Notes under the pieces: generated by a model
Told to the model about the DNA's origin: nothing
Databases searched by the model: none
Seen by the model: the letters and a program-made list of their open reading frames with translations, nothing else
Translations under genes and position numbers: made by a program
DNA from: Cirrosporium novae-zelandiae
Taxonomy: Eukaryota
DNA: 64,000 bases
Direction: 5' to 3'
Assembly: GCA_026023565.1 (NCBI GenBank)
Contig: JAPETS010000018.1
Coordinates: forward strand, 558,001-622,000
Shown: piece after piece, positions 1 to 64,000 of the stretch
Layout of the letters: each line of letters starts with the position of its first letter
Numbering within the stretch: the first letter of the stretch is position 1

Positions 1-2538
1 GGGATAGAGTACCGGATGGTGTAGATGCGGTATTAGGAGCTCCTGATAGCGATGGTGTACCTAATCTGTCGACACTGTCACGAGCAGCAGACATGAGGAC
101 GGAACCTAGAGTCGCTGGATCAAATCTTGTTGGTAGGGTTGCGGTTGACAAGCTGGCAGAGGAGCCGAGAGGGCCAAGAACGGTACCTGTATGGCTACTC
201 CCGCTACCGGCTGAGATGGGTAGAGGCGACATCAGCGGGCTTTGTGGCTGCAGGTCTTTGTGTTGAGGACCTGCACGGTGAGCTTGGAAGAGCTCGAGAA
301 GGTGACCTTGTTCGCTCTTACGGATGCCCTTGAGATCGAGTATTTTGCGAAAATTGACGTCGGATTTGTCAGCGATGTGGATAAGATAAGCTTGGACCAG
401 GGCTTCTGGGGGAGAGGGGCGGACTTGGATTGTTTTGAGAAGGGGATCAAGGCGTGAAAGGGAATTGGTGACACGCTTGGTGTAGCTTTGTGGAGGTGGA
501 GTATTAGGCTCATTAATAGTAAGGAGAGAGGTAAAACCGGATTTCAGGACATAGGAATCAAGAAGCATCTATCAAATTTTAGCGATGATTTGATGACAGA
601 CGAACAAAGTAAATTTACCTGTTCTGCGCCAACCTCAGAGATCGGACGGCATTGGACAATATTGGCAAGGTATGTGTTGGACAACAGCTCAACTAGGTTA
701 TCACAGAAAGCTCGAGCATATTGCTGCTTGTGTAATAAATGCAAGATATCCGATGATTTTTCTTTGACACGTGCAACCAAATCTAGTACATATGGACTGT
801 GGTCACCAACAGTGTCAAGCTTGTTCCAGGGTGTATTGCGCATTTGCCTCCAGCTAGGTTCGCATTCAACTTCTACCCTGCGTACAAGTCCTCTAACTGA
901 AGCGCTGGCAATCCCCATGAATGCATCCGCTTGACTTTGCAGGTCAATCGTTGATTTTAGTTGTTCATCCACCCGACTCTTGATCTTTTCTTCTAATTGG
1001 GTGCAAGTGTTATAACAATAATCGGCTGTATTCAAAACCAACACAAAATCCTCAATGGATGGTGAATCAGAAGGTGTTTTCCCGGATGGTTTCTCGCTAA
1101 TATGATAGAGCAGCACTTGCTGAGCATACTGGTCTAGATACTTGCCAAACACCTTTGATAAATCAACTAACCGGATACCTGTTGAGAGTTTGGCGCATTG
1201 AGCTAGGGTGACACGGTAGAAATTGAATAGTTCTGTAGAGGAAGATATTACTGATTGTGATGTAAACTCCTCGTCTGGAGATCGAGGAGGTTGAATGCGA
1301 TATTTGGGCATCATTCCGGCTAACTGTCTGTCTTGCGATTCGACCCATATGCTGAAATATGGTTCAAAGGCTTCTGATATCGCCTGGGTAAATGCTGGTA
1401 TCTTTTCGTCGCTCGATGTTAGGGTCTCAAATGATCCGCGAGAGCTACTAGAGAATCGCTTTTCAAGACTATGTTCGAATTCCAATGTTTCTTGCAGACA
1501 TGAGAGCATTAAATTCACATCCAAGGTCTGATTATCCGTCTTTCTCATCGTCTTCTCGAGGATGGACTTGAAGTCATCTCTTGTGCCCTCGCAGAAAACA
1601 GTAGCCAATATCTCATTAACCCTCCACAGGGGCGGGAATATTGCTGCATGCTCTTCATCATATGTCTTAAGCATTCTCCGGAACCATGAAAACCGTCGCG
1701 ATATGTTGTCGAGAGAGCCCGCTTCATCATTCCCACGAAAAACTTGTCGATATTCTCTCAATTGTGTATTGCAGTACCACGTAATTAACCTCGACCGAGC
1801 AGTTTCTCCCAAAGCATCCATGACAAGACAAGCTTCTGATAACATCCCCCTCTTTTGAGCAATTTCCCCTTTAGCAAATGTAATCTCAAAGTCCTCGCAT
1901 ACTTGTTCCAGAAGCTCTCTTTGAAGGTCTGATACATTTCTGCTCAACATGGCAATTTGATCAATTGACCGATATGATTTGAAGTGACCTATAAGTTGTA
2001 TGACTGCTTGCAGCAACTGTGCACACTCCCGATATTGACGAGTTTTGCTTAGCCCACGAAGCTGCTCGTATGCTGTTGTGAGCATCTGTAACCTCTTGAG
2101 GGCAGTCATGGACAGTGCCAGGTTTTTCTTAGTATTATCCAATCTCTTAATATCTGCTGTCATCTCCGTGATTGTCCGTTCCGTCTCTTGTGCCCGTTGG
2201 CGCACATCTTCCACCTTTGCAAATAGTTCTGCTAGCTCAGCCTTGGCCTCCTGAATTCTTTGTACGCTCTCGACATCTGACTCGGACTGTTGGATAACGA
2301 GTTCAGCGATATCATCGTCAAGTTGGTTCTGATACGTTTGGAGTGCTTTGGAGGTCCTGCCGACAGAGCCAAGGGTCGAAGGATGGGAGAAAATGGCGTT
2401 CAAGTGTTCAAGAGGATCATAATCGGCTACCAGGTCTAACGTTAGAGCTTTGAGGTTTATAGGTACAGCTGAAGAAGCTTGCTTACCTGAGTCTAGAGAA
2501 GTCGGAGCTAGACTCGAAGATCCATTGACTTCAGTCAT
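1..2538 (-). CDS. VPS53: GARP complex subunit Vps53 (3' end runs off the window)
   Basis: Typical Vps53 motifs (DYDPLEHLNAIFSHP, MTADIKRLDNTKKNL, EAGSLDNISRRFSWFRRMLK). Likely ATG at 2538. Intron 618..569 (GTAAAT...GCTAA...ATAG) joins GAEQ|MLLDSYVLK. The frame then stays open to base 1 (NFRKILDLKG...FDPATLGS). Confidence 0.95.
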
Positions 2539-3065
2539 GAGGCTGATAGGTTCTTGGTACACCTGATTAAAAATTTCTAGGCATACGGTGCTTTAGAAAG
2601 AGTAAGAAATAAAACCATGCAACAATGTTTGGTTGGCCCTAATTTGGTAAATATATAATTACCTAACTGGCTAAGGATCCTTTCAGGAAGTTAAATGATG
2701 ATCGACTTTTAGGCCTGAGGCCGAAGCTATCTCCGCCGGCAATTGTAAGCGAAACGTGGAGTAGTCAAAGACAGTATTTGAATTGCTCCACCCTCTGGAC
2801 ACGGATAGTTTTGCATTTCTAGTTCGAACTTGTTGATAGTTGCAAAGAGATGTGATGAAAAATATGGATGAACCCAAATTAAATCTGTTGCTGAATTACC
2901 TCAGCCTTATTTTGTTTGGGTATATATCGAACACAGCTGTTAGCTGCATCTATCTCAATGTTACAACCATGGATTTTGCCACCATTATTCCCTTTATAAC
3001 CACTATCCTTCGTAAAATGCTTTAGATAACGCCTTGAACACCTTGCTAGCCTCGTAGAATACTCC

Positions 3066-3809
3066 TCATCTAAATCCACCCCGGTTCCGACCCCGCCATC
3101 TACCCTTTTTGCCTCGACCTCCTTGAGCTCTTCCGCTGCCTTGATTCCTTTCCCATTCTATTTCTTCCTCTTTTTCTGCTTCCTCCCTCTTTTTATCTTG
3201 CTCTCTTTCAATTTCCTCCTTTGTCTTCTCGATCTTTAGTGTAGGTTTCGGCAGGTTTTCTTCCCATTTTGGATGTACTCCTTCGGTACAAGCGCTTCCA
3301 TACGGACAGAAACCCGAAAGATAGAAGAGGCAGAGAGTCTTCCTGACATGCTTCTTACTGCATCTTGGTCCTAGCTCACAGAAACCTCGGTCATAGTTTT
3401 CGCATGGTGGAAGTTTGCTCTCGGGGCTTATATGAAGGTAAAGGCACTCATCTCCGTTCGAACAATAGCCGTTTCGTGCATAGAAATTGCATTCGGGCAT
3501 TCTTCGTAAATTGTATTCGTGAAGGAACTCGCAAGATTCTCCCTTCTTGCAAAGGCCTCGGAGCCAATGTTTGCAAACCAGATTGTTGGAGGAGTGTGAG
3601 ACTGGATGTTTGTCCGGACATCGACTGCCTAAAGGGCAATGTCCTTCACGAAAAGCTTTGCATACTGGCCGGTCTGCGGATAATCCAAATCCATATTCAC
3701 GCCTTAAAAAGTTGGAGAATGTGAATTCGTATTTTGGAGGTGGAGCGGAAGGCAAAATGGCTTGTTCAACGGGATCGAATGAAGCAACTCGTTGGGTTTC
3801 CACCGACAT
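3066..3809 (-). CDS. YTH1: mRNA 3'-end processing factor Yth1/CPSF30 (tandem CCCH zinc fingers)
   Basis: Five CCCH fingers including [30 protein letters not shown]. Intronless, ATG at 3809. Confidence 0.95.
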
Positions 3810-4405
3810 CTTGTTCAAGGAAGGACAAGGATGAAGAGATATGAGATTTGTGATGACACTGTCCTTCTCAAGGAACCTTCTCTGTGTAGCCTGTGGGGGT
3901 TTTTTTCAGCGATATTAGTTGTGTTTGTAGTGTAACAATTTTCGGATTATCAATCAACAAAATCCAAAGATATGAAGTCGAGCTTGAGCTTGAGCTATAG
4001 TCGGTCGGGGTGGGCAGAATCCTCCCGAACTCTTTTTATTTTATGCAAGGATGTGAAGTTGAACTTATGAAAGATATGCTACCGAGAATCGCGGACCGAG
4101 TAGTGCACCGCGATTCTAGGCAGCATCTCTACTCTTATAACAAAATATTCCAGAGTCAGGTTATATCTTTGTTGAAACCATCCGGGCCTCGGGCTATGGC
4201 AATCTAAAGTCCATGAATACGGTTTTATCGGATCTAAGAAGGAAATAACAAGAGAAACCTTGTTTATGTTTATATAAATGCCATCGTGGATCTCTCAAGG
4301 CAGCCTTCTTCCATAGACAAAATTATTGAGTTGTATTGATATTTTATCTACTATTCAATTCTATTTCTATTGACATCCAGATCCACATATTGTTGTTAGT
4401 TAATC

Positions 4406-5513
4406 ATGGCCAAATTTGATAAACACACTACAGCAGAGGAAGTATCCAAGTTATTCGCTGATGAGATTCGTGGGAAAACAAGTTAGCCACCCCTTTCGCT
4501 ATCCTAAAGGATCTCGGAAGTTTTCAGTATTGAATATTAAATAAAATATGCACATATAGTTTTGATCACAGGCGTCACCAAGGGCGGTCTAGGTGCAGAA
4601 GCCGCCCTGGCTCTATCCCTCAGCCACCCCAAACTCCTTATCCTGGCGGGCCGCAGTCTCGATAAACTTCTGGCTGTGGAAAAAGAAATCAATTCCATCT
4701 CACCAAATGTGGTGACCCGGCGCCTCCTGCTAGACCTTAGCTCGTTGGAAAAAGTAAGAAAGGCTGCAGCGGAAGTTGATACGTATGCAGAGCCAATTGA
4801 CAGATTGATTAATAATGCGGGGATCATGGCGGCCCCGTACTCGACCACTGAAGATGGGATCGAGTCGCAGTTTGGGACGAATTACGTTGGACCGTTTTTG
4901 TTTACGAATTTGATCATGGGAAGGATTTTAGCGGCGGGGGAGGGGGCAAGGATTGTTAATGTGAGTAGTGATGGGCATAGTATTCAGCAAATCCGATTCG
5001 AGGATTATAATTTTGGGAATGGGGAAACGTATAATAAGTGGAAGGCTTATGGGCAGGCAAAGACTGGAAATATTCTTTTTTCGGTTGCTTTGGCGGAGAA
5101 GGTTGGTGGAAAGGGGGTGAGAGCTTATAGCTTACATCCTGGCATGATTATGACGAATTTGGGGAGATATATCACGAAGGGTGAAATGAAGAATTTTGGA
5201 TGGCTGGACGAAAGCGGGAATGTGAATGAGGGATTGTGGAAGAGTATTCAGGAGGGCGCGGCCACGCATGTTGTGGCGGCTTTTGACCCGAGTATTTCTG
5301 GTAAGTCCGTCAGATATATGTTACCTTGAGAAGATACCCTGGTTTGGTTGAAATGTTAACCTAGAATGCACGTATACAGACCAGAATGGTGCGTATCTCC
5401 AAGATTGCAAGGTGGACATGGAGGCTTGCAAACCGTATGCGAAGGACAAAAACGAGGCAGAGAGACTTTGGAAGTTGAGTGAGAGTCTAGTCGGTCAGGA
5501 ATTCAGCTATTGA
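4406..5513 (+). CDS. Short-chain dehydrogenase/reductase (retinol dehydrogenase/WWOX-like subgroup)
   Basis: Exons 4406-4481, 4560-5300, 5380-5513. Motifs ITGVTKGGLG, LINNAG, catalytic YGQAK, SLHPG and C-terminal AERLWKLSESLVG. Confidence 0.9.
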
Positions 5514-6064
5514 ATAGCTGTCTGTGAAAAGCACAAGAAGGAGCACTCTAGAAATTTTCAAAATTGATCCTTGAAAGCCCCTTTCGAATTGGATTTTTAG
5601 AGGGCTTTTTGGATGCAAGTGATCAACTGTCTTTACGTTTGATGCCACTGGTCTGGTTCCTCTGTACACGAGGGACTGAGAGGGGGTTGGGTGGGGTCTA
5701 GGAGAGTATATAACGGATTCTTAGTGTCTTGTTTCTTCAGCAGTCAAGGCTCAGGTTAGACCACTCATAGTAATTGAAATCTATATCTAAACTAGGCACC
5801 ATAAGGATCCATACCAACAATCAAGACCTATTATCTCTAGGTCTACTAACACACATGGCTACTCTGAACCAAATTCGAATAAAAAGAAAGAATTATCCCT
5901 CAACGATCTATGTAAACAACTTACACAAGAAAACAGCATTGGATCCTAACCTGATAAGCCCTAGCGCACCCACCAACTTTCCCCGCCGGAAGCCCCAACT
6001 CCATGTACCTCCAAAAAAAAACAGCTCTATCCAGTACCCATCCTCCACTACTAACTCCCCAAAA

Positions 6065-7219
6065 ATGTCACTCCGACCTTCTACCGCTAGACTAGATGCC
6101 ACCAAAGCTCTCAGAGAGCTCCTCCGGCCCTCTCAGCCACGGCAATGGCTTCGAGAAAATCGATACCACAGCACCGACACATTAACAGCACGAACAACAC
6201 TCACAAACACCCACTCCCTCCGCATTACCCTCCTACCACCCCACCACCGCACCTTCAGCACAACCCTCCCACTCCTAAAACACGGCGGCAAGCAAAACCA
6301 AAAACACAACATCGCACACGCCGAATCCGTCCTCGCATCATCATCCTCACCATCCTCCTCCAAATCCTCCTCCAAGTCCTCATCCACCCCCGAAAAATTC
6401 GACCCCCTAGACTTTTCCATCCTCCAAGCAGAAATCGATCGCGCGGTAGAGAAGCTGAAGGATGAATTGAAGGATTTGAGAGGAGGGGGGAGGGTTACGC
6501 CGGAGGTGCTGGGGAGGCTGATGGTGAGGTTGAAGACGGGGCCGACGGCTGCGGCGGCAGCGGCGGGGGAGGGGAAGGCGGGGAAGAAGGGGAAAAGTGG
6601 GAAAGGTGCGGGGGAGGGTGCAGGGGGAAAGGAGGAGGGTGTTCGGTTGGGGAGTATTGCTCAGGTGGTGCCGAGGGGGGGGAGGGGCATTGTTGTGTTG
6701 GTTGGAGAGGCGGAGGTGAGTTTTTGAATTTTCTTTTTTTTTTGGCTTTCTGTTATCTGTTTTTTCTATATCTATATATCTTATCCCCCCCCCTCCCCCT
6801 CCCCCACCCCTCCAAAAAACCAAAAACCAAAAACCAAACACCAAAAAACCTAACCCCCCCTCCCCCTAACATAGTACATCAAACCAATAACCACAACCCT
6901 CCTCCAATCCCCCTACTCCCTAACCCCCCAACCTGACCCCCACAACTCCCTCCAACTAAACATCTCCCTCCCGCCCCCCACCGCCGAGTCCCGCCAATCC
7001 GCCATCAAAGACGCCAAAGCCGCTGGAGAGAGAGCGAATTTTGCACTCAGGGAGGCTAGGGGCGCACATAATAAGAAGTTGAGGGCGGCGGGGTTGGCCA
7101 GGGTGGTGGGGCCGGATGAGGGGAGGAGGGCGCAGGGGAAGATGGAGGAGGTTGTGAAGAGGGGGGAGGGGAGGGTGAAGGAGGCGGTGGAGGGGGGGGT
7201 TAGGGCAATTGGGGGGTAG
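6065..7219 (+). CDS. RRF1: Mitochondrial ribosome recycling factor
   Basis: Exons 6065-6715 and 6875-7219. Arg-rich presequence, then AVEKLKDELKDLRGGGR, LGSIAQVVPRGGR, PPPTAESRQ and LREARGAHNKKLR, matching fungal RRF. Confidence 0.85.
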
Positions 7220-7540
7220 AGTGGTTTGGGGGGGTGGTTTGGGGGGTTGGTTTTTATTGATTGATTGGTTGGTTGATTGACTGGTTCGGATTTTCTATAT
7301 CGTCCATGTATACTACAAATTACAAAAGCATGTTTCAAAATACCAATTTAAAAACAACATTCCTTTTTTCTTTCCTTTCTTCCTTAAATTTGTTCGTCGT
7401 ACATACATATGCAATATTGCTTTGGCTTTCGCCTTTTTAGCTTACTCGTATATATATAAAAAAAAATTATTTTCTGGATGATAATGGTACACAGCCCAAT
7501 CAATAACTCTCTCGAGGCCACACACACTCTCTCTCTCTAT

Positions 7541-8840
7541 CTATCTTGCGGCCGGAGGAGGAGGTTTCTGCAGCACCGGTTTCCTAACCGGCGGTGTCAT
7601 GACCTTCTGCACCTTCTCGATCAACTTCTGTCTATCCGGCGACAGCCACGTAGGATTCCTGCCCAAAACCTCCTCAACTTTCCTCAACACCCGGTCGTTC
7701 GATTTCACACCCATGTCATACCTCCCCGCGACAAACGTCTGCAAAAGGTCTTTTCTGTCCTGCTCCTGTAGGCTTTGAAATTCAACCTCCTTGGGCTTCA
7801 CAACCTCCCCCTTTTTCACTTCTTGTTCGTCGGCTTCCTTTTGGGCGAGTTCTTTGGCGAGGGCTTCGACCTGCTCGCGCTCGGTGGCGGAGGTGAAGAA
7901 GACGGGTTCGTTGTTTAGGAGGCGTTTGGCGGTGGTTTGGGGGGCTGTCCATTTTACGCCGGGGTCTAGGCCGCCAAGTCGGCGGAGGAGTCGCTCCACT
8001 TCGTCTTTCTGGCCGGATGCAGAGCTGGAGATTGCGGGGCCTTCGGTTGTGAGACCGAGGGCTTTGAGGAGGGCGTTTCGGTCGACCTCTCCGGTTTCTG
8101 TGGTTGTTAATGCTGGGGGTGAGTAGGGCTTGCTGGCCAATTTCTTCTTTTCTTTCTCTTCGAAATATTCTTTTTCTTCTGGGGTGAGGACCTCGAAAAC
8201 GTCGACGTTGTCATTTGCGTCTGCATCCGGGTCTCGACCGCGCCTACGACCTCGACGTCCTCGATCTCCGCGACCTCCCCGGTTACCTCCTCTGCCACCT
8301 CGGCCGCCTCTAGATACATTTCCCTGACCGAGGCCCTGGCCTGGTGCTAGACGTTGTGCTGCAACGCTTCTGAGTGCGCCGGTATTTTGTCGGTGGGGGA
8401 GGGTGGGGGTTCTCGCGGTGGACGGACTTCGTCGGATCAGCAGCTTTGCGGGGACACTAGACGGTCGAGCTCCAAGGGATCTAGCATCAATCCCCGCGGA
8501 TGGGTGAGAACGGTGCTGCGAGAGTGATTGAACGTCCCTGATGGCGGAGGTGCCCGCTCGAGTCCGGGGGGCTACTGGTGGGTTGTTAGTAAGGCGTATC
8601 AGAGTTGAGTAGAAAGATAGGGCATAAAGATGGGGCAATAATGCTCAAGTTCCACATACCTCTACCGTCAGTCCTTGGGGGCCCTGACCTTGCTCCATCC
8701 TCTTCAGCTGCCCGGGATGCGGAGATGTGGAATTCTCGCAACGAAGTGGCGATGCCAGCATATGCAATAGCTAAGTCGGAGCGTATTGACTGAGATCCCA
8801 CCCTGCTAATAGCAGTGGCGGAGAAATTCAGTTTGTGCAT
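7541..8840 (-). CDS. Hypothetical protein with mitochondrial-type presequence and RGG-rich segment
   Basis: Exon 1 8840-8660 (contains REFHISASR, presequence-like). Intron 8659-8575 (GTATGT...ACTAAC...CAG). Exon 2 8574-7541. Function not recognised. Confidence 0.7.
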
Positions 8841-9174
8841 AATGGTGGAGGGGAGTGTGAGAGCGGGAAATAGTTATCCAATTGATACGGCAGCGGATCT
8901 AGAATTTTGGAGTTTGGAGATGGTTACCAAAATGGTACTAGTGCGGACTTTGTAAATACGCGACGTAACGATCATTGGGTATTGTGTTGGAATAAAATCA
9001 AAATAACAACTGATACCCGATTATCAGGTCAGTTCTCTAACTGCGAAAGCGTCTATTCATTTACAAACCCCTCATCATTCTCAATCTCAATCTCAACCCC
9101 AACCTAACAACCTCCATCTGAATATAATCTCAGCCCTCTATCTATATCTCACGAAACCAATACAGAAATCCACC

Positions 9175-9441
9175 ATGCTTCGCCTTCAACCAACCATCAT
9201 AACCCTCACCCAGCAAGACATCCAAAACTATGACGAATCGCGCAAAGAAAATAAATCCAATCGCAACATCCAAACCGCCTCCTCCAATAATGACACGGCT
9301 GCAACCAAGAGTTCGGACTCGGAGGCTACGATGGATCCTAATGATGAGCTGAGGCCATTGCCGGGTGAGAGGGTGAGCCGACAGGGTATAGGATTGGGAT
9401 CGCGAAGCAGGGAGGAGAGAATTGGACTTGGAAGAGGTTGA
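9175..9441 (+). CDS. CDC26: Anaphase-promoting complex subunit Cdc26-like
   Basis: N-terminus MLRLQPTIITLTQQDIQNY fits the Cdc26 MLRxxPTxIxL motif. Good CACCATG context. C-terminal SREERIGL. Confidence 0.75.
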   Translation: MLRLQPTIITLTQQDIQNYDESRKENKSNRNIQTASSNNDTAATKSSDSEATMDPNDELRPLPGERVSRQGIGLGSRSREERIGLGRG

Positions 9442-11843
9442 AAATGAAATGAAAAATTAGGAAGGTGATGAGGTTAGTGCTAGGAGAAGAGAATGTTGAA
9501 GCTTGGATCTTTGAGAAGGGAATTACTTGGAAAGGTGGTCCCCGTTGTGGTTTATAAGAGGCCCATGATGGTTTACACGAGGTGATAGTGATGAGTTTAC
9601 GAAGGGGTTGGGGCTATTCCGGCAAGATACACTACAAGAATGATAGGATATTGGGATGGTCTTCCCATTTCAGGTTGCTCAGATACAGGCTTCTCTTGAT
9701 GGACATAAGTACGCTGGATCAGCTATGGTTAGTGGACAAACTTTGCGTTATTGGGGTCGAGACTGATATCTTTGTGCAGGATACAATAGTGAATTGGATC
9801 GAGAGATCATCTTGGTATCATCGTTGAAGATAGCTGCAAGCGCTTCACATGGCACAGATACCTATTTCTCGAAGGTTATGAAATAAAAAGTGATGCTCTC
9901 TTTCTCCTATATATTTTCTCTCGAGGTTACTTCTTCCTATCAGGAATCCTAAACACCACCAATGAAGCTCGCTCTCCACAGTATATGCATGTCCATTAAG
10001 CTTACTGATCCTATTCAGATTATGCTAGCTATAATAGGCCTGTTTATATTATATTTTGAAAGCTGAAATAACTAGAGATCTGATGCATATATTTATGGAT
10101 AAAAGTTATAGTATCCTGTTGAACACCTTCATCTTGTGATGATGAACAAGAAATTGATTTTAGTGAGGTTGTGAAACTTTGTGTGAATACTGAAAATAAC
10201 GATGAATAAGTTACATCCTGCATTCGTGATTAGATATTCTACAACCGCACTTCAACTGGCATTGCTATATAGAAGAGCTTTTCAGAGCCATGCTTTATTC
10301 ATACCCCTTCCTCATAGAATATGGACTCTGATAGTGCCAATGAACCTCGTAAGAGGTCCAATCCATAGGCATGGATTCCAACGGGCCCAAGGACTCGAGA
10401 CCAGGTTGCAGGCCTCTAGTTCATGGCACCCAGCTTGAAAAGGGGATGCACAGCAAAGGATTATCGACTTCACGCTATGGTTTTGGTCTTAGAATTGGAG
10501 ATAGCTGTGTTACAACCATGGCAATCAAGCTCAAAGAGAGGTTGGGCGGCTATGAAGTCGGGGTAGTTGCTGCTAAGAAAACAGAGGACATGACTTGATG
10601 GGGGTGTTTTCTATCGGATGTATTGGTGCTTACGCTGGCTAGAATTATTGGCCCAGGAAGATGTTATCATGAGTCAGGCTGAGGGAACCAAAGAGCATGC
10701 CTTAGTGTGGCAACTCTTCTTATCTAACCCATGTTGCTGAAGGGTAGTTGTAGCATATGATCAGGCTGTAAGCAATGACATGGGAATGGGCGGTATGGTT
10801 AGATGCTTCAAATCCCGTAAATCCATCATGACAAAACGGTTGGAAATGACTTAGGGTTTAGAGTTCAAACAAGCAGGGGGGCGATTATCGGGACTATGGA
10901 TGATTTGAAAATAGGATAGATAGTTAAGCATGTTGGGATGCTTTGTAGTTATTTGTCTTGTATTACTAAAGTAGCAATTTGTGTACAAATGCTGAGAAAG
11001 AGGTTCTTGTTGGTGGGGCCGGTCAAAGTTTAGCGGAAGCTTGATGTGCCTTACATTAGTTTCTTGATTATCACACACTGACAAAGCCTTTCCTTTGACT
11101 TTCTACGCTGTACACATCAACCAGAACAACAATAATGCAATAATGAGCATCAATAAAGCTTACCAAACAAAAAGAGCAATCACCTACAATTGACTAGTCT
11201 ATCTTTCGCTAAATCCTTGTTTTCAGATCAAAAGAACGCCGCTTGATGCACCAATCCAGTCCCACCCACTCAGCCCTCGTTGAGCTCATTGTAACCTGGC
11301 TAAATATGGAGACTAAGATCCGAGCGACAACACATGAGGACGAGAGTTCATGGAGCCTCCAGAATCTTCTTGATCCCTGAGAAATCTGCTAAAACGTCTT
11401 GGCTATCATACTCGCTTTGCTTCCCCTATCACGAGATTCCCCATCCTGATGCATCTATGCACCACTAACACTGAGAGGATCCAGAGTAACCCAATGGCGT
11501 CTTGATGAAAAGAGTATCTTTGTCAGGAGCTTATATCGATAATGAACACTGACATCAAGACTAATGGCGGGGCAACACGGCAGAGTTTATCACGGGAAAA
11601 ATCAACCTTAACCCCCTTGGAGTTGGTCTGTTCTGCTACTTACAACATCATTGGTAATCTCGCAAATAAGTTGAATAAGTTGCAAATAATCATACTTGAA
11701 TACGAGCCCTCCGAACCTATATAAGCGTCTCTGCTCCTCCTCTCTAAATCCTTCTCACCATCAATCTACATTCACATCTTTCTGATCTTATTACATTTTT
11801 ATATACCTTACACTAACTACATCTACCCTCGACATCATTCACA

Positions 11844-12588
11844 ATGGCTCCCAAGGTTGCTATCGTCTTTGTGAGTACATCTTCCAGCCATTCTACGGCG
11901 TGGTGGTGGTATTTTTGTCTTTACTAACATGTTTTCTTCTAGTATTCCATGTATGGCCACATCAAGCAATTGGTCGAGGCCGAGAAGAAGGGCATTGAAG
12001 CTGCTGGTGGCAAGGTCGACGTCTACCAGTGAGCATTCCATATACCAACCAGCCAATTAGATCAAGTGTACTAACCATCTCACCCTTAGAGTCGAGGAAA
12101 CCCTTCCTCAAGCAGTCCTGACTGCCATGCACGCCCCTCCCAAATCAGACTATCCTCTTATCACCCCCGAAAAGCTCGCTGAATACGATGCATTCCTCTT
12201 CGGTATCCCAACAAGATACGGCAACTTCCCCGCCCAATGGAAAGCTTTCTGGGACAAGACTGGCGGTCTCTGGGCTACCGGTGGTCTCTGGGGTAAATAT
12301 GCTGGTCTCTTCATCTCCACTGGCACCATGGGTGGTGGTCAAGAATCCACTGCTATTGCTGCCATGAGCACTCTCGCCCATCATGGAATCATCTACGTTC
12401 CTCTCGGATACAAGACCGTCTTCCCTATCCTATCAGACTTGAGCGAAGTTCGGGGTGGAAGCGCCTGGGGTGCTGGTACTTTCTCTGCCGGTGATGGTTC
12501 CCGCCAACCCTCAGCCAAGGAACTTGAGCTTGCCTCGGCACACGGAAAGCAATTCTACGAAACTGTTGCAAAGGTTAATTTCGCCTGA
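11844..12588 (+). CDS. PST2: Flavodoxin-like NAD(P)H:quinone oxidoreductase (WrbA/Pst2/Ycp4/Alt a 7 family)
   Basis: Exons 11844-11870, 11943-12028, 12090-12588. Motifs [55 protein letters not shown] possible extended isoform runs to 12738 (see findings). Confidence 0.95.
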
Positions 12589-13236
12589 CTCCATGGCAGT
12601 ACAAATGGCGAGGCTGCCAAGAAGCAGGAAGCTAAGCCATCCACTACCAAGACCAGTCCGACAGAAGAACGGACAGCGGAGGAGCAGGAGAAGGAAGGTG
12701 GACCTTGTGGGCTACCTAAGAAGTGCACCATAATGTAAATAAATAATACCAATGAAATATTTATGATCTACCCTTTCGATTTTCCAATTAGTACATTTTT
12801 GTCCTTCAACCGCCAATTATGCAATTGTTATAGAGGCCAATAATATATCAACCAAAGTTGGTAGCAACGTCTACACAACAACTTACGTCTGTTTACTTGC
12901 AAAGGAAAAAATTAAAAAAGGAACTAATAACCGATACCAGTCCCAATCGCAAGGAACACCATCATTTTAGTTAGTCTACATTGTCAAAAAAAATTACGGA
13001 TGCAACATCTAGCACAGCATCCGAAACTCGCACCGATCTCTCTCCGCAGTATAGAAGGCCATCCATAAACATTAGGACCTGACTTTCTCCAACACCAAGA
13101 CAAATCATCAATTAACCCAAGTACCAACCAACCCTACTCCAAAATCCTCTTCATCCAAACCCACCCACCCCTTACAAAAAAGAAAAAAAAAATCCCCCTT
13201 CTACGAATTAATAAGAAGAGCACATCAAAAAAAACA

Positions 13237-13342
13237 AGCCGAACGTGGGGGTCGAACCCACAACCTTGAGGTTTACTCGACGTTGAATCTGTTTGGATTC
13301 AAACTTAAGAGCCACACGCTCTACCGATTGAGCTAGCCCGGC
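13237..13342 (-). tRNA. tRNA-Lys(CTT) with intron
   Basis: Reverse complement reads GCCGGGCTAGCTCAATCGGTAGAGCGTGTGGCTCTTA[about 33-nt intron]ACCTCAAGGTTGTGGGTTCGACCCCCACGTTCGGC. A and B boxes and acceptor stem are present, followed by a poly-T Pol III terminator (A-run 13227-13234 on +). Confidence 0.93.
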
Positions 13343-14495
13343 CTTTTTTATTTGTTGTAAGTTGGGGGGGTTTTTGGGGCTTATTAATTAATTAATGGTG
13401 GGATTGATGGTGGGATAGTCGGGAAGCTGGTGGGGTTTGATAGTTAGGGTTTATGACCTAATTAGTTATCTTGGAGGGGGTTCGGTGGTTTTTTGTTCCG
13501 GGTTATATAGTAAGGTAAAGTAAAGTAAAGAAGGTATGGTAAGGTATCAAATTGGTAGTATTAGGCGTAGGAAATTCGGGGTTGTCATATATATATACAT
13601 ATACATATGGTAAAGGATAAACGTTTTTTTCTTCTTCTTCTAACGTATGGGTATTTTTTGATAGTCTATAACTTAGTAATATAAGATATGTCAAAAGGGT
13701 TTTAACCTGGGTGAATGTTTTGAATTCGAAATAGTTTACGTCGTAGATGATGATGTATATGTGGTCTGGTTACGTTCTGAGGAAACGATATTTTTTTATT
13801 TTTTTATTATTTTTATGAATATTAGAAAAGGTTTAATTGTTTATATTCCTTTAGCTAGTGATCTTGATCTTTGATGCATCTTCTCGTAGGTACTCAGCCA
13901 ATCCTGGTATTACCTCAATGCCTTTCCCCAAAAGAGCTTTCACTTCGGAAGCTATTCGCGGCGGTTGAACTCGGTAGGGCATTTTTGTTGAGATCTCTTC
14001 TCTCCATCCTATTATAGCTAATAGGGCCTTTGCTATCCCGCATTTGTTCATTTTTCTCAAGACCCTTTATCCAACCTCTTCATATTGCCATGGAATCCTC
14101 GTTATGGTCTAAAGTTAGATTCGATTTACCTCCAGTACTACTTCTACCGTCTCATTTACTTTCCAGCTTGTATAATATAAAAATCTTGCCCATCGGGGCT
14201 AGCATACCTGTTGCCATATTAGGTGAATGATTCTTTCTTTTACTACCAATCACGCATTCTATGAACGAAAGGTTTACTTATCCTCTATCTTGGCTATCTT
14301 GAGTTACCGAATATACACAAAGTATATTAAATCTAGCATCCATACGAAATGCTCAGGATGTCCCGCATCCACTTTGCTTTTAATTATATAATAGGCGTAT
14401 CTACCAGATATTCTCATATCAGTGTGCAATCCAGATTCATTCCTTACACAGATAGTGTACAAGAGTCTGGACATTATTCTTAAATTTAATACACC

Positions 14496-15563
14496 ATATC
14501 CCCTCCTCGAAAAGCCCTCATCGCTATAACATCCACCCATGCCCCTCTCTATCCCGGCGGGAAAGAAACAGGTACTATCCATTGTCACCTCGACTCCCCT
14601 TCAACTCATTTATCCAACCAATCTATTCGCTAGGCCTCTTTATAACTGAAGCACTCCACCCCTTCAACGTCTTCCGCTCCGCCAACTTTGACGTCGACCT
14701 CGTATCAGAAACTGGCTCGTATCAGCCAGACTGGCTATCACAGACAGAGGATTGGTTGAAAGGGGACGATAGAATAACTTGGGAGAACCCGGATAGCGGG
14801 TTCAGGGGGAAGTTGGATGGATTGATGCAGCCGAAGAATGTGAGGGCAGAGGATGTAGGTTCTGTTGGCCATAAAGGATTAAGGTTACTGGATGGATGAG
14901 GGGTAGGCTGACTCGTTTGTTTCTGAAGTATGGTATTTTCTTTGCATCGGCAGGACACGCCTCTTTGATTGATTATCCAGATGCAAAAGGTCAGGTTTCA
15001 GCTGTCCACTTCATCATCGCTGTTGAAATAAACCTCCCGAGAGCTAACCCTAACTTTCAGGCCTCCAATCCATCGCCTCGACAATGTACACTAATGGGGC
15101 CATCATCTCTGCCGTGTAGGTTTAAAATCGTTCCACTCTTCCATATGAATGCCAACTAATCCCCATAGTTGTCATGGTGGTGCCATCTTTCCTGGAATTA
15201 TTGAACCTAGTACAGGAAAATCCATAATCGCTGGCCGTAGAGTGACGGGCTTCACGACCAGAGGCGAAGAAGAAGAAGGTGTACTGGATACCATCAAGAG
15301 CTGGAATCGGCCTACAATTGGGATGGCAGCCAAAAATGCCGGTGCCACCTGTGAGTTATAACCCGCATTCAAAAGGAATTATCATCTATCAATTTGTGTT
15401 TTTGAGTTTATATTTATGGTTGTATGGATACCTAGATATATCACCACCCGGCCCCTGGGATGTGTTTGCATTTACGGATGGTAGGATTGTTACGGGCGCG
15501 AATCCGGCCAGTGCACATGTTACAGCAGTGGAGGCTGTAAAGGCTTTTGAGGGGTTGATATAA
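14496..15563 (+). CDS. HSP31: Hsp31/DJ-1/PfpI glutathione-independent glyoxalase; start codon position is ATA
   Basis: Exons 14496-14571, 14634-14854, 14929-14989, 15061-15115, 15169-15350, 15436-15563, all GT-AG. They translate without stops (SPPRKALIAITS...TGLFITEALHPF...FFASAGH...SAVCHGG...DGRIVTGANPASA). No in-frame ATG at the 5' end. Confidence 0.85.
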
Positions 15564-16018
15564 CTATGTGGATTAATCATAGAAGAGTGCTTTAATTGAT
15601 CTCTTTATCTCTTATCTCCCGGGTTGCTCAGCAGAAAGTTACAACTAACCTTAAAACTGAAAGGGATGTAAAGTTTACGCCCTGATTTGCCTGGACCATG
15701 CCCAACCTCCAACAAGCTCAATCCTCAATCCACTCAACCGTGGAGAAACGCGATTATGACAATTATGATAATTAGTGCCATCTCCATCTCCATCTCCATT
15801 CCATTCTACCATAGGCCATCCCACTTCACTTCCATTCAATTATTGTTCAAATCCCCTTTCTCCCTCAAATAAGGGCATGTACTTTTGTCAATTACACCAT
15901 CTATATCTACCTATCTCTGGCTCAATGACTGATCTGTGATCTTCATGTCCAGCTCTCGGTTGATATATCAATCAACTTCATTCAATTTCTAGCCTTTCTA
16001 GCTGATTGGTCAAACATT

Positions 16019-17173
16019 ATGCCTCCAAAAAAGAAATATCAATCCATGTCTGCCAACGAACTTCACCTACAACAACTACGCACTGTACAAGCTAAAGTGA
16101 CAAATTTGACACAACAACAATCAATTTCAAATATCCGTATTCGCGCCGTGGAAGCTGCAGTCCAAGATGTAAAAATGGAGCTCTTTCATAAAGAATTGGA
16201 GTTGGATAGCCAACGCCATGTTGCAAAAAAAGAACGCGAAGCATTGCAGCATCAGGTATATGATCTGCAAATTCAGGTTGCCGGTCCATTCCCTTTCGAA
16301 CGCCTCCCCAAGGAGCTCCGACTCATGGTTTACTACTATGTTTTTCCCAACCATCATAATTCTCGAGCTCTTGTCGGTATCGATCATGTTCAACCCCATG
16401 ATCACAGCTTGGCCCGGGACAAATTTACTTCACCTTCTCCTTGCGCGCAAGCCTGGGTTTTTAATTTCTATACCACCTCTGGCTGGCAAAAACCTCCAAG
16501 CTGCTGCAAGCAAGACGATGGCGAAATTCGAGGTGATTCGTTACTGGCATTACTTCACACCAACCGCCTTATTAGTTACGAAGCAAGCACGGTTTTCTAC
16601 AGAGAAACCTTTTTTTATTTCAGGCACCCACTGGAATGTTGGAAGTACCTTACGCACCTCTCACCCGAGCGCTCTGCGTTGATCCAACAGATAGCTATTG
16701 CGCTTTTTGAGATTCCAACCAAGGAGCAGGAGGATGGGACTCAATTGGAAATAGTTGATACTAGGAATTATAATTATATCGACTTAAACAAGGCCTTTGA
16801 GCTTCTAGCAACCTTGAGGAGTCTTAAGACGCTCGAGATTATCATTCCCACTCACGCTCGCCTGGATGCACTCTTTCGGAGTCCTGGGACCAATTCTCTC
16901 GATGAACCAAGTCAGCTCATGCGTTATCTTAATGTTCCCCAGGGTGGTATTTTCAGGTCCCTCGAGAAGGTGATGAAGGTCATTCCCAAGGTCAAAGTCA
17001 AATGGCTTGGAAGCATTTCGGATTCTTTCTCAGAAAATGAACGCACTTTCAATGAACTGATGTATGATGCTTATGGAGAAAGAGCGAAGGTGGGAGAGGA
17101 GGACACAGATGACCCGGGGCTTGATGAGCTTGATTTCACTGATTATGATTATGATTATGATTATTACGCCTGA
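16019..17173 (+). CDS. Hypothetical protein: N-terminal coiled coil, F-box-like motif, acidic tail
   Basis: 384-aa intronless ORF. FPFERLPKELRLMVYYYVF and LLALLHTNRLISYEASTVFY are typical of fungal F-box-like orphan families. The (GATTAT)n tail encodes DYDYDY. Confidence 0.75.
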   Translation: MPPKKKYQSMSANELHLQQLRTVQAKVTNLTQQQSISNIRIRAVEAAVQDVKMELFHKELELDSQRHVAKKEREALQHQVYDLQIQVAGPFPFERLPKELRLMVYYYVFPNHHNSRALVGIDHVQPHDHSLARDKFTSPSPCAQAWVFNFYTTSGWQKPPSCCKQDDGEIRGDSLLALLHTNRLISYEASTVFYRETFFYFRHPLECWKYLTHLSPERSALIQQIAIALFEIPTKEQEDGTQLEIVDTRNYNYIDLNKAFELLATLRSLKTLEIIIPTHARLDALFRSPGTNSLDEPSQLMRYLNVPQGGIFRSLEKVMKVIPKVKVKWLGSISDSFSENERTFNELMYDAYGERAKVGEEDTDDPGLDELDFTDYDYDYDYYA

Positions 17174-18906
17174 ACATGGCCCATATTAAGCGATGGGATT
17201 GTAGTTTTAGGTCCATTTCTTATCTTGCACATTGTAGGCGAGCGTGCTACCACCCTCATTTCTACCTGGGCATATGAAATTTTTCTCTGCCCCTATTTCC
17301 AGAAGTTAAAAGTTCTAGAATTTTTCTTTTTTTACTCGGACAGCTAGAGGCAACCTTTTGTGTTACATGATATTAAAAATATGCGAGAACCAGCCTTTGA
17401 ACCAGACAGGAGGCTCTCTCCAACCCTACACAGATGTAAATCCCTTTTGATTGGATTTTGATTTGCTTGTATTATTAGTATTTCTTATTATGTTCTATTT
17501 TCTTTTCGTGCTTTGATCTTTACCGAGGCAAAAGGAGGAGAACTTCTATCGAACTAGAGGGTCAGTGGTTCATGCAAGACATACTGTCTTACACAGAAAG
17601 GCGTCTCCAGGTGAACTAGCTAGAAACCGGGCAGCGGCTATGGAGAGGGGGTTGGGGTTAGGGCTGAAGTGCTCAAGGGTGGAAGGCTCCTCGGCTTTTC
17701 AATGAGAAATAGTTCACATGATGATGATGGAAGCGATATCAATCGCAAAAGGGCGTTTAGCATAGGGCCAAGTGGTTGCGATTAATAATTAATATTTAAT
17801 TTGATCTGGTCATCACTACTCTGTAAGAATATCATAAAAGGTGTGGGTGTGGTGGATGGTTGATTTCTGCTGCACGGCGCTTCGGATCTTTCGAAGATAC
17901 CCGCCGCCCACCATCGGTTAACCCTTTCGGCGTCGACTGCAATTTGGTGTTGCTTGCTGCTGAGCCGCAAATCTGCAACACTGCACAGCACACATGAGAC
18001 TTTGAAATTTCAACCATTTTCTGCAGGGGTGCGGCGCAGTTATTTAAACACGTTAGGCCAGCTTGGCCTTTCTTTTTCTAGTTGACATTCAACAGGTGTG
18101 TTGGTTGTATATGTCCATGCAAGCGCGCGCTTGAATTTTTTTTCTTGTCTCTTTTTTGTTTCTTTCTGTAACGCAATTTTTCGTCTTGGAAAATTATTGT
18201 CAAGAGAAGAGCCTCGGGATGGTTTACTTCACTTTGTCGGGTGCGTCTCGTCTTGCTTGCCCTAGGCGCTTGTTTGACAAATTGGTTATATATTTTTACG
18301 GTATATATATCCAACCACTACCATACCATATTTTTTCCCTAACTATTCCCTCTTATCATTACCTCTCTTTCCTCAAGGTAAATAAATACGCATAACGTGA
18401 TTTTTCGTTTTAGTTTATTATTTTTTTCTATCTCCCGCCAATCGACCCATTTATCGATCGATCCATTCCTCTACGGGTTTCGAGACTTTTTTTCCTAGAC
18501 AGGAATTTAAAGCTGTGCCCGTGAATTTCTCCCTTGATCTCTGTGCTTAGGTTTTAGTAGCAGCGGCCTGGCTGGCTGTGTAGCTATATACGCTATCTTG
18601 TGTGTACAATCCTTGTGATTCGTGACCGTGACACACTCTCTCCACCCATCCGTCCACCCATCACACCAAGTGTGTAAAGCAATCAAAAAACAAGCGACTT
18701 ATCTTATCAAGATTGACTAGTTAAAACCGAATTAGAAGATTAGTGTCAAATTTGTAGAGACAGAAAGAAACAACACAACAGAAACAATACCACACAGCAG
18801 AGGAATTACTACCAGAGACTTTATATTCATTCATCCTGGATTGCCAAACCCAGACTCAAAGTCTTCCTTCAAAAAGAAACAAAGCAAAACCCCCCTCAAC
18901 AGGAAA

Positions 18907-19617
18907 ATGGTATCCCACCGCTCCACCCTCCTCTACATCTCGGACCCCTGCCCCGTCAGCTCCGTACCCCTAGGCACCCTAACAACCAACCTCCAATACC
19001 CCTCCACAGACGCCCTCACGCCGTCCGAATGCAAAATCCACCTGCAACCACCCACGGACTACACCATCAGCCTCGACAAAAACATAACCACCCTCTCCAC
19101 AAAATCCATGTCCTCCCTCTTCGCCGCAAGCGCCTGCTCCAAACTCCTCTCCTGCTTCCACTCCACCTCAAATACCAACCGCTTCTCCCTCGTCTCGGGC
19201 GAAGGCCGCACCTACTCCCTCCGAAACCCACGCCGCCTATTCCGCCGCCTCTACGCTTCTGATGCTGTCAAAGCTTATTTCGAAGAATGTCGCAACGACG
19301 ATTTGAAACGTGTTTACTTTGTCGTGGGGTGCGAGACCCTCATCGATACGAGGTTTTATGAGAGGGAGGGAAGGTCCAGCAAGACGGAGGCGAAGGCGAA
19401 GGTTAAAGTTGATGCGTTGCCGGGGGATTTGGGGACCGTGGGGTTTGAGGCTGGCGGGGAGGAGAGCGCGAGTAGGGTGGAGTGCAAGGAGGCGGTGGGG
19501 GAGAGGATTTATGTTATTCGGTTTCGGAAGGTTAGGTGGAGGAGGAGGGGGGGGCCGTATTTGAAACCGTTGGGGTGGTGGGAGAATGTGCTTTGGGGGT
19601 TGGGGAGGAGGGGGTGA
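18907..19617 (+). CDS. Putative gasdermin-like (RCD-1/HET-Q1-type) protein, 236 aa
   Basis: First ATG at 18907. Motif order SSVPLGTL..., RTYSLRNP, AVKAYFEE, VYFVVG, GERIYVIRFRKV resembles fungal gasdermin homologues as I recall them. Not verified by search. Confidence 0.6.
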   Translation: MVSHRSTLLYISDPCPVSSVPLGTLTTNLQYPSTDALTPSECKIHLQPPTDYTISLDKNITTLSTKSMSSLFAASACSKLLSCFHSTSNTNRFSLVSGEGRTYSLRNPRRLFRRLYASDAVKAYFEECRNDDLKRVYFVVGCETLIDTRFYEREGRSSKTEAKAKVKVDALPGDLGTVGFEAGGEESASRVECKEAVGERIYVIRFRKVRWRRRGGPYLKPLGWWENVLWGLGRRG

Positions 19618-19679
19618 GTGTGTGGGGGGGGGTTTCTATCTCTTCGCATAGTAGTACCAAGTGAAATATAAAAACCATC

Positions 19680-19691
19680 ATCACCCGTCTA

Positions 19692-19728
<37 letters not shown>

Positions 19729-20346
19729 ACCTTAGAGGTAAAACCATCCAACCACATCCCCACTTCACCCACTTCACCCACTCCCACTTGCACAGCATAC
19801 ATTAAATTCAGATAATTTACCCAAACCTCCAAACCTCCAAATAACCAATCCCCCACCCTCAACGGCTAAACTACGTAATACGTTACTATATGTAAAATCA
19901 AAGTCGACAACATTAACCCAAAGAACTAGGCTAGTTCGAGTTAGGTGAATTCATTTGAATTCAACTAATTACTACTACGTAGAGTGGTAGTACCCCGCAA
20001 AGCTTAATTTTAATTCCAAACTATGTAGTCTAATTAATTACTTTGCTGGGTGGTAGTAATAATGAATAGATGATGTCATCCGTTATTTTTACTCTGAAGG
20101 AGTACTTGGACTACAATACGGATTTATTATATACATATAATAAAATACCTATCATTACACAAGTAGGTATGTTCTCCTTCTCCTTCTTCCTTCTTCAGTC
20201 AGTCTACAAATAAATAAAAACCAAACCCCCCTTTTTTAAAAAAAAAAAAAAAAAAAAAGGACTTTGGATTAAATCGTAATCATAATCGTAAATTAATTTA
20301 TTTTCTATTGCATTAATTATTGGAAAAAATAATAATAATAATCCTA

Positions 20347-20401
<55 letters not shown>

Positions 20402-20900
20402 ATACTTGAGTTAGATCTCCTCTCTCTCTCTTCTCCTCAACTTCTTAGTTTTGGCGAATGATTAACCAAACCAACGGATTAATGGACTAATTAACGGACT
20501 GAGGAACCTAGTTTCCCGGGCTGGGGACGAGAGAGAGAGAGAGAGAGAGAGAGAGGAGGGGGCGGAGTTGGTTAAATATACTAATCTATCCCCCTCCCCC
20601 CTCCCTCTACAAGTACTCGAGCATATTTAAACTGAAGATGGGTGGATGGATAAATGGATGTACTTAAGTACGCAAGTAATGATACAGTATTATTATGACG
20701 TCCATTCCAACTAGAAAAAGGTTCATTATCTAGACTAGTCTACTGGAAAGAAAGTCCTTAGTCTATTACTTTTATCCAGTACGAGTAATTAATTAATTTA
20801 TTTAGCACGTGCTAAGTTATAGGAAGGTACAGTAAAGTATGTATAGTCTAGTTGGTGGATTATATAGAGGGAGTTTATTAAACCTTACTAGTAATAAAGT
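19680..20900. repeat. AT-rich microsatellite tract
   Basis: (CT)n about 19692-19728, poly-A about 20238-20258, (TAT)n 20347-20400, (GA)n about 20529-20554. Abundant TpA and no credible ORF. Confidence 0.85.
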
Positions 20901-22285
20901 AATAAGTAATAAGCAACAGCAGCAGTGACCATGGCGTACACAATACACATAACCCCAGAACCCCAGACTCACTTTACATCCCATGTTCCCATGTTCCCAT
21001 GTTCCATCCCCCTCCTCCTCCGACCACCTACCTCACTTCCCATCTCACCTTACGCTACTCACCTCACCTCGTATTACATACCCACAACCCACAACCCCAT
21101 AAATTCTCGTATCCCAAACTCTTCCGTGGCCCCCCTCTATTCCCTTTAACCGAGAAATCTCCTTTCCAAGTTTTTTGTTTTTTTGTTTTTTTGGAGGGGA
21201 TGGTGCGGTTTATTATAGACTATATAGATATACTATGTATTTATGTATTTATGTACTTATGTACTTGTATGTATTTTAAACGTAGGTTTTGTATATATGT
21301 ATCGTATGTGTGTGTATAAACTTTGGGAATTTATCTCGCCTCTAGCTTCCCCATCTGTTTGCTTATTTGCTTATTTGCTTATTTGCTTGTTTTGCATACA
21401 CACACACACCCACATATGTAAAACCGTTGATACTTTGTAGAAACTTCTGTCAAGACCGTTAATTAACCTTTTTTTCCAAGGTTCAACTTTGGGTTGTTGT
21501 TGTGTTATTCACGGAAGGACTTGGGGCGGGGGGGTGTTTCGACCGTTGAAATAAATACTACTTACCTAGGTATTATTATTCAGATGGTGCTAAGTGGTAT
21601 AATATAGGTACGAATTGACGACGGCTGAATGACGTTGGCCCCTCAGCTTGAAGATGGCGAGATTAGTCTAATACAGTATAGACTATAGATATATGCATTA
21701 TTGGAAACAGGGATATTACAAAAATTCTTGAAGAAAAAGGAATTAGGTAGACTAATTCATATTGGCAGCCTTTGATTACTTAAAGCTTGGTACGCCATGA
21801 CTGAATATTTGGCAACACATCTGATTACTTAAAGATTACTGTACGTAGGAGTACCCTTGAGCTGAATCTTGGTAACTAACCCCTCTGAGTGACCTGAACA
21901 TTGGTAACTTCTGACAGACTGACTGACAGAACCTTAATAACCTCTTGACTGGGTATTGGCAGCCTCTAGTTTAATTCATTACTTATTACTTGAAGATTGG
22001 TAACCAACCCCTCTGACTGAACATTTGGTAACCTGGCTGAACCTTTCATAACCTCTGACTGAACATTGGTCATCCATTGGTCTTAATACTTTGGGGAGGG
22101 GGAGGGGACGACCAGCTTGATCAATAAAACCCCTCTGGTAGCATATAAATACCACCATTGCTGCAGTCATGTTGGAAATCATATCAGATCACTTCACATA
22201 ACATACTACAAACGTTACCAAGTCTTCATTCAAAGTCCGTTCTTCTCCTACCTTGAATCCTTAATTTCCAATTCCCGCTGCCACG

Positions 22286-23329
22286 ATGAAGTTTAATCTG
22301 GGATATTGTCTGTCTTTTCTCCCGGTGGTGCTTGGAATAGCCAATGCCGATTGTAAAAAGCCACCCTGCAGGATGAATATGAATAGGCAGATACTAACTG
22401 AAATAGCCGTACCCTGGGAAAGATTGAACAAAAACGATTCGGTAGGCATTTCCTTTTCTGTGCACACACATCTGAAGACTGAACGATTTCCAGCTCCTCC
22501 TTATTCTTGACCTCCAAGTTGGTCTCTACCAGCTATCTCGAGACTTCGACCAAAGCCTCTTCCGGAATAACATAATTGCCCATGCAGCCATTGGACACTT
22601 GTTTAATCTTCCTACCATTATGACCACCTCTGCCCAGCAAGGTTTGCGAGAATTTGCGATTATCAATTAGTAATAATGACATAAGCTGAATCTGGTCCCA
22701 GGGCCCAACGGACCACTCCCGAAGCAAATTCTTGACATGTACCCAAATGCCACCCTCATCAAGCGTCAAGGTGAAGTCGATGCCTGGGATAACGCGGATT
22801 TCCGTGCAGCCGTTAGAGCGACGGGGAAGAAGCAGATTATCATGGCTGGTATTACAACGGATGTTTGTGAGTAATTATCTGACTACCCTATTTCATTGAA
22901 GGGCTGTAGCATAGGCCAAAAAACGCCTTTAGAAAGCCAATTTTTATTAGACTGACCTAAAAGAAGGCACCGCATTCCTCGCGCTATCTCTTCGTGCAGA
23001 AGGGTACAGCGTCTGGGCAAATATTGAAGCATCCGGCACTACCACTCCGTTAATCCGCGATGCGTCGAACTTGCGTATGCAGGCTGCAGGTGTGCAGTTG
23101 GTGTCATTGTTTAGTATTGTTTGTGACCTCATGCGCGATTGGAGGAACACGCCTGGATCAGCTGAGGTGCTTCCTTGGCTAAATCAGTATTGTGAGTAAT
23201 ATCTTTGAGCTCCTGGTTCAAGTCGGTGCTGACTATCTTCTAGATCCAGTATACGGATACTTGGCGGCAAATCATTTGGCGGCTATCGAAAACGGGTCGA
23301 TTATACCAGGAGAGATAGGACTGATTTAA
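22286..23329 (+). CDS. Isochorismatase-like cysteine hydrolase, YcaC type, with signal peptide
   Basis: Six exons: 22286-22352, 22407-22441, 22494-22641, 22702-22866, 22967-23191, 23244-23329. Motifs LILDLQVGL, GPNGPLP, IKRQGEVDAWDN, AGITTDVCTAFLALS, LMRDWRNTPG. N-terminus MKFNLGYCLSFLPVVLGIANA is hydrophobic. Confidence 0.9.
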
Positions 23330-24639
23330 GGCTGGGCTTGCTGGCCTATCAAATGGTCGGTTCTGATCAAATAGGAATGAAATGGCAAAGCATTCGCGAA
23401 ACATCAAGCGCAAAATCCTGAAAAAGTACTTTGAGTAAGCAGTTTTCAATGCAATTTACTTTCGCCATGAAAGCATTCCCTGGTTAGAAAAAAGCCTGTC
23501 GTTACTGTGAAAGAGTCAGTGTTGTGGATGGACCAGACAAACCCCATCGGTCTAATCTGTCTATTGAAGTCAGAACCTCGGTCTGGTCCATAGACTGACT
23601 ACCCCTTTTGGTCTGGCCGGTCATATGATTAAACAGAGATCTGATTGGTCAGCTAATAGTCATATAAATCAAAGTCGTAACGAAAATATTAGCAGTAACT
23701 TTTACTAGGCCTCCGAGCCCCGGCCAACAGCATTCCCGCTAGGCATGCGATATTCTGTAGCTCATTATCCCTAATTCCCAAGCTCTTTCCAAATTATTAA
23801 GGGAAAATGGGCATTTGTATGAACTTGGTATGTACATGTACAGTACTTGAGTGAGTGTAATAAAAAGGATGTAGAATTCTAGTCATAGAAGTCAGTATAG
23901 CTCATAGATATTACCCCGTGAGGGGGGTCTGTGCTTGCAGGCAAACAATACAAACTAGTCCAGAAACCACAACTTCAACCGTACACGGTTTCATAATATA
24001 TCTAAATCGTAGTATAAATAAAAAATCAAAATTAAATTTGGAGTCTTATCTATCTACCTAGGTATCCTAGGTTAGAAAGATCGATATTAGAAATACCTTC
24101 GGCAGAATACGTACGAAGGGCGAGGATCAGTCAGTGCTTAATAAAAGACCTCGCTCGACAGGGCCACGAGAGATGGAGCTAAAGAAGTGATTCCTGTATT
24201 GTACAACTAGATCTGATTATAGCATCTGAGCATTAATATAGAGTATAGAGTAGACCAAACCCCACCACCCTCCCATAATCCCCAAACCCCCCCGACCGAG
24301 TATCTTCGATATTCGAGCCTACTGTAAAGAGCCTCACCCTCCCTCCCTCCTCATGAGCCACGACCCTCACTGTTTGAGTAATCAACTAACTGCCCCCTAG
24401 TCTAGACTCTCAAGAATGATTTGAATAATATTGAAGTTACACGCACTGCACCATGTTCAATATAAGTATGCAAGACTAGGCTACTCAGTAAATTCAGTTA
24501 ACTTTTGATAAAACTCAACACACCCTCTCCCCAGTCCGTTTAACTCTCTTCAAAAACAGCAAAGGGAGTAGACTAGACTAGACTGAATGGACGGTCTATA
24601 GACCGACTAGACCGAACCCCTTGGTCTAGTCGGTCTGGT

Positions 24640-25653
24640 CTATTCCCTTCCCTGCCCAAAAACAAACTCCGCCCCGAGCCCATAATGATCTGTAACAAAC
24701 CGCACCGTGCCATAACTATACATGGCCTTCCAATACTTCTCCTCGACCATAACCCCCATCCCAATCCTCTCCAATCCCAAAATCCTAACCCCATCCCCAC
24801 ACCAGACAATCTTATCGAGTCTCTGACGCCCGAACCGCTCCTGCTCATCCTGGCGTGACTGGTAACCCCACGTGAACCCTTTTTCCTCATCCTCCTTTCC
24901 CCCAAGCTCCAGAAACGCATCATGCAACCCGTAATCCAGATGCAAAGTCTTGTCGAACGGCTCGATAGCATTGAAATCCCCTGCCATGATTCCGCCGCGT
25001 ACGTCGGGGTCGTGCAGATATTGTGATGCTGTGTTTACCTGCTGTGGCCGTAGGGGAGGATTCCGAACTAGACTTTCCAAATGAACGTTACAAAACCGGA
25101 TCGGCTTCTCCCTCTGTCCTGCTGCTTCTTCCCCATCACCCCCAAAATAAACATCGACAAAAAGCCCATCCCTCTCCATATTCGATACCCACGGCACGCG
25201 AAAAACTCTTAGAATTCTTAGTTGCAAATCAACCAGCGTCACGGTTCCATAATACGGACTGCACCAGTTTTGGACGTCTATATCGGTGATCTGGAAGCGC
25301 GAGCGTATCCATTCGGTGGCGCGGATTTGTTCCAGATCCGAGGGGGTCATTTCTTGGAGGAATATGATTGTTGGGGTGGGGGTTGTGAGGAGTTGGCAGA
25401 GATGGTTGAGGGCGGCGGACATTCGGATGCGAGGGCCTGGGGCTTGCGCGTCGATGTTCCAAGTAAGGAGTTTGATTTTTTGAGGGGAGGACGCTTCTAG
25501 GGATTGGGATGAAGGTGAAGATGAGGCTACCCATTCTCCGTCATGGAATCGGTAATACGATTGCAGGTCTGGCTCCTTGGAACCAGGGACTTGGCGTACC
25601 ATTTTCTGGCTTTCGTTTACGTTTGCTTTGGTGGTGGAAGAGGAAGAGGCCAT
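24640..25653 (-). CDS. Endonuclease/exonuclease/phosphatase (TDP2-like) protein
   Basis: EEP motifs LLTWNID, IFLQE, NVHLES, MAGDFN, RLDKI and TDHYGL. Intronless. Confidence 0.9.
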   Translation of the reverse strand: MASSSSTTKANVNESQKMVRQVPGSKEPDLQSYYRFHDGEWVASSSPSSQSLEASSPQKIKLLTWNIDAQAPGPRIRMSAALNHLCQLLTTPTPTIIFLQEMTPSDLEQIRATEWIRSRFQITDIDVQNWCSPYYGTVTLVDLQLRILRVFRVPWVSNMERDGLFVDVYFGGDGEEAAGQREKPIRFCNVHLESLVRNPPLRPQQVNTASQYLHDPDVRGGIMAGDFNAIEPFDKTLHLDYGLHDAFLELGGKEDEEKGFTWGYQSRQDEQERFGRQRLDKIVWCGDGVRILGLERIGMGVMVEEKYWKAMYSYGTVRFVTDHYGLGAEFVFGQGRE

Positions 25654-26536
25654 CGCGGCAATATCAATTCAAGATTAGGTATTTTTGTTCTTGTGATATG
25701 GTATAATGACTTATGACGAGGATGAACGGAGTGGACAAAGTAGTTATTGAGGTTTTTCTTGGATATAAAGATAGTTGATTGACTTCACTGCACGGAAAAT
25801 AGCATAAAGGAGGTAGTACTAGAACATATATTAAAATGATAGATATGAAAATAAAGAGGTTATGTTGAGTAAATTCTTGATGAAAAAAAGTGTTTAGGAT
25901 TGAAATATGTTGATTCTCTGTTGGGGGGAGACAGGCAGACAAGCAGACACGAGAAATAACCTGATATTTGTCTGCCTGGTTGCTAGGTGGATTATGATAG
26001 GTACAGCATAGTCAACTCGGTTTTTGATACCTACCTAGAAAATGAATCGCTTATTGAGTATGGTAATATAAAGGTGCCCAGTAAGGTGTTTAATAGAAAA
26101 TTTAGCAAGGTACTTGTCATTTGGCGACCGGTGAAACAGATGCGGCAGATTTTTGATACCGTAACCTGGTTACATTACGTTGTACGGAATAACTACCTAG
26201 GTGTTCAATGAAATGTATTTTATTCTAAATTTATAGTCATCTAACTGTATTATATACCACCCTCTACCAATAAAATTAATATTTCAGCAACTAATATTCC
26301 CTACATAAATATTTTGCGTTAGTTATATCAGAGATCATAAAAGCATGTCAGACTAGCTATAACTAACAATTTTCATCACTGTTATAATCTCACAATCAAT
26401 CAATAACGTCACCATTTATTGAGCTACGAGGTCTAGAATAAGAGGGCAAGTTAACTAACGAAAACAACATGTATGAATTGTATCGAGTTAAGAACTTCTA
26501 CTCTATAGTAACATAGTATAACTAAATACCATCCAT

Positions 26537-28195
26537 CTAAGCCAATTCCTGGTGCTGAGGTGCTTCGTATGGGCTATTGTCCTTCTCAGCCAGGGCACCA
26601 TGCCCACCACGTACCTTCCTCTCATGCTCTAGAGTCTGCGCAAACCTAGATCTTTCTCGGATCTGAGGTCCATAGTAATAGAAGACGTAGAGGGGAGAGA
26701 TGACGACCATTGCAATGAATCCAAGAAGCGTTGATGCCCATTCTAGACTTAGCTTTCCACCGACATTCTGATACAGCGGAATAGCATACATGGCGGAGAT
26801 ACCGGCGAGAAAGTCTCTTGCTAAAGCATTTCCTCCTGTTGCGGACGCCGAGTACGGTCCGTAAGCAGCAACCATGTAGTCGATTGTTCCCTGGTAGATG
26901 GCGTAGTTGGCGATGGCGATACATCCAGAAAAAATCATCGGCACGATCCAGGGGATATTGTGGGATGGGCCCAAGCTGGTCCATGCAAAGCCAAACAACC
27001 CAATAACTTCGAGAGGCGCCAGGAACAATAGCCAGGTCAACTTGATTTCTGGAGGGGCATCCGAGTTGACTCTTCGGATACGTTGTTCTCTCCGAATCCA
27101 AGGGATGTACGACAGGTAGCTGATGATGTAAGAGATTAAAATTGGGATGAAGGAAAGCCCGATCGCAATTTTGCTGAAGCCCCATTGCTTCCACACGATT
27201 CCGAAACATTCAAAGAATGTAAATATAAGTGCATCGCTGAACCCACTAAGCAGGGAGAGACAGAATACGATCGGCTCACGAACAAACATCACGAATGGAC
27301 GAGCCCAAACCCGTAGGATCTCTCTCATGTCAAACCGCTTACCCTTGAGCTCGTTGGGACCCCAAACATTCTCTTCAATACCAACCTTTCGCCTTTTTTG
27401 GGCAATCCTGTCGAGCATGCAGGTGGCTCTTGTTTCAGGCACAAAAAAATGAACCGCCTGAACAGCTGCACCAAAGACGAGCGATAGCCAAAAAACCCAA
27501 CGCCAGTGAAGATAGGTCTCTGCAAAACCACCCACGATAGGCCCTACTACCGATCCACCGACAGAGGAGAAGACAATAAAAGCAACAGCATATTGGCCAT
27601 CATCTACCTCCCACATGTCAGCAATCATCCCTAGGGTAACCGAACCACCAGCAGAAGAAATGCCACCAAGAAAACGGCCAATAACAATAGTAGCGAAATT
27701 CGGTGCCAGTGCGCAGGGAATTTGCCATATGTTGACTAGGAATAGGCTGGCTTGCATAACTGGCCATCGACCAATCTCCTCGCTCCAAGGTGCCCAGAGT
27801 TCACTACCAAAGCCATATGCTACGAGGAAGATCATTTGTCCGATTCTAGCAGTTTGGAGGCTTAGATCAAACTCTTCCGCCATGCCCACAAGACCATTTG
27901 CATATATACTTGTGTTAAAGTTCATTGATACTTGCACAAGAAATATGACACAGAGGATGAGCCACTTTTTCCAGGTTGGGAAGGAAAATCCAAGCTTCTC
28001 GTAGTAGTCCTCCTCTTTTATTTCGACTTTACCGTCAGCCCTCTGGGTCTGGGGCGGCTCGCTCTCTTCGTTGTTGGCTGCACCATGATGCGGGGTGAGT
28101 GGTGATGAGGAGGTGGTGCTAGGAAACTTGGTCCCAGGCTGGAATTCATTACTCCCCGAGGGCCCATCGGAGCTAGTCGTTGCTACTATTGACAT
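26537..28195 (-). CDS. MFS drug:H+ antiporter (DHA1 family)
   Basis: About 12 hydrophobic segments. Motifs WAPWSEEIGRWPV, GRFLGGISSAGGSVTLG, PETR, YGPYSASATGGNALARD. Confidence 0.92.
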   Translation of the reverse strand: MSIVATTSSDGPSGSNEFQPGTKFPSTTSSSPLTPHHGAANNEESEPPQTQRADGKVEIKEEDYYEKLGFSFPTWKKWLILCVIFLVQVSMNFNTSIYANGLVGMAEEFDLSLQTARIGQMIFLVAYGFGSELWAPWSEEIGRWPVMQASLFLVNIWQIPCALAPNFATIVIGRFLGGISSAGGSVTLGMIADMWEVDDGQYAVAFIVFSSVGGSVVGPIVGGFAETYLHWRWVFWLSLVFGAAVQAVHFFVPETRATCMLDRIAQKRRKVGIEENVWGPNELKGKRFDMREILRVWARPFVMFVREPIVFCLSLLSGFSDALIFTFFECFGIVWKQWGFSKIAIGLSFIPILISYIISYLSYIPWIRREQRIRRVNSDAPPEIKLTWLLFLAPLEVIGLFGFAWTSLGPSHNIPWIVPMIFSGCIAIANYAIYQGTIDYMVAAYGPYSASATGGNALARDFLAGISAMYAIPLYQNVGGKLSLEWASTLLGFIAMVVISPLYVFYYYGPQIRERSRFAQTLEHERKVRGGHGALAEKDNSPYEAPQHQELA

Positions 28196-30810
28196 TATGC
28201 TGATGTTTTAAAGGCTTGTTGGTAACTATGGTAAATGTCTGGTTAATATGGAGTCGAGCCATGTGCAGAGGGAGAAATCATACCAAAGATATAAGTATAG
28301 GTGGATTATTAGAGGAGCAGCTTTGCTTAAAGTAATAGGGAAAGATGTGAAAATTCTGAAGAACATAAACGGAAAGAACAGGGGGGACCTCTAGTTAAAT
28401 ACTTTCGTTGGATTCAAGGTACGCACAAACCTCACGGAAATGGACACACAACCCGCTCATTCGAGGGTAGAAAATACACCTCAGGGCATTCATCACAAAT
28501 CCCCACGAGAATAACCGACGGTCAGATACAGGATACAGGTTTGCAGTCTTAGAATTCCTAAGTTCGTGGAAAATCTAAGACATTTTACCAAGTATCTTTG
28601 GAGTTTCGCCACCTGTATATGCATGGTGGTGACAGGTGTCCTTGGTGATTCGCTCTCAGACTTCTCCAAGCCTACTTTATCCTTGAATTTGGTTTATTCA
28701 AACCGTGAGTCCGTGCTAATAATTTCCCCGCATCCAAGGCAAGAAGTCCAATAAGCTTGCAAAGTTTCTAAAGGACATATTTAAGGTGTTGGGTTATACC
28801 ATCAAATGTTTTGTTGTTTATAATTTGGAAAACCTTGTAGGAAAAGTATCTCTGGGCGTAATGGTGTAACAAACGATATGATTTCATAAATGTAAAGAAT
28901 GGCTCTAAGGGACCAAACAGATGAGACTGGTTCGGTCTGGCTGAGTCTTTGAAACACGGTTATCAGTGCCCTCAAGTTTCTCAAGTCGGCGATGTAACTA
29001 AAACGATCAACCGGGACATCTGGATTATCAGGGGGAATGGTGTCCTTTCGTTAAACTGTACCTGGGTATTTATGACCGGGGCCGAAATTCAATCCGACAA
29101 TTTGAAGCCCCGATGAGTATAGACATCATGTGTTCCAGGAGAGGATTTCAGTCAAATAGGCACGGCTTCTGGCTTCTTTCCCCGCCCGGCCCATCGGTCT
29201 ATTTCTCAATTTGCTGTCAGAACCTTTATATTCATGCATGGGATCTGCGAATGGAAACGACACGACTATCAACAGCAAATCAATAACTCGGGTAGATATA
29301 AACATGCAATAAAAGCTAGAGGGCTCGATATATTGACCTAGGAATTGATTAGAAACATGAGCAACTGTGTTAGTAACTGTTGTTTTGGAGAGCTTTTGGG
29401 TAGCCCCTTCTATCCAAGTTAACCCCTAAGTTGTAGAGTTTTGCCTGCCAGCTTGAACCCCAGAGCGCATACCATTGTTGCCCTCCTTCACGGTCGCCTA
29501 TACATTAACATTTTTCGGACCGAGGAGATGCACTCTGGTAGTTGTAACTCCGCACATGGGAATAATCACAGAGTTTTCCGGCTAAAAGGATCTCCGCCAT
29601 ACAGTCAAGATTTTAACCCAGGCCCAGTGAAAATGTCAGAATTTGTCAACATAAATAGCTTGGGTGCTCCTGACTACTGGATTTCGCTGGGTATAATGAG
29701 AGGGTTTCGTGGTTGTCACAATATCAAGGATTGAAGCTCACAGACGACAGCCAATGATTCATATCGAGTGCTATTTACTAGGAGATATAAAATTACTGAA
29801 GATCTCGTCAGCTACCAAACAAAATAGCACTTCTTGATTCACTTTTCTTGCTATTCTTACCGTTACTGTACGTTGAGGGGCTTTCTTGTCAGCGGCGCAA
29901 TAATATGTTTGTTGACTTGATCTCGGTCGGACCGGCTCTAATACGCCAACAACAACTTAACAAGAGATCTGAGCCGACTACTTCATCAGGATACAGTAAC
30001 AATGCACTTATTAGCAATTATCCCTCGGTTAATTGGAGTTACTGGAGCACTCAGGTTGATAACAACTTCTATCAACTGATATTGGCATCTGAGACGTGCA
30101 CAAGAATAACCGTGCATTATCTTTTCTAGGGTAATGTCCCTGTTAGGTCTGGGGTAGTGTTAGAGAGTTATTTTTAAACAACCAGTGCAACCATTGTTAT
30201 GGATTTGGGGGTTTATGAGTTGCAGAAAAAGGGGTATCTATAGAAAAATATCCCAGGATGAGGCGAAAACTGCGAGACTAAAAGACTGACGAGAAGCTGA
30301 CCAGAAAAGCTAGAAAAGGTAGATAAAGTTACCTGGGTGGTTAGGCATCCACTTTGTACCAAAGAACGCGAGACCCAGACCGGAGCGGAATTCAAAGTTC
30401 CAGTAGCCGATAATGACGTGGGCCCATCCTTCTTCCATCCAGGCCCATCCACGCCTAACGAACTGTTCAGCTTCACAGTTTCGCATCGCATTACTGGACT
30501 ACCTCCCTCATATCCACCTATCCAACTTAGCCGCCTATCCCATTCACTTCCTCACTTCCTCACTTTCATACTTGATACATCCCAAACTCATTCGCTGAAT
30601 GTCACCGTCCCTTCTGCAAATATTCCAACTTACTTGCACACTTCCACACTTCCACACTTCCACACTTCCACACAACCATCCTCTTTCATTAACGACACCT
30701 TCCCACTTTTCTCTTCAAAGTCAAGATAGACCGTCAATTCCCCCATTCTCAAACACAGCTATTTAACCAATGTCGATTATATAGGGTATTGAACACTTCC
30801 TTCATCAGAT

Positions 30811-32107
30811 ATGCCTGCCGATTATAGCTCTGCTGCGCAATCTCTAGCGCTACCAGTCCCAGTGTCTCCCTCGTTCTCCCGCTCATCCTTACAGCCTCCA
30901 TGGTCGCGTAGGTCTAGTTCGACGGCGCGACGAAGTATAAAAAGCAATGCGAGCTTTCGAGATCAGACAGTGCACAGTATCAATAAACTCCGACGGAGAA
31001 TATCAAAGACTATACGGAAATTGACTCCATTTCAAAGAGTACTGGCTGGATTTGCTGCCGTTGTCGCTGTAGTTCTAGGGATTCTCTTCCTATTGTTCAA
31101 TGAGAAGATATTTGGATGGCTGGAACCCTTTGCTGCAAAATGGAAAGGTCTGAGAGGAGGCTGGCTTATTTTATGGGCTTTTACATTCATTGTGTCGTTT
31201 CCTCCACTTGTTGGGTATTCAACATGTGTGACTACCGCAGGATTTGTCTATGGACTAGCTGAAGGGTATGTAAATGTTGGTGCTCCATAGTGAGAAAGCT
31301 CATTGACCCGCCTAGATGGGCCATAGTGGCTTCCGCAACCATCATAGGGTCTACCTGTTCTTTCTTGGTTTCGAGGACCATCTTGTCAAAATACGCCCAT
31401 CGACTTGCTGCCCATGATAAGCGATTTGCAGCTCTTGCATTGACCCTGAAACATGATGGAATAAAGCTTCTTTGCATGATCAGGTTATGTCCATTACCGT
31501 ACTCATTTTCTAACGGGGCCCTTTCCACGATCCATACTGTCAAGCCGTTGACGTTTATGCTTGCGACTGCAGGCGTAACACCAAAGCTTCTAATTCCCGT
31601 CTTCATTGGTAGTCGTTTAGCTGAAATAGCTCGTACTGGAGAGAAGATGGATGCAAAAACTAAGGCTATTAACTATTGTAGTATCATTTTCGGAGTTACA
31701 CTTGGCATAGTAACTGGCTGGCTGATATATGGAAGGTATGACTTTTCCTTCCTAAATTGACTCTTCACGTAGGACTGATCATATTCAATTGCACTAGAAC
31801 TGTCGCTCGAGCCCGTGAGCTCGAAGCTGAGGAAACAGCGGACCTCCGTCGTGCAACCGCCGATGGCCAAAGTGTGAGTGAATTTACCGACGACCCAGAA
31901 GCCCAAACGGCAGCAGCAACGTTGCTCGAAGCGGACGATGATGATGTTCTCGATTTCTTTGATGAAAGTCCCGCTTCAACTTCTTACGATGATGATCCCT
32001 ACACAGACGACGAAAACGTATTCAAGCACGGAGACGGTGATGAAGAGGATGTGATCGGTCTAGAAACGAGACCCCCGACTAGGAAAGGAGCATCGCCAAA
32101 GGCATGA
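30811..32107 (+). CDS. TVP38: Golgi DedA/VTT-domain membrane protein Tvp38
   Basis: Exons 30811-31265, 31316-31735, 31798-32107. Motifs [29 protein letters not shown], and an acidic tail. Confidence 0.92.
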
Positions 32108-32764
32108 GAATCTCTTTGATCTGAAGCATAGACTGGGATGGTCTGGACTAGGCTAGGCTAGGGCTATACGGTTTCATGGAGCTATAGAGATATCGGTCGG
32201 TGTTTGCTTTCGGTCTTGGTCTCGGTCTCGTTTTGGAGTTACTAACTACGATTGCTCATGATTTGTTTTTCGAGGTAAAAATGATCAAGATACACACGAA
32301 TTGGAAAGAAAGGAAAGGCGGAATCGGGCAGGAAAGAATGTACATGCTAGAATTCAAAATATCAGACAGACAGTAGTTTACAGTCACCAAACCTCCACTT
32401 TGAGATATAAATATCGGGTAGCTTATGTATTACGACTATTGGGATAAGGACTAGAAGACTCGAGTTTAGGGGTATAACTAGTGTAGAAATGTTTTAATGT
32501 GTATAGTGCATACATGACTTATTACAAAAGGGGCGTTCGAAGCTCATCTGCCGCATAACAAATATGCTACAAGTTTTGCAACAAGTAGCCGCCTTGGTGT
32601 TACAATGATAAAAAAACGCTCCTATTCCCGCCAAGCTGCATATCGTAAGCATAACTTCTCTGCAATTCAATTGCCACCAGCCAGATTATATTGATGAAAT
32701 TGGGAAGTATTATTACTATCCAGACTCGAAGGTATGGCTTCTGCCTCTTTTCCTAGACTAATTA

Positions 32765-33627
32765 GTTTCAAATGGCATTCCGACATGGAGGAAGGGTTTT
32801 TTCAGAGTCTCGTTGCGAGCGCTACGTTACTGCGACACTAGATGTGTGGGAGGAATACCTTCTGGTGAGCTTGAACATATATGACTGTTGTCGTGTCGAG
32901 ATTGAGGCTGATATGTTGAGTCAAGAGACACCCTGAAGCTCACTCTTTCCGTTTTCGTCCGATATTACATGAAAGTTATCTCGAGACGCTATTCGGCGAA
33001 TTGGATAAGAACAGTGTGCCGGACACAGCCACTGGATTCCATGCCATGCTTCCTGAGCATATCATTTCTGGATCCGCGGATAAGCGCGTAGGTCTAGATG
33101 AAAATAAAAAGAATGCTCGTTCAGGTCTGACGCCAGGACCGAAGCAATTCGATACAGACATCAAGTCGAAAGATCCAGACATCCTCGTCCAGGCTTCTTC
33201 TGATTCCGAGACCCGTCCAAGAATAGGAAGAGGAAGCCCGAGCAGAAGCCCAAGCAGAAGTCCCACCCCCCGATCTCCCGCTCAATCATCCACCTCCAAC
33301 CTCCCCACCCGCACATTACCTTTAAGTCTCATTAAAAAATGAGAAAGAATAATCCAGGACTCATGGGTATCCGGAAGCGCGTTGCTAGCGGAGGCCATCA
33401 ACAATTTCGCTGCCAATCTTAATCCTAAATCCGCATTCGACGATGCCCTGCCAATATTAATGTCAGAATTCAAAGATGAGGAATTGGATTTTTTGTTTGA
33501 CGCGGCGGATATTATCAGCAGCGATGACCGGAAGGCTAAGGTATTTAATATGTTGCCTAATAAGAAAATAAGAAGGAACTGGGAGGTGTGGGAGAAGGAG
33601 AAGGAGAAGGAGAAGAAAAATTTATGA
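32765..33627 (+). pseudogene. Degenerate Myb/SANT-like gene of the PIF/Harbinger ORF1 type
   Basis: Fragments FKWHSDMEEGFFQSL, VWEEYLL|RHPEAHSFRFRPILHESYLETLFG...ATGFHA and C-terminal DDRKAKVFNMLP...RRNW. In-frame TGA at 33340-33342. Most of the Myb core appears missing. Confidence 0.6.
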
Positions 33628-34299
33628 TGAACAATTTGGTCGACTGTAAAATATCTAAGGTATGCATGTAATAAAATAAAAGTTTCAGGCTGTACAAAAG
33701 AATGTTTTATGTGTGGGTATGAGTGTCTATGTGGCTAACGTAGTTAGATATTCGCAGCAACCTAATCTACATAGATTCTAGCTAATCCTCACCGCCCTAC
33801 GCTCATCTATTCTCATCTATTCTGATGATGTTGCCTAGATGTCCAAGATAGGTTACCTGGGAATCCTATCAAAGGACCCTACCGTATACGGATATGTAAC
33901 AATAATGCATGGTCCATGTGGCATATAAGTTTCGATATTTTATGGCGAGTGCCTTGGATATATATCTGCATGGGGGCGTTAGTGATATGGCTAGTCACGT
34001 GCCGCCATAGCTTAGGTCAGTGAAGAAAGAGCTAATTAAGCGAGGACGCAGGACGGGCACTCGCATGGCCCGGATAACTACTTAGGTACTTTATCCGAAG
34101 ATTTCCGCCAGCATTATTTACATCATTTTCGAACCAACAATAAGCTTCATGATTCTTCGGATAAAATGACAGTTGTGGAATCAAAAGTCTCATGACTCCT
34201 AAGTCTGCTGAGAAATTACTAATCTGAACCACAGTATTCGAAATTGAAGGTCGTACGCCCCGAAGTCTTCCTTGAACAATGCCAGACGGAACATGGAGG

Positions 34300-36050
34300 A
34301 TATGAAACGGGACGGATAACCCTAATCAAATATGTTGGAAGATATATTGATCGAGCAGGACTAGTAATGAGCGGCTTGAAGCAACCATTCGTCCTAGAAA
34401 CTATTTCAAGAAGCTAATGCATCTCACTGCGTAAATTCACCTTCACTCGGTATGGTTCTCAAAAAAAGGAGATGCCGTCAAGGATGCAGGGAAGTCATTG
34501 TTTCTAAGGGCTCGTTCGATGTGAGCTTATGCATGATGCGTCTCATGCTGCGTGCATTGGGAAATGTACGCTTCAAACTGAGACTGGTCCAGAAATGAGA
34601 GCGAGTCCAGAGGGTAGACTTCGAGGAGTTGTTGCAGGAACGCTTGCATCATTCCATAAAGCCCGAGGAATGGATCATTATTGTACGGCGTCTTGTGCAG
34701 ACGGCAGAAGAGGTGGATAATGTATACCTGCAGTTTTTTTTTTAAGACTAGAGGTCAACCCTGCTGCTGCAACGACCGAAGTTGCTGAAAGATGGTCGTG
34801 GCGGCCAGAGTCTCCTTGGATGAGCAATACACCGGACTTGCCACCTTCAAGGAACTCTTTGAAAGGTCTAAGTCGGTGATGATTAACTGTATCCTATCTT
34901 GCCCCTCGAATGGCATCCGCGACAGAATCACAAGGTTCTTAGATCTCAGATTTGGTCAGGTCGAAAAGGAATCCCCAATATGGCGCAACAGCTCTTGACA
35001 GCACATAGTTTGGGGTACTTTTCGCTGCGGAAATGCGAAATTCATTTCTCAGATTTCATCATCTAAAACCCATCAGCCGTGATTTATACAAAAACAAGAA
35101 ATCTAGAGGGCAAAAAGAAAACCAACAACCTTCGTCTTGAATCTTTCGAGTACATTATGGCTGTTGCTGGCTAGTTAGCCATTATCGGGCTTTGGAGTTA
35201 CTTTATAACTATTTTAATATCGCATTCAGATAGTGAGATACGCTCCTTAGCGGTTATATTTCGTCTGATCGGAGATTGGCCAGTTAGTATTATTTGCCTG
35301 CTCTACCGTTACCATTAACCAAGTAGTCCAGAAGAAGAATATTATATCATAGTTTTAGCTTACCCCACTCTACTCTTGCGGGCGTTGGCGTTGATATCTT
35401 TACTGACTTAGTAGAAGTAGATTTTGGATGCCCCCTTTTAAAAGCCCCGTATGCTTCTTAAAATCTTCGAATTTTAGCCGTAAATTTCTTCCATATGCCC
35501 CTTTGCTCTCGAATAGAACTAAAAAATTTTACTATTCGAGGTCAGTTGTTGAACGTTGAATATCAGGAGGTCATAAAATAATGAAAACGAGTTGCTGACA
35601 AATTTGGCTTTTCCGTAAATCATAAGAACCCTGTGTTCTGGCGCAACTAGCAATGTCATATGGAATTGGACAATCCTGTCATGAAGTTGACTTGAAGATA
35701 TCTCTCTGTACGAGGCGACCGTTGCAATTGTCTTAGGAATATCTGAAATGAAATCCATTATACCATCGCGTATGTGTTCCAGCTCTAGCAATTGCCTTGA
35801 AAATTACTTGCAAAGAGCCGCAGACAAGGACCCCATTAGGTAATCTCCAGACGGAATAGCAGCAAGCTAACCTTGAAGAGAATCGGGATGATGACTGAAT
35901 TTTCGGAAACGATTTCATACAACTGCGCGACAGTCTTTTAACTTGGAATTGCCTTTATCTCTGTCTGCGAGTTGATCATACGCTGTGGCAGCGTTCTCGG
36001 CGTCCTTAGTGACCTGTGTCATATCTTTAAGAGCTGTTGGCATCATATTA
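34300..36050 (-). pseudogene. Pseudogenised NLR-like gene (helical N-terminal domain plus degenerate NACHT)
   Basis: Minus-strand fragments in the expected order: RFRKFSHHPDSLQG*LAAIP, LVCGSLQVIFKAIAR, IRDGIMDFISDIP, FKEFLEGGKSGVLLIQG, HLFCRLH, CILDGISFF, FKPLITSP. Several stops and homopolymer frameshifts. Confidence 0.6.
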
Positions 36051-37364
36051 CTACCACCTGGTGGATTCGACCTGGGTTACATTCTCATATTTCTTGATAG
36101 CTGCTATTGTATTTTGATGTTGCTTTATCATGTTATGACTCGCCGGTAACGAACTGATCTAAGCAGGTTAGCAAATTGTATTTATCCCCGGGAGTTTAGT
36201 GATACCTATTCTTCAGAGATCTTCTCATCTCGATATTTGAACTGCTGCAGAGCTTGGTCAAACACGAAATCATGTGGCACAATATTTCTCCGTTTCCATA
36301 TATTCCACAGTTGAGCTCATCCATAGTGGCTACCAGGCTGGCATTGTCGCTCTTTGGGGAGTGGGAGCTCCAGTAAACGTCTCGATATTATCAAGATGCG
36401 CCCTTTGGAGGTTCATAAAGCGAGGGTTTATGAGAATGGAAAGGGCAAGAGCATAGATATAACTGTCAAGAGGGGGATGGCAGAACAGAATACAGACGTA
36501 TGTTAACCATCATCCTCAACCTTGCGTTCCCAGCCTACTCCCAGGGTCTTGGCTTCTACAAAGACTATTTAGGGCGGTGAGTTCAATAAATTAGTTCACA
36601 TCTCCAAGGTATTCTACGAATTAAGCTGAGCTGAAATACTCCTGGTTTCAGGAGGTATCTACACCTGCAGTGTTACCGTTAAACCACGTCATTTTTGATT
36701 ATCTAACTACACTACACACGTATAAATTCACGCACCCCTTAATAATTCACCTGCAATATTCCGAAATCATCTCTTCGTCTACAGTATGATTGGTCATATA
36801 ATATCTAGCCAGTGATATGGATTTCAATTCGCTCCTAACCTCACTTTTTTGATGTCCGCCAATTCCAAATCTGCCCTATGGTATGGTTCGCAGCTTGTTT
36901 TCTTTTTAGTTTTTTTCTTCTTTCTGAATTAGCTACTATTTCCTAGCTTTCATTCAATCCCATTTCTAGGAACTTTACCCCTTCTATATATGAAGGTAGG
37001 ACCTCAGCCTATTTCTAAAAGACGATTTTATCTCTAACAGGATCCAACTAGCACAGCTTTGGCAATTTCGGACCTCTTTAGGATTATGGCTAAAGGCTAC
37101 AAACACCGTGGAGTCATTATCTCTGAAGCTGAAAGCCAGATCTGAATGGCCCATTGAGACAACCTATTTCGTGGAGGCTGGATAATTTCTCGCTTGCGGT
37201 GGCTACCCTAGGTAATCTCTCGCTCAACCATCAAATCCATTAGAATGCGTTCTTTCATATATCTACTGTGAAGTCTTCAATATCAACCTCGTCCCCATTT
37301 CCCCTCCTTATAAAATCACAATTATCAGCCCAACAATAAAAAAAACTTACCAAGGCTAGTCATC

Positions 37365-37930
37365 ATGTCGGGCAACAATACGAATTCTCATACGCTAGAA
37401 ACTACTTTTCAGCCAGTCTCTTATCCTGGAAAAGACCAAACTATACCAGAACCAGAGTCTCCGAAACTAGAAAAAGTCAGGGAGGAAAACGATATCACTG
37501 ATAGTGGCGAGACCGAATTCGACCTTGCTTTTGAGGAAAGAATGAGGGATCAATCAATTTCTTGAAACGCGAAAGAGCTCGCAAAAGTGTATCCTGCAAG
37601 CCTCACAATTTCTCAGGTATTTATTTTCCCGGGAAGGATTGGTATCTCTTCTACCAATCAAGATTTACTAGGCTCGTTGAGGACAGGATTTCTCTCCTTG
37701 AAACGGAATTGGGTGACTTGAAGGGGAGCATAAAAAAAACCTAATTCAGAAGTTAGAGAGAATACCTCCAGCTTATGTGGATCCAAAAACAGCCCAGCTA
37801 TCAATGATAATGATGATGGCGGAGAGACCAGCGAGGATGATATCTACACCTTACCGACCAAATCCTACCTAAAACTTGGGAAGACTTTCAAAGAAGAGAC
37901 CCGGGTGAAGCTTGTGTTTTGAGCTTCTCA
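37365..37930 (+). pseudogene. Possible gene relic of unknown family
   Basis: Coding-like fragments broken by stops and frameshifts (MSGNNT...EFDLAFEER; FTRLVEDRISLLETELGDLK). Preceded by a TATA-like TATAAAA at about 37309. Confidence 0.3.
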
Positions 37931-38399
37931 AAGGCCAGGTAGGGATTAGGAAGAACAAATGGATGAACACCGGATCCATACACCACAATTCAAAAAAAAA
38001 CTGGTAATTTTTCCGAAGTAGGGGACAAGACTGCTACACCGGGCGAGGTAAGCTTTTATTTTTAGCTCGTAAAAGTTTCAAGTCATTCATTGGGAATAGG
38101 GTCCACTCAGAAAGCATTATGAAAACCCTTCAGAAACTTACCTCGTATAAACGGGGGAGGTGACAGTTTTTGTACTTTCCTTGGGCCATTCAAACCCCTT
38201 GTTCGCTATGAATCGGGAACCCGCAGGGCAGCTGCAACGGTTAGATGCCATTTTCTCCGACAAGGAGTTGGCCACTGCCTTAGCAGCAGTAGAGCCAGGA
38301 ACGTACGTACAGTACCTAACCCCGAAGACACAAATTCAACAACAACAATTGATATGCCATCTAATAAGATTCAAGAACTAAACTCGAGGCAACGTGAGC

Positions 38400-39145
38400 G
38401 AGCAATACAAAATTCCCATAGGGCATAAAGCCTACTCACTCAAAGAAATAAATTAGAAAAGCTCGACTGACCCAACAACACCATCTCCATATTCATAATT
38501 ATGAAATTCAATAGATAAGAAAGTTAAAGAATCTATTAACTATTCAAACTCGATTGAATGATGACACCCTAACGCCCCCCCCCCCTTTTTTTTCAAAATT
38601 TATCCCTCTCTTGTTCCATCAACCCTGGAGATATCGTCCGTCTTTCAACAAGATGGCAAGCAGGGTTTTGTCAAAGTATTATCCTTCATTTCTAAAGGGC
38701 TCTCTTCTCCCATTAATAGGGCCCCTCCCTCCCTGATCAAGGCGCCTGATTAATTTATCAACAAGGAATTACATATAGAGATAAAAGGACAGTCTATATA
38801 TTCCTAACTACAACGAACATGATGAATGTGACAGGCCCCTTTTTCATCCGTCAATTGCCATATTATATTACTTTATTTACCTTCAACACCAAAAACATTA
38901 TTCTATGATCCACTTAGTACAGAAACCCTTTTTTTTTTCGATTTTGTACATGTAACTAATACTTCCCGTAGAGTGGAAGAGAAAAGCCAAAAATATCCTC
39001 TTCTTTCTTTCTTTTTTTACCTATATCTTCAATCCCTGAAAGGTTGTTTTCAAGGGGGCTAGTATTTAAAAAAAACCCCCCCATTTAATAAAGAAAAGAG
39101 AATGGTTTGTCAGAACAAATAATGCGTCAAAGAATTAAAAACACC

Positions 39146-39183
<38 letters not shown>

Positions 39184-40400
39184 TCTACTATCACAACAAA
39201 CAAAAATTTCTTTCTCCCCCCGCACCTTTTTTCAAGTGGTTATAACAAATATAAATGAATCTTTAAATCTATACATATATACATGCATACATATATATAT
39301 ACACCTCCAAGAGTTTCCTCTAAAAGTCAGCACTAAAAACTAGTTCCAAGTCAAAAGATTTGGGCAACGGGGGGAGGGGGGGTGGTGTGGCGTGGTGTCA
39401 TGTGGTGTCAAAGATTGAGGATGGGGATGGGGATGGGGATGGGGATGAGATTTTATCAGAAATCCAGAAATCCAGAAATCGAATGCGTTAATTAAATGAA
39501 ACCACCCCCTCGCCCAGCATATAGATATAAGTTTTCGGCTTAAGGCTCAGGGCTTTGGCTTTGGCTTCATCAAAGCTGCAGTGAAAGATGAGTAAGTGAA
39601 GTGGACTTGACTAATTACTAGGATATATTGTGGCCTTAAGTTAGGTTGGTTGGTTGGTTGGGGGAAAAAAAAAGGGGAATTTGTAAATCTCTGAGAACTT
39701 TTTTCGATTGGTTAGGATTTAAGGCGGAGGAAATAGGCTTCTTATTTCAGCTTATCCCCAGGTCAACCTTGTATATAAGAAATAGGACAGAACAAGACAG
39801 GACGAGAAAGCGGCGTAAAAAATCCGCTCGGAAATTAGGTAGGTAGGTAGGTAGGTAGGTAGGTATGTATAAATAAGTAAATTAAGTAAGTAGTTCTTTA
39901 TCTGGAGTTCTAGATCTTTACTATATGTATGTAGCTCTTTAGGAGTGTGATAGATTAGATAATTCATACGGGTTTTCGGTTGGTTGATTGGTTGGTTGGT
40001 TCATAACTCCGTGCCCCCCCCTGTCCGAGGCGAGGATATATGTATATATGTATGGTATATGTATGGAATTCTTCAAATTTGGATGGATTGGTGGTGGTGA
40101 GGTATTTGAAGTGTGTAACGGTGGTGGTCGCTTCTGTCGTGGGGATTTACCACTGGACTGGGGGAGAAGATTATTGGGGATAGTTGGTTGTTTTTTTGAG
40201 AAGAATTGGGGTTTTGAGTGAATAATTCGGGCGGTGGGGTGGTTTATGGGTTCGTGAGTGGAGGTATGGGATGGGCTCTGTTGTGATTGTCTTCCCTCCG
40301 GGTATGTGATACCCCCCCTCTCCCACATCTAGATATTGCAATTGTTGGTATCTGGTTATCCAGTGTTGTGCTTCCATGGAAGAATACTAAAAAGGTTGAG
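38400..40400. repeat. Low-complexity / microsatellite tract
   Basis: (TC)n about 39149-39181, (GATGGG)n about 39420-39446, ATCCAGAA repeats, (AGGT)n about 39837-39864, (TTGG)n and homopolymer runs. Confidence 0.8.
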
Positions 40401-40984
40401 ATGAAAGGCGGGTGAATCGATTTCCTACGAGGTCAGTAGGAGAATGAAGAGATTACGAATAATCATATCCTATAAATGTTCCGCCCGTATCTGTGCTCCG
40501 ACGAGGCACTTTACCGTCACAGCTCTTCAGAAGGCGAATTTTCCGTAGATATTCTGCGGCTTGGATTATAAAAGATCTTTACCTCCTCAACCATGGGGAT
40601 TCCACCGAAGTGGGGAATGAGGAAGCCTTGATAAGCCGCGATTGATGGGGGAGCAAAAAAAGGAAAAAGAAAGGAAAGGATAAGCTGCGACTAAGGGAAG
40701 AGCGCAAAAGGAATGGATGGAGAACGGGTCAATTGGATTGGTCATGGCAAACTTTATTTCTTTGGTGGCTTGATATTCGTTGTTGTCATCGAAAAATAGG
40801 GATACAATCATCTGTTCGTATCCTCCTCTGCTCATTCGAGCATCTCTCGCCCTTTGTTTGAACCGTGAAAACTGTCAGACCGGTAGTTAGTAAGCGTATG
40901 CAGCAGCGACATTGTGCTGAGTGGTAGGTAACGGCTTACCACAAAATATCCCTAGTTACGTTTTCCCATCAATGGAGCCAAAGC

Positions 40985-41363
40985 TCATCGCTGGCTGCTT
41001 CCGCTCCACACATTCTTCAGGAAACCATCCCTCTGCGCGAGTCTGTTCAAGCTGTCGTCACTCTCGCCCATGGATCTGACAAATCCGCAAAGAGCATAGA
41101 CTTGGTTCTCGCCGGTGTACCGTCCGCTTTCATCAACCTTTCCTATCGAGAGTTGTACCGACGCGTGATCCTTGGCCTCTGTGGCACCAAAATTAGAAAA
41201 CACGGAAAATGAGAGTGATATGTTGGATTTGACAAACTTATGATGCGGTTGGTAGCGCTGCATTTCCTCGGGACGTAGCTAGTAGACGGTTAGATTTATT
41301 GGACTCGTAGTCAGGGGGGGATGGATCGTACAGGTCCACAATTTCTCCCTTTTCGTTTTCCAT
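40985..41363 (-). CDS. RPS21: 40S ribosomal protein S21 (eS21)
   Basis: Exons 41363-41332, 41278-41238, 41178-40985 give [33 protein letters not shown]...[15 protein letters not shown]. Confidence 0.97.
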
Positions 41364-41860
41364 CTTGAGGTTCGAATGTGAGTTGCAGCTGAAATTGACG
41401 TCTGGTACCTTTCGAAGGGGTGGATAGATCTGGGAATGAAGCTTGTTGAAGTCTTGAGACTGGTCACTGGATGTTCGTCCAAGTCGAAATTCCTTTGGTG
41501 AGTTGAATTCGGATGTGCGTCACATGACCAAGACCTTGGCGCGTTCCGAAATTAGGGCTGCCTAAAGCTCGAGCCAAGGAGCTGACGTCAACCACATTTG
41601 ATACAAAAGCATTTGCTATCAAATATTTGGTAGCAACTGAATTATATAAAGGAGATATATTATTAATTCATTTAAATTGGTGATGGTGCTATTGTCTAAT
41701 TGGTATTGCTTGACTGCTCAATGACGCATGCGTTGAACGCATACCACGAACTACCAAAAACTACCATTACGTCCTAAAGTGATAAGCTAGTATTATTCCA
41801 TCTGAGCCCGTATGGACGTATTTCCCCAGAACATTACTAGATACTTTTCCACTACCCAAT

Positions 41861-44800
41861 TCAAAAAGTCCCAAATTCACCTTGATCCTCTCCCAAAATC
41901 CATCGATTTGCCATTTCCCTCGCCAATCCCAACCTCAATACAGAAATGACTTCCTCCCCTTTGATTGCTCTTCTAGACCACCCTTTCCTCCAATCCCATG
42001 CCCTTTCAACACTGTTTCCAGTTCCATGAGCCTTGTCCCCTTTAGCTGGTTTCTTGCTGAGGAGGACACCACTTCCTTCCATGCTTTCCTCAATCTTCCC
42101 ATTGCTATGTGTATCCACATCTTCTGATCCATTATTTGACAGCATTTCGCTTCCAATCAAACTAAACGAGCCCGTACTTGTGAGATCAGAAATAGATTTC
42201 TTGAGCATGGAGCGGGCCGAGGAGGACGGGGAGTCGTTGGGAGAACGGTAGGACTTGATGCACGACTTGATGACTTCGTTATTTTGAATTACAATACGGT
42301 CTGGAGACGCGGTAAAATCCTCCACCGCCTTTAATAGTTGATGAAGCGAAGATAGAGGAAGAAGCGGTGGGGACTGGTTAAGGAACATTAGGGACTCTGC
42401 GAGGAGGGCAAGGAGGACGTCAACTTGGATAACAGATTCCCGGTCTGGGTCATAGAGACCTCCATGGATACTGTCAGCAGCACTGGCTATGCATGACATC
42501 AGGAGTTGGCCTGCGAGACGTTTCCTGGAGAGAGGACTGAGCTTCTTTGGATTAGATGAGGACGCGGTCTGGGAGTCCAAGTTATCACGAAGTTCATAGA
42601 ATCGTCGCACGGTTGCGTAGCCGCCAAAATAGAATTGAACTAACTGTACGGCTTGGGCGTCTTTGTTTGCAAGGGATCCGAGAATTGACTGGGGATCATG
42701 CAAGAGGGAAGAGAGTGTGGGATCGTTGGAGAGATCGGCTGGCGAAGGATAGACGGAGGATGAGACAATGCAGAACGATGTTAAAAGCGAAAGCACGTTG
42801 CGGAGTTTTCTAGAGGAATGGGCACGGGCATAGAGCAAAAGAGTAGTACCATATGAAGGGGTGGATGTCGTAGTTGTGAGGGAATCGGCATATTTCTTCA
42901 AACGAAATTAGTTGAGAAATGGCTCGAAGACGTCAATATTACTTACCTCTGCTGTTTTGTATCCCAAGTTTTCGAGCCCAATGTCCCGTGTCAGTTTTAG
43001 TACTTTGTCGACTCGTTTATAGGAATCTAATGAAATATCATCCAGCAAATCGCTAATCTTCGATTCCAACGTCTTCGCATTATCCAAGCGACTTAGGACT
43101 TCCATGGAGAGTTGCCAGCCCTCACGCTCCACCCCCAGATGTTCAATGCGAATAATTTTGTGTTTCGCTAGTCCAGCTGCGTATTCTATTAGCAGGCCAT
43201 CTTTTGTGACCAGGCGATTTAGTTGGGTATTGTTTTGTGCCCCCCCGTAGCTCAGAACCATCAGGTCACTTTCATTAAACCCCGGGATCACCTTGGTAGG
43301 GCCTCCCGCAGAGAGGTCCAGCCAGCCAGCTAGATCAGCAATTTCGACCGTCGTAGAGGCAATAGCCAAGGACCAAGTGCGGAGCAGGCCTATGACACCT
43401 TCAACATTGCCTTCGAATATACAGGCAAGACCAACTTCAACGGGATTCAGGGAATTGATTTGAAACGCCTCTTCATCAGAATCGTCTGTGACACGATCAA
43501 AGGCGTAGGAAAGACGCCGAATGTAGGCAGCTGTAGGATTCTCATCGACTGAGCGCGGAATGCGAGATTGTGATGCATGAAAAGATTTGCGGAGGTTAGC
43601 GGAGGCCTTGAGTACAATTTCATCATCATCATCGCCATCCCACCAGGCCGTTAGGCCGATGGATGCTTCTACCCAGTCTTGAGCAAAGGATATGATCTCG
43701 GTGGACCTCCCAAGGAGGAGGCCATAGAACACTTTCAGATTTTGGTAGATTGTCCAAGGGACCCGACTTGTGGCTTTCCGGGTCGCCTGAGTCAGACTTC
43801 CATGTGGAGAGGTTTTGTTATTGAGACCGAATTTCTCAGCCTTGAAAGAGTCATTTGTGGAGCGGTCAAGGTCACGGTCACGGTCTTCAGCAAAGGTGGT
43901 AAGTTCTACAATATTACGTTCAACCTTGTGGCGGAATAACACCCAGTCTTCCCCTTTCAAATCCCAATCACCATTTTGCATTGCCGGGCAGGATTCAAGA
44001 ACTTGAATAGCCCGGTTGATAACTCGTTGAATATTTCCGAGTTGGATTCCATGATATCCAATACCCCCCTGGCCATCGTCGAGGGCAGATTTCGCATATG
44101 AGAAATCCGCATCTTTTAGGATCCGGACAACATCATGAAGCTTCCCTCTCAGGACAGATGTAAGGATTATGTCCCAGAAACTGTCATGGGCCGTAGCGTC
44201 TGGCTGGTAGATAGCCAAGCCGGAAAGGGTAGATAGATAAGGATTATGATTCGTATTCAGCCAGTCCAGAAGAACCTTTGGCATTGGAACTGTCCTACTT
44301 TGGGACGAAGGCCGTTCTCCGGAACGAGAGAGGGCCGTTGCTTGTTTCTCTTTTGCTAATGGTGGGTGGTGCAACCTGAGAAGCAAAGTCGCGAGAAAGC
44401 CAGCTTTGGCCACGGGAGGTTCGTTCTCGCCTGGTCCGATTGAAGGATGTTGATCAATGCCATTCACGATATCATAATTTTTCATGTTCGATGCCCATAC
44501 CTTGGTTAATTCTTCGGTGACTTTGGAATATATGGGTGGCAATTCTCCCTTCTCCAACTCTGCAACTTGATCATACATGTATTCCACCAATTCCTCTGTT
44601 GCAAGCAAGATTGTATCTGGTTCATTAACGGGGGCGGCCCGAGATCTCGTTGCCAAATCTTTTGCTATTGAAGGAAACGCAGAGTCTTTCTTTGAAGTCC
44701 GGCCCAGCTTAGGTCTTTTGGTACCACGAGGAGTTCCTAGATCCAGTGAATGTAAAGATCCAGGTTTCGTACTTTTATTCCAGCGTGTACCAGGAATAGT

Positions 44801-45334
44801 ATCATGGGTTTGCTGTGACATGTCTGTCACATCATCTGTGCGCATGCTCCCTCGTTCTGTATCTACATCCATATCAGGATCAGTGTAGTCATCATCATAA
44901 TATTCCTCGTCGTGACTTGGATTGTCGTCTGAATGTCCTTCCTCGCTCTCCTCCTCATCGTCTTCTTCGTCGCTTACTTCTTCTCGTAATGGACTACTCA
45001 TGGGGGCGCCGTAATTGCCCCCTCCAAAACTTGTGAATCGAGAAGTATATTTCCCCGGCGAATTCTGATAGTTATGGGGTGTAGGCCGAGAATATCCAAA
45101 GTCAGGTTGCCGTGAAAAGAAACTGTAATTGCCAGTGTCTACTTGGGAGCTCGCGAACACGGTGGAAGGAGGAGGGCCGGCGGGGGTGAAGGAGGGCGCG
45201 GATGATGGAGGAGGACCGGCTGGAGTCGTTGAAGGATGGGACCCAAAGCTGGTAAAAGGGTTTCTGGGACGATTGGGGCGCTCGTCTGGTGTAGATGGAG
45301 GATTTAACAAGAATGGATCGGTGAAGCCGGACAT
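41861..45334 (-). CDS. NUP85: Nucleoporin Nup85 (Y-complex)
   Basis: Exons 45334-42947 and 42895-41861, joined by a GTAAGT...ACTAAT...AAG intron (KTAE|KYAD). Low-complexity N-terminus, then FWDIILTSVLRG, DWVEASIGLTAWWDG and SAADSIHGGLYD as in Pezizomycotina Nup85. Confidence 0.85.
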
Positions 45335-45782
45335 TGTGAGCTCTGAAGAATAATATTACCCCAGAGGGATGGCTTAAAGGGAATATCGAGTCAAGTTTAA
45401 CGACCGTCCGAAGTAGTGTTGTTAGTTACCTTTGGATTGGAAGATAAATTGCGCATCATCAATCTATCAAAGGAAGATATGAGTCAAGCAAACATTTTGG
45501 AGAATGGCGCACTGCTCGTTTGGGTGCTGTGATGAGAGCTCCAAGTCAAAATGATGCGCGTTAATAAATTTGGCGCGATGCGATAGCCTAGATGGATCCC
45601 TGGCTTGCCAATACGCAACTTTAGCTCTTCCAGGCACACCAGGCAACCCGCCGCTTCAGGGTAAAACATATTGCTAACCTAGCACTCTCTCCCAACCGTA
45701 TATTTGTTTACTGTGCATCTTTTTGACGACTAAATTCCCATTTCCTAACTTCCTCAACTCCTTGTTATTCTAAATTCTCAAA

Positions 45783-47598
45783 ATGGATTCTAAAAATCTT
45801 GAGACCGCTTCACTCTATCTAAACAATCTTTTATTATCCCGGGGATTACTTCGCAATGGTCAGCCAATTGATTTTGCGCATCCTTTCAAGCCCATTGAAG
45901 GCCCAGATCCTACCATGGCAAAGTTGATTAATCTTGTGCATGATATGATATTACGTCGAGATAAGGAGGCAGAGCAACGAGAATCTCTTGCACATACCAT
46001 TCATTCACTGCGAACCTCTGCCCAACAACAGAATGCCTCCCTCGAACGATTACAGGAGCGAAACACCGAGCTCCAACGTCAAATCTCCCTGGCCGAAGGT
46101 CAGGAACGAGCGTATAAATCTTCGATTAAATCGGCAGAGTTCCGAGAAAAAAAGTTGAAAGAAGAGACGTTGCGCTTAAGGACAACGGTTCAACAAGTAC
46201 GAACACAATGTGCTAATGACATAAGGAAACGGGATATTCAGATCCAGAAGATGAAGGGGCATCTTAATGGCCTACAGCGTGGGAAAAGAGACGGATTTGG
46301 AGCGACGACTATCACCATCACTCCACCGCCGCCACCAGGACGAGTAGCTCCTAGGCGAGGGGGGTTGGATGAGATAGAAAGATTGAATAGCCCAGATTAC
46401 AGCCTCAGACAAGAGACCAACGAATTCTTGACCGGTTTGTGTCAGCAGTTGAGCGATGAGAACGATGCATTAATTGGATTGGTGAGAAACTCTTTGGAAA
46501 CCCTTCGAAGTCTTCAAGGATTACCTGAGGCTTCTACTTTACCGCTGTTGTCGGAGGAGGATCAATTAGTAGAAGACACGACCGCCGTTGTTGTTCCGCC
46601 TACATCATATGAAAACCTTTCTGCGGATATGGATGCTGTTCTTGAGCATTTAAGGACTATTTTAACCAATCCCTCGTTTGTACCAATTGAGGAGGTGGCA
46701 ATTAGGGAAGATGAAATTGTACGATTAAGAGAAGGATGGGAAAAGATGGAAGGGCGATGGAAGGAGGCGATTGCAATGATGGACAGCTGGAGAAAGCGAA
46801 TGCTGGGTGGTGACGTTGTCAATCTTGATGAGCTGACGACTCAGCTCAAGGATGCCCAGTCTACAGACTTAAGACTAGATGAGGTACTGGAGAAGGACCG
46901 GGACGAGGATAAGGACGAGGTTGAGGATGAGGTTGAGGATGAGGACGAAGAGGATGAAGTAGTAGAAGGCGAAGAGGAAGAGGAAGTCGAATATGATGAT
47001 AAGAATGGTGAGGGGTCTCTAGACGGAAGTATCGAGATCGAATCCCAGCAAACAGCAGTCAGCTCAGAGGTAGATTGGCTCCATCTTGACGATTCGCCAG
47101 TCAAAAGTTACGGACGGGGAAATCCGAAGCTAGACCCTCCCATAATCTTGACTGAAACAAGCGGCAATGGAAGATACCAACATTCAAGAAGGAAGCGGCC
47201 TTTCACGTCAGTCATTAAAGAGATCACAAAGGATTCAGAGGATGAGAATGAAATAGATGAGGTTGACTTGGTCCAGAAGAGGCCACCTAGTAGCACCTCC
47301 GTGGGAAAATCGCCTACTCGTCTTCCTATTCGAGTAAGCATAGAAACCAACGTGTTCAATGGATACTGGAGATGCTAACGATAACTAGACACACACACAC
47401 AAGCCCCTTACTGAGATAATGACGGTCGAAGAGAAACTCCGTCAGGCAGAAATGGAAGCAAACATAGTTAAAGAGAGAAACAAACGAGATAAAAGCAAGA
47501 CAAGCAAGCATAAAGTTGGAGCTAAGAAGGCATCTAACAGGAGAAGGAGTACATTGAGTCCGGAGGAATTAGAGGGTCTAATGGGAATCTCTGGTTAA
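45783..47598 (+). CDS. Afadin/alpha-actinin-binding (ADIP) coiled-coil protein, TinA/Msd1-like spindle pole protein
   Basis: MDSKNLETASLYLNNLLLSRGLLRNG, QCANDIRKRD and LTNPSFVPIEEV. Intron 47334-47388. Exon 2 gives MTVEEKL...RRRSTLSPEELEGLMG, stop at 47596-47598. Confidence 0.85.
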
Positions 47599-48095
47599 TT
47601 ATCTGGCTTGCACGAATTCGACGCTTAATGTCTTTACGAAATCTGGTATGGTATAAAAACTGAATTGATACCCCTACCCGTTAATGACTTCAATTTCTAC
47701 CCTCCTTTCATAATACTCCAGTGATCCTGAGATAAGAAGGACAATAAAACAGGGTCGTGAAAAATATATTCTTCGGACACCCTTCCCTATGTTATAAGAA
47801 TTTCAGGGGTCCATTTACATATGCCCAAATGCTCACTATCTTAATTTATTGCTATTCTGGCGGTGTGATTAGGCGTGAAATCTAGACATCCAATCTAGAC
47901 ATCACTTCTCGAAGTAACGCGCGATTTCATTTGGACCTTCTTCGCCTGAAAATAGTCTGGGGTCTTAAGAGAACGTGCCGAATAACTTTCAGCTAATTTG
48001 GGGGAGGTATAAGATATTACTGATCGATGGAGAGATGAAATAATAATATGTCTTGCTGGCCAAGAGAAATAGGGATCCATATAACTTTCGTTGCA

Positions 48096-48365
48096 TCATC
48101 CAGAGCTGACTGGAGGTATTATGGCTACCTCATCACCACCCTTAATAATGGTAGATGTTTGAGATTCTGAATTTTCCTCGACATCCACATATTCCAGGTT
48201 GATCGTGACAAGACAGCTGCTGAGTATTTTCTGCTTCATTCCTGGGTATCTCTCGTCTAGAATCTCAAAAAGTTTGGAAAGAGGCACAGGTGCGTCAAAA
48301 TCCTCTTGTTGCTTCTTTGTGTAGGACGATGCATTCGCAAAGTATAAGAGTCTAAATTTGCCCAT
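48096..48365 (-). CDS. cnxG: Molybdopterin synthase sulfur-carrier small subunit (MoaD/MOCS2A)
   Basis: 89-aa ubiquitin-like ThiS/MoaD protein: FRLLYFA...GDEVAIIPPVSSG. Confidence 0.9.
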   Translation of the reverse strand: MGKFRLLYFANASSYTKKQQEDFDAPVPLSKLFEILDERYPGMKQKILSSCLVTINLEYVDVEENSESQTSTIIKGGDEVAIIPPVSSG

Positions 48366-48852
48366 GGCATAAGAAACCCGACTTCGAAGTGTGTTTTTCT
48401 ACCGTTTGTAATGGCTACGATTAGCATATGTAGGTGTAAAGCAAGAGTATCAGAAGTTCATAGAGAGTGCAAAGGGGAGATTCGAACGATACATGCGAGT
48501 TATCTTATCATCCATGTCATCATCATAATGCAAAGTAATTAAAAATAATAATGAAAGGATGCGTCATACTTACTTGAGAAAATAATCCTTGATTGTACTT
48601 TCGAAAGTAATATAGAAGAACTACCTTAGAATAGACTTCATCTGTGGGATGTCATTGATTGTTTAAGTTCTTATCTGCCGGCGGCCATTTCGGATAACCA
48701 GTCAGAATGCTTCCGCACAGCACAGGAAAATTGTTAAACCTTGGTTACGACAAGGGTAGCTCTACCTAGGATAATTTTTTCAAACTCCGGCCATGTTCTT
48801 CTGACCTTGTTAGGTTTTATATTAACTTGAAAGTTCAAGTTACAAAGCGATA

Positions 48853-51800
48853 ATGTTACGACGCTCAAGGGGGACGTCTCGACCTAACGTATTATCAACG
48901 TCACTTGCCCAGCGGCAAGTTTGCCCGTTGTGCGCCTTTAAATTAATTTTATATCCTTATTCGAGGCCGTTCTCTGGTGGTGACTACAAGAGGTTCAACA
49001 ACGGTCTAGAAATTGATGGAAAAGATGTCACCAAGTATGTTCTGGTTGTAATGATTATAGAATTCTGTTCGTTTTTGACCAAAGCAGATATACCAATCCG
49101 CGGCGGGCCAGGAACCTCGACACATTTGATAATTTCGAGTATCAGCCCATCCCTTCGCAAGCTAAACGGACCTCTCTTCTAAAGAAAAGCCATACCTTGA
49201 ATATTAATAGAAATGGAATACAACCCAAGGTGGCTTTACTTCACCCTTTAAGCGGGAAACATGACCTCCATCCCTCATTGGGTCGCGGAGAGATACGTCG
49301 CTATAAGAACACGCAGGCAATTGTGAGCCCATCATAGGTTAATGCTTCTAAATATGACACTCATATGAACTAGGAACATGAAAGTCAATCGACAACCGAA
49401 AATCTCGGGGAAAAACCAGCAGGTCAGACGATATCCAATATCCGAGATCGTCTAAGACAATGGGAACGAGACCAGCCAGTAGGATTGGACGCCGAACTCT
49501 TTAGAGATCGGCCAGATCTTCCGGAGAACCGCCATCAATCGTTGATTATCAATGACCCTGGCTACAGTCTAGAATCTTTTGCCGCTTTTAGGGACGAGGA
49601 TATTGATCTAGAAGAAGAATTACTGCAAAAAGTTGATGGAGATATGGAGATAGATACCGAGTCCCTTCAACGAGGTGATTTGGTCGAATTAACGTAAGGG
49701 ATCTATAGCATTGCACTTTGAGAACTGGGCGCTGATTGGGTCATTATAGAAATCGCAAAACATCCCTAGGCTCCCCGATGGCAATTTACGTTCGCGATAT
49801 GGGAACCTTATCACAGTTCTACACAATGACTGGAGACTGGACCTATGAGTATCAGAAGACTGCCCGCTTTGTGGTACCCAAGTTCGTTCCGGAGCACATG
49901 TTAGATGAAATTGAAAAGTACTTTCCTACTTCAGAAATCCCTCCAGAACTCTACGACTCCATGCAATCAGTTGATGTTTCTGTTCCACGTTTGGTTGGAA
50001 GACCGGTTTTAGCCATGATGGTAGAATTCATGCAAAAATCTCATTATTTCGCTGGACAACATGCTACGCAATTGGATCATATACACGACATAGTCGCGGA
50101 TGAGCAAGATTATAAGAAGATGACAGTTGATGACATAGGCTTTGCGATTCTTGGAGAGGCATATCAGACCTTGAAGACGCAACCTCACGTGCGATATGCT
50201 ATTTTCCGAAAGGCATATGAAGCAGAATACGAGTTTGCGGACCTGCGATTCGGTCCCTGTTCATCATTCCGCTTTCTTGTAAGACCAAAAAGTCGCGTCA
50301 GAATCATCAATGCCGTTCAAGACTTGGTTAGAGAATACCAGGAACGCACATCGAATGCGATCGGAAAAGAAAAACACCATTCAAATTCAATTGGTGGGAA
50401 CACGATGGATTTATTCATTTCCAAAGCTCGTGAATTGATTGAAAAAAGCCGCAAAATGCGCGTTCCAACATTAACAGGTGCTTTAGGTCCAACGATTAAA
50501 AGTCTTTCTCCTAGTGAAAACAAGGGACCGATGTTGTTTAAGAAAATTCCAGGGGGAGAGTGGTCGAGTCAAGAGCAGATGATAATTTCGTTTATGCTTT
50601 CATGGACTTTGTGCACTACGACGTGGCCTCGATATAGTCACTTGAGCTCCATTGGTGCAATGATACTTAATGCTGTAGGAGCTTATCAAGGTTATCCGCT
50701 GAATAATCAGACTGCACTCCTATTCCTGCAGGAGGTTGGTGCCGTTCCTCCATGGTGCAACTTGGTTGGAGCTTATGAATATCATCCCGCACTTGGGGGT
50801 ATCTCAAAGGAGCAGCGTGTGCATGAACTAAATGCTATGAATCAAAGTCAGCCCGAAATACGGGATTCCCTGAAGACCCTGCGGCATGATTTCAAAGACC
50901 TCGAAGTTTTCTGCATTGACGATATCACTGCACGAGAGATTGATGATGGTATATCGGTAGAAAGGATTCCAGGGTCTGATGAATACTGGGTTCATGTCCA
51001 CGTAGCCAATCCAGCTGCTTTTATTGAACCTCATTCTCCTATTTCAGAATTTGCCGAGAACATGGTAGAGACCGTTTATTTTCCAGAAAATGTTCGCACT
51101 ATGCTACCCTATTCGATCAGGTCTCGGTGCAGTCTTGCGCCTGGTAGCCCAACTCTTTCCATCAGTATGAGAGTAAGCCGTGATGCAGAGCTCTTGCAAA
51201 CCGAGATAAGGCCCGGTATTATTAGGAATGTCACCTATATTTCACCGAATACAGTTTCTAAACTTCTACACCATAGAGACGAGGTATCAAACGTATATAC
51301 CCTTACTGTTGGTGGTGATCTTCCAACTCCACATCGAGATGGCATTCAAACAGAATTATCTACCAAACAGAAAGACGCGATGCAAATCATACAAAACTTG
51401 GCTTCAGCATATGAAGAACGCCGGGAGATGCGAATACGTGAAGTTGTTGGGGATGCTCCCTTCAAAGTAGATACCCAAGGGCAATTGGATGTTTCAGTTC
51501 ATGCTGGCCAGTTTATGATCCCACTTACAAAATTTATCCGGCCTGAAATTTGGCATTATCAAGGGGATCCTATCATTCAATTAAGGTCTCAACAACAGTC
51601 TGTTGGCAATCCTCCACCAAGCATTGTGAAGAACATAATGGTTATGGCTGGTGAAGCGGCGGCCAAATGGTCCAACGCTCGGAATATTCCTATTGTCTAT
51701 CGTGGCACGGTGTATCGACACAGTAGTAACATTGGGTTTTCATCCTTTCCGGCAAAATCACGATCCTCTGCATATCCTCATTTGGGTCTTGGTATAGATG

Positions 51801-52285
51801 CTTTCACCAGAGTAACAAGCCCACTTCGACGCTATCAAGACTTGGTGACACATTGGCAAATTCAAGCTGCTATACTAGAAGAGCACAAAACTGGGAAGTC
51901 GCTTATTGACAACAACGAATCATCTTATTTATTCTTTTCAAGAAACGAACTAGACAAGATACTACCTATTCTAGATTTAACATCTAGGTTCTTAAGTTGG
52001 GCGAAGCGACGGGCTACAAAATATTGGGCAATGCATGCTATCCATCGAGCCTGGAAGTTTCATGAAGCGCCTTTGCCTTCTCCGATAACGGGTTTATTTC
52101 ATGAGCAGGTTTCTAACAATAAATATATCTGGCTAGATCAGTTTGGGGTGTTGGCACACGTGCTAGAACCTGAGCAGATGGAGTCTGGGGATCGCTGGGA
52201 GGTTGAAATCGAGAGCATTGGGTTTCAAGAGATGGCCATCTGTGTAAGATTGGTTCGGTGCTTATCGAAAGATAACCCTCGGTGA
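48853..52285 (+). CDS. cyt-4: Mitochondrial RNase II-family exoribonuclease (Cyt-4/Dss1)
   Basis: Probable exons 48853-49034, 49088-49322, 49374-49693, 49750-52285. Presequence with VCPLC, then IRDRLRQWE and RNB motifs CIDDITAREIDDGISVE, WVHVHVANP, RVTSPLRRYQDL. The 5' exons are less certain. Confidence 0.88.
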
Positions 52286-52840
52286 TGAACGATGGTTACG
52301 TCGTCAAGAAATAAACAAGGGAAAAGTTTAGGTGGTTAATGGGTGGAGGTCAGGGTATGCTAGTTATGGTGAAGGAACAGCTGCACTGGAAAAGGAATTT
52401 GTATGATTGATTACTAACCAGCAAGATTTGTATGTAGAGTATCCATAGATGAGTGTGGAAGTGAAGGGGTGGTCGAAGGTAGATAAATCGGGACTAGTAT
52501 CTGGCGTGCTGGGGGTGGCATACTTCTAGGCCCCTTAAAACAAGACATATCCAACTACGTCAACTACTATGTACACTATCAATGCGGCAGCGGATGCAAG
52601 ATGACCTTCCCGGGGGAATCGGAATGAGCGGAATTTTATTATCTTATTTTATATCTTAATTCGATAGTCCAATTACGTGGACTATCTATTGGATTGATTT
52701 TGAAAAACTAAGCAGCTGAAAAGCTGAGCTATGGCAGTCAAAAGGTAGGCGATAGAATATCAACGTTGGAGGTAGAGAAGGGCTTTGACGAGCAGCTGAT
52801 AGGGCCAACTAGGACCAACTAAAGACAGCACAGCACAAGG

Positions 52841-52878
52841 AAAACTTGATGAAAACTTGATGAAAACTTGATGAAAAA
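52841..52878. repeat. Short tandem repeat (AAAACTTGATG) x3
   Basis: Directly visible 11-bp unit repeated three times. Confidence 0.8.
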
Positions 52879-55239
52879 CTTTGACGAGACGTGCGAGACT
52901 ACAGGAACTCACATCTTCCATTCGAGTGCAACTTTGTGACTTGGTCTGTAACTGTATGTCTACGTCTACAGGCTACGGATGCATACCTATCTATATACAC
53001 TTGGAATTACTTTCCATCCACCGCATCTAACTACTTTTTACAAGGGCATAACAATGACCTAGTTGACTATGCAGATTGCAGATTGCAGATTACAGATGCA
53101 GATGGGTGCAGATGCATAGTTGTATCGCTCGACCCGCCATCCTGGTCTTTTTCCTGGATAGCTGCATCAAATATGCTGGGTACCATCATCCACCCGCCTT
53201 GGCTTGAATTTGGCTGAATGCTCGCCGACGAGAGACCCTAATAGACCCAACAAGGCCCACCAAGACCCTATATCCCTACGGCCTGCCGCCTCACCGCTCA
53301 CCTTGCTCTCTTTGGGAACAACGGCGCCCCAGCTCCCTCGGTGGCTCGTTTGTTTGTTGAGACAATATTAATTGTTGTGGCGAGGTTAACACTTGAGTTG
53401 AAAGTATCTGATTGATTTCCTTGTCCTTGCATACTCTCAAAATAGATGGCCAAGATGACCGATGGACTGACCATTATTTTTTGGCTCATTCTTGCTACAA
53501 AGTAATTCGGTCATTTATGAAGTGGGCAGAAGCAAGCACGCTGCAGAAATGGCAAGATACTTGATGGACGAGACATAAATGATCATACATCACGATATTA
53601 ATGCCATGGCATACTTCAATGCTCCGAAATGCAGTAGCTCCAGGGGTCCTGGACTTGAAAACTGACAACAGGCATTGTTGTACATCTACCGGTCCGGCCG
53701 ATGAAGGGTGAATACCATACAACGTCAAAAGTAATGAGGGATTGTTGGCATCATGACATGAATGCGTTTTACAAAGTATCGACTAAAAAAGTCCATCGGC
53801 AAGGAGCTCATTCTCTGGTATGTACCGAGGTACACTCCTTGCATGCTGAATAGGTACGAAATCGCCTAAATCAGAGGTATCCGGTACATCGAACCAAGGT
53901 AGGTTGCCCTGGTTTGAGCATCTACATATATAGGTTACGGAATATAGATGTGCTGTGTTGCTGCATGACTCGTGAGCAAAACTCCACGTGACAAGGAATA
54001 TTAGTTTATCAAGTCGTCTTTGGAGATTTTTCTCGAGTTTTTTGTTAGTTATCCGGCCTGCATTGGTTGCACGGCAGATCCCTTATAGATCTCTCATAGG
54101 TCCTTCATAGGCTTTTACACGCCCCCTCCAGAGATTCCTCATCAATCTCTCAGCTTGAGTGCCGACGTCGTATGTGGCTCTTCGCCCGTTCGAGACTTCC
54201 ACAGCAGGAGACCAATCAGATGCCGCAGCGACCCTTGTTTTTGGTCATAAGTTACACCCGAGACGCGAAAGCAATATTATGAACTTGGAGGATAGCTTAC
54301 TGTGGTAGAGGCCACTTTCCCTTTCCCACCCTTTGCTTAGTCTGCTTGCACAGGACAGTCAAAACGCCTACCTTAGTCCATGTAGGGGAGCATGGGACAT
54401 TCAAGTAAATCCAAGATGTGGAGTATGCTCATTATTCTCCTCCCCTGCTTCCAATCCCCCCTGGCTCCATGCCGGCAGTTTCCCGTCGATACGGAGGGTT
54501 AGTCCTGGTCAAATAACATGCACATTTCGAACAGGATAAGTTGATGAAAGTTGGAGGGTGAGCAGTGACCCTTCACATATGCACTCTATCAATCCTTACT
54601 GTGCCAGCTACGGCACCTTCATTTTGTCTTGGACGTGACAGTCCGAGAGATTATTCTGGCATTCTTCCTCGTTCTTCCCTGCAGCAGCCGCTCTCCATCC
54701 AATCCCTCCATCGGGTCAATCTAAACCTGGATGGGCACGCGGCTGATGCGTGCTGATGTTCTGTGATTGAGATCAAGACCAAGATAACCCCTCGTCAACC
54801 ATCCCAGATCCAGGTACTCACAAATCCCCATTGCACGGATCGTACCCAAAGATCGTCTTGATATGCACGGTTATCTACTTGTTGCGCCGTGTGACAATCC
54901 ACCATCCACTTCTGTTTCCCCATTTCAGAATGTTCCACACCAACTCCTTCATCAAGTCAACTGCTGCTCGCGTCTCCAACTGAAATATTTTGAACCATTT
55001 TTTCTCTTCTACCATGCTATTTGGCACTTTATCCAAACGCTTTGATCCGGTTACCTTGTTTTAATTTGGTGGCTACGTCAATTGGATATGCGATTCTTAT
55101 CATCGACGTTCCCTCAGTTCGATTGCCGGTACCCATGGTCGTCGACGCACATCTATTGAAATTCATTCAAAGTCCATTGAGACTTGTACATTGTATCCGG
55201 GTGTTTGGATATCCGCTCATCGGCCATAATATTTTTGAA

Positions 55240-57886
55240 ATGTCGCAGCCAAGCTCCGTCGCTACCGAGCAACACGATAGACCTTCGCGTCAAAAGCTCT
55301 CGTGTACTTCGTGTCATCAACGCAAAGTCAAAGTTAGCGATAGCTCTATAATATATCTTGTCGCTAGACCACACTAACCCTCCCTTCAGTGCGACCGAGT
55401 TAAGCCATGTCAAGCGTGTTGTGCTCGTGGTCGACCGTATGACTGTGCCTATACGAATGAGGAGATCCGACAACCCATCTCTCAAGCTCAAGAAATTCGA
55501 CGTCTGCGAAAAGTGATTCAAGAGTTAACAAGAGGAAAAATTGAACCCCAAGACCTAATTGATGGTTATATCAAACTTGAAGATGAGGACTTTGCGGATT
55601 CGCCAGGGAGTGCAGAAAGTCTGGCCGATCGCCAATTCTTTTCGGAAAAGCCTACTCGGTTAAAGCAGTGGAAATCAAAGATTCAGGAGCCAAGAGATAG
55701 TCTTTTTTTTGGAAGTCCAGGGATGGCTAGTATTGTTGATGATGTTGGTTCTCCTTGTCCTTTTTCCGATCGCCATTTACGTAGCTGATGTCGAAAGTTT
55801 GCAAAAGGAGCAGCCGGATCAAGGGCAGCCTCAATTACGCATGCTATACCTCGAGCGGTTGACATTTATGCGTACCCAGATGCCCCTTTGTATCCTTTCC
55901 CAACCTTTTGGAATGCCCAAGGAGGCATCGCGGAACTCTTACAATGTCTTCCCACCGAACAAGAAGTCCTTGGATATCTTCAAAATTATCAGACTCGCGC
56001 TCGGGCGTACTCTTTCCCGCACATGCCTGATGACACTACTGTAGAGGAAATTCAAAGGTTTTTGGCTAACTTGGAGGAAAACGCATCAAGAAATCCAGAT
56101 ATGCTGGCTTTAGTGTTTGTGACCATTGCGCTTGGTGTTCAGGAAGGGGCGTTTGACCGTGCAGGAAAAAAGTGGGTTGAGGGTGCAATGTCGAGAGATA
56201 GTTGGCGAGGAGATATATACAGTAAGTAAGTCTGCCCCTAAGAACCAAGATTCGAACCACCAACAGTTCATAGTCGCGGCCTCAATGCAAGCCCTCCGCC
56301 TCGCTTCTTTCACCAACCGTCCCACCCTTTTAGCCATCCAAACCCTGGTAATGATTTGCCCCTACCTCATCAATGCTGGCAAATTTCTCGACGCATGGGC
56401 CCTTTTCCATCTCCTCGTCGGTCTGGCGCATGGGATAGGCCTTCATAGAAATCCAAAACTCCTACACCCAAGCCCTCCTGCCGAAGTATGCGGCCTTCGC
56501 CAAACCCTTTGGTGGTGGATCTTGCACATGGACACGCAGATGGCTGCTACTCTTGGCCGACCTCTATGTATTTCTGGGGTTGGTGACTGTCCCCCTTACG
56601 AGCCATTGACCGCTGATGCTACAACATTGCGCGTGGGTACTTATATCAACCAATACACGATCCTTACTCGGCAGATCTTATCATCGGGCTCCCTATCTAA
56701 TGATAAAATAGACGAATTCACTGACAAATTACTGGAACTCCGAGATACCCTTCCCGACATCGTTTGCTTTTCAGAAACGTGGCTAGACATGGCAACCCCC
56801 CTCCCAAAGTGGCCATTCGATGCAATGGCCACCCTTTTCCACTGTAAAACTCACAACATGCTTATCCTCCTCAACCGCCAGCGCACCAGCCCATCCACAA
56901 ACGCCACCTCAACAGCCATGAACCCTAGCCCTCGCGCGCGTGGTCTCTCACTTGTTCTCTCCTCCTGCCGCTCCATCCTCCTCGCCTTTGATTTCCTTTA
57001 CCGGCGCGTGCCTGCAGCCTTGATCTGCTGGAGTTTGGGCCAACAAGCTTTTAATGCAGCCATGATCCTATTGCTTAGTATGATTGAAACAGGCGACCAA
57101 CGGGATCGGCAGGTTGTTGCGAGGGCGTATGATATTTTCTGCTACATGCACCGGTTTGGAATTAACAAGCTTGCATGCCTGGCTGTTGAGAAGATGAAAG
57201 ATCTCTGCAGGGGTTTAGAACAGAGTTCTTATTCCGAGACTGAGGAATCTCAGCTGAAAACTTGTGCGAAGGAGCCCGTGATGGGGCAGACGGGAATGAT
57301 TTTGCTTGAAGATCCTGGACTGCAAGGATTTGTGGGCGAGAACTTTACACCTATGAATGTGAAGATGGCTGCATCCAATTTAAGCCTCAACAGTGTGCCG
57401 ATGGGAGGTTGGGCGCAGGCTTCACCACATGCGCATTCACGGCATTCGGAATCATCATCTCCGATGATGGAGGAAAGATCGCCGCTAAAACGGAGAAGAG
57501 GTGAAGCATATCCAAGGCGACATCGACAATCATCCCTGATGGCAATGAAAGGTGAGTCTGTTAGTCCGGAGGAGCAAATGCACGAGTACACAATGGGAAT
57601 GGAAATTTGCCACGGTGATAACGAAAATTATCAACGACATCATCCTTCGGTTATGTTTGCGACGCCTAGAATAGCGCCTTATGGATATGCGCGATACCCG
57701 CAGAATCTCAGTCCAGCCGCGTTAAGTCCAGCCACGCGAGCTTCTCTTTCAGGACACTCAACACCTATATCTACGTCCGCAATCCCCATCTCACCACAAA
57801 TGCAACTTCCACACCAGACAACACCGTTGACACCACAGCATCCTCAAGCAGCGCAGTTTTATCACCACTGGGGGGCGGTTTCATGA
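55240..57886 (+). CDS. Zn(II)2Cys6 fungal transcription factor with Fungal_trans domain
   Basis: Exons about 55240-55332, 55390-55743, 55798-56221, 56274-57886. Binuclear cluster SCTSCHQRKVK|CDRVKPCQACCARGRPYDC. Middle region AHGIGLHRNP...RQTLWWWILHMD...LGRP. Confidence 0.9.
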
Positions 57887-58479
57887 GCTTTTAGACATAC
57901 AATCTACAAACTACTAAAATAAAAATGGGGAGGTGTACTGAACAGGCTTTGTTGCAGCGCTGATTGGAGCGCTGATTGGAGCGGCTGACTCATTACCTTA
58001 TAGAAACCAAATATGTTGTCATTCTTGGTGTGGTAGAATTTCTTTGAGCTTTGATTTAATTAGGGAAGGCTTTACGTCGAAATTCTGTTCCGCGTTGTCG
58101 CTACTTTTATTATTATAGCCACTATTTGTTGTCTTATGGATGTTACGGCTTTACAAGATTTGGATGACTGGATTCGTCGGACCTATGATTGGAAAGGGAC
58201 TGGATTTTTGGCTTCGGTGCTGCAAAATTGCAGCGAAATATGGCAGCGAGGCGTTGTATGGCCATCTGGATTTATTTCCCGTTACTTTTTTCATGGCTAC
58301 TTTCCCTTTGATTCCCTAACTAACCGATATAATTCAAGAATCGACATTCACCTTTTTCCTTTTCTTCTCGTTATCATAAGGGGCAGGCAGCCAGTCAAAA
58401 GTGATTTTTCTTTTTCCAAATGCTCGTCAAATCTATCTCTTTCTATTTATTGGACGTCTTGGTTTTTTCTTCTTCATTT

Positions 58480-61400
58480 TCGGGTTGGATACACATGATT
58501 TATTATTATTATTATTTTGCTATTCTCAGAGACAAGAACTGGTAGTACCTGATACGGAAAGCTGATCTTTGACGGAGAGTCCAAAAGAGCCCAAAAGAGC
58601 CCAGTAGAGCTCACAAGAGGTGTGGATTTCCCTCGAGTTGAAGAATGGGGGGGGGGGTTCATTACCCACTCACCTTTTCACACTTTGTCAAATTGCATAG
58701 GTAGTAGACCAATCCAATCCAATCCAATCAGTTAAGTAATTCTAAACCTGAGAAATTAAGAATGGCGAGGTTATCTACAGTATCTATTCGCCCCCAAAAC
58801 TACCTAAGTAAATGCAGCCAGGTAAGCAAGCAACAAGCAAGCAATGCATTTTGGAACCAGATCCGTTAAGGCATGCATACCGCATACAGTACCCCACCCC
58901 CCCGTAGCGGGAACAAAAGATTGCATTTGCAAGCCAACCCTCCGATTTAAGCTAATTACTCTGGCAGCAGCAACAGCAGCAGCATTGAAATGATCAAGGG
59001 AACAAACTCAGCCAGGGCATGCATATAATCGGATGTAGACAATTCAAGCCACACACACACACACACACACATAATTGCAATTCGTCGATTCGCCAATATG
59101 CACCCTCCCCCCTCCCCCCTTGTCCCCCCCTTGTGCCCTTCAAGTCGGACCAGAGAAACCAGAAACCAGTTCTACTCTTACTTACCACTTAACTACGCAT
59201 CTCCGCATGGAACCGCCAAGCCCTCCCCCCCTTTCACTTCACTTGTAAGCGAAAAAAAAGATGCGATGAAAGAAAGATGTCACAGCAGCACGGAGCACAG
59301 AACACAGAGACAAGAGACAAGATACGAGATTACAAGATTGCGGTTACGGTTGTGCAGATCAGCCGTTCGTTCGTTCGTTCGTTCTTTTCAAAACGGTGAA
59401 ACGGAACACACAACGCACAATGTACAACGCACAAACGCTCAATGACTTTGACTGGGACAAGATATTGAAAACCTGGTTTTCGGATCGGACTGTCGATCGT
59501 TTGACGTGATACTAGACAGATGGGTGCACAAGAAAATGGGGTTTGTGGTTTGTAGTTTTGTAAACTAGTTCAGTATTCCTTTTATGTTTTTTTTTGGGGG
59601 GGGGGGTTATGACTATGGCTCATGACATTTAATTACTTAGAATCAGAGAGACAAGAAAGTGTGTCAGTGGAGGATAGATATCTAGGGGGGGGGGTATCGG
59701 ATATATTTTAGTTTGTTAGAGATCGAGATGGAAGATGAGATGAAGATGTTTCGGGGAGTTCGGAAGGGAGGGCCCGGAGGGGGGGGGGGGTTAGAGTTGG
59801 GAAAGGGAGAAGGGAATGCGGAAGGGGGGGGCAAGGGTAGGGATAAGGGTGTATGTGATGTATGATTCACAGGTTTTATTTTATTTTCATTTTATTTATT
59901 GGTTCAAGTCAACTCTCGAACGTTTTTTTTAAGGGAAGGAGGAGGGGGGGAAGCAGGGCCGGCCACCAGTAGAGATGATTTTTAGCTCCACATTTTTTTT
60001 GTTTAAAACTACTACTAAAAAAAAAAACGGTTTACGAAATGAAATGAAAAATGGAACGGTAGAAACGGAATGGGAAGGGAAAAGGGGAGATTGCGATATG
60101 CCTAATTCATTCAACACGTGCATATATATGTAGACGTAAATGTGGAGGACCAATTACATTTATTACATTACGTTTTATTTCATTAAGTTAGTGGCTTTTT
60201 CTTGACACCTGCAATGATTTTTTTTTTTCTTTTTTAGAGATAAAGAGAAGGGGGAAGGATTGGGTATAGAAGATGAGAGGAGGGAGAGGGAGGGAGAGAA
60301 GGGGATTGGGTAAACTATTTGAGATTTCAAGAAAGAAGAAAAGGAGATTAGAGAGATAGAGATAGAAATAGAAATAGAGATTAGATAATTATAGAAGGAT
60401 AGATAGATAGAGAAGAAAGAGGGAGGTTTAGACATCATTCATCCATCCCTTCTTTTCTTCTCCTCTCCAAGACTTACTTGTCCATTCTATTCCATCCCTT
60501 CCTTTCAATCCCCCACCCTCATTCTTCCTTTTCCCCATCCATCCCTTCACTAATCCCACCTTTAACCCCCCCCCCTTTTTTCTCTCTCTCTCTTAGACTA
60601 TCAAACCATCATTTCCCCCTCCCCTCCCCTTGGTATTTTATTTTAATTCTCTCCCTCCGAATAATTTGAAATCTCAGCTAAACTATTCTGATTTAATTAC
60701 GAGAATTTAAATGAAATTACTTGTGAGTGGTGCATGTATGTATGTATGTATGTATAGATGGATAGTTAGAGGGATTTATTTAAAAAATTCCCTCTCTCTC
60801 TCTCTCTCTCTCTCTTTCTGCTTCAATTCTTATTTAGAGATGTCCTATTCAAATTGAAAGGTAAAAAGAGTGTTATTGTTGTTATATCCAAGAACCACCC
60901 ATATAGAAACCAAAACATAAAATTACAATACTCCCCATCTCTCTACCTACTGTAGTTTCCATTTATCAATTCATTTATCCATCCATCCAACTATGCCTAT
61001 CCCACAATACCAATAAAAATAAAAAATGAAGAGACCAAAGGGATAAAGGGGGAGTATACAAAGAAAAAGATAGATAATTAACCAAGTATTGGAATATGAC
61101 ACTCCTCTTCTTTATAGCAAGTAACTAACCAACAAAACGAATGAGATAGTGAGAATGGGAGAGTGTGAGTGAGTGAATGAGGGTGAGAAAGGGTAGCGGA
61201 AGTTGGGGGAAGTGGAAAGAGGAAGTGGAAGTGTGATATCAACCTCTCTCCTCTCTCCCCCTCTCCCTTATCCACACAAACACAAACACATACAACACAC
61301 AACATACAACATCCATATCTTTCTAAAAAAAAAATTCTCGGGTTAGAGCTTTTATTTCCCTTTCCTTCCCCTTCCTCTTTCCTTTCCCCCTCCTCCCCCC

Positions 61401-62600
61401 CTTTTTTTTCTTTTTCGTGTGTGTGTGTGTGTGTAGGAAGTGAGAGAGTGAAATAATAATAAGTAAATAAATAGAAAACCTTAGGTAAGTAGAATATATA
61501 TCCTTGTACTCTTATGTTAGCACGTTATCAAGTTATCAAGTTTCAGATAGAAATATATTTATTTATTTATTTTTTTCTATATAATAACTACTTACCTACT
61601 TACTTAGGTTATTTTTATCTACTGTCCACTATCATAACCACCTTCTCTCCTCTTTCCTTCTCTCTACCCCTTCCTCTCTACACACTTCTACTTTACCTTC
61701 CTGCCTCCCAACCCCCTTTTTTTCAATATCAAAAATCAAAAATCAAAATAATAAAAACCCATTCATCCGTCTTTTCTTCCTCCTTTCTTACATTTCTTTC
61801 TTTTTTTTTTTCGCATTTTCTATTTTTCTATTTTCTTTCCGCTTTTCTCCTCTCTCCCTAAGAGGAACTAACACTTAGGAACTCAGCACTATGGCATATA
61901 TATATATCTTTATCTTGGTCAATAAATGGATTTAGCATATCAAGGGGGGGAGTTTTGAAATTTTGAAATTTTATTCGGAAGTTTTGTTGAGAAATAAAGG
62001 GAGGTTGGTTTTCTGATGACTTTGGGATTAGGGGGATAAGGGAGAGGAGAAGGAGAAAGGCGGGAATTTGAATGAATGAATAAATGAGGAGTGTTGAATT
62101 ATCAAAAAAACCTAACTAATTGTCTGATTGATATTACTATGTTACTACGTTACTAACCAAACCTATATTATCCTATTGCGTAATATACATAATACATCAA
62201 CCATATATAAAACATATGGATGGCGCATACTACAAGACATAACTCCCCAAAGGGAAGGGGGGAAGGGGGGAAGGGATTAGGTCTAGTTAGAGGGGGGGTA
62301 TTTAGGAAGTAGGAAGTATAGATGGTGAATAGGCTTGATATAAAGTTAGTTTATTCAAGCAAGCAAGCAACGGAAAATTACTTTTTTTTTTTTTTTATAT
62401 TAGCTACTTATTTGTGGATGAGGGAGTTGTAAGTTAACTCGGTTCCAGAGGTTGTTATGAATCCTCACCACCAGTCAACTGGTAGTGATGTGGTTACAAA
62501 AAAAATCGATAGGACCTTCTGACAGAAGTATTGATAGATGATCTATTTTTTTTCTTTCCTTCTTTGTTTCTTCTCTAACCTATTCATCCATCTATTCAAT
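58480..62600. repeat. Long low-complexity intergenic tract between convergent genes
   Basis: (CA)n, (GT)n, (CT)n, (ATGT)n, (CCAAT)n, (CGTT)n, (GCAA)n, purine/pyrimidine blocks and homopolymers. The ORFs here are compositional artefacts. Confidence 0.8.
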
Positions 62601-62660
62601 ACCATTCACTCAATTTCCTCACCACCCCTGCTACTTACTCCTACCACTACTATTACTTCC

Positions 62661-64000: not shown

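Follow-up and report, generated by a model that had tools for sequence, protein, structure and literature searches.

A putative leaky UGA before a conserved CaaX tail in a flavodoxin-like quinone reductase gene of Cirrosporium novae-zelandiae and its relatives

Peroxisomal isoforms made by stop codon readthrough are a subject for which Freitag et al. 2012 (Nature 485:522) is reportedly cited. The accessible text of Stiebler et al. 2014 (PMC4207609) describes UGA CU(A) readthrough by which fungi and animals obtain peroxisomal (PTS1) isoforms of enzymes, glycolytic ones among them. According to the same text, the efficiency of readthrough is mainly set by the first two bases past the stop; in Ustilago maydis, CU directly after UGA is enough for efficient readthrough, UAA and UAG lower it, and the extended motif is UGA CUA G (PMC4207609). 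Peroxisomal delivery is the only use of functional readthrough in fungi listed in the available part of a 2023 review. Ycp4 of Saccharomyces and Candida is, by the accessible part of Li et al. 2015 (PMC4556627), a flavodoxin-like protein whose C-terminal extension is terminated by a CAAX box. The available excerpts of two further sources mention readthrough extensions with a predicted prenylation signal, one in Drosophila (PMC3840789) and one in MT1C of Arabidopsis (bioRxiv 10.1101/2021.11.09.467898).

We considered a window of 64,000 nucleotides from Cirrosporium novae-zelandiae (contig JAPETS010000018.1, positions 558,001 to 622,000); all features described below lie on its forward (+) strand. 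The gene at 11844..12588 is assigned by family profiles and structure match to the flavodoxin-like NAD(P)H:quinone oxidoreductases of the WrbA/Pst2 type. Its short form has 203 aa and is encoded by exons 11844-11870, 11943-12028 and 12090-12585, followed by the stop. The exon model coincides with the deposited protein P0001 residue for residue up to K199. It sets intron 1 (72 nt, GTGAGT...TACTAAC...TAG) at 11871..11942 and intron 2 (61 nt, GTGAGC...TACTAAC...TAG) at 12029..12089; for the former, the match starts of relatives provide additional evidence, those on long contigs matching from about residue 10 and mRNA-like contigs from residue 1.

The window protein scores 206.8 bits with TIGR01755 (cut-off 132.5) and 207.1 bits with NF002999 (cut-off 141), and exon 3 alone matches Pfam FMN_red (E 1.3e-08). 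The closest solved relative is Pst2, 'Protoplast secreted protein 2' (5mp4; residues 3-199, E 1.9e-85), and E. coli WrbA (2r96) matches the window core with E 9e-52. By these matches, the core is a WrbA/Pst2-type FMN quinone reductase, for which FMN binding and activity are predicted. Pst2 of S. cerevisiae and bacterial WrbA (type IV) belong to the same core fold family, the TIGR01755 threshold being passed by the window protein, but neither has a CaaX tail, unlike the extended form described below.

The last core codons, GCA AAG GTT AAT TTC GCC (AKVNFA), are followed by TGA at 12586-12588 and then by CTC CAT GGC. The window letters, the consensus of 36 related clusters (see below) and the published motif (PMC4207609) lead us to propose that this stop is leaky, with the context TGA CTC CAT GG at 12586..12596. 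After the TGA the same frame remains open for 49 codons, LHGSTNGEAAKKQEAKPSTTKTSPTEERTAEEQEKEGGPCGLPKKCTIM, with the end ...GGPCGLPKKCTIM-TAA. The extension consists of a putative readthrough linker of 37 codons at 12589..12699, LHGSTNGEAAKKQEAKPSTTKTSPTEERTAEEQEKEG, that is charged, rich in Thr, Pro, Lys and Glu and variable between species, and of a conserved candidate lipidation module at 12700..12735, GPCGLPKKCTIM, with an upstream Cys (12706-12708), a Lys-Lys pair (12718-12723) and the CaaX box CTIM (12724-12735). The terminal stop TAA of the extended form, at 12736..12738, is followed by an AT-rich 3' flank: the G+C content is 0.54 both in the extension and in the core exon, and 0.32 in the 150 nt past the TAA. 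The final 14 extension residues are those of the relative L002, and in the tail-less related clusters (n=26) the in-frame open run past the stop has only 1-40 codons. The window extension is beyond chance. The letters confirm what the first-pass annotation had read here, that is, the position of the TGA, the 49-codon open frame, CTIM, the upstream Cys, the Lys pair and the AAG|GTTAAT boundary (12573|12574). It had also called the tail hidden, which it is not, as the deposited 240-aa P0001 already includes it.

A second assembly of this region is provided by a Logan contig from the probable source run; it is a comparison within the same run and not with an independent individual. The contig reproduces 12300-12900 with 0 differences at a word depth of 343. 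Because of this agreement, the TGA and the CTC that follows it are not errors of the deposited assembly, an eventuality that the first-pass annotation had itself raised. Two other runs of the same study contain next to none of the sampled window words. ARAGORN predicts no tRNA in 12500-14000, and Rfam predicts one.

The comparison set comprised 80 related metagenome loci, the window excluded, which form 67 clusters; as the clusters share descent, the counts given below are not independent trials. Introns of the genomic loci differ in position, so that the segment common to all loci is short. TGA-CT is present in 39 of the 67 clusters, of which 36 have an in-frame CaaX extension, two run off the contig and one (L043) is tail-less. 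From the other side, 36 of the 39 clusters having an in-frame CaaX extension carry TGA-CT, and such an extension is seen in only three of the 28 clusters without TGA-CT. Among the exceptions are L043 and, in the opposite sense, L001 with an in-frame tail but TGA TCG. The extensions of the 36 clusters are stop-free, have 44-85 codons and end in C-x(3-6)-CaaX; the second Cys, 3-6 residues upstream, is found in all 39 in-frame CaaX clusters, with a spacing of 5 in 35 of them. CT follows none of the 13 control terminal TGAs past the CaaX box and none of the TGAs in six tail-less clusters. Thus 36 of 67 related clusters conserve TGA-CT together with the open frame and the C...CaaX end, a conservation on which the first-pass annotation had made its reading depend. 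In the yeast-like locus L060, the tail is encoded in one open frame and ends in ...LLSCCTVM.

The consensus of the 36 clusters is TGA CT(A29/G7) (G21/C12)(A34)(T30) (G35)(G31). Conservation here goes beyond the protein level: A and G are the sole bases at +6, T occupies +9 in 30 of 36 clusters, and +10/+11 are GG. The window differs by its C at +6, a base that the 36 relatives lack there (29 have A, 7 have G), and it has C at +7. The string TGA CTN CAT GG together with residues LHGS is common to the window and, for example, L002, L008, L010, L015 and L026. RNA folds 3' of the stop (n=10) have z-scores from +0.32 to -3.37; three of the ten, including the window, reach -2.9 or below, and the folds have no common shape.

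The 2,108 extension codons of the 36 clusters contain no stops in frame 0, 54 in frame +1 (in 29 of the 36 clusters) and 127 in frame +2 (in 34 of the 36). For 11 close pairs with at least 60% extension identity, dN/dS was calculated by NG86. The extension yields values of 0.11-0.39 in ten pairs, the eleventh, L006-L007, being little diverged and yielding 0.85; for the linker only, the values are 0.10-0.41 in nine of the 11 pairs. The ratio is below 1 in all 11 pairs, the outcome for which the first-pass annotation had proposed to test. Judged by the substitution pattern, this demonstrates selection of the coding (purifying) type on the extension as a protein.

Twenty of the 36 clusters are represented by intron-free contigs of 1.0-1.8 kb that contain a single ORF from Met to TGA, keep the TGA and extend 27-888 nt beyond the CaaX stop. 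The mRNA status of these 1-kb contigs follows from the absence of introns, with direct proof for one pair: L015 and the genomic L073 are 99.5-100% identical, two introns (63 and about 54 nt) are removed in the former, and the two are colinear from the TGA through the extension into the 3' UTR. A junction at the equivalent of 12574 is absent from all 20 mRNA-like contigs of relatives. Since contigs of this metatranscriptome-like kind represent just the main isoform, a minor spliced form may exist beside it. The first-pass annotation had considered that transcripts ending before the tail stop would speak against its reading; in relatives, the spliced mRNA-like contigs pass the CaaX stop. As far as such contigs represent them, spliced mRNAs of the relatives demonstrably retain the TGA stop and the extension.

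The peroxisomal readthrough system and the window gene share UGA followed by CU, a conserved in-frame extension and a short C-terminal sorting signal. In the accessible text on the former, a minor fraction of a cytosolic enzyme goes to another place in the cell, as is proposed here for the window gene family, and in both the same end is attained in other lineages by alternative splicing or a single open frame. The window has UGA, C at +4 and U at +5, but not A at +6, where it has C; the extension lies in the frame of the stop, is free of stops and is conserved across species (36 clusters). Unlike the PTS1 system, this gene family, that of a flavodoxin-like quinone reductase, has a CaaX box with an upstream Cys and a long extension (44-85 codons) with a variable linker. 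Since the signal is CaaX rather than PTS1, the expected target would lie at the surface of a membrane instead of in the peroxisome matrix.

Ycp4, as characterized in the available part of its description, has the WrbA/Pst2-type core and the low-complexity C-terminal extension ending in CaaX in common with the extended form of the window. However, the long and short forms of yeasts are separate paralogues without a stop before the extension, whereas the window has a TGA within one gene; the uninterrupted frame of core and extension, typical of Ycp4, is broken in the window at 12586-88. The GPCGLPxKC motif is conserved in the Pezizomycotina and is not seen in the yeast-like L060. In Drosophila and in MT1C, a predicted CaaX box ends the readthrough extension, as in the window gene, but by the available excerpts, which mention neither conservation of the signal between species nor a lipidation assay, these are single-gene predictions, whereas the window-type motif is conserved in 36 clusters. 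The large delta antigen of hepatitis D virus arises when RNA editing removes a stop, and its 19-residue extension is farnesylated. Here also a single ORF yields two forms, of which the longer acquires a CaaX box; however, the antigen is viral, and its stop is removed by editing, not by ribosomal readthrough as proposed for the window gene.

The deposited protein P0001 has 240 aa and bears the NCBI name 'MAG: Minor allergen Cla h 7 [Cirrosporium novae-zelandiae]'. Joining window exons 11844-11870, 11943-12028, 12090-12573 and 12613-12738 gives exactly this protein, so that its exon model includes a 39-nt 'intron', GTTAAT...GAG, at 12574..12612. The signals of the latter (GTTAAT, absence of CTAAY, GAG, 39 nt) are unlike those of the other introns of the gene (GTGAG[TC], TACTAAC, TAG, 72/61 nt), and all 37 readthrough-type clusters, the window being one of them, lack a GTRNGY donor as well as a CTAAY branch motif in the vicinity of the stop. 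We judge this 'intron' to be an annotation work-around and not a real intron. CTGAC at 12585-89 was considered as its branch point and rejected, being 11 nt from the donor; the first AG downstream of it would create a 26-nt, frame-breaking intron.

Gene models disagree at this junction. Eleven NCBI long models (alignment A1) skip the VNFA-stop region and switch from core to tail directly after the same Lys; they probably bridge the stop much as the 39-nt intron of the window does. Short database models terminate at the stop, and two NCBI long forms, P0041 (..KINFATAGG..) and P0013 (..KVSFVGTAV..), have no stop at the junction. Three proteins from other pipelines have W at the stop position: VNFA-W-LDGS (P0019), KA-W-LHGW (P0087) and VNHQ-W-IHGS (P0027). 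We infer that the W is a TGA read as Trp and that these are further in-frame cases. Proteome searches against bridged or truncated models would miss the junction peptide.

Taken as a whole, the data are in our opinion likely to be best explained by UGA readthrough, which would produce a minor CaaX-tailed, membrane-tethered isoform beside the soluble enzyme. Conservation in the clusters, dN/dS and the mRNA-like contigs of relatives all support the central idea of the first-pass annotation, that of one locus giving a short soluble and a CaaX-tailed form, with readthrough named as the leading mechanism. One gene thus probably makes both the soluble and the membrane-bound enzyme, via a leaky UGA. 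The majority of ribosomes would stop at the UGA (12586-88), releasing the soluble 203-aa enzyme that ends in ...AKVNFA. The UGA-CU context would make termination poor, and a minority of ribosomes would insert a near-cognate amino acid at the UGA and translate 49 further codons. The residues usually inserted at UGA are Trp, Arg and Cys. The extended isoform would have 253 residues, with a flexible charged linker and the end GPCGLPKKCTIM. On motif knowledge only, the Met at the end of the CaaX box CTIM predicts farnesylation, and the tethering membrane would most likely be the plasma membrane; a second membrane signal (palmitoylation, basic patch) may be formed by the Lys pair together with the Cys that lies six residues upstream. 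With a farnesyl box and a second membrane signal, we propose, the membrane would thus hold a small, fixed fraction of the enzyme. The tethered enzyme could keep membrane quinones reduced, as is thought for the separately encoded Ycp4 paralogue of yeasts. Readthrough in this organism, its efficiency, the inserted residue, the lipidation and the location are what we infer. Two other decodings of the TGA were considered and rejected: selenocysteine, because fungi lack the machinery for it (accessible text of PMC4207609), and global reassignment of TGA, 14 of the 39 extensions themselves ending at TGA.

Constitutive or alternative splicing is another way to the same two forms. A short 3' intron from AAG|GTTAAT (12574) to an acceptor at 12612, as in the deposited 240-aa model, or at 12621, 12624, 12627 or 12651, would remove VNFA-TGA and join the tail, and its retention would give the short form. 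The first-pass annotation had named the in-frame AGs at 12627 and 12651 as possible intron ends; both are present, together with further ones at 12612, 12621 and 12624, and all five candidate acceptors keep the frame. P0001 is built exactly in this manner, and the 11 NCBI long models leave the core after the same Lys. Moreover, a related clade ('AFGA', six clusters) truly has an intron at this place, a canonical one (G|GTGCGT, CTAAY) that leads to the same tail, and it is kept in L047, an mRNA-like contig of this clade, which means that fungi do splice this gene end alternatively. However, this real route is that of another clade and uses signals other than those at 12574. The signals in the window are poor (GTTAAT donor, GAG acceptor, 39 nt, and CTGAC 11 nt past the donor as the sole branch-like site), and a GTRNGY donor near the stop is seen in none of the 37 readthrough-type clusters versus all six of the splicing clade. 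In 10 of the 36 relatives the residue following the Lys is not Val, so that there is no GT at that spot; the junction is observed in none of the 20 mRNA-like contigs, and L015 and L073 are colinear there. Splicing also leaves unexplained why the tail always keeps the frame of the stop without a further stop; in the splicing clade, the frame of the tail relative to the core is 0 in two clusters, +1 in one and +2 in three. Hence of the earlier suggestion of an intron from 12574 there remains its use by the deposited model, while its signals are poor and not conserved, and we consider splicing unlikely.

It is also conceivable that only the short form is made, the tail being a recently disabled or very weakly expressed relic and the change of +6 from A/G to C having tightened termination. 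CTC is indeed unique among the 37 clusters. However, all 49 codons are open, the module is intact, its two Cys, Lys pair and CaaX box being the same as in a relative, the G+C content of the extension is coding-like, and the published core motif, according to the accessible text of PMC4207609, needs CU alone. Such a loss of the long form appears quite improbable to us. A-to-I editing of mRNA has been reported in sexual stages of some Pezizomycotina, and in fungi it prefers U before the edited A. Stage-specific editing of UGA to UGG (Trp), with the long form limited to that stage, would likewise need the in-frame open extension that is observed, but it does not predict the conserved CT(A/G) past the stop; the base to be edited is A in all 20 mRNA-like contigs, and here the A is preceded by G rather than by U. 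We regard editing as very improbable. Finally, the gene might normally encode the long form in one open frame, and the TGA might be a private nonsense allele or an error of sequencing or assembly: the deposited assembly seems to be a MAG, and P0041, P0013 and the yeast-like L060 run on without a stop. Yet the deep second assembly of the source run is free of differences, and the same TGA occupies the same place in 36 other clusters; this explanation is barely credible.

As to UGA readthrough, the first-pass annotation knew of no description of readthrough to a prenylation signal in fungi, and the literature searched yielded neither a case of fungal flavodoxin-like proteins extended by readthrough nor one of fungal readthrough to a CaaX box; subscription-only papers and supplementary tables (e.g., Table S1 of PMC4207609, with all U. 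maydis TGA-CT genes, which might be relevant to this point) were outside the scope of this search. On balance, we lean towards programmed UGA readthrough to a double-Cys CaaX anchor as a long-standing trait of a single gene, that of a flavodoxin-like quinone reductase, with conservation across the Pezizomycotina. It would set a fixed cytosol:membrane ratio from a single mRNA and would have been swapped for an alternative 3' intron in the 'AFGA' clade or for separate paralogues in yeasts. If this is true, many database models, whether cut off at the stop or bridged by very small introns, are wrong at the junction, and lipid anchoring is a second destination, beside peroxisomal import, under the UGA-CU readthrough signal. 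The accessible part of PMC4556627 states that these quinone reductases shield the yeast plasma membrane from oxidative damage. Readthrough, if it takes place as proposed, would explain how the Pst2-like and Ycp4-like quinone reductases of filamentous fungi arise from one gene.

Profile and structure matches identify the core of the quinone reductase gene (11844–12738, + strand, three exons) as a flavodoxin-like NAD(P)H:quinone oxidoreductase of the WrbA/Pst2 type. The TIGR01755 score is 206.8 bits (cut-off 132.5), Pfam FMN_red matches as well, and among solved structures yeast Pst2 (5mp4, E 1.9e-85) is the closest. The reading frame of exon 3 ends at the TGA 12586–12588, which is followed by CTC CAT GG, and the frame of this TGA stays open for 49 codons more, through GGPCGLPKKCTIM, up to the TAA 12736–12738. 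The open tail claimed by the first-pass annotation is thus present, but it is not hidden, as the depositors' model already includes it via an intron at 12574–12612. The 100 nt from the stop on fold better than shuffled sequences in the window (z = −2.9, one of 200 shuffles equal), with a predicted hairpin within 12594–12650 that starts about 9 nt past the TGA; such a score was reached by only three of ten sequences tested, the window included, and no shape recurred among the folds. About 500 nt downstream of the gene, Rfam places a tRNA gene at 13237–13342 on the − strand (RF00005, 46.9 bits, full model), for which ARAGORN yields no call; at 106 nt, it must hold an intron.

The metagenome contigs were scanned once with the protein alignment A1. 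The resulting 80 related loci form 68 clusters at at least 95% nucleotide identity around the stop if the window is counted, and 67 without it. TGA followed by CT leads into an in-frame extension to a CaaX box in 36 clusters; in two more (L053, L080) the contig is too short past the stop to tell, and in one (L043) the extension halts after 15 codons. A TGA in another context precedes an in-frame CaaX extension in three clusters (TGA TCG in L001, TGA ACG in L034 and L036) and no CaaX extension in six. None of the 14 TAA and five TAG clusters has an in-frame CaaX extension past the stop, the former including four with the tail gained by splicing and the yeast-like L060 with the tail ahead of its stop. 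The locus L043:685–1211 has TGA-CTAGAT, and its contig continues into the start of an unrelated translation-GTPase-like ORF (..ILAHVDHGKTSL..); either the assembly is chimeric here or the tail has been lost in this lineage. Two tail-less paralogues, L048 and L055, are tandem neighbours, separated by about 1.7 kb of the same contig, with ..NRHKFD followed by TAG and TAA, and recall the neighbouring FLP genes PST3 and YCP4 of C. albicans described in PMC4556627.

The TGA-CT context, the open frame and the CaaX end, whose conservation was at stake in the first-pass annotation, thus recur together in 36 of the 67 clusters. The extensions of these clusters, 44–85 codons long, contain no stop in the frame of the TGA (0 in 2,108 codons), with 54 stops in frame +1 and 127 in frame +2; the open stretch in 26 tail-less clusters is 1–40 codons. 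In eleven pairs with extensions at least 60% identical, dN/dS of the extension was always below one, the other expectation: 0.11–0.39 in ten pairs and 0.85 in the barely diverged L006–L007. The linker alone gave 0.10–0.41 in nine of the eleven. Two Cys are kept in all 39 in-frame extensions, at a spacing of five in 35 of them, and the final residue is L (16), M (9), A (5), S (3), Q (2), V (2) or I (2). At the sequence level, the tail is thus conserved as protein.

The consensus past the TGA in the 36 clusters reads C, T, A (29) or G (7), G or C, A (34), T (30), G (35), G (31), and these bases are more constrained than the encoded Leu-Asp/His-Gly needs, a sign that regulation acts on the stop itself. 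CT follows none of the 13 terminal TGAs past CaaX and none of the TGAs in the six tail-less TGA clusters; TGA is therefore an ordinary stop in these fungi. In Ustilago maydis, UGA followed by CU suffices for efficient readthrough, UAA and UAG being less good; the first two bases past the stop weigh most, Trp, Arg, Cys or Ser may be incorporated at UGA, and selenocysteine machinery is absent from fungi (PMC4207609). The extended motif in animals is UGA CUA G (PMC12233894). The known role of readthrough in fungi is making peroxisomal PTS1 isoforms, a job done by alternative splicing in other genes or species (PMC10688622).

The database models conflict at the core–tail junction. Thirteen NCBI long forms from the best 120 database matches were aligned (236–262 aa; genera including Aspergillus, Penicillium, Paecilomyces, Lachnellula, Ciborinia, Teratosphaeria, Phyllosticta, Flavoplaca and Glutinoglossum), and all share a variable linker followed by GPCGLPxKC-a-a-X. 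Eleven of them, namely the window gene's own 240-aa model P0001 and the proteins P0002, P0003, P0005, P0006, P0037, P0054, P0068, P0088, P0107 and P0066, leave the core directly past the Lys of ..VAK, omitting the VNFA-stop region, while P0041 (..KINFATAGG..) and P0013 (..KVSFVGTAV..) read uninterrupted. P0001, named 'MAG: Minor allergen Cla h 7 [Cirrosporium novae-zelandiae]' by NCBI (the species is placed in the Pezizomycotina, class Xylobotryomycetes), is exactly rebuilt from exons 11844–11870, 11943–12028, 12090–12573 and 12613–12738, its Lys-to-linker jump being modelled as a 39-nt intron. The short forms, 203–205 aa, end in K/R-VNFA. Three environmental calls of other pipelines have W at the stop position: VNFA-W-LDGS (P0019), KA-W-LHGW (P0087) and VNHQ-W-IHGS (P0027). 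We infer that this W is a TGA read as Trp, and hence that the tail there lies in the frame of a TGA. Among the NCBI long or short models, none has the VNFA-X-L(H/D)G junction that insertion of a near-cognate residue would give.

Of the 36 clusters, 20 are contigs 1.0–1.8 kb long that carry a single ORF from Met to TGA, and all loci on contigs longer than 2 kb have introns. These mRNA-like clusters retain the TGA and extend 27–888 nt beyond the CaaX stop; none of the 20 has a junction at the Lys codon. L015 (1,106 nt) is 99.5–100% identical to the genomic locus L073, with two introns of 63 nt (GTGAGT) and about 54 nt (GTAAGT) removed and the alignment continuous from ahead of the TGA to the contig end. 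Judging from these contigs, the TGA is kept in the mature mRNA of relatives, directly so in the case of L015/L073. The six clusters of the ..AFGA clade (L037, L047, L057/L058, L071, L034, L036/L038) reach the same CaaX tail via a canonical phase-1 intron, the stop sitting inside the donor, G/GTGCGTAA or G/GTGCGTGA (G/GTGCGT type). A single CTAAC or CTAAT lies 45–110 nt downstream, and the tail frame (0, 0, +1, +2, +2 and +2 relative to the stop) is restored by the first AG past CTAAY in five clusters and by the second in one, the introns being 63–133 nt. The mRNA-like contig L047 of this clade retains the intron, suggesting alternative splicing. Near the stop, the readthrough-type clusters (37 with the window) contain no GTRNGY donor. 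In L060 the tail (..LLSCCTVM) lies in a single open frame; in C. albicans Ycp4, the core is extended at its C terminus by some 90 residues with a CAAX box at the end (PMC4556627). Thus, the same tail appears to be reached by three routes: a leaky stop, an intron and a single open frame.

For the window, we consider it likely that stop-codon readthrough yields a minor tailed form beside the soluble 203-aa enzyme. Most ribosomes would terminate at 12586–12588, giving the soluble enzyme, and a minority would take UGA as a sense codon, adding the linker and GPCGLPKKCTIM. The final Met of the CaaX box predicts farnesylation, and the Cys and Lys-Lys near it would add to membrane binding. The chief reservation concerns positions +4 to +6, which are CTC here but CTA or CTG in each of the 36 relatives.

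Splicing from 12574, offered as an alternative by the first-pass annotation, is used by the deposited model, but the modelled intron (39 nt, donor GTTAAT, acceptor GAG, no CTAAY and only CTGAC 11 nt past the donor) is unlike the gene's two real introns (72 and 61 nt, GTGAGT and GTGAGC, TAG, TACTAAC). It looks like an annotation work-around, and such splicing seems improbable. That the tail is a silent relic we hold to be slightly less probable still; the G+C content of the extension is 0.54, equal to that of the core, and that of the flank past the TAA is 0.32. A-to-I editing of the TGA is quite unlikely, and the mRNA-like contigs of relatives carry the TGA itself. Finally, the probable source run, assembled a second time, matches the deposited sequence over 12300–12900 without a difference at depth 343, so the TGA did not arise as an error in the deposited assembly, and an error or a private allele is hardly credible.

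A literature search of article full texts found no report of readthrough in fungal flavodoxin-like proteins, nor of fungal readthrough to a CaaX signal, in line with the earlier remark that readthrough to a prenylation signal is not known to have been described there; supplementary tables, such as the U. maydis TGA-CT gene list of PMC4207609, might already include such a gene. For Drosophila (PMC3840789) and Arabidopsis (bioRxiv 10.1101/2021.11.09.467898), prenylation signals predicted in readthrough extensions are mentioned as single cases. Compared with fungal UGA-CU readthrough to PTS1, the UGA-CU core is shared, whereas the output here is a predicted lipid anchor. With the support of conservation, this would be a known device, UGA-CU readthrough, acting in a new gene family and with lipid anchoring as its new output.
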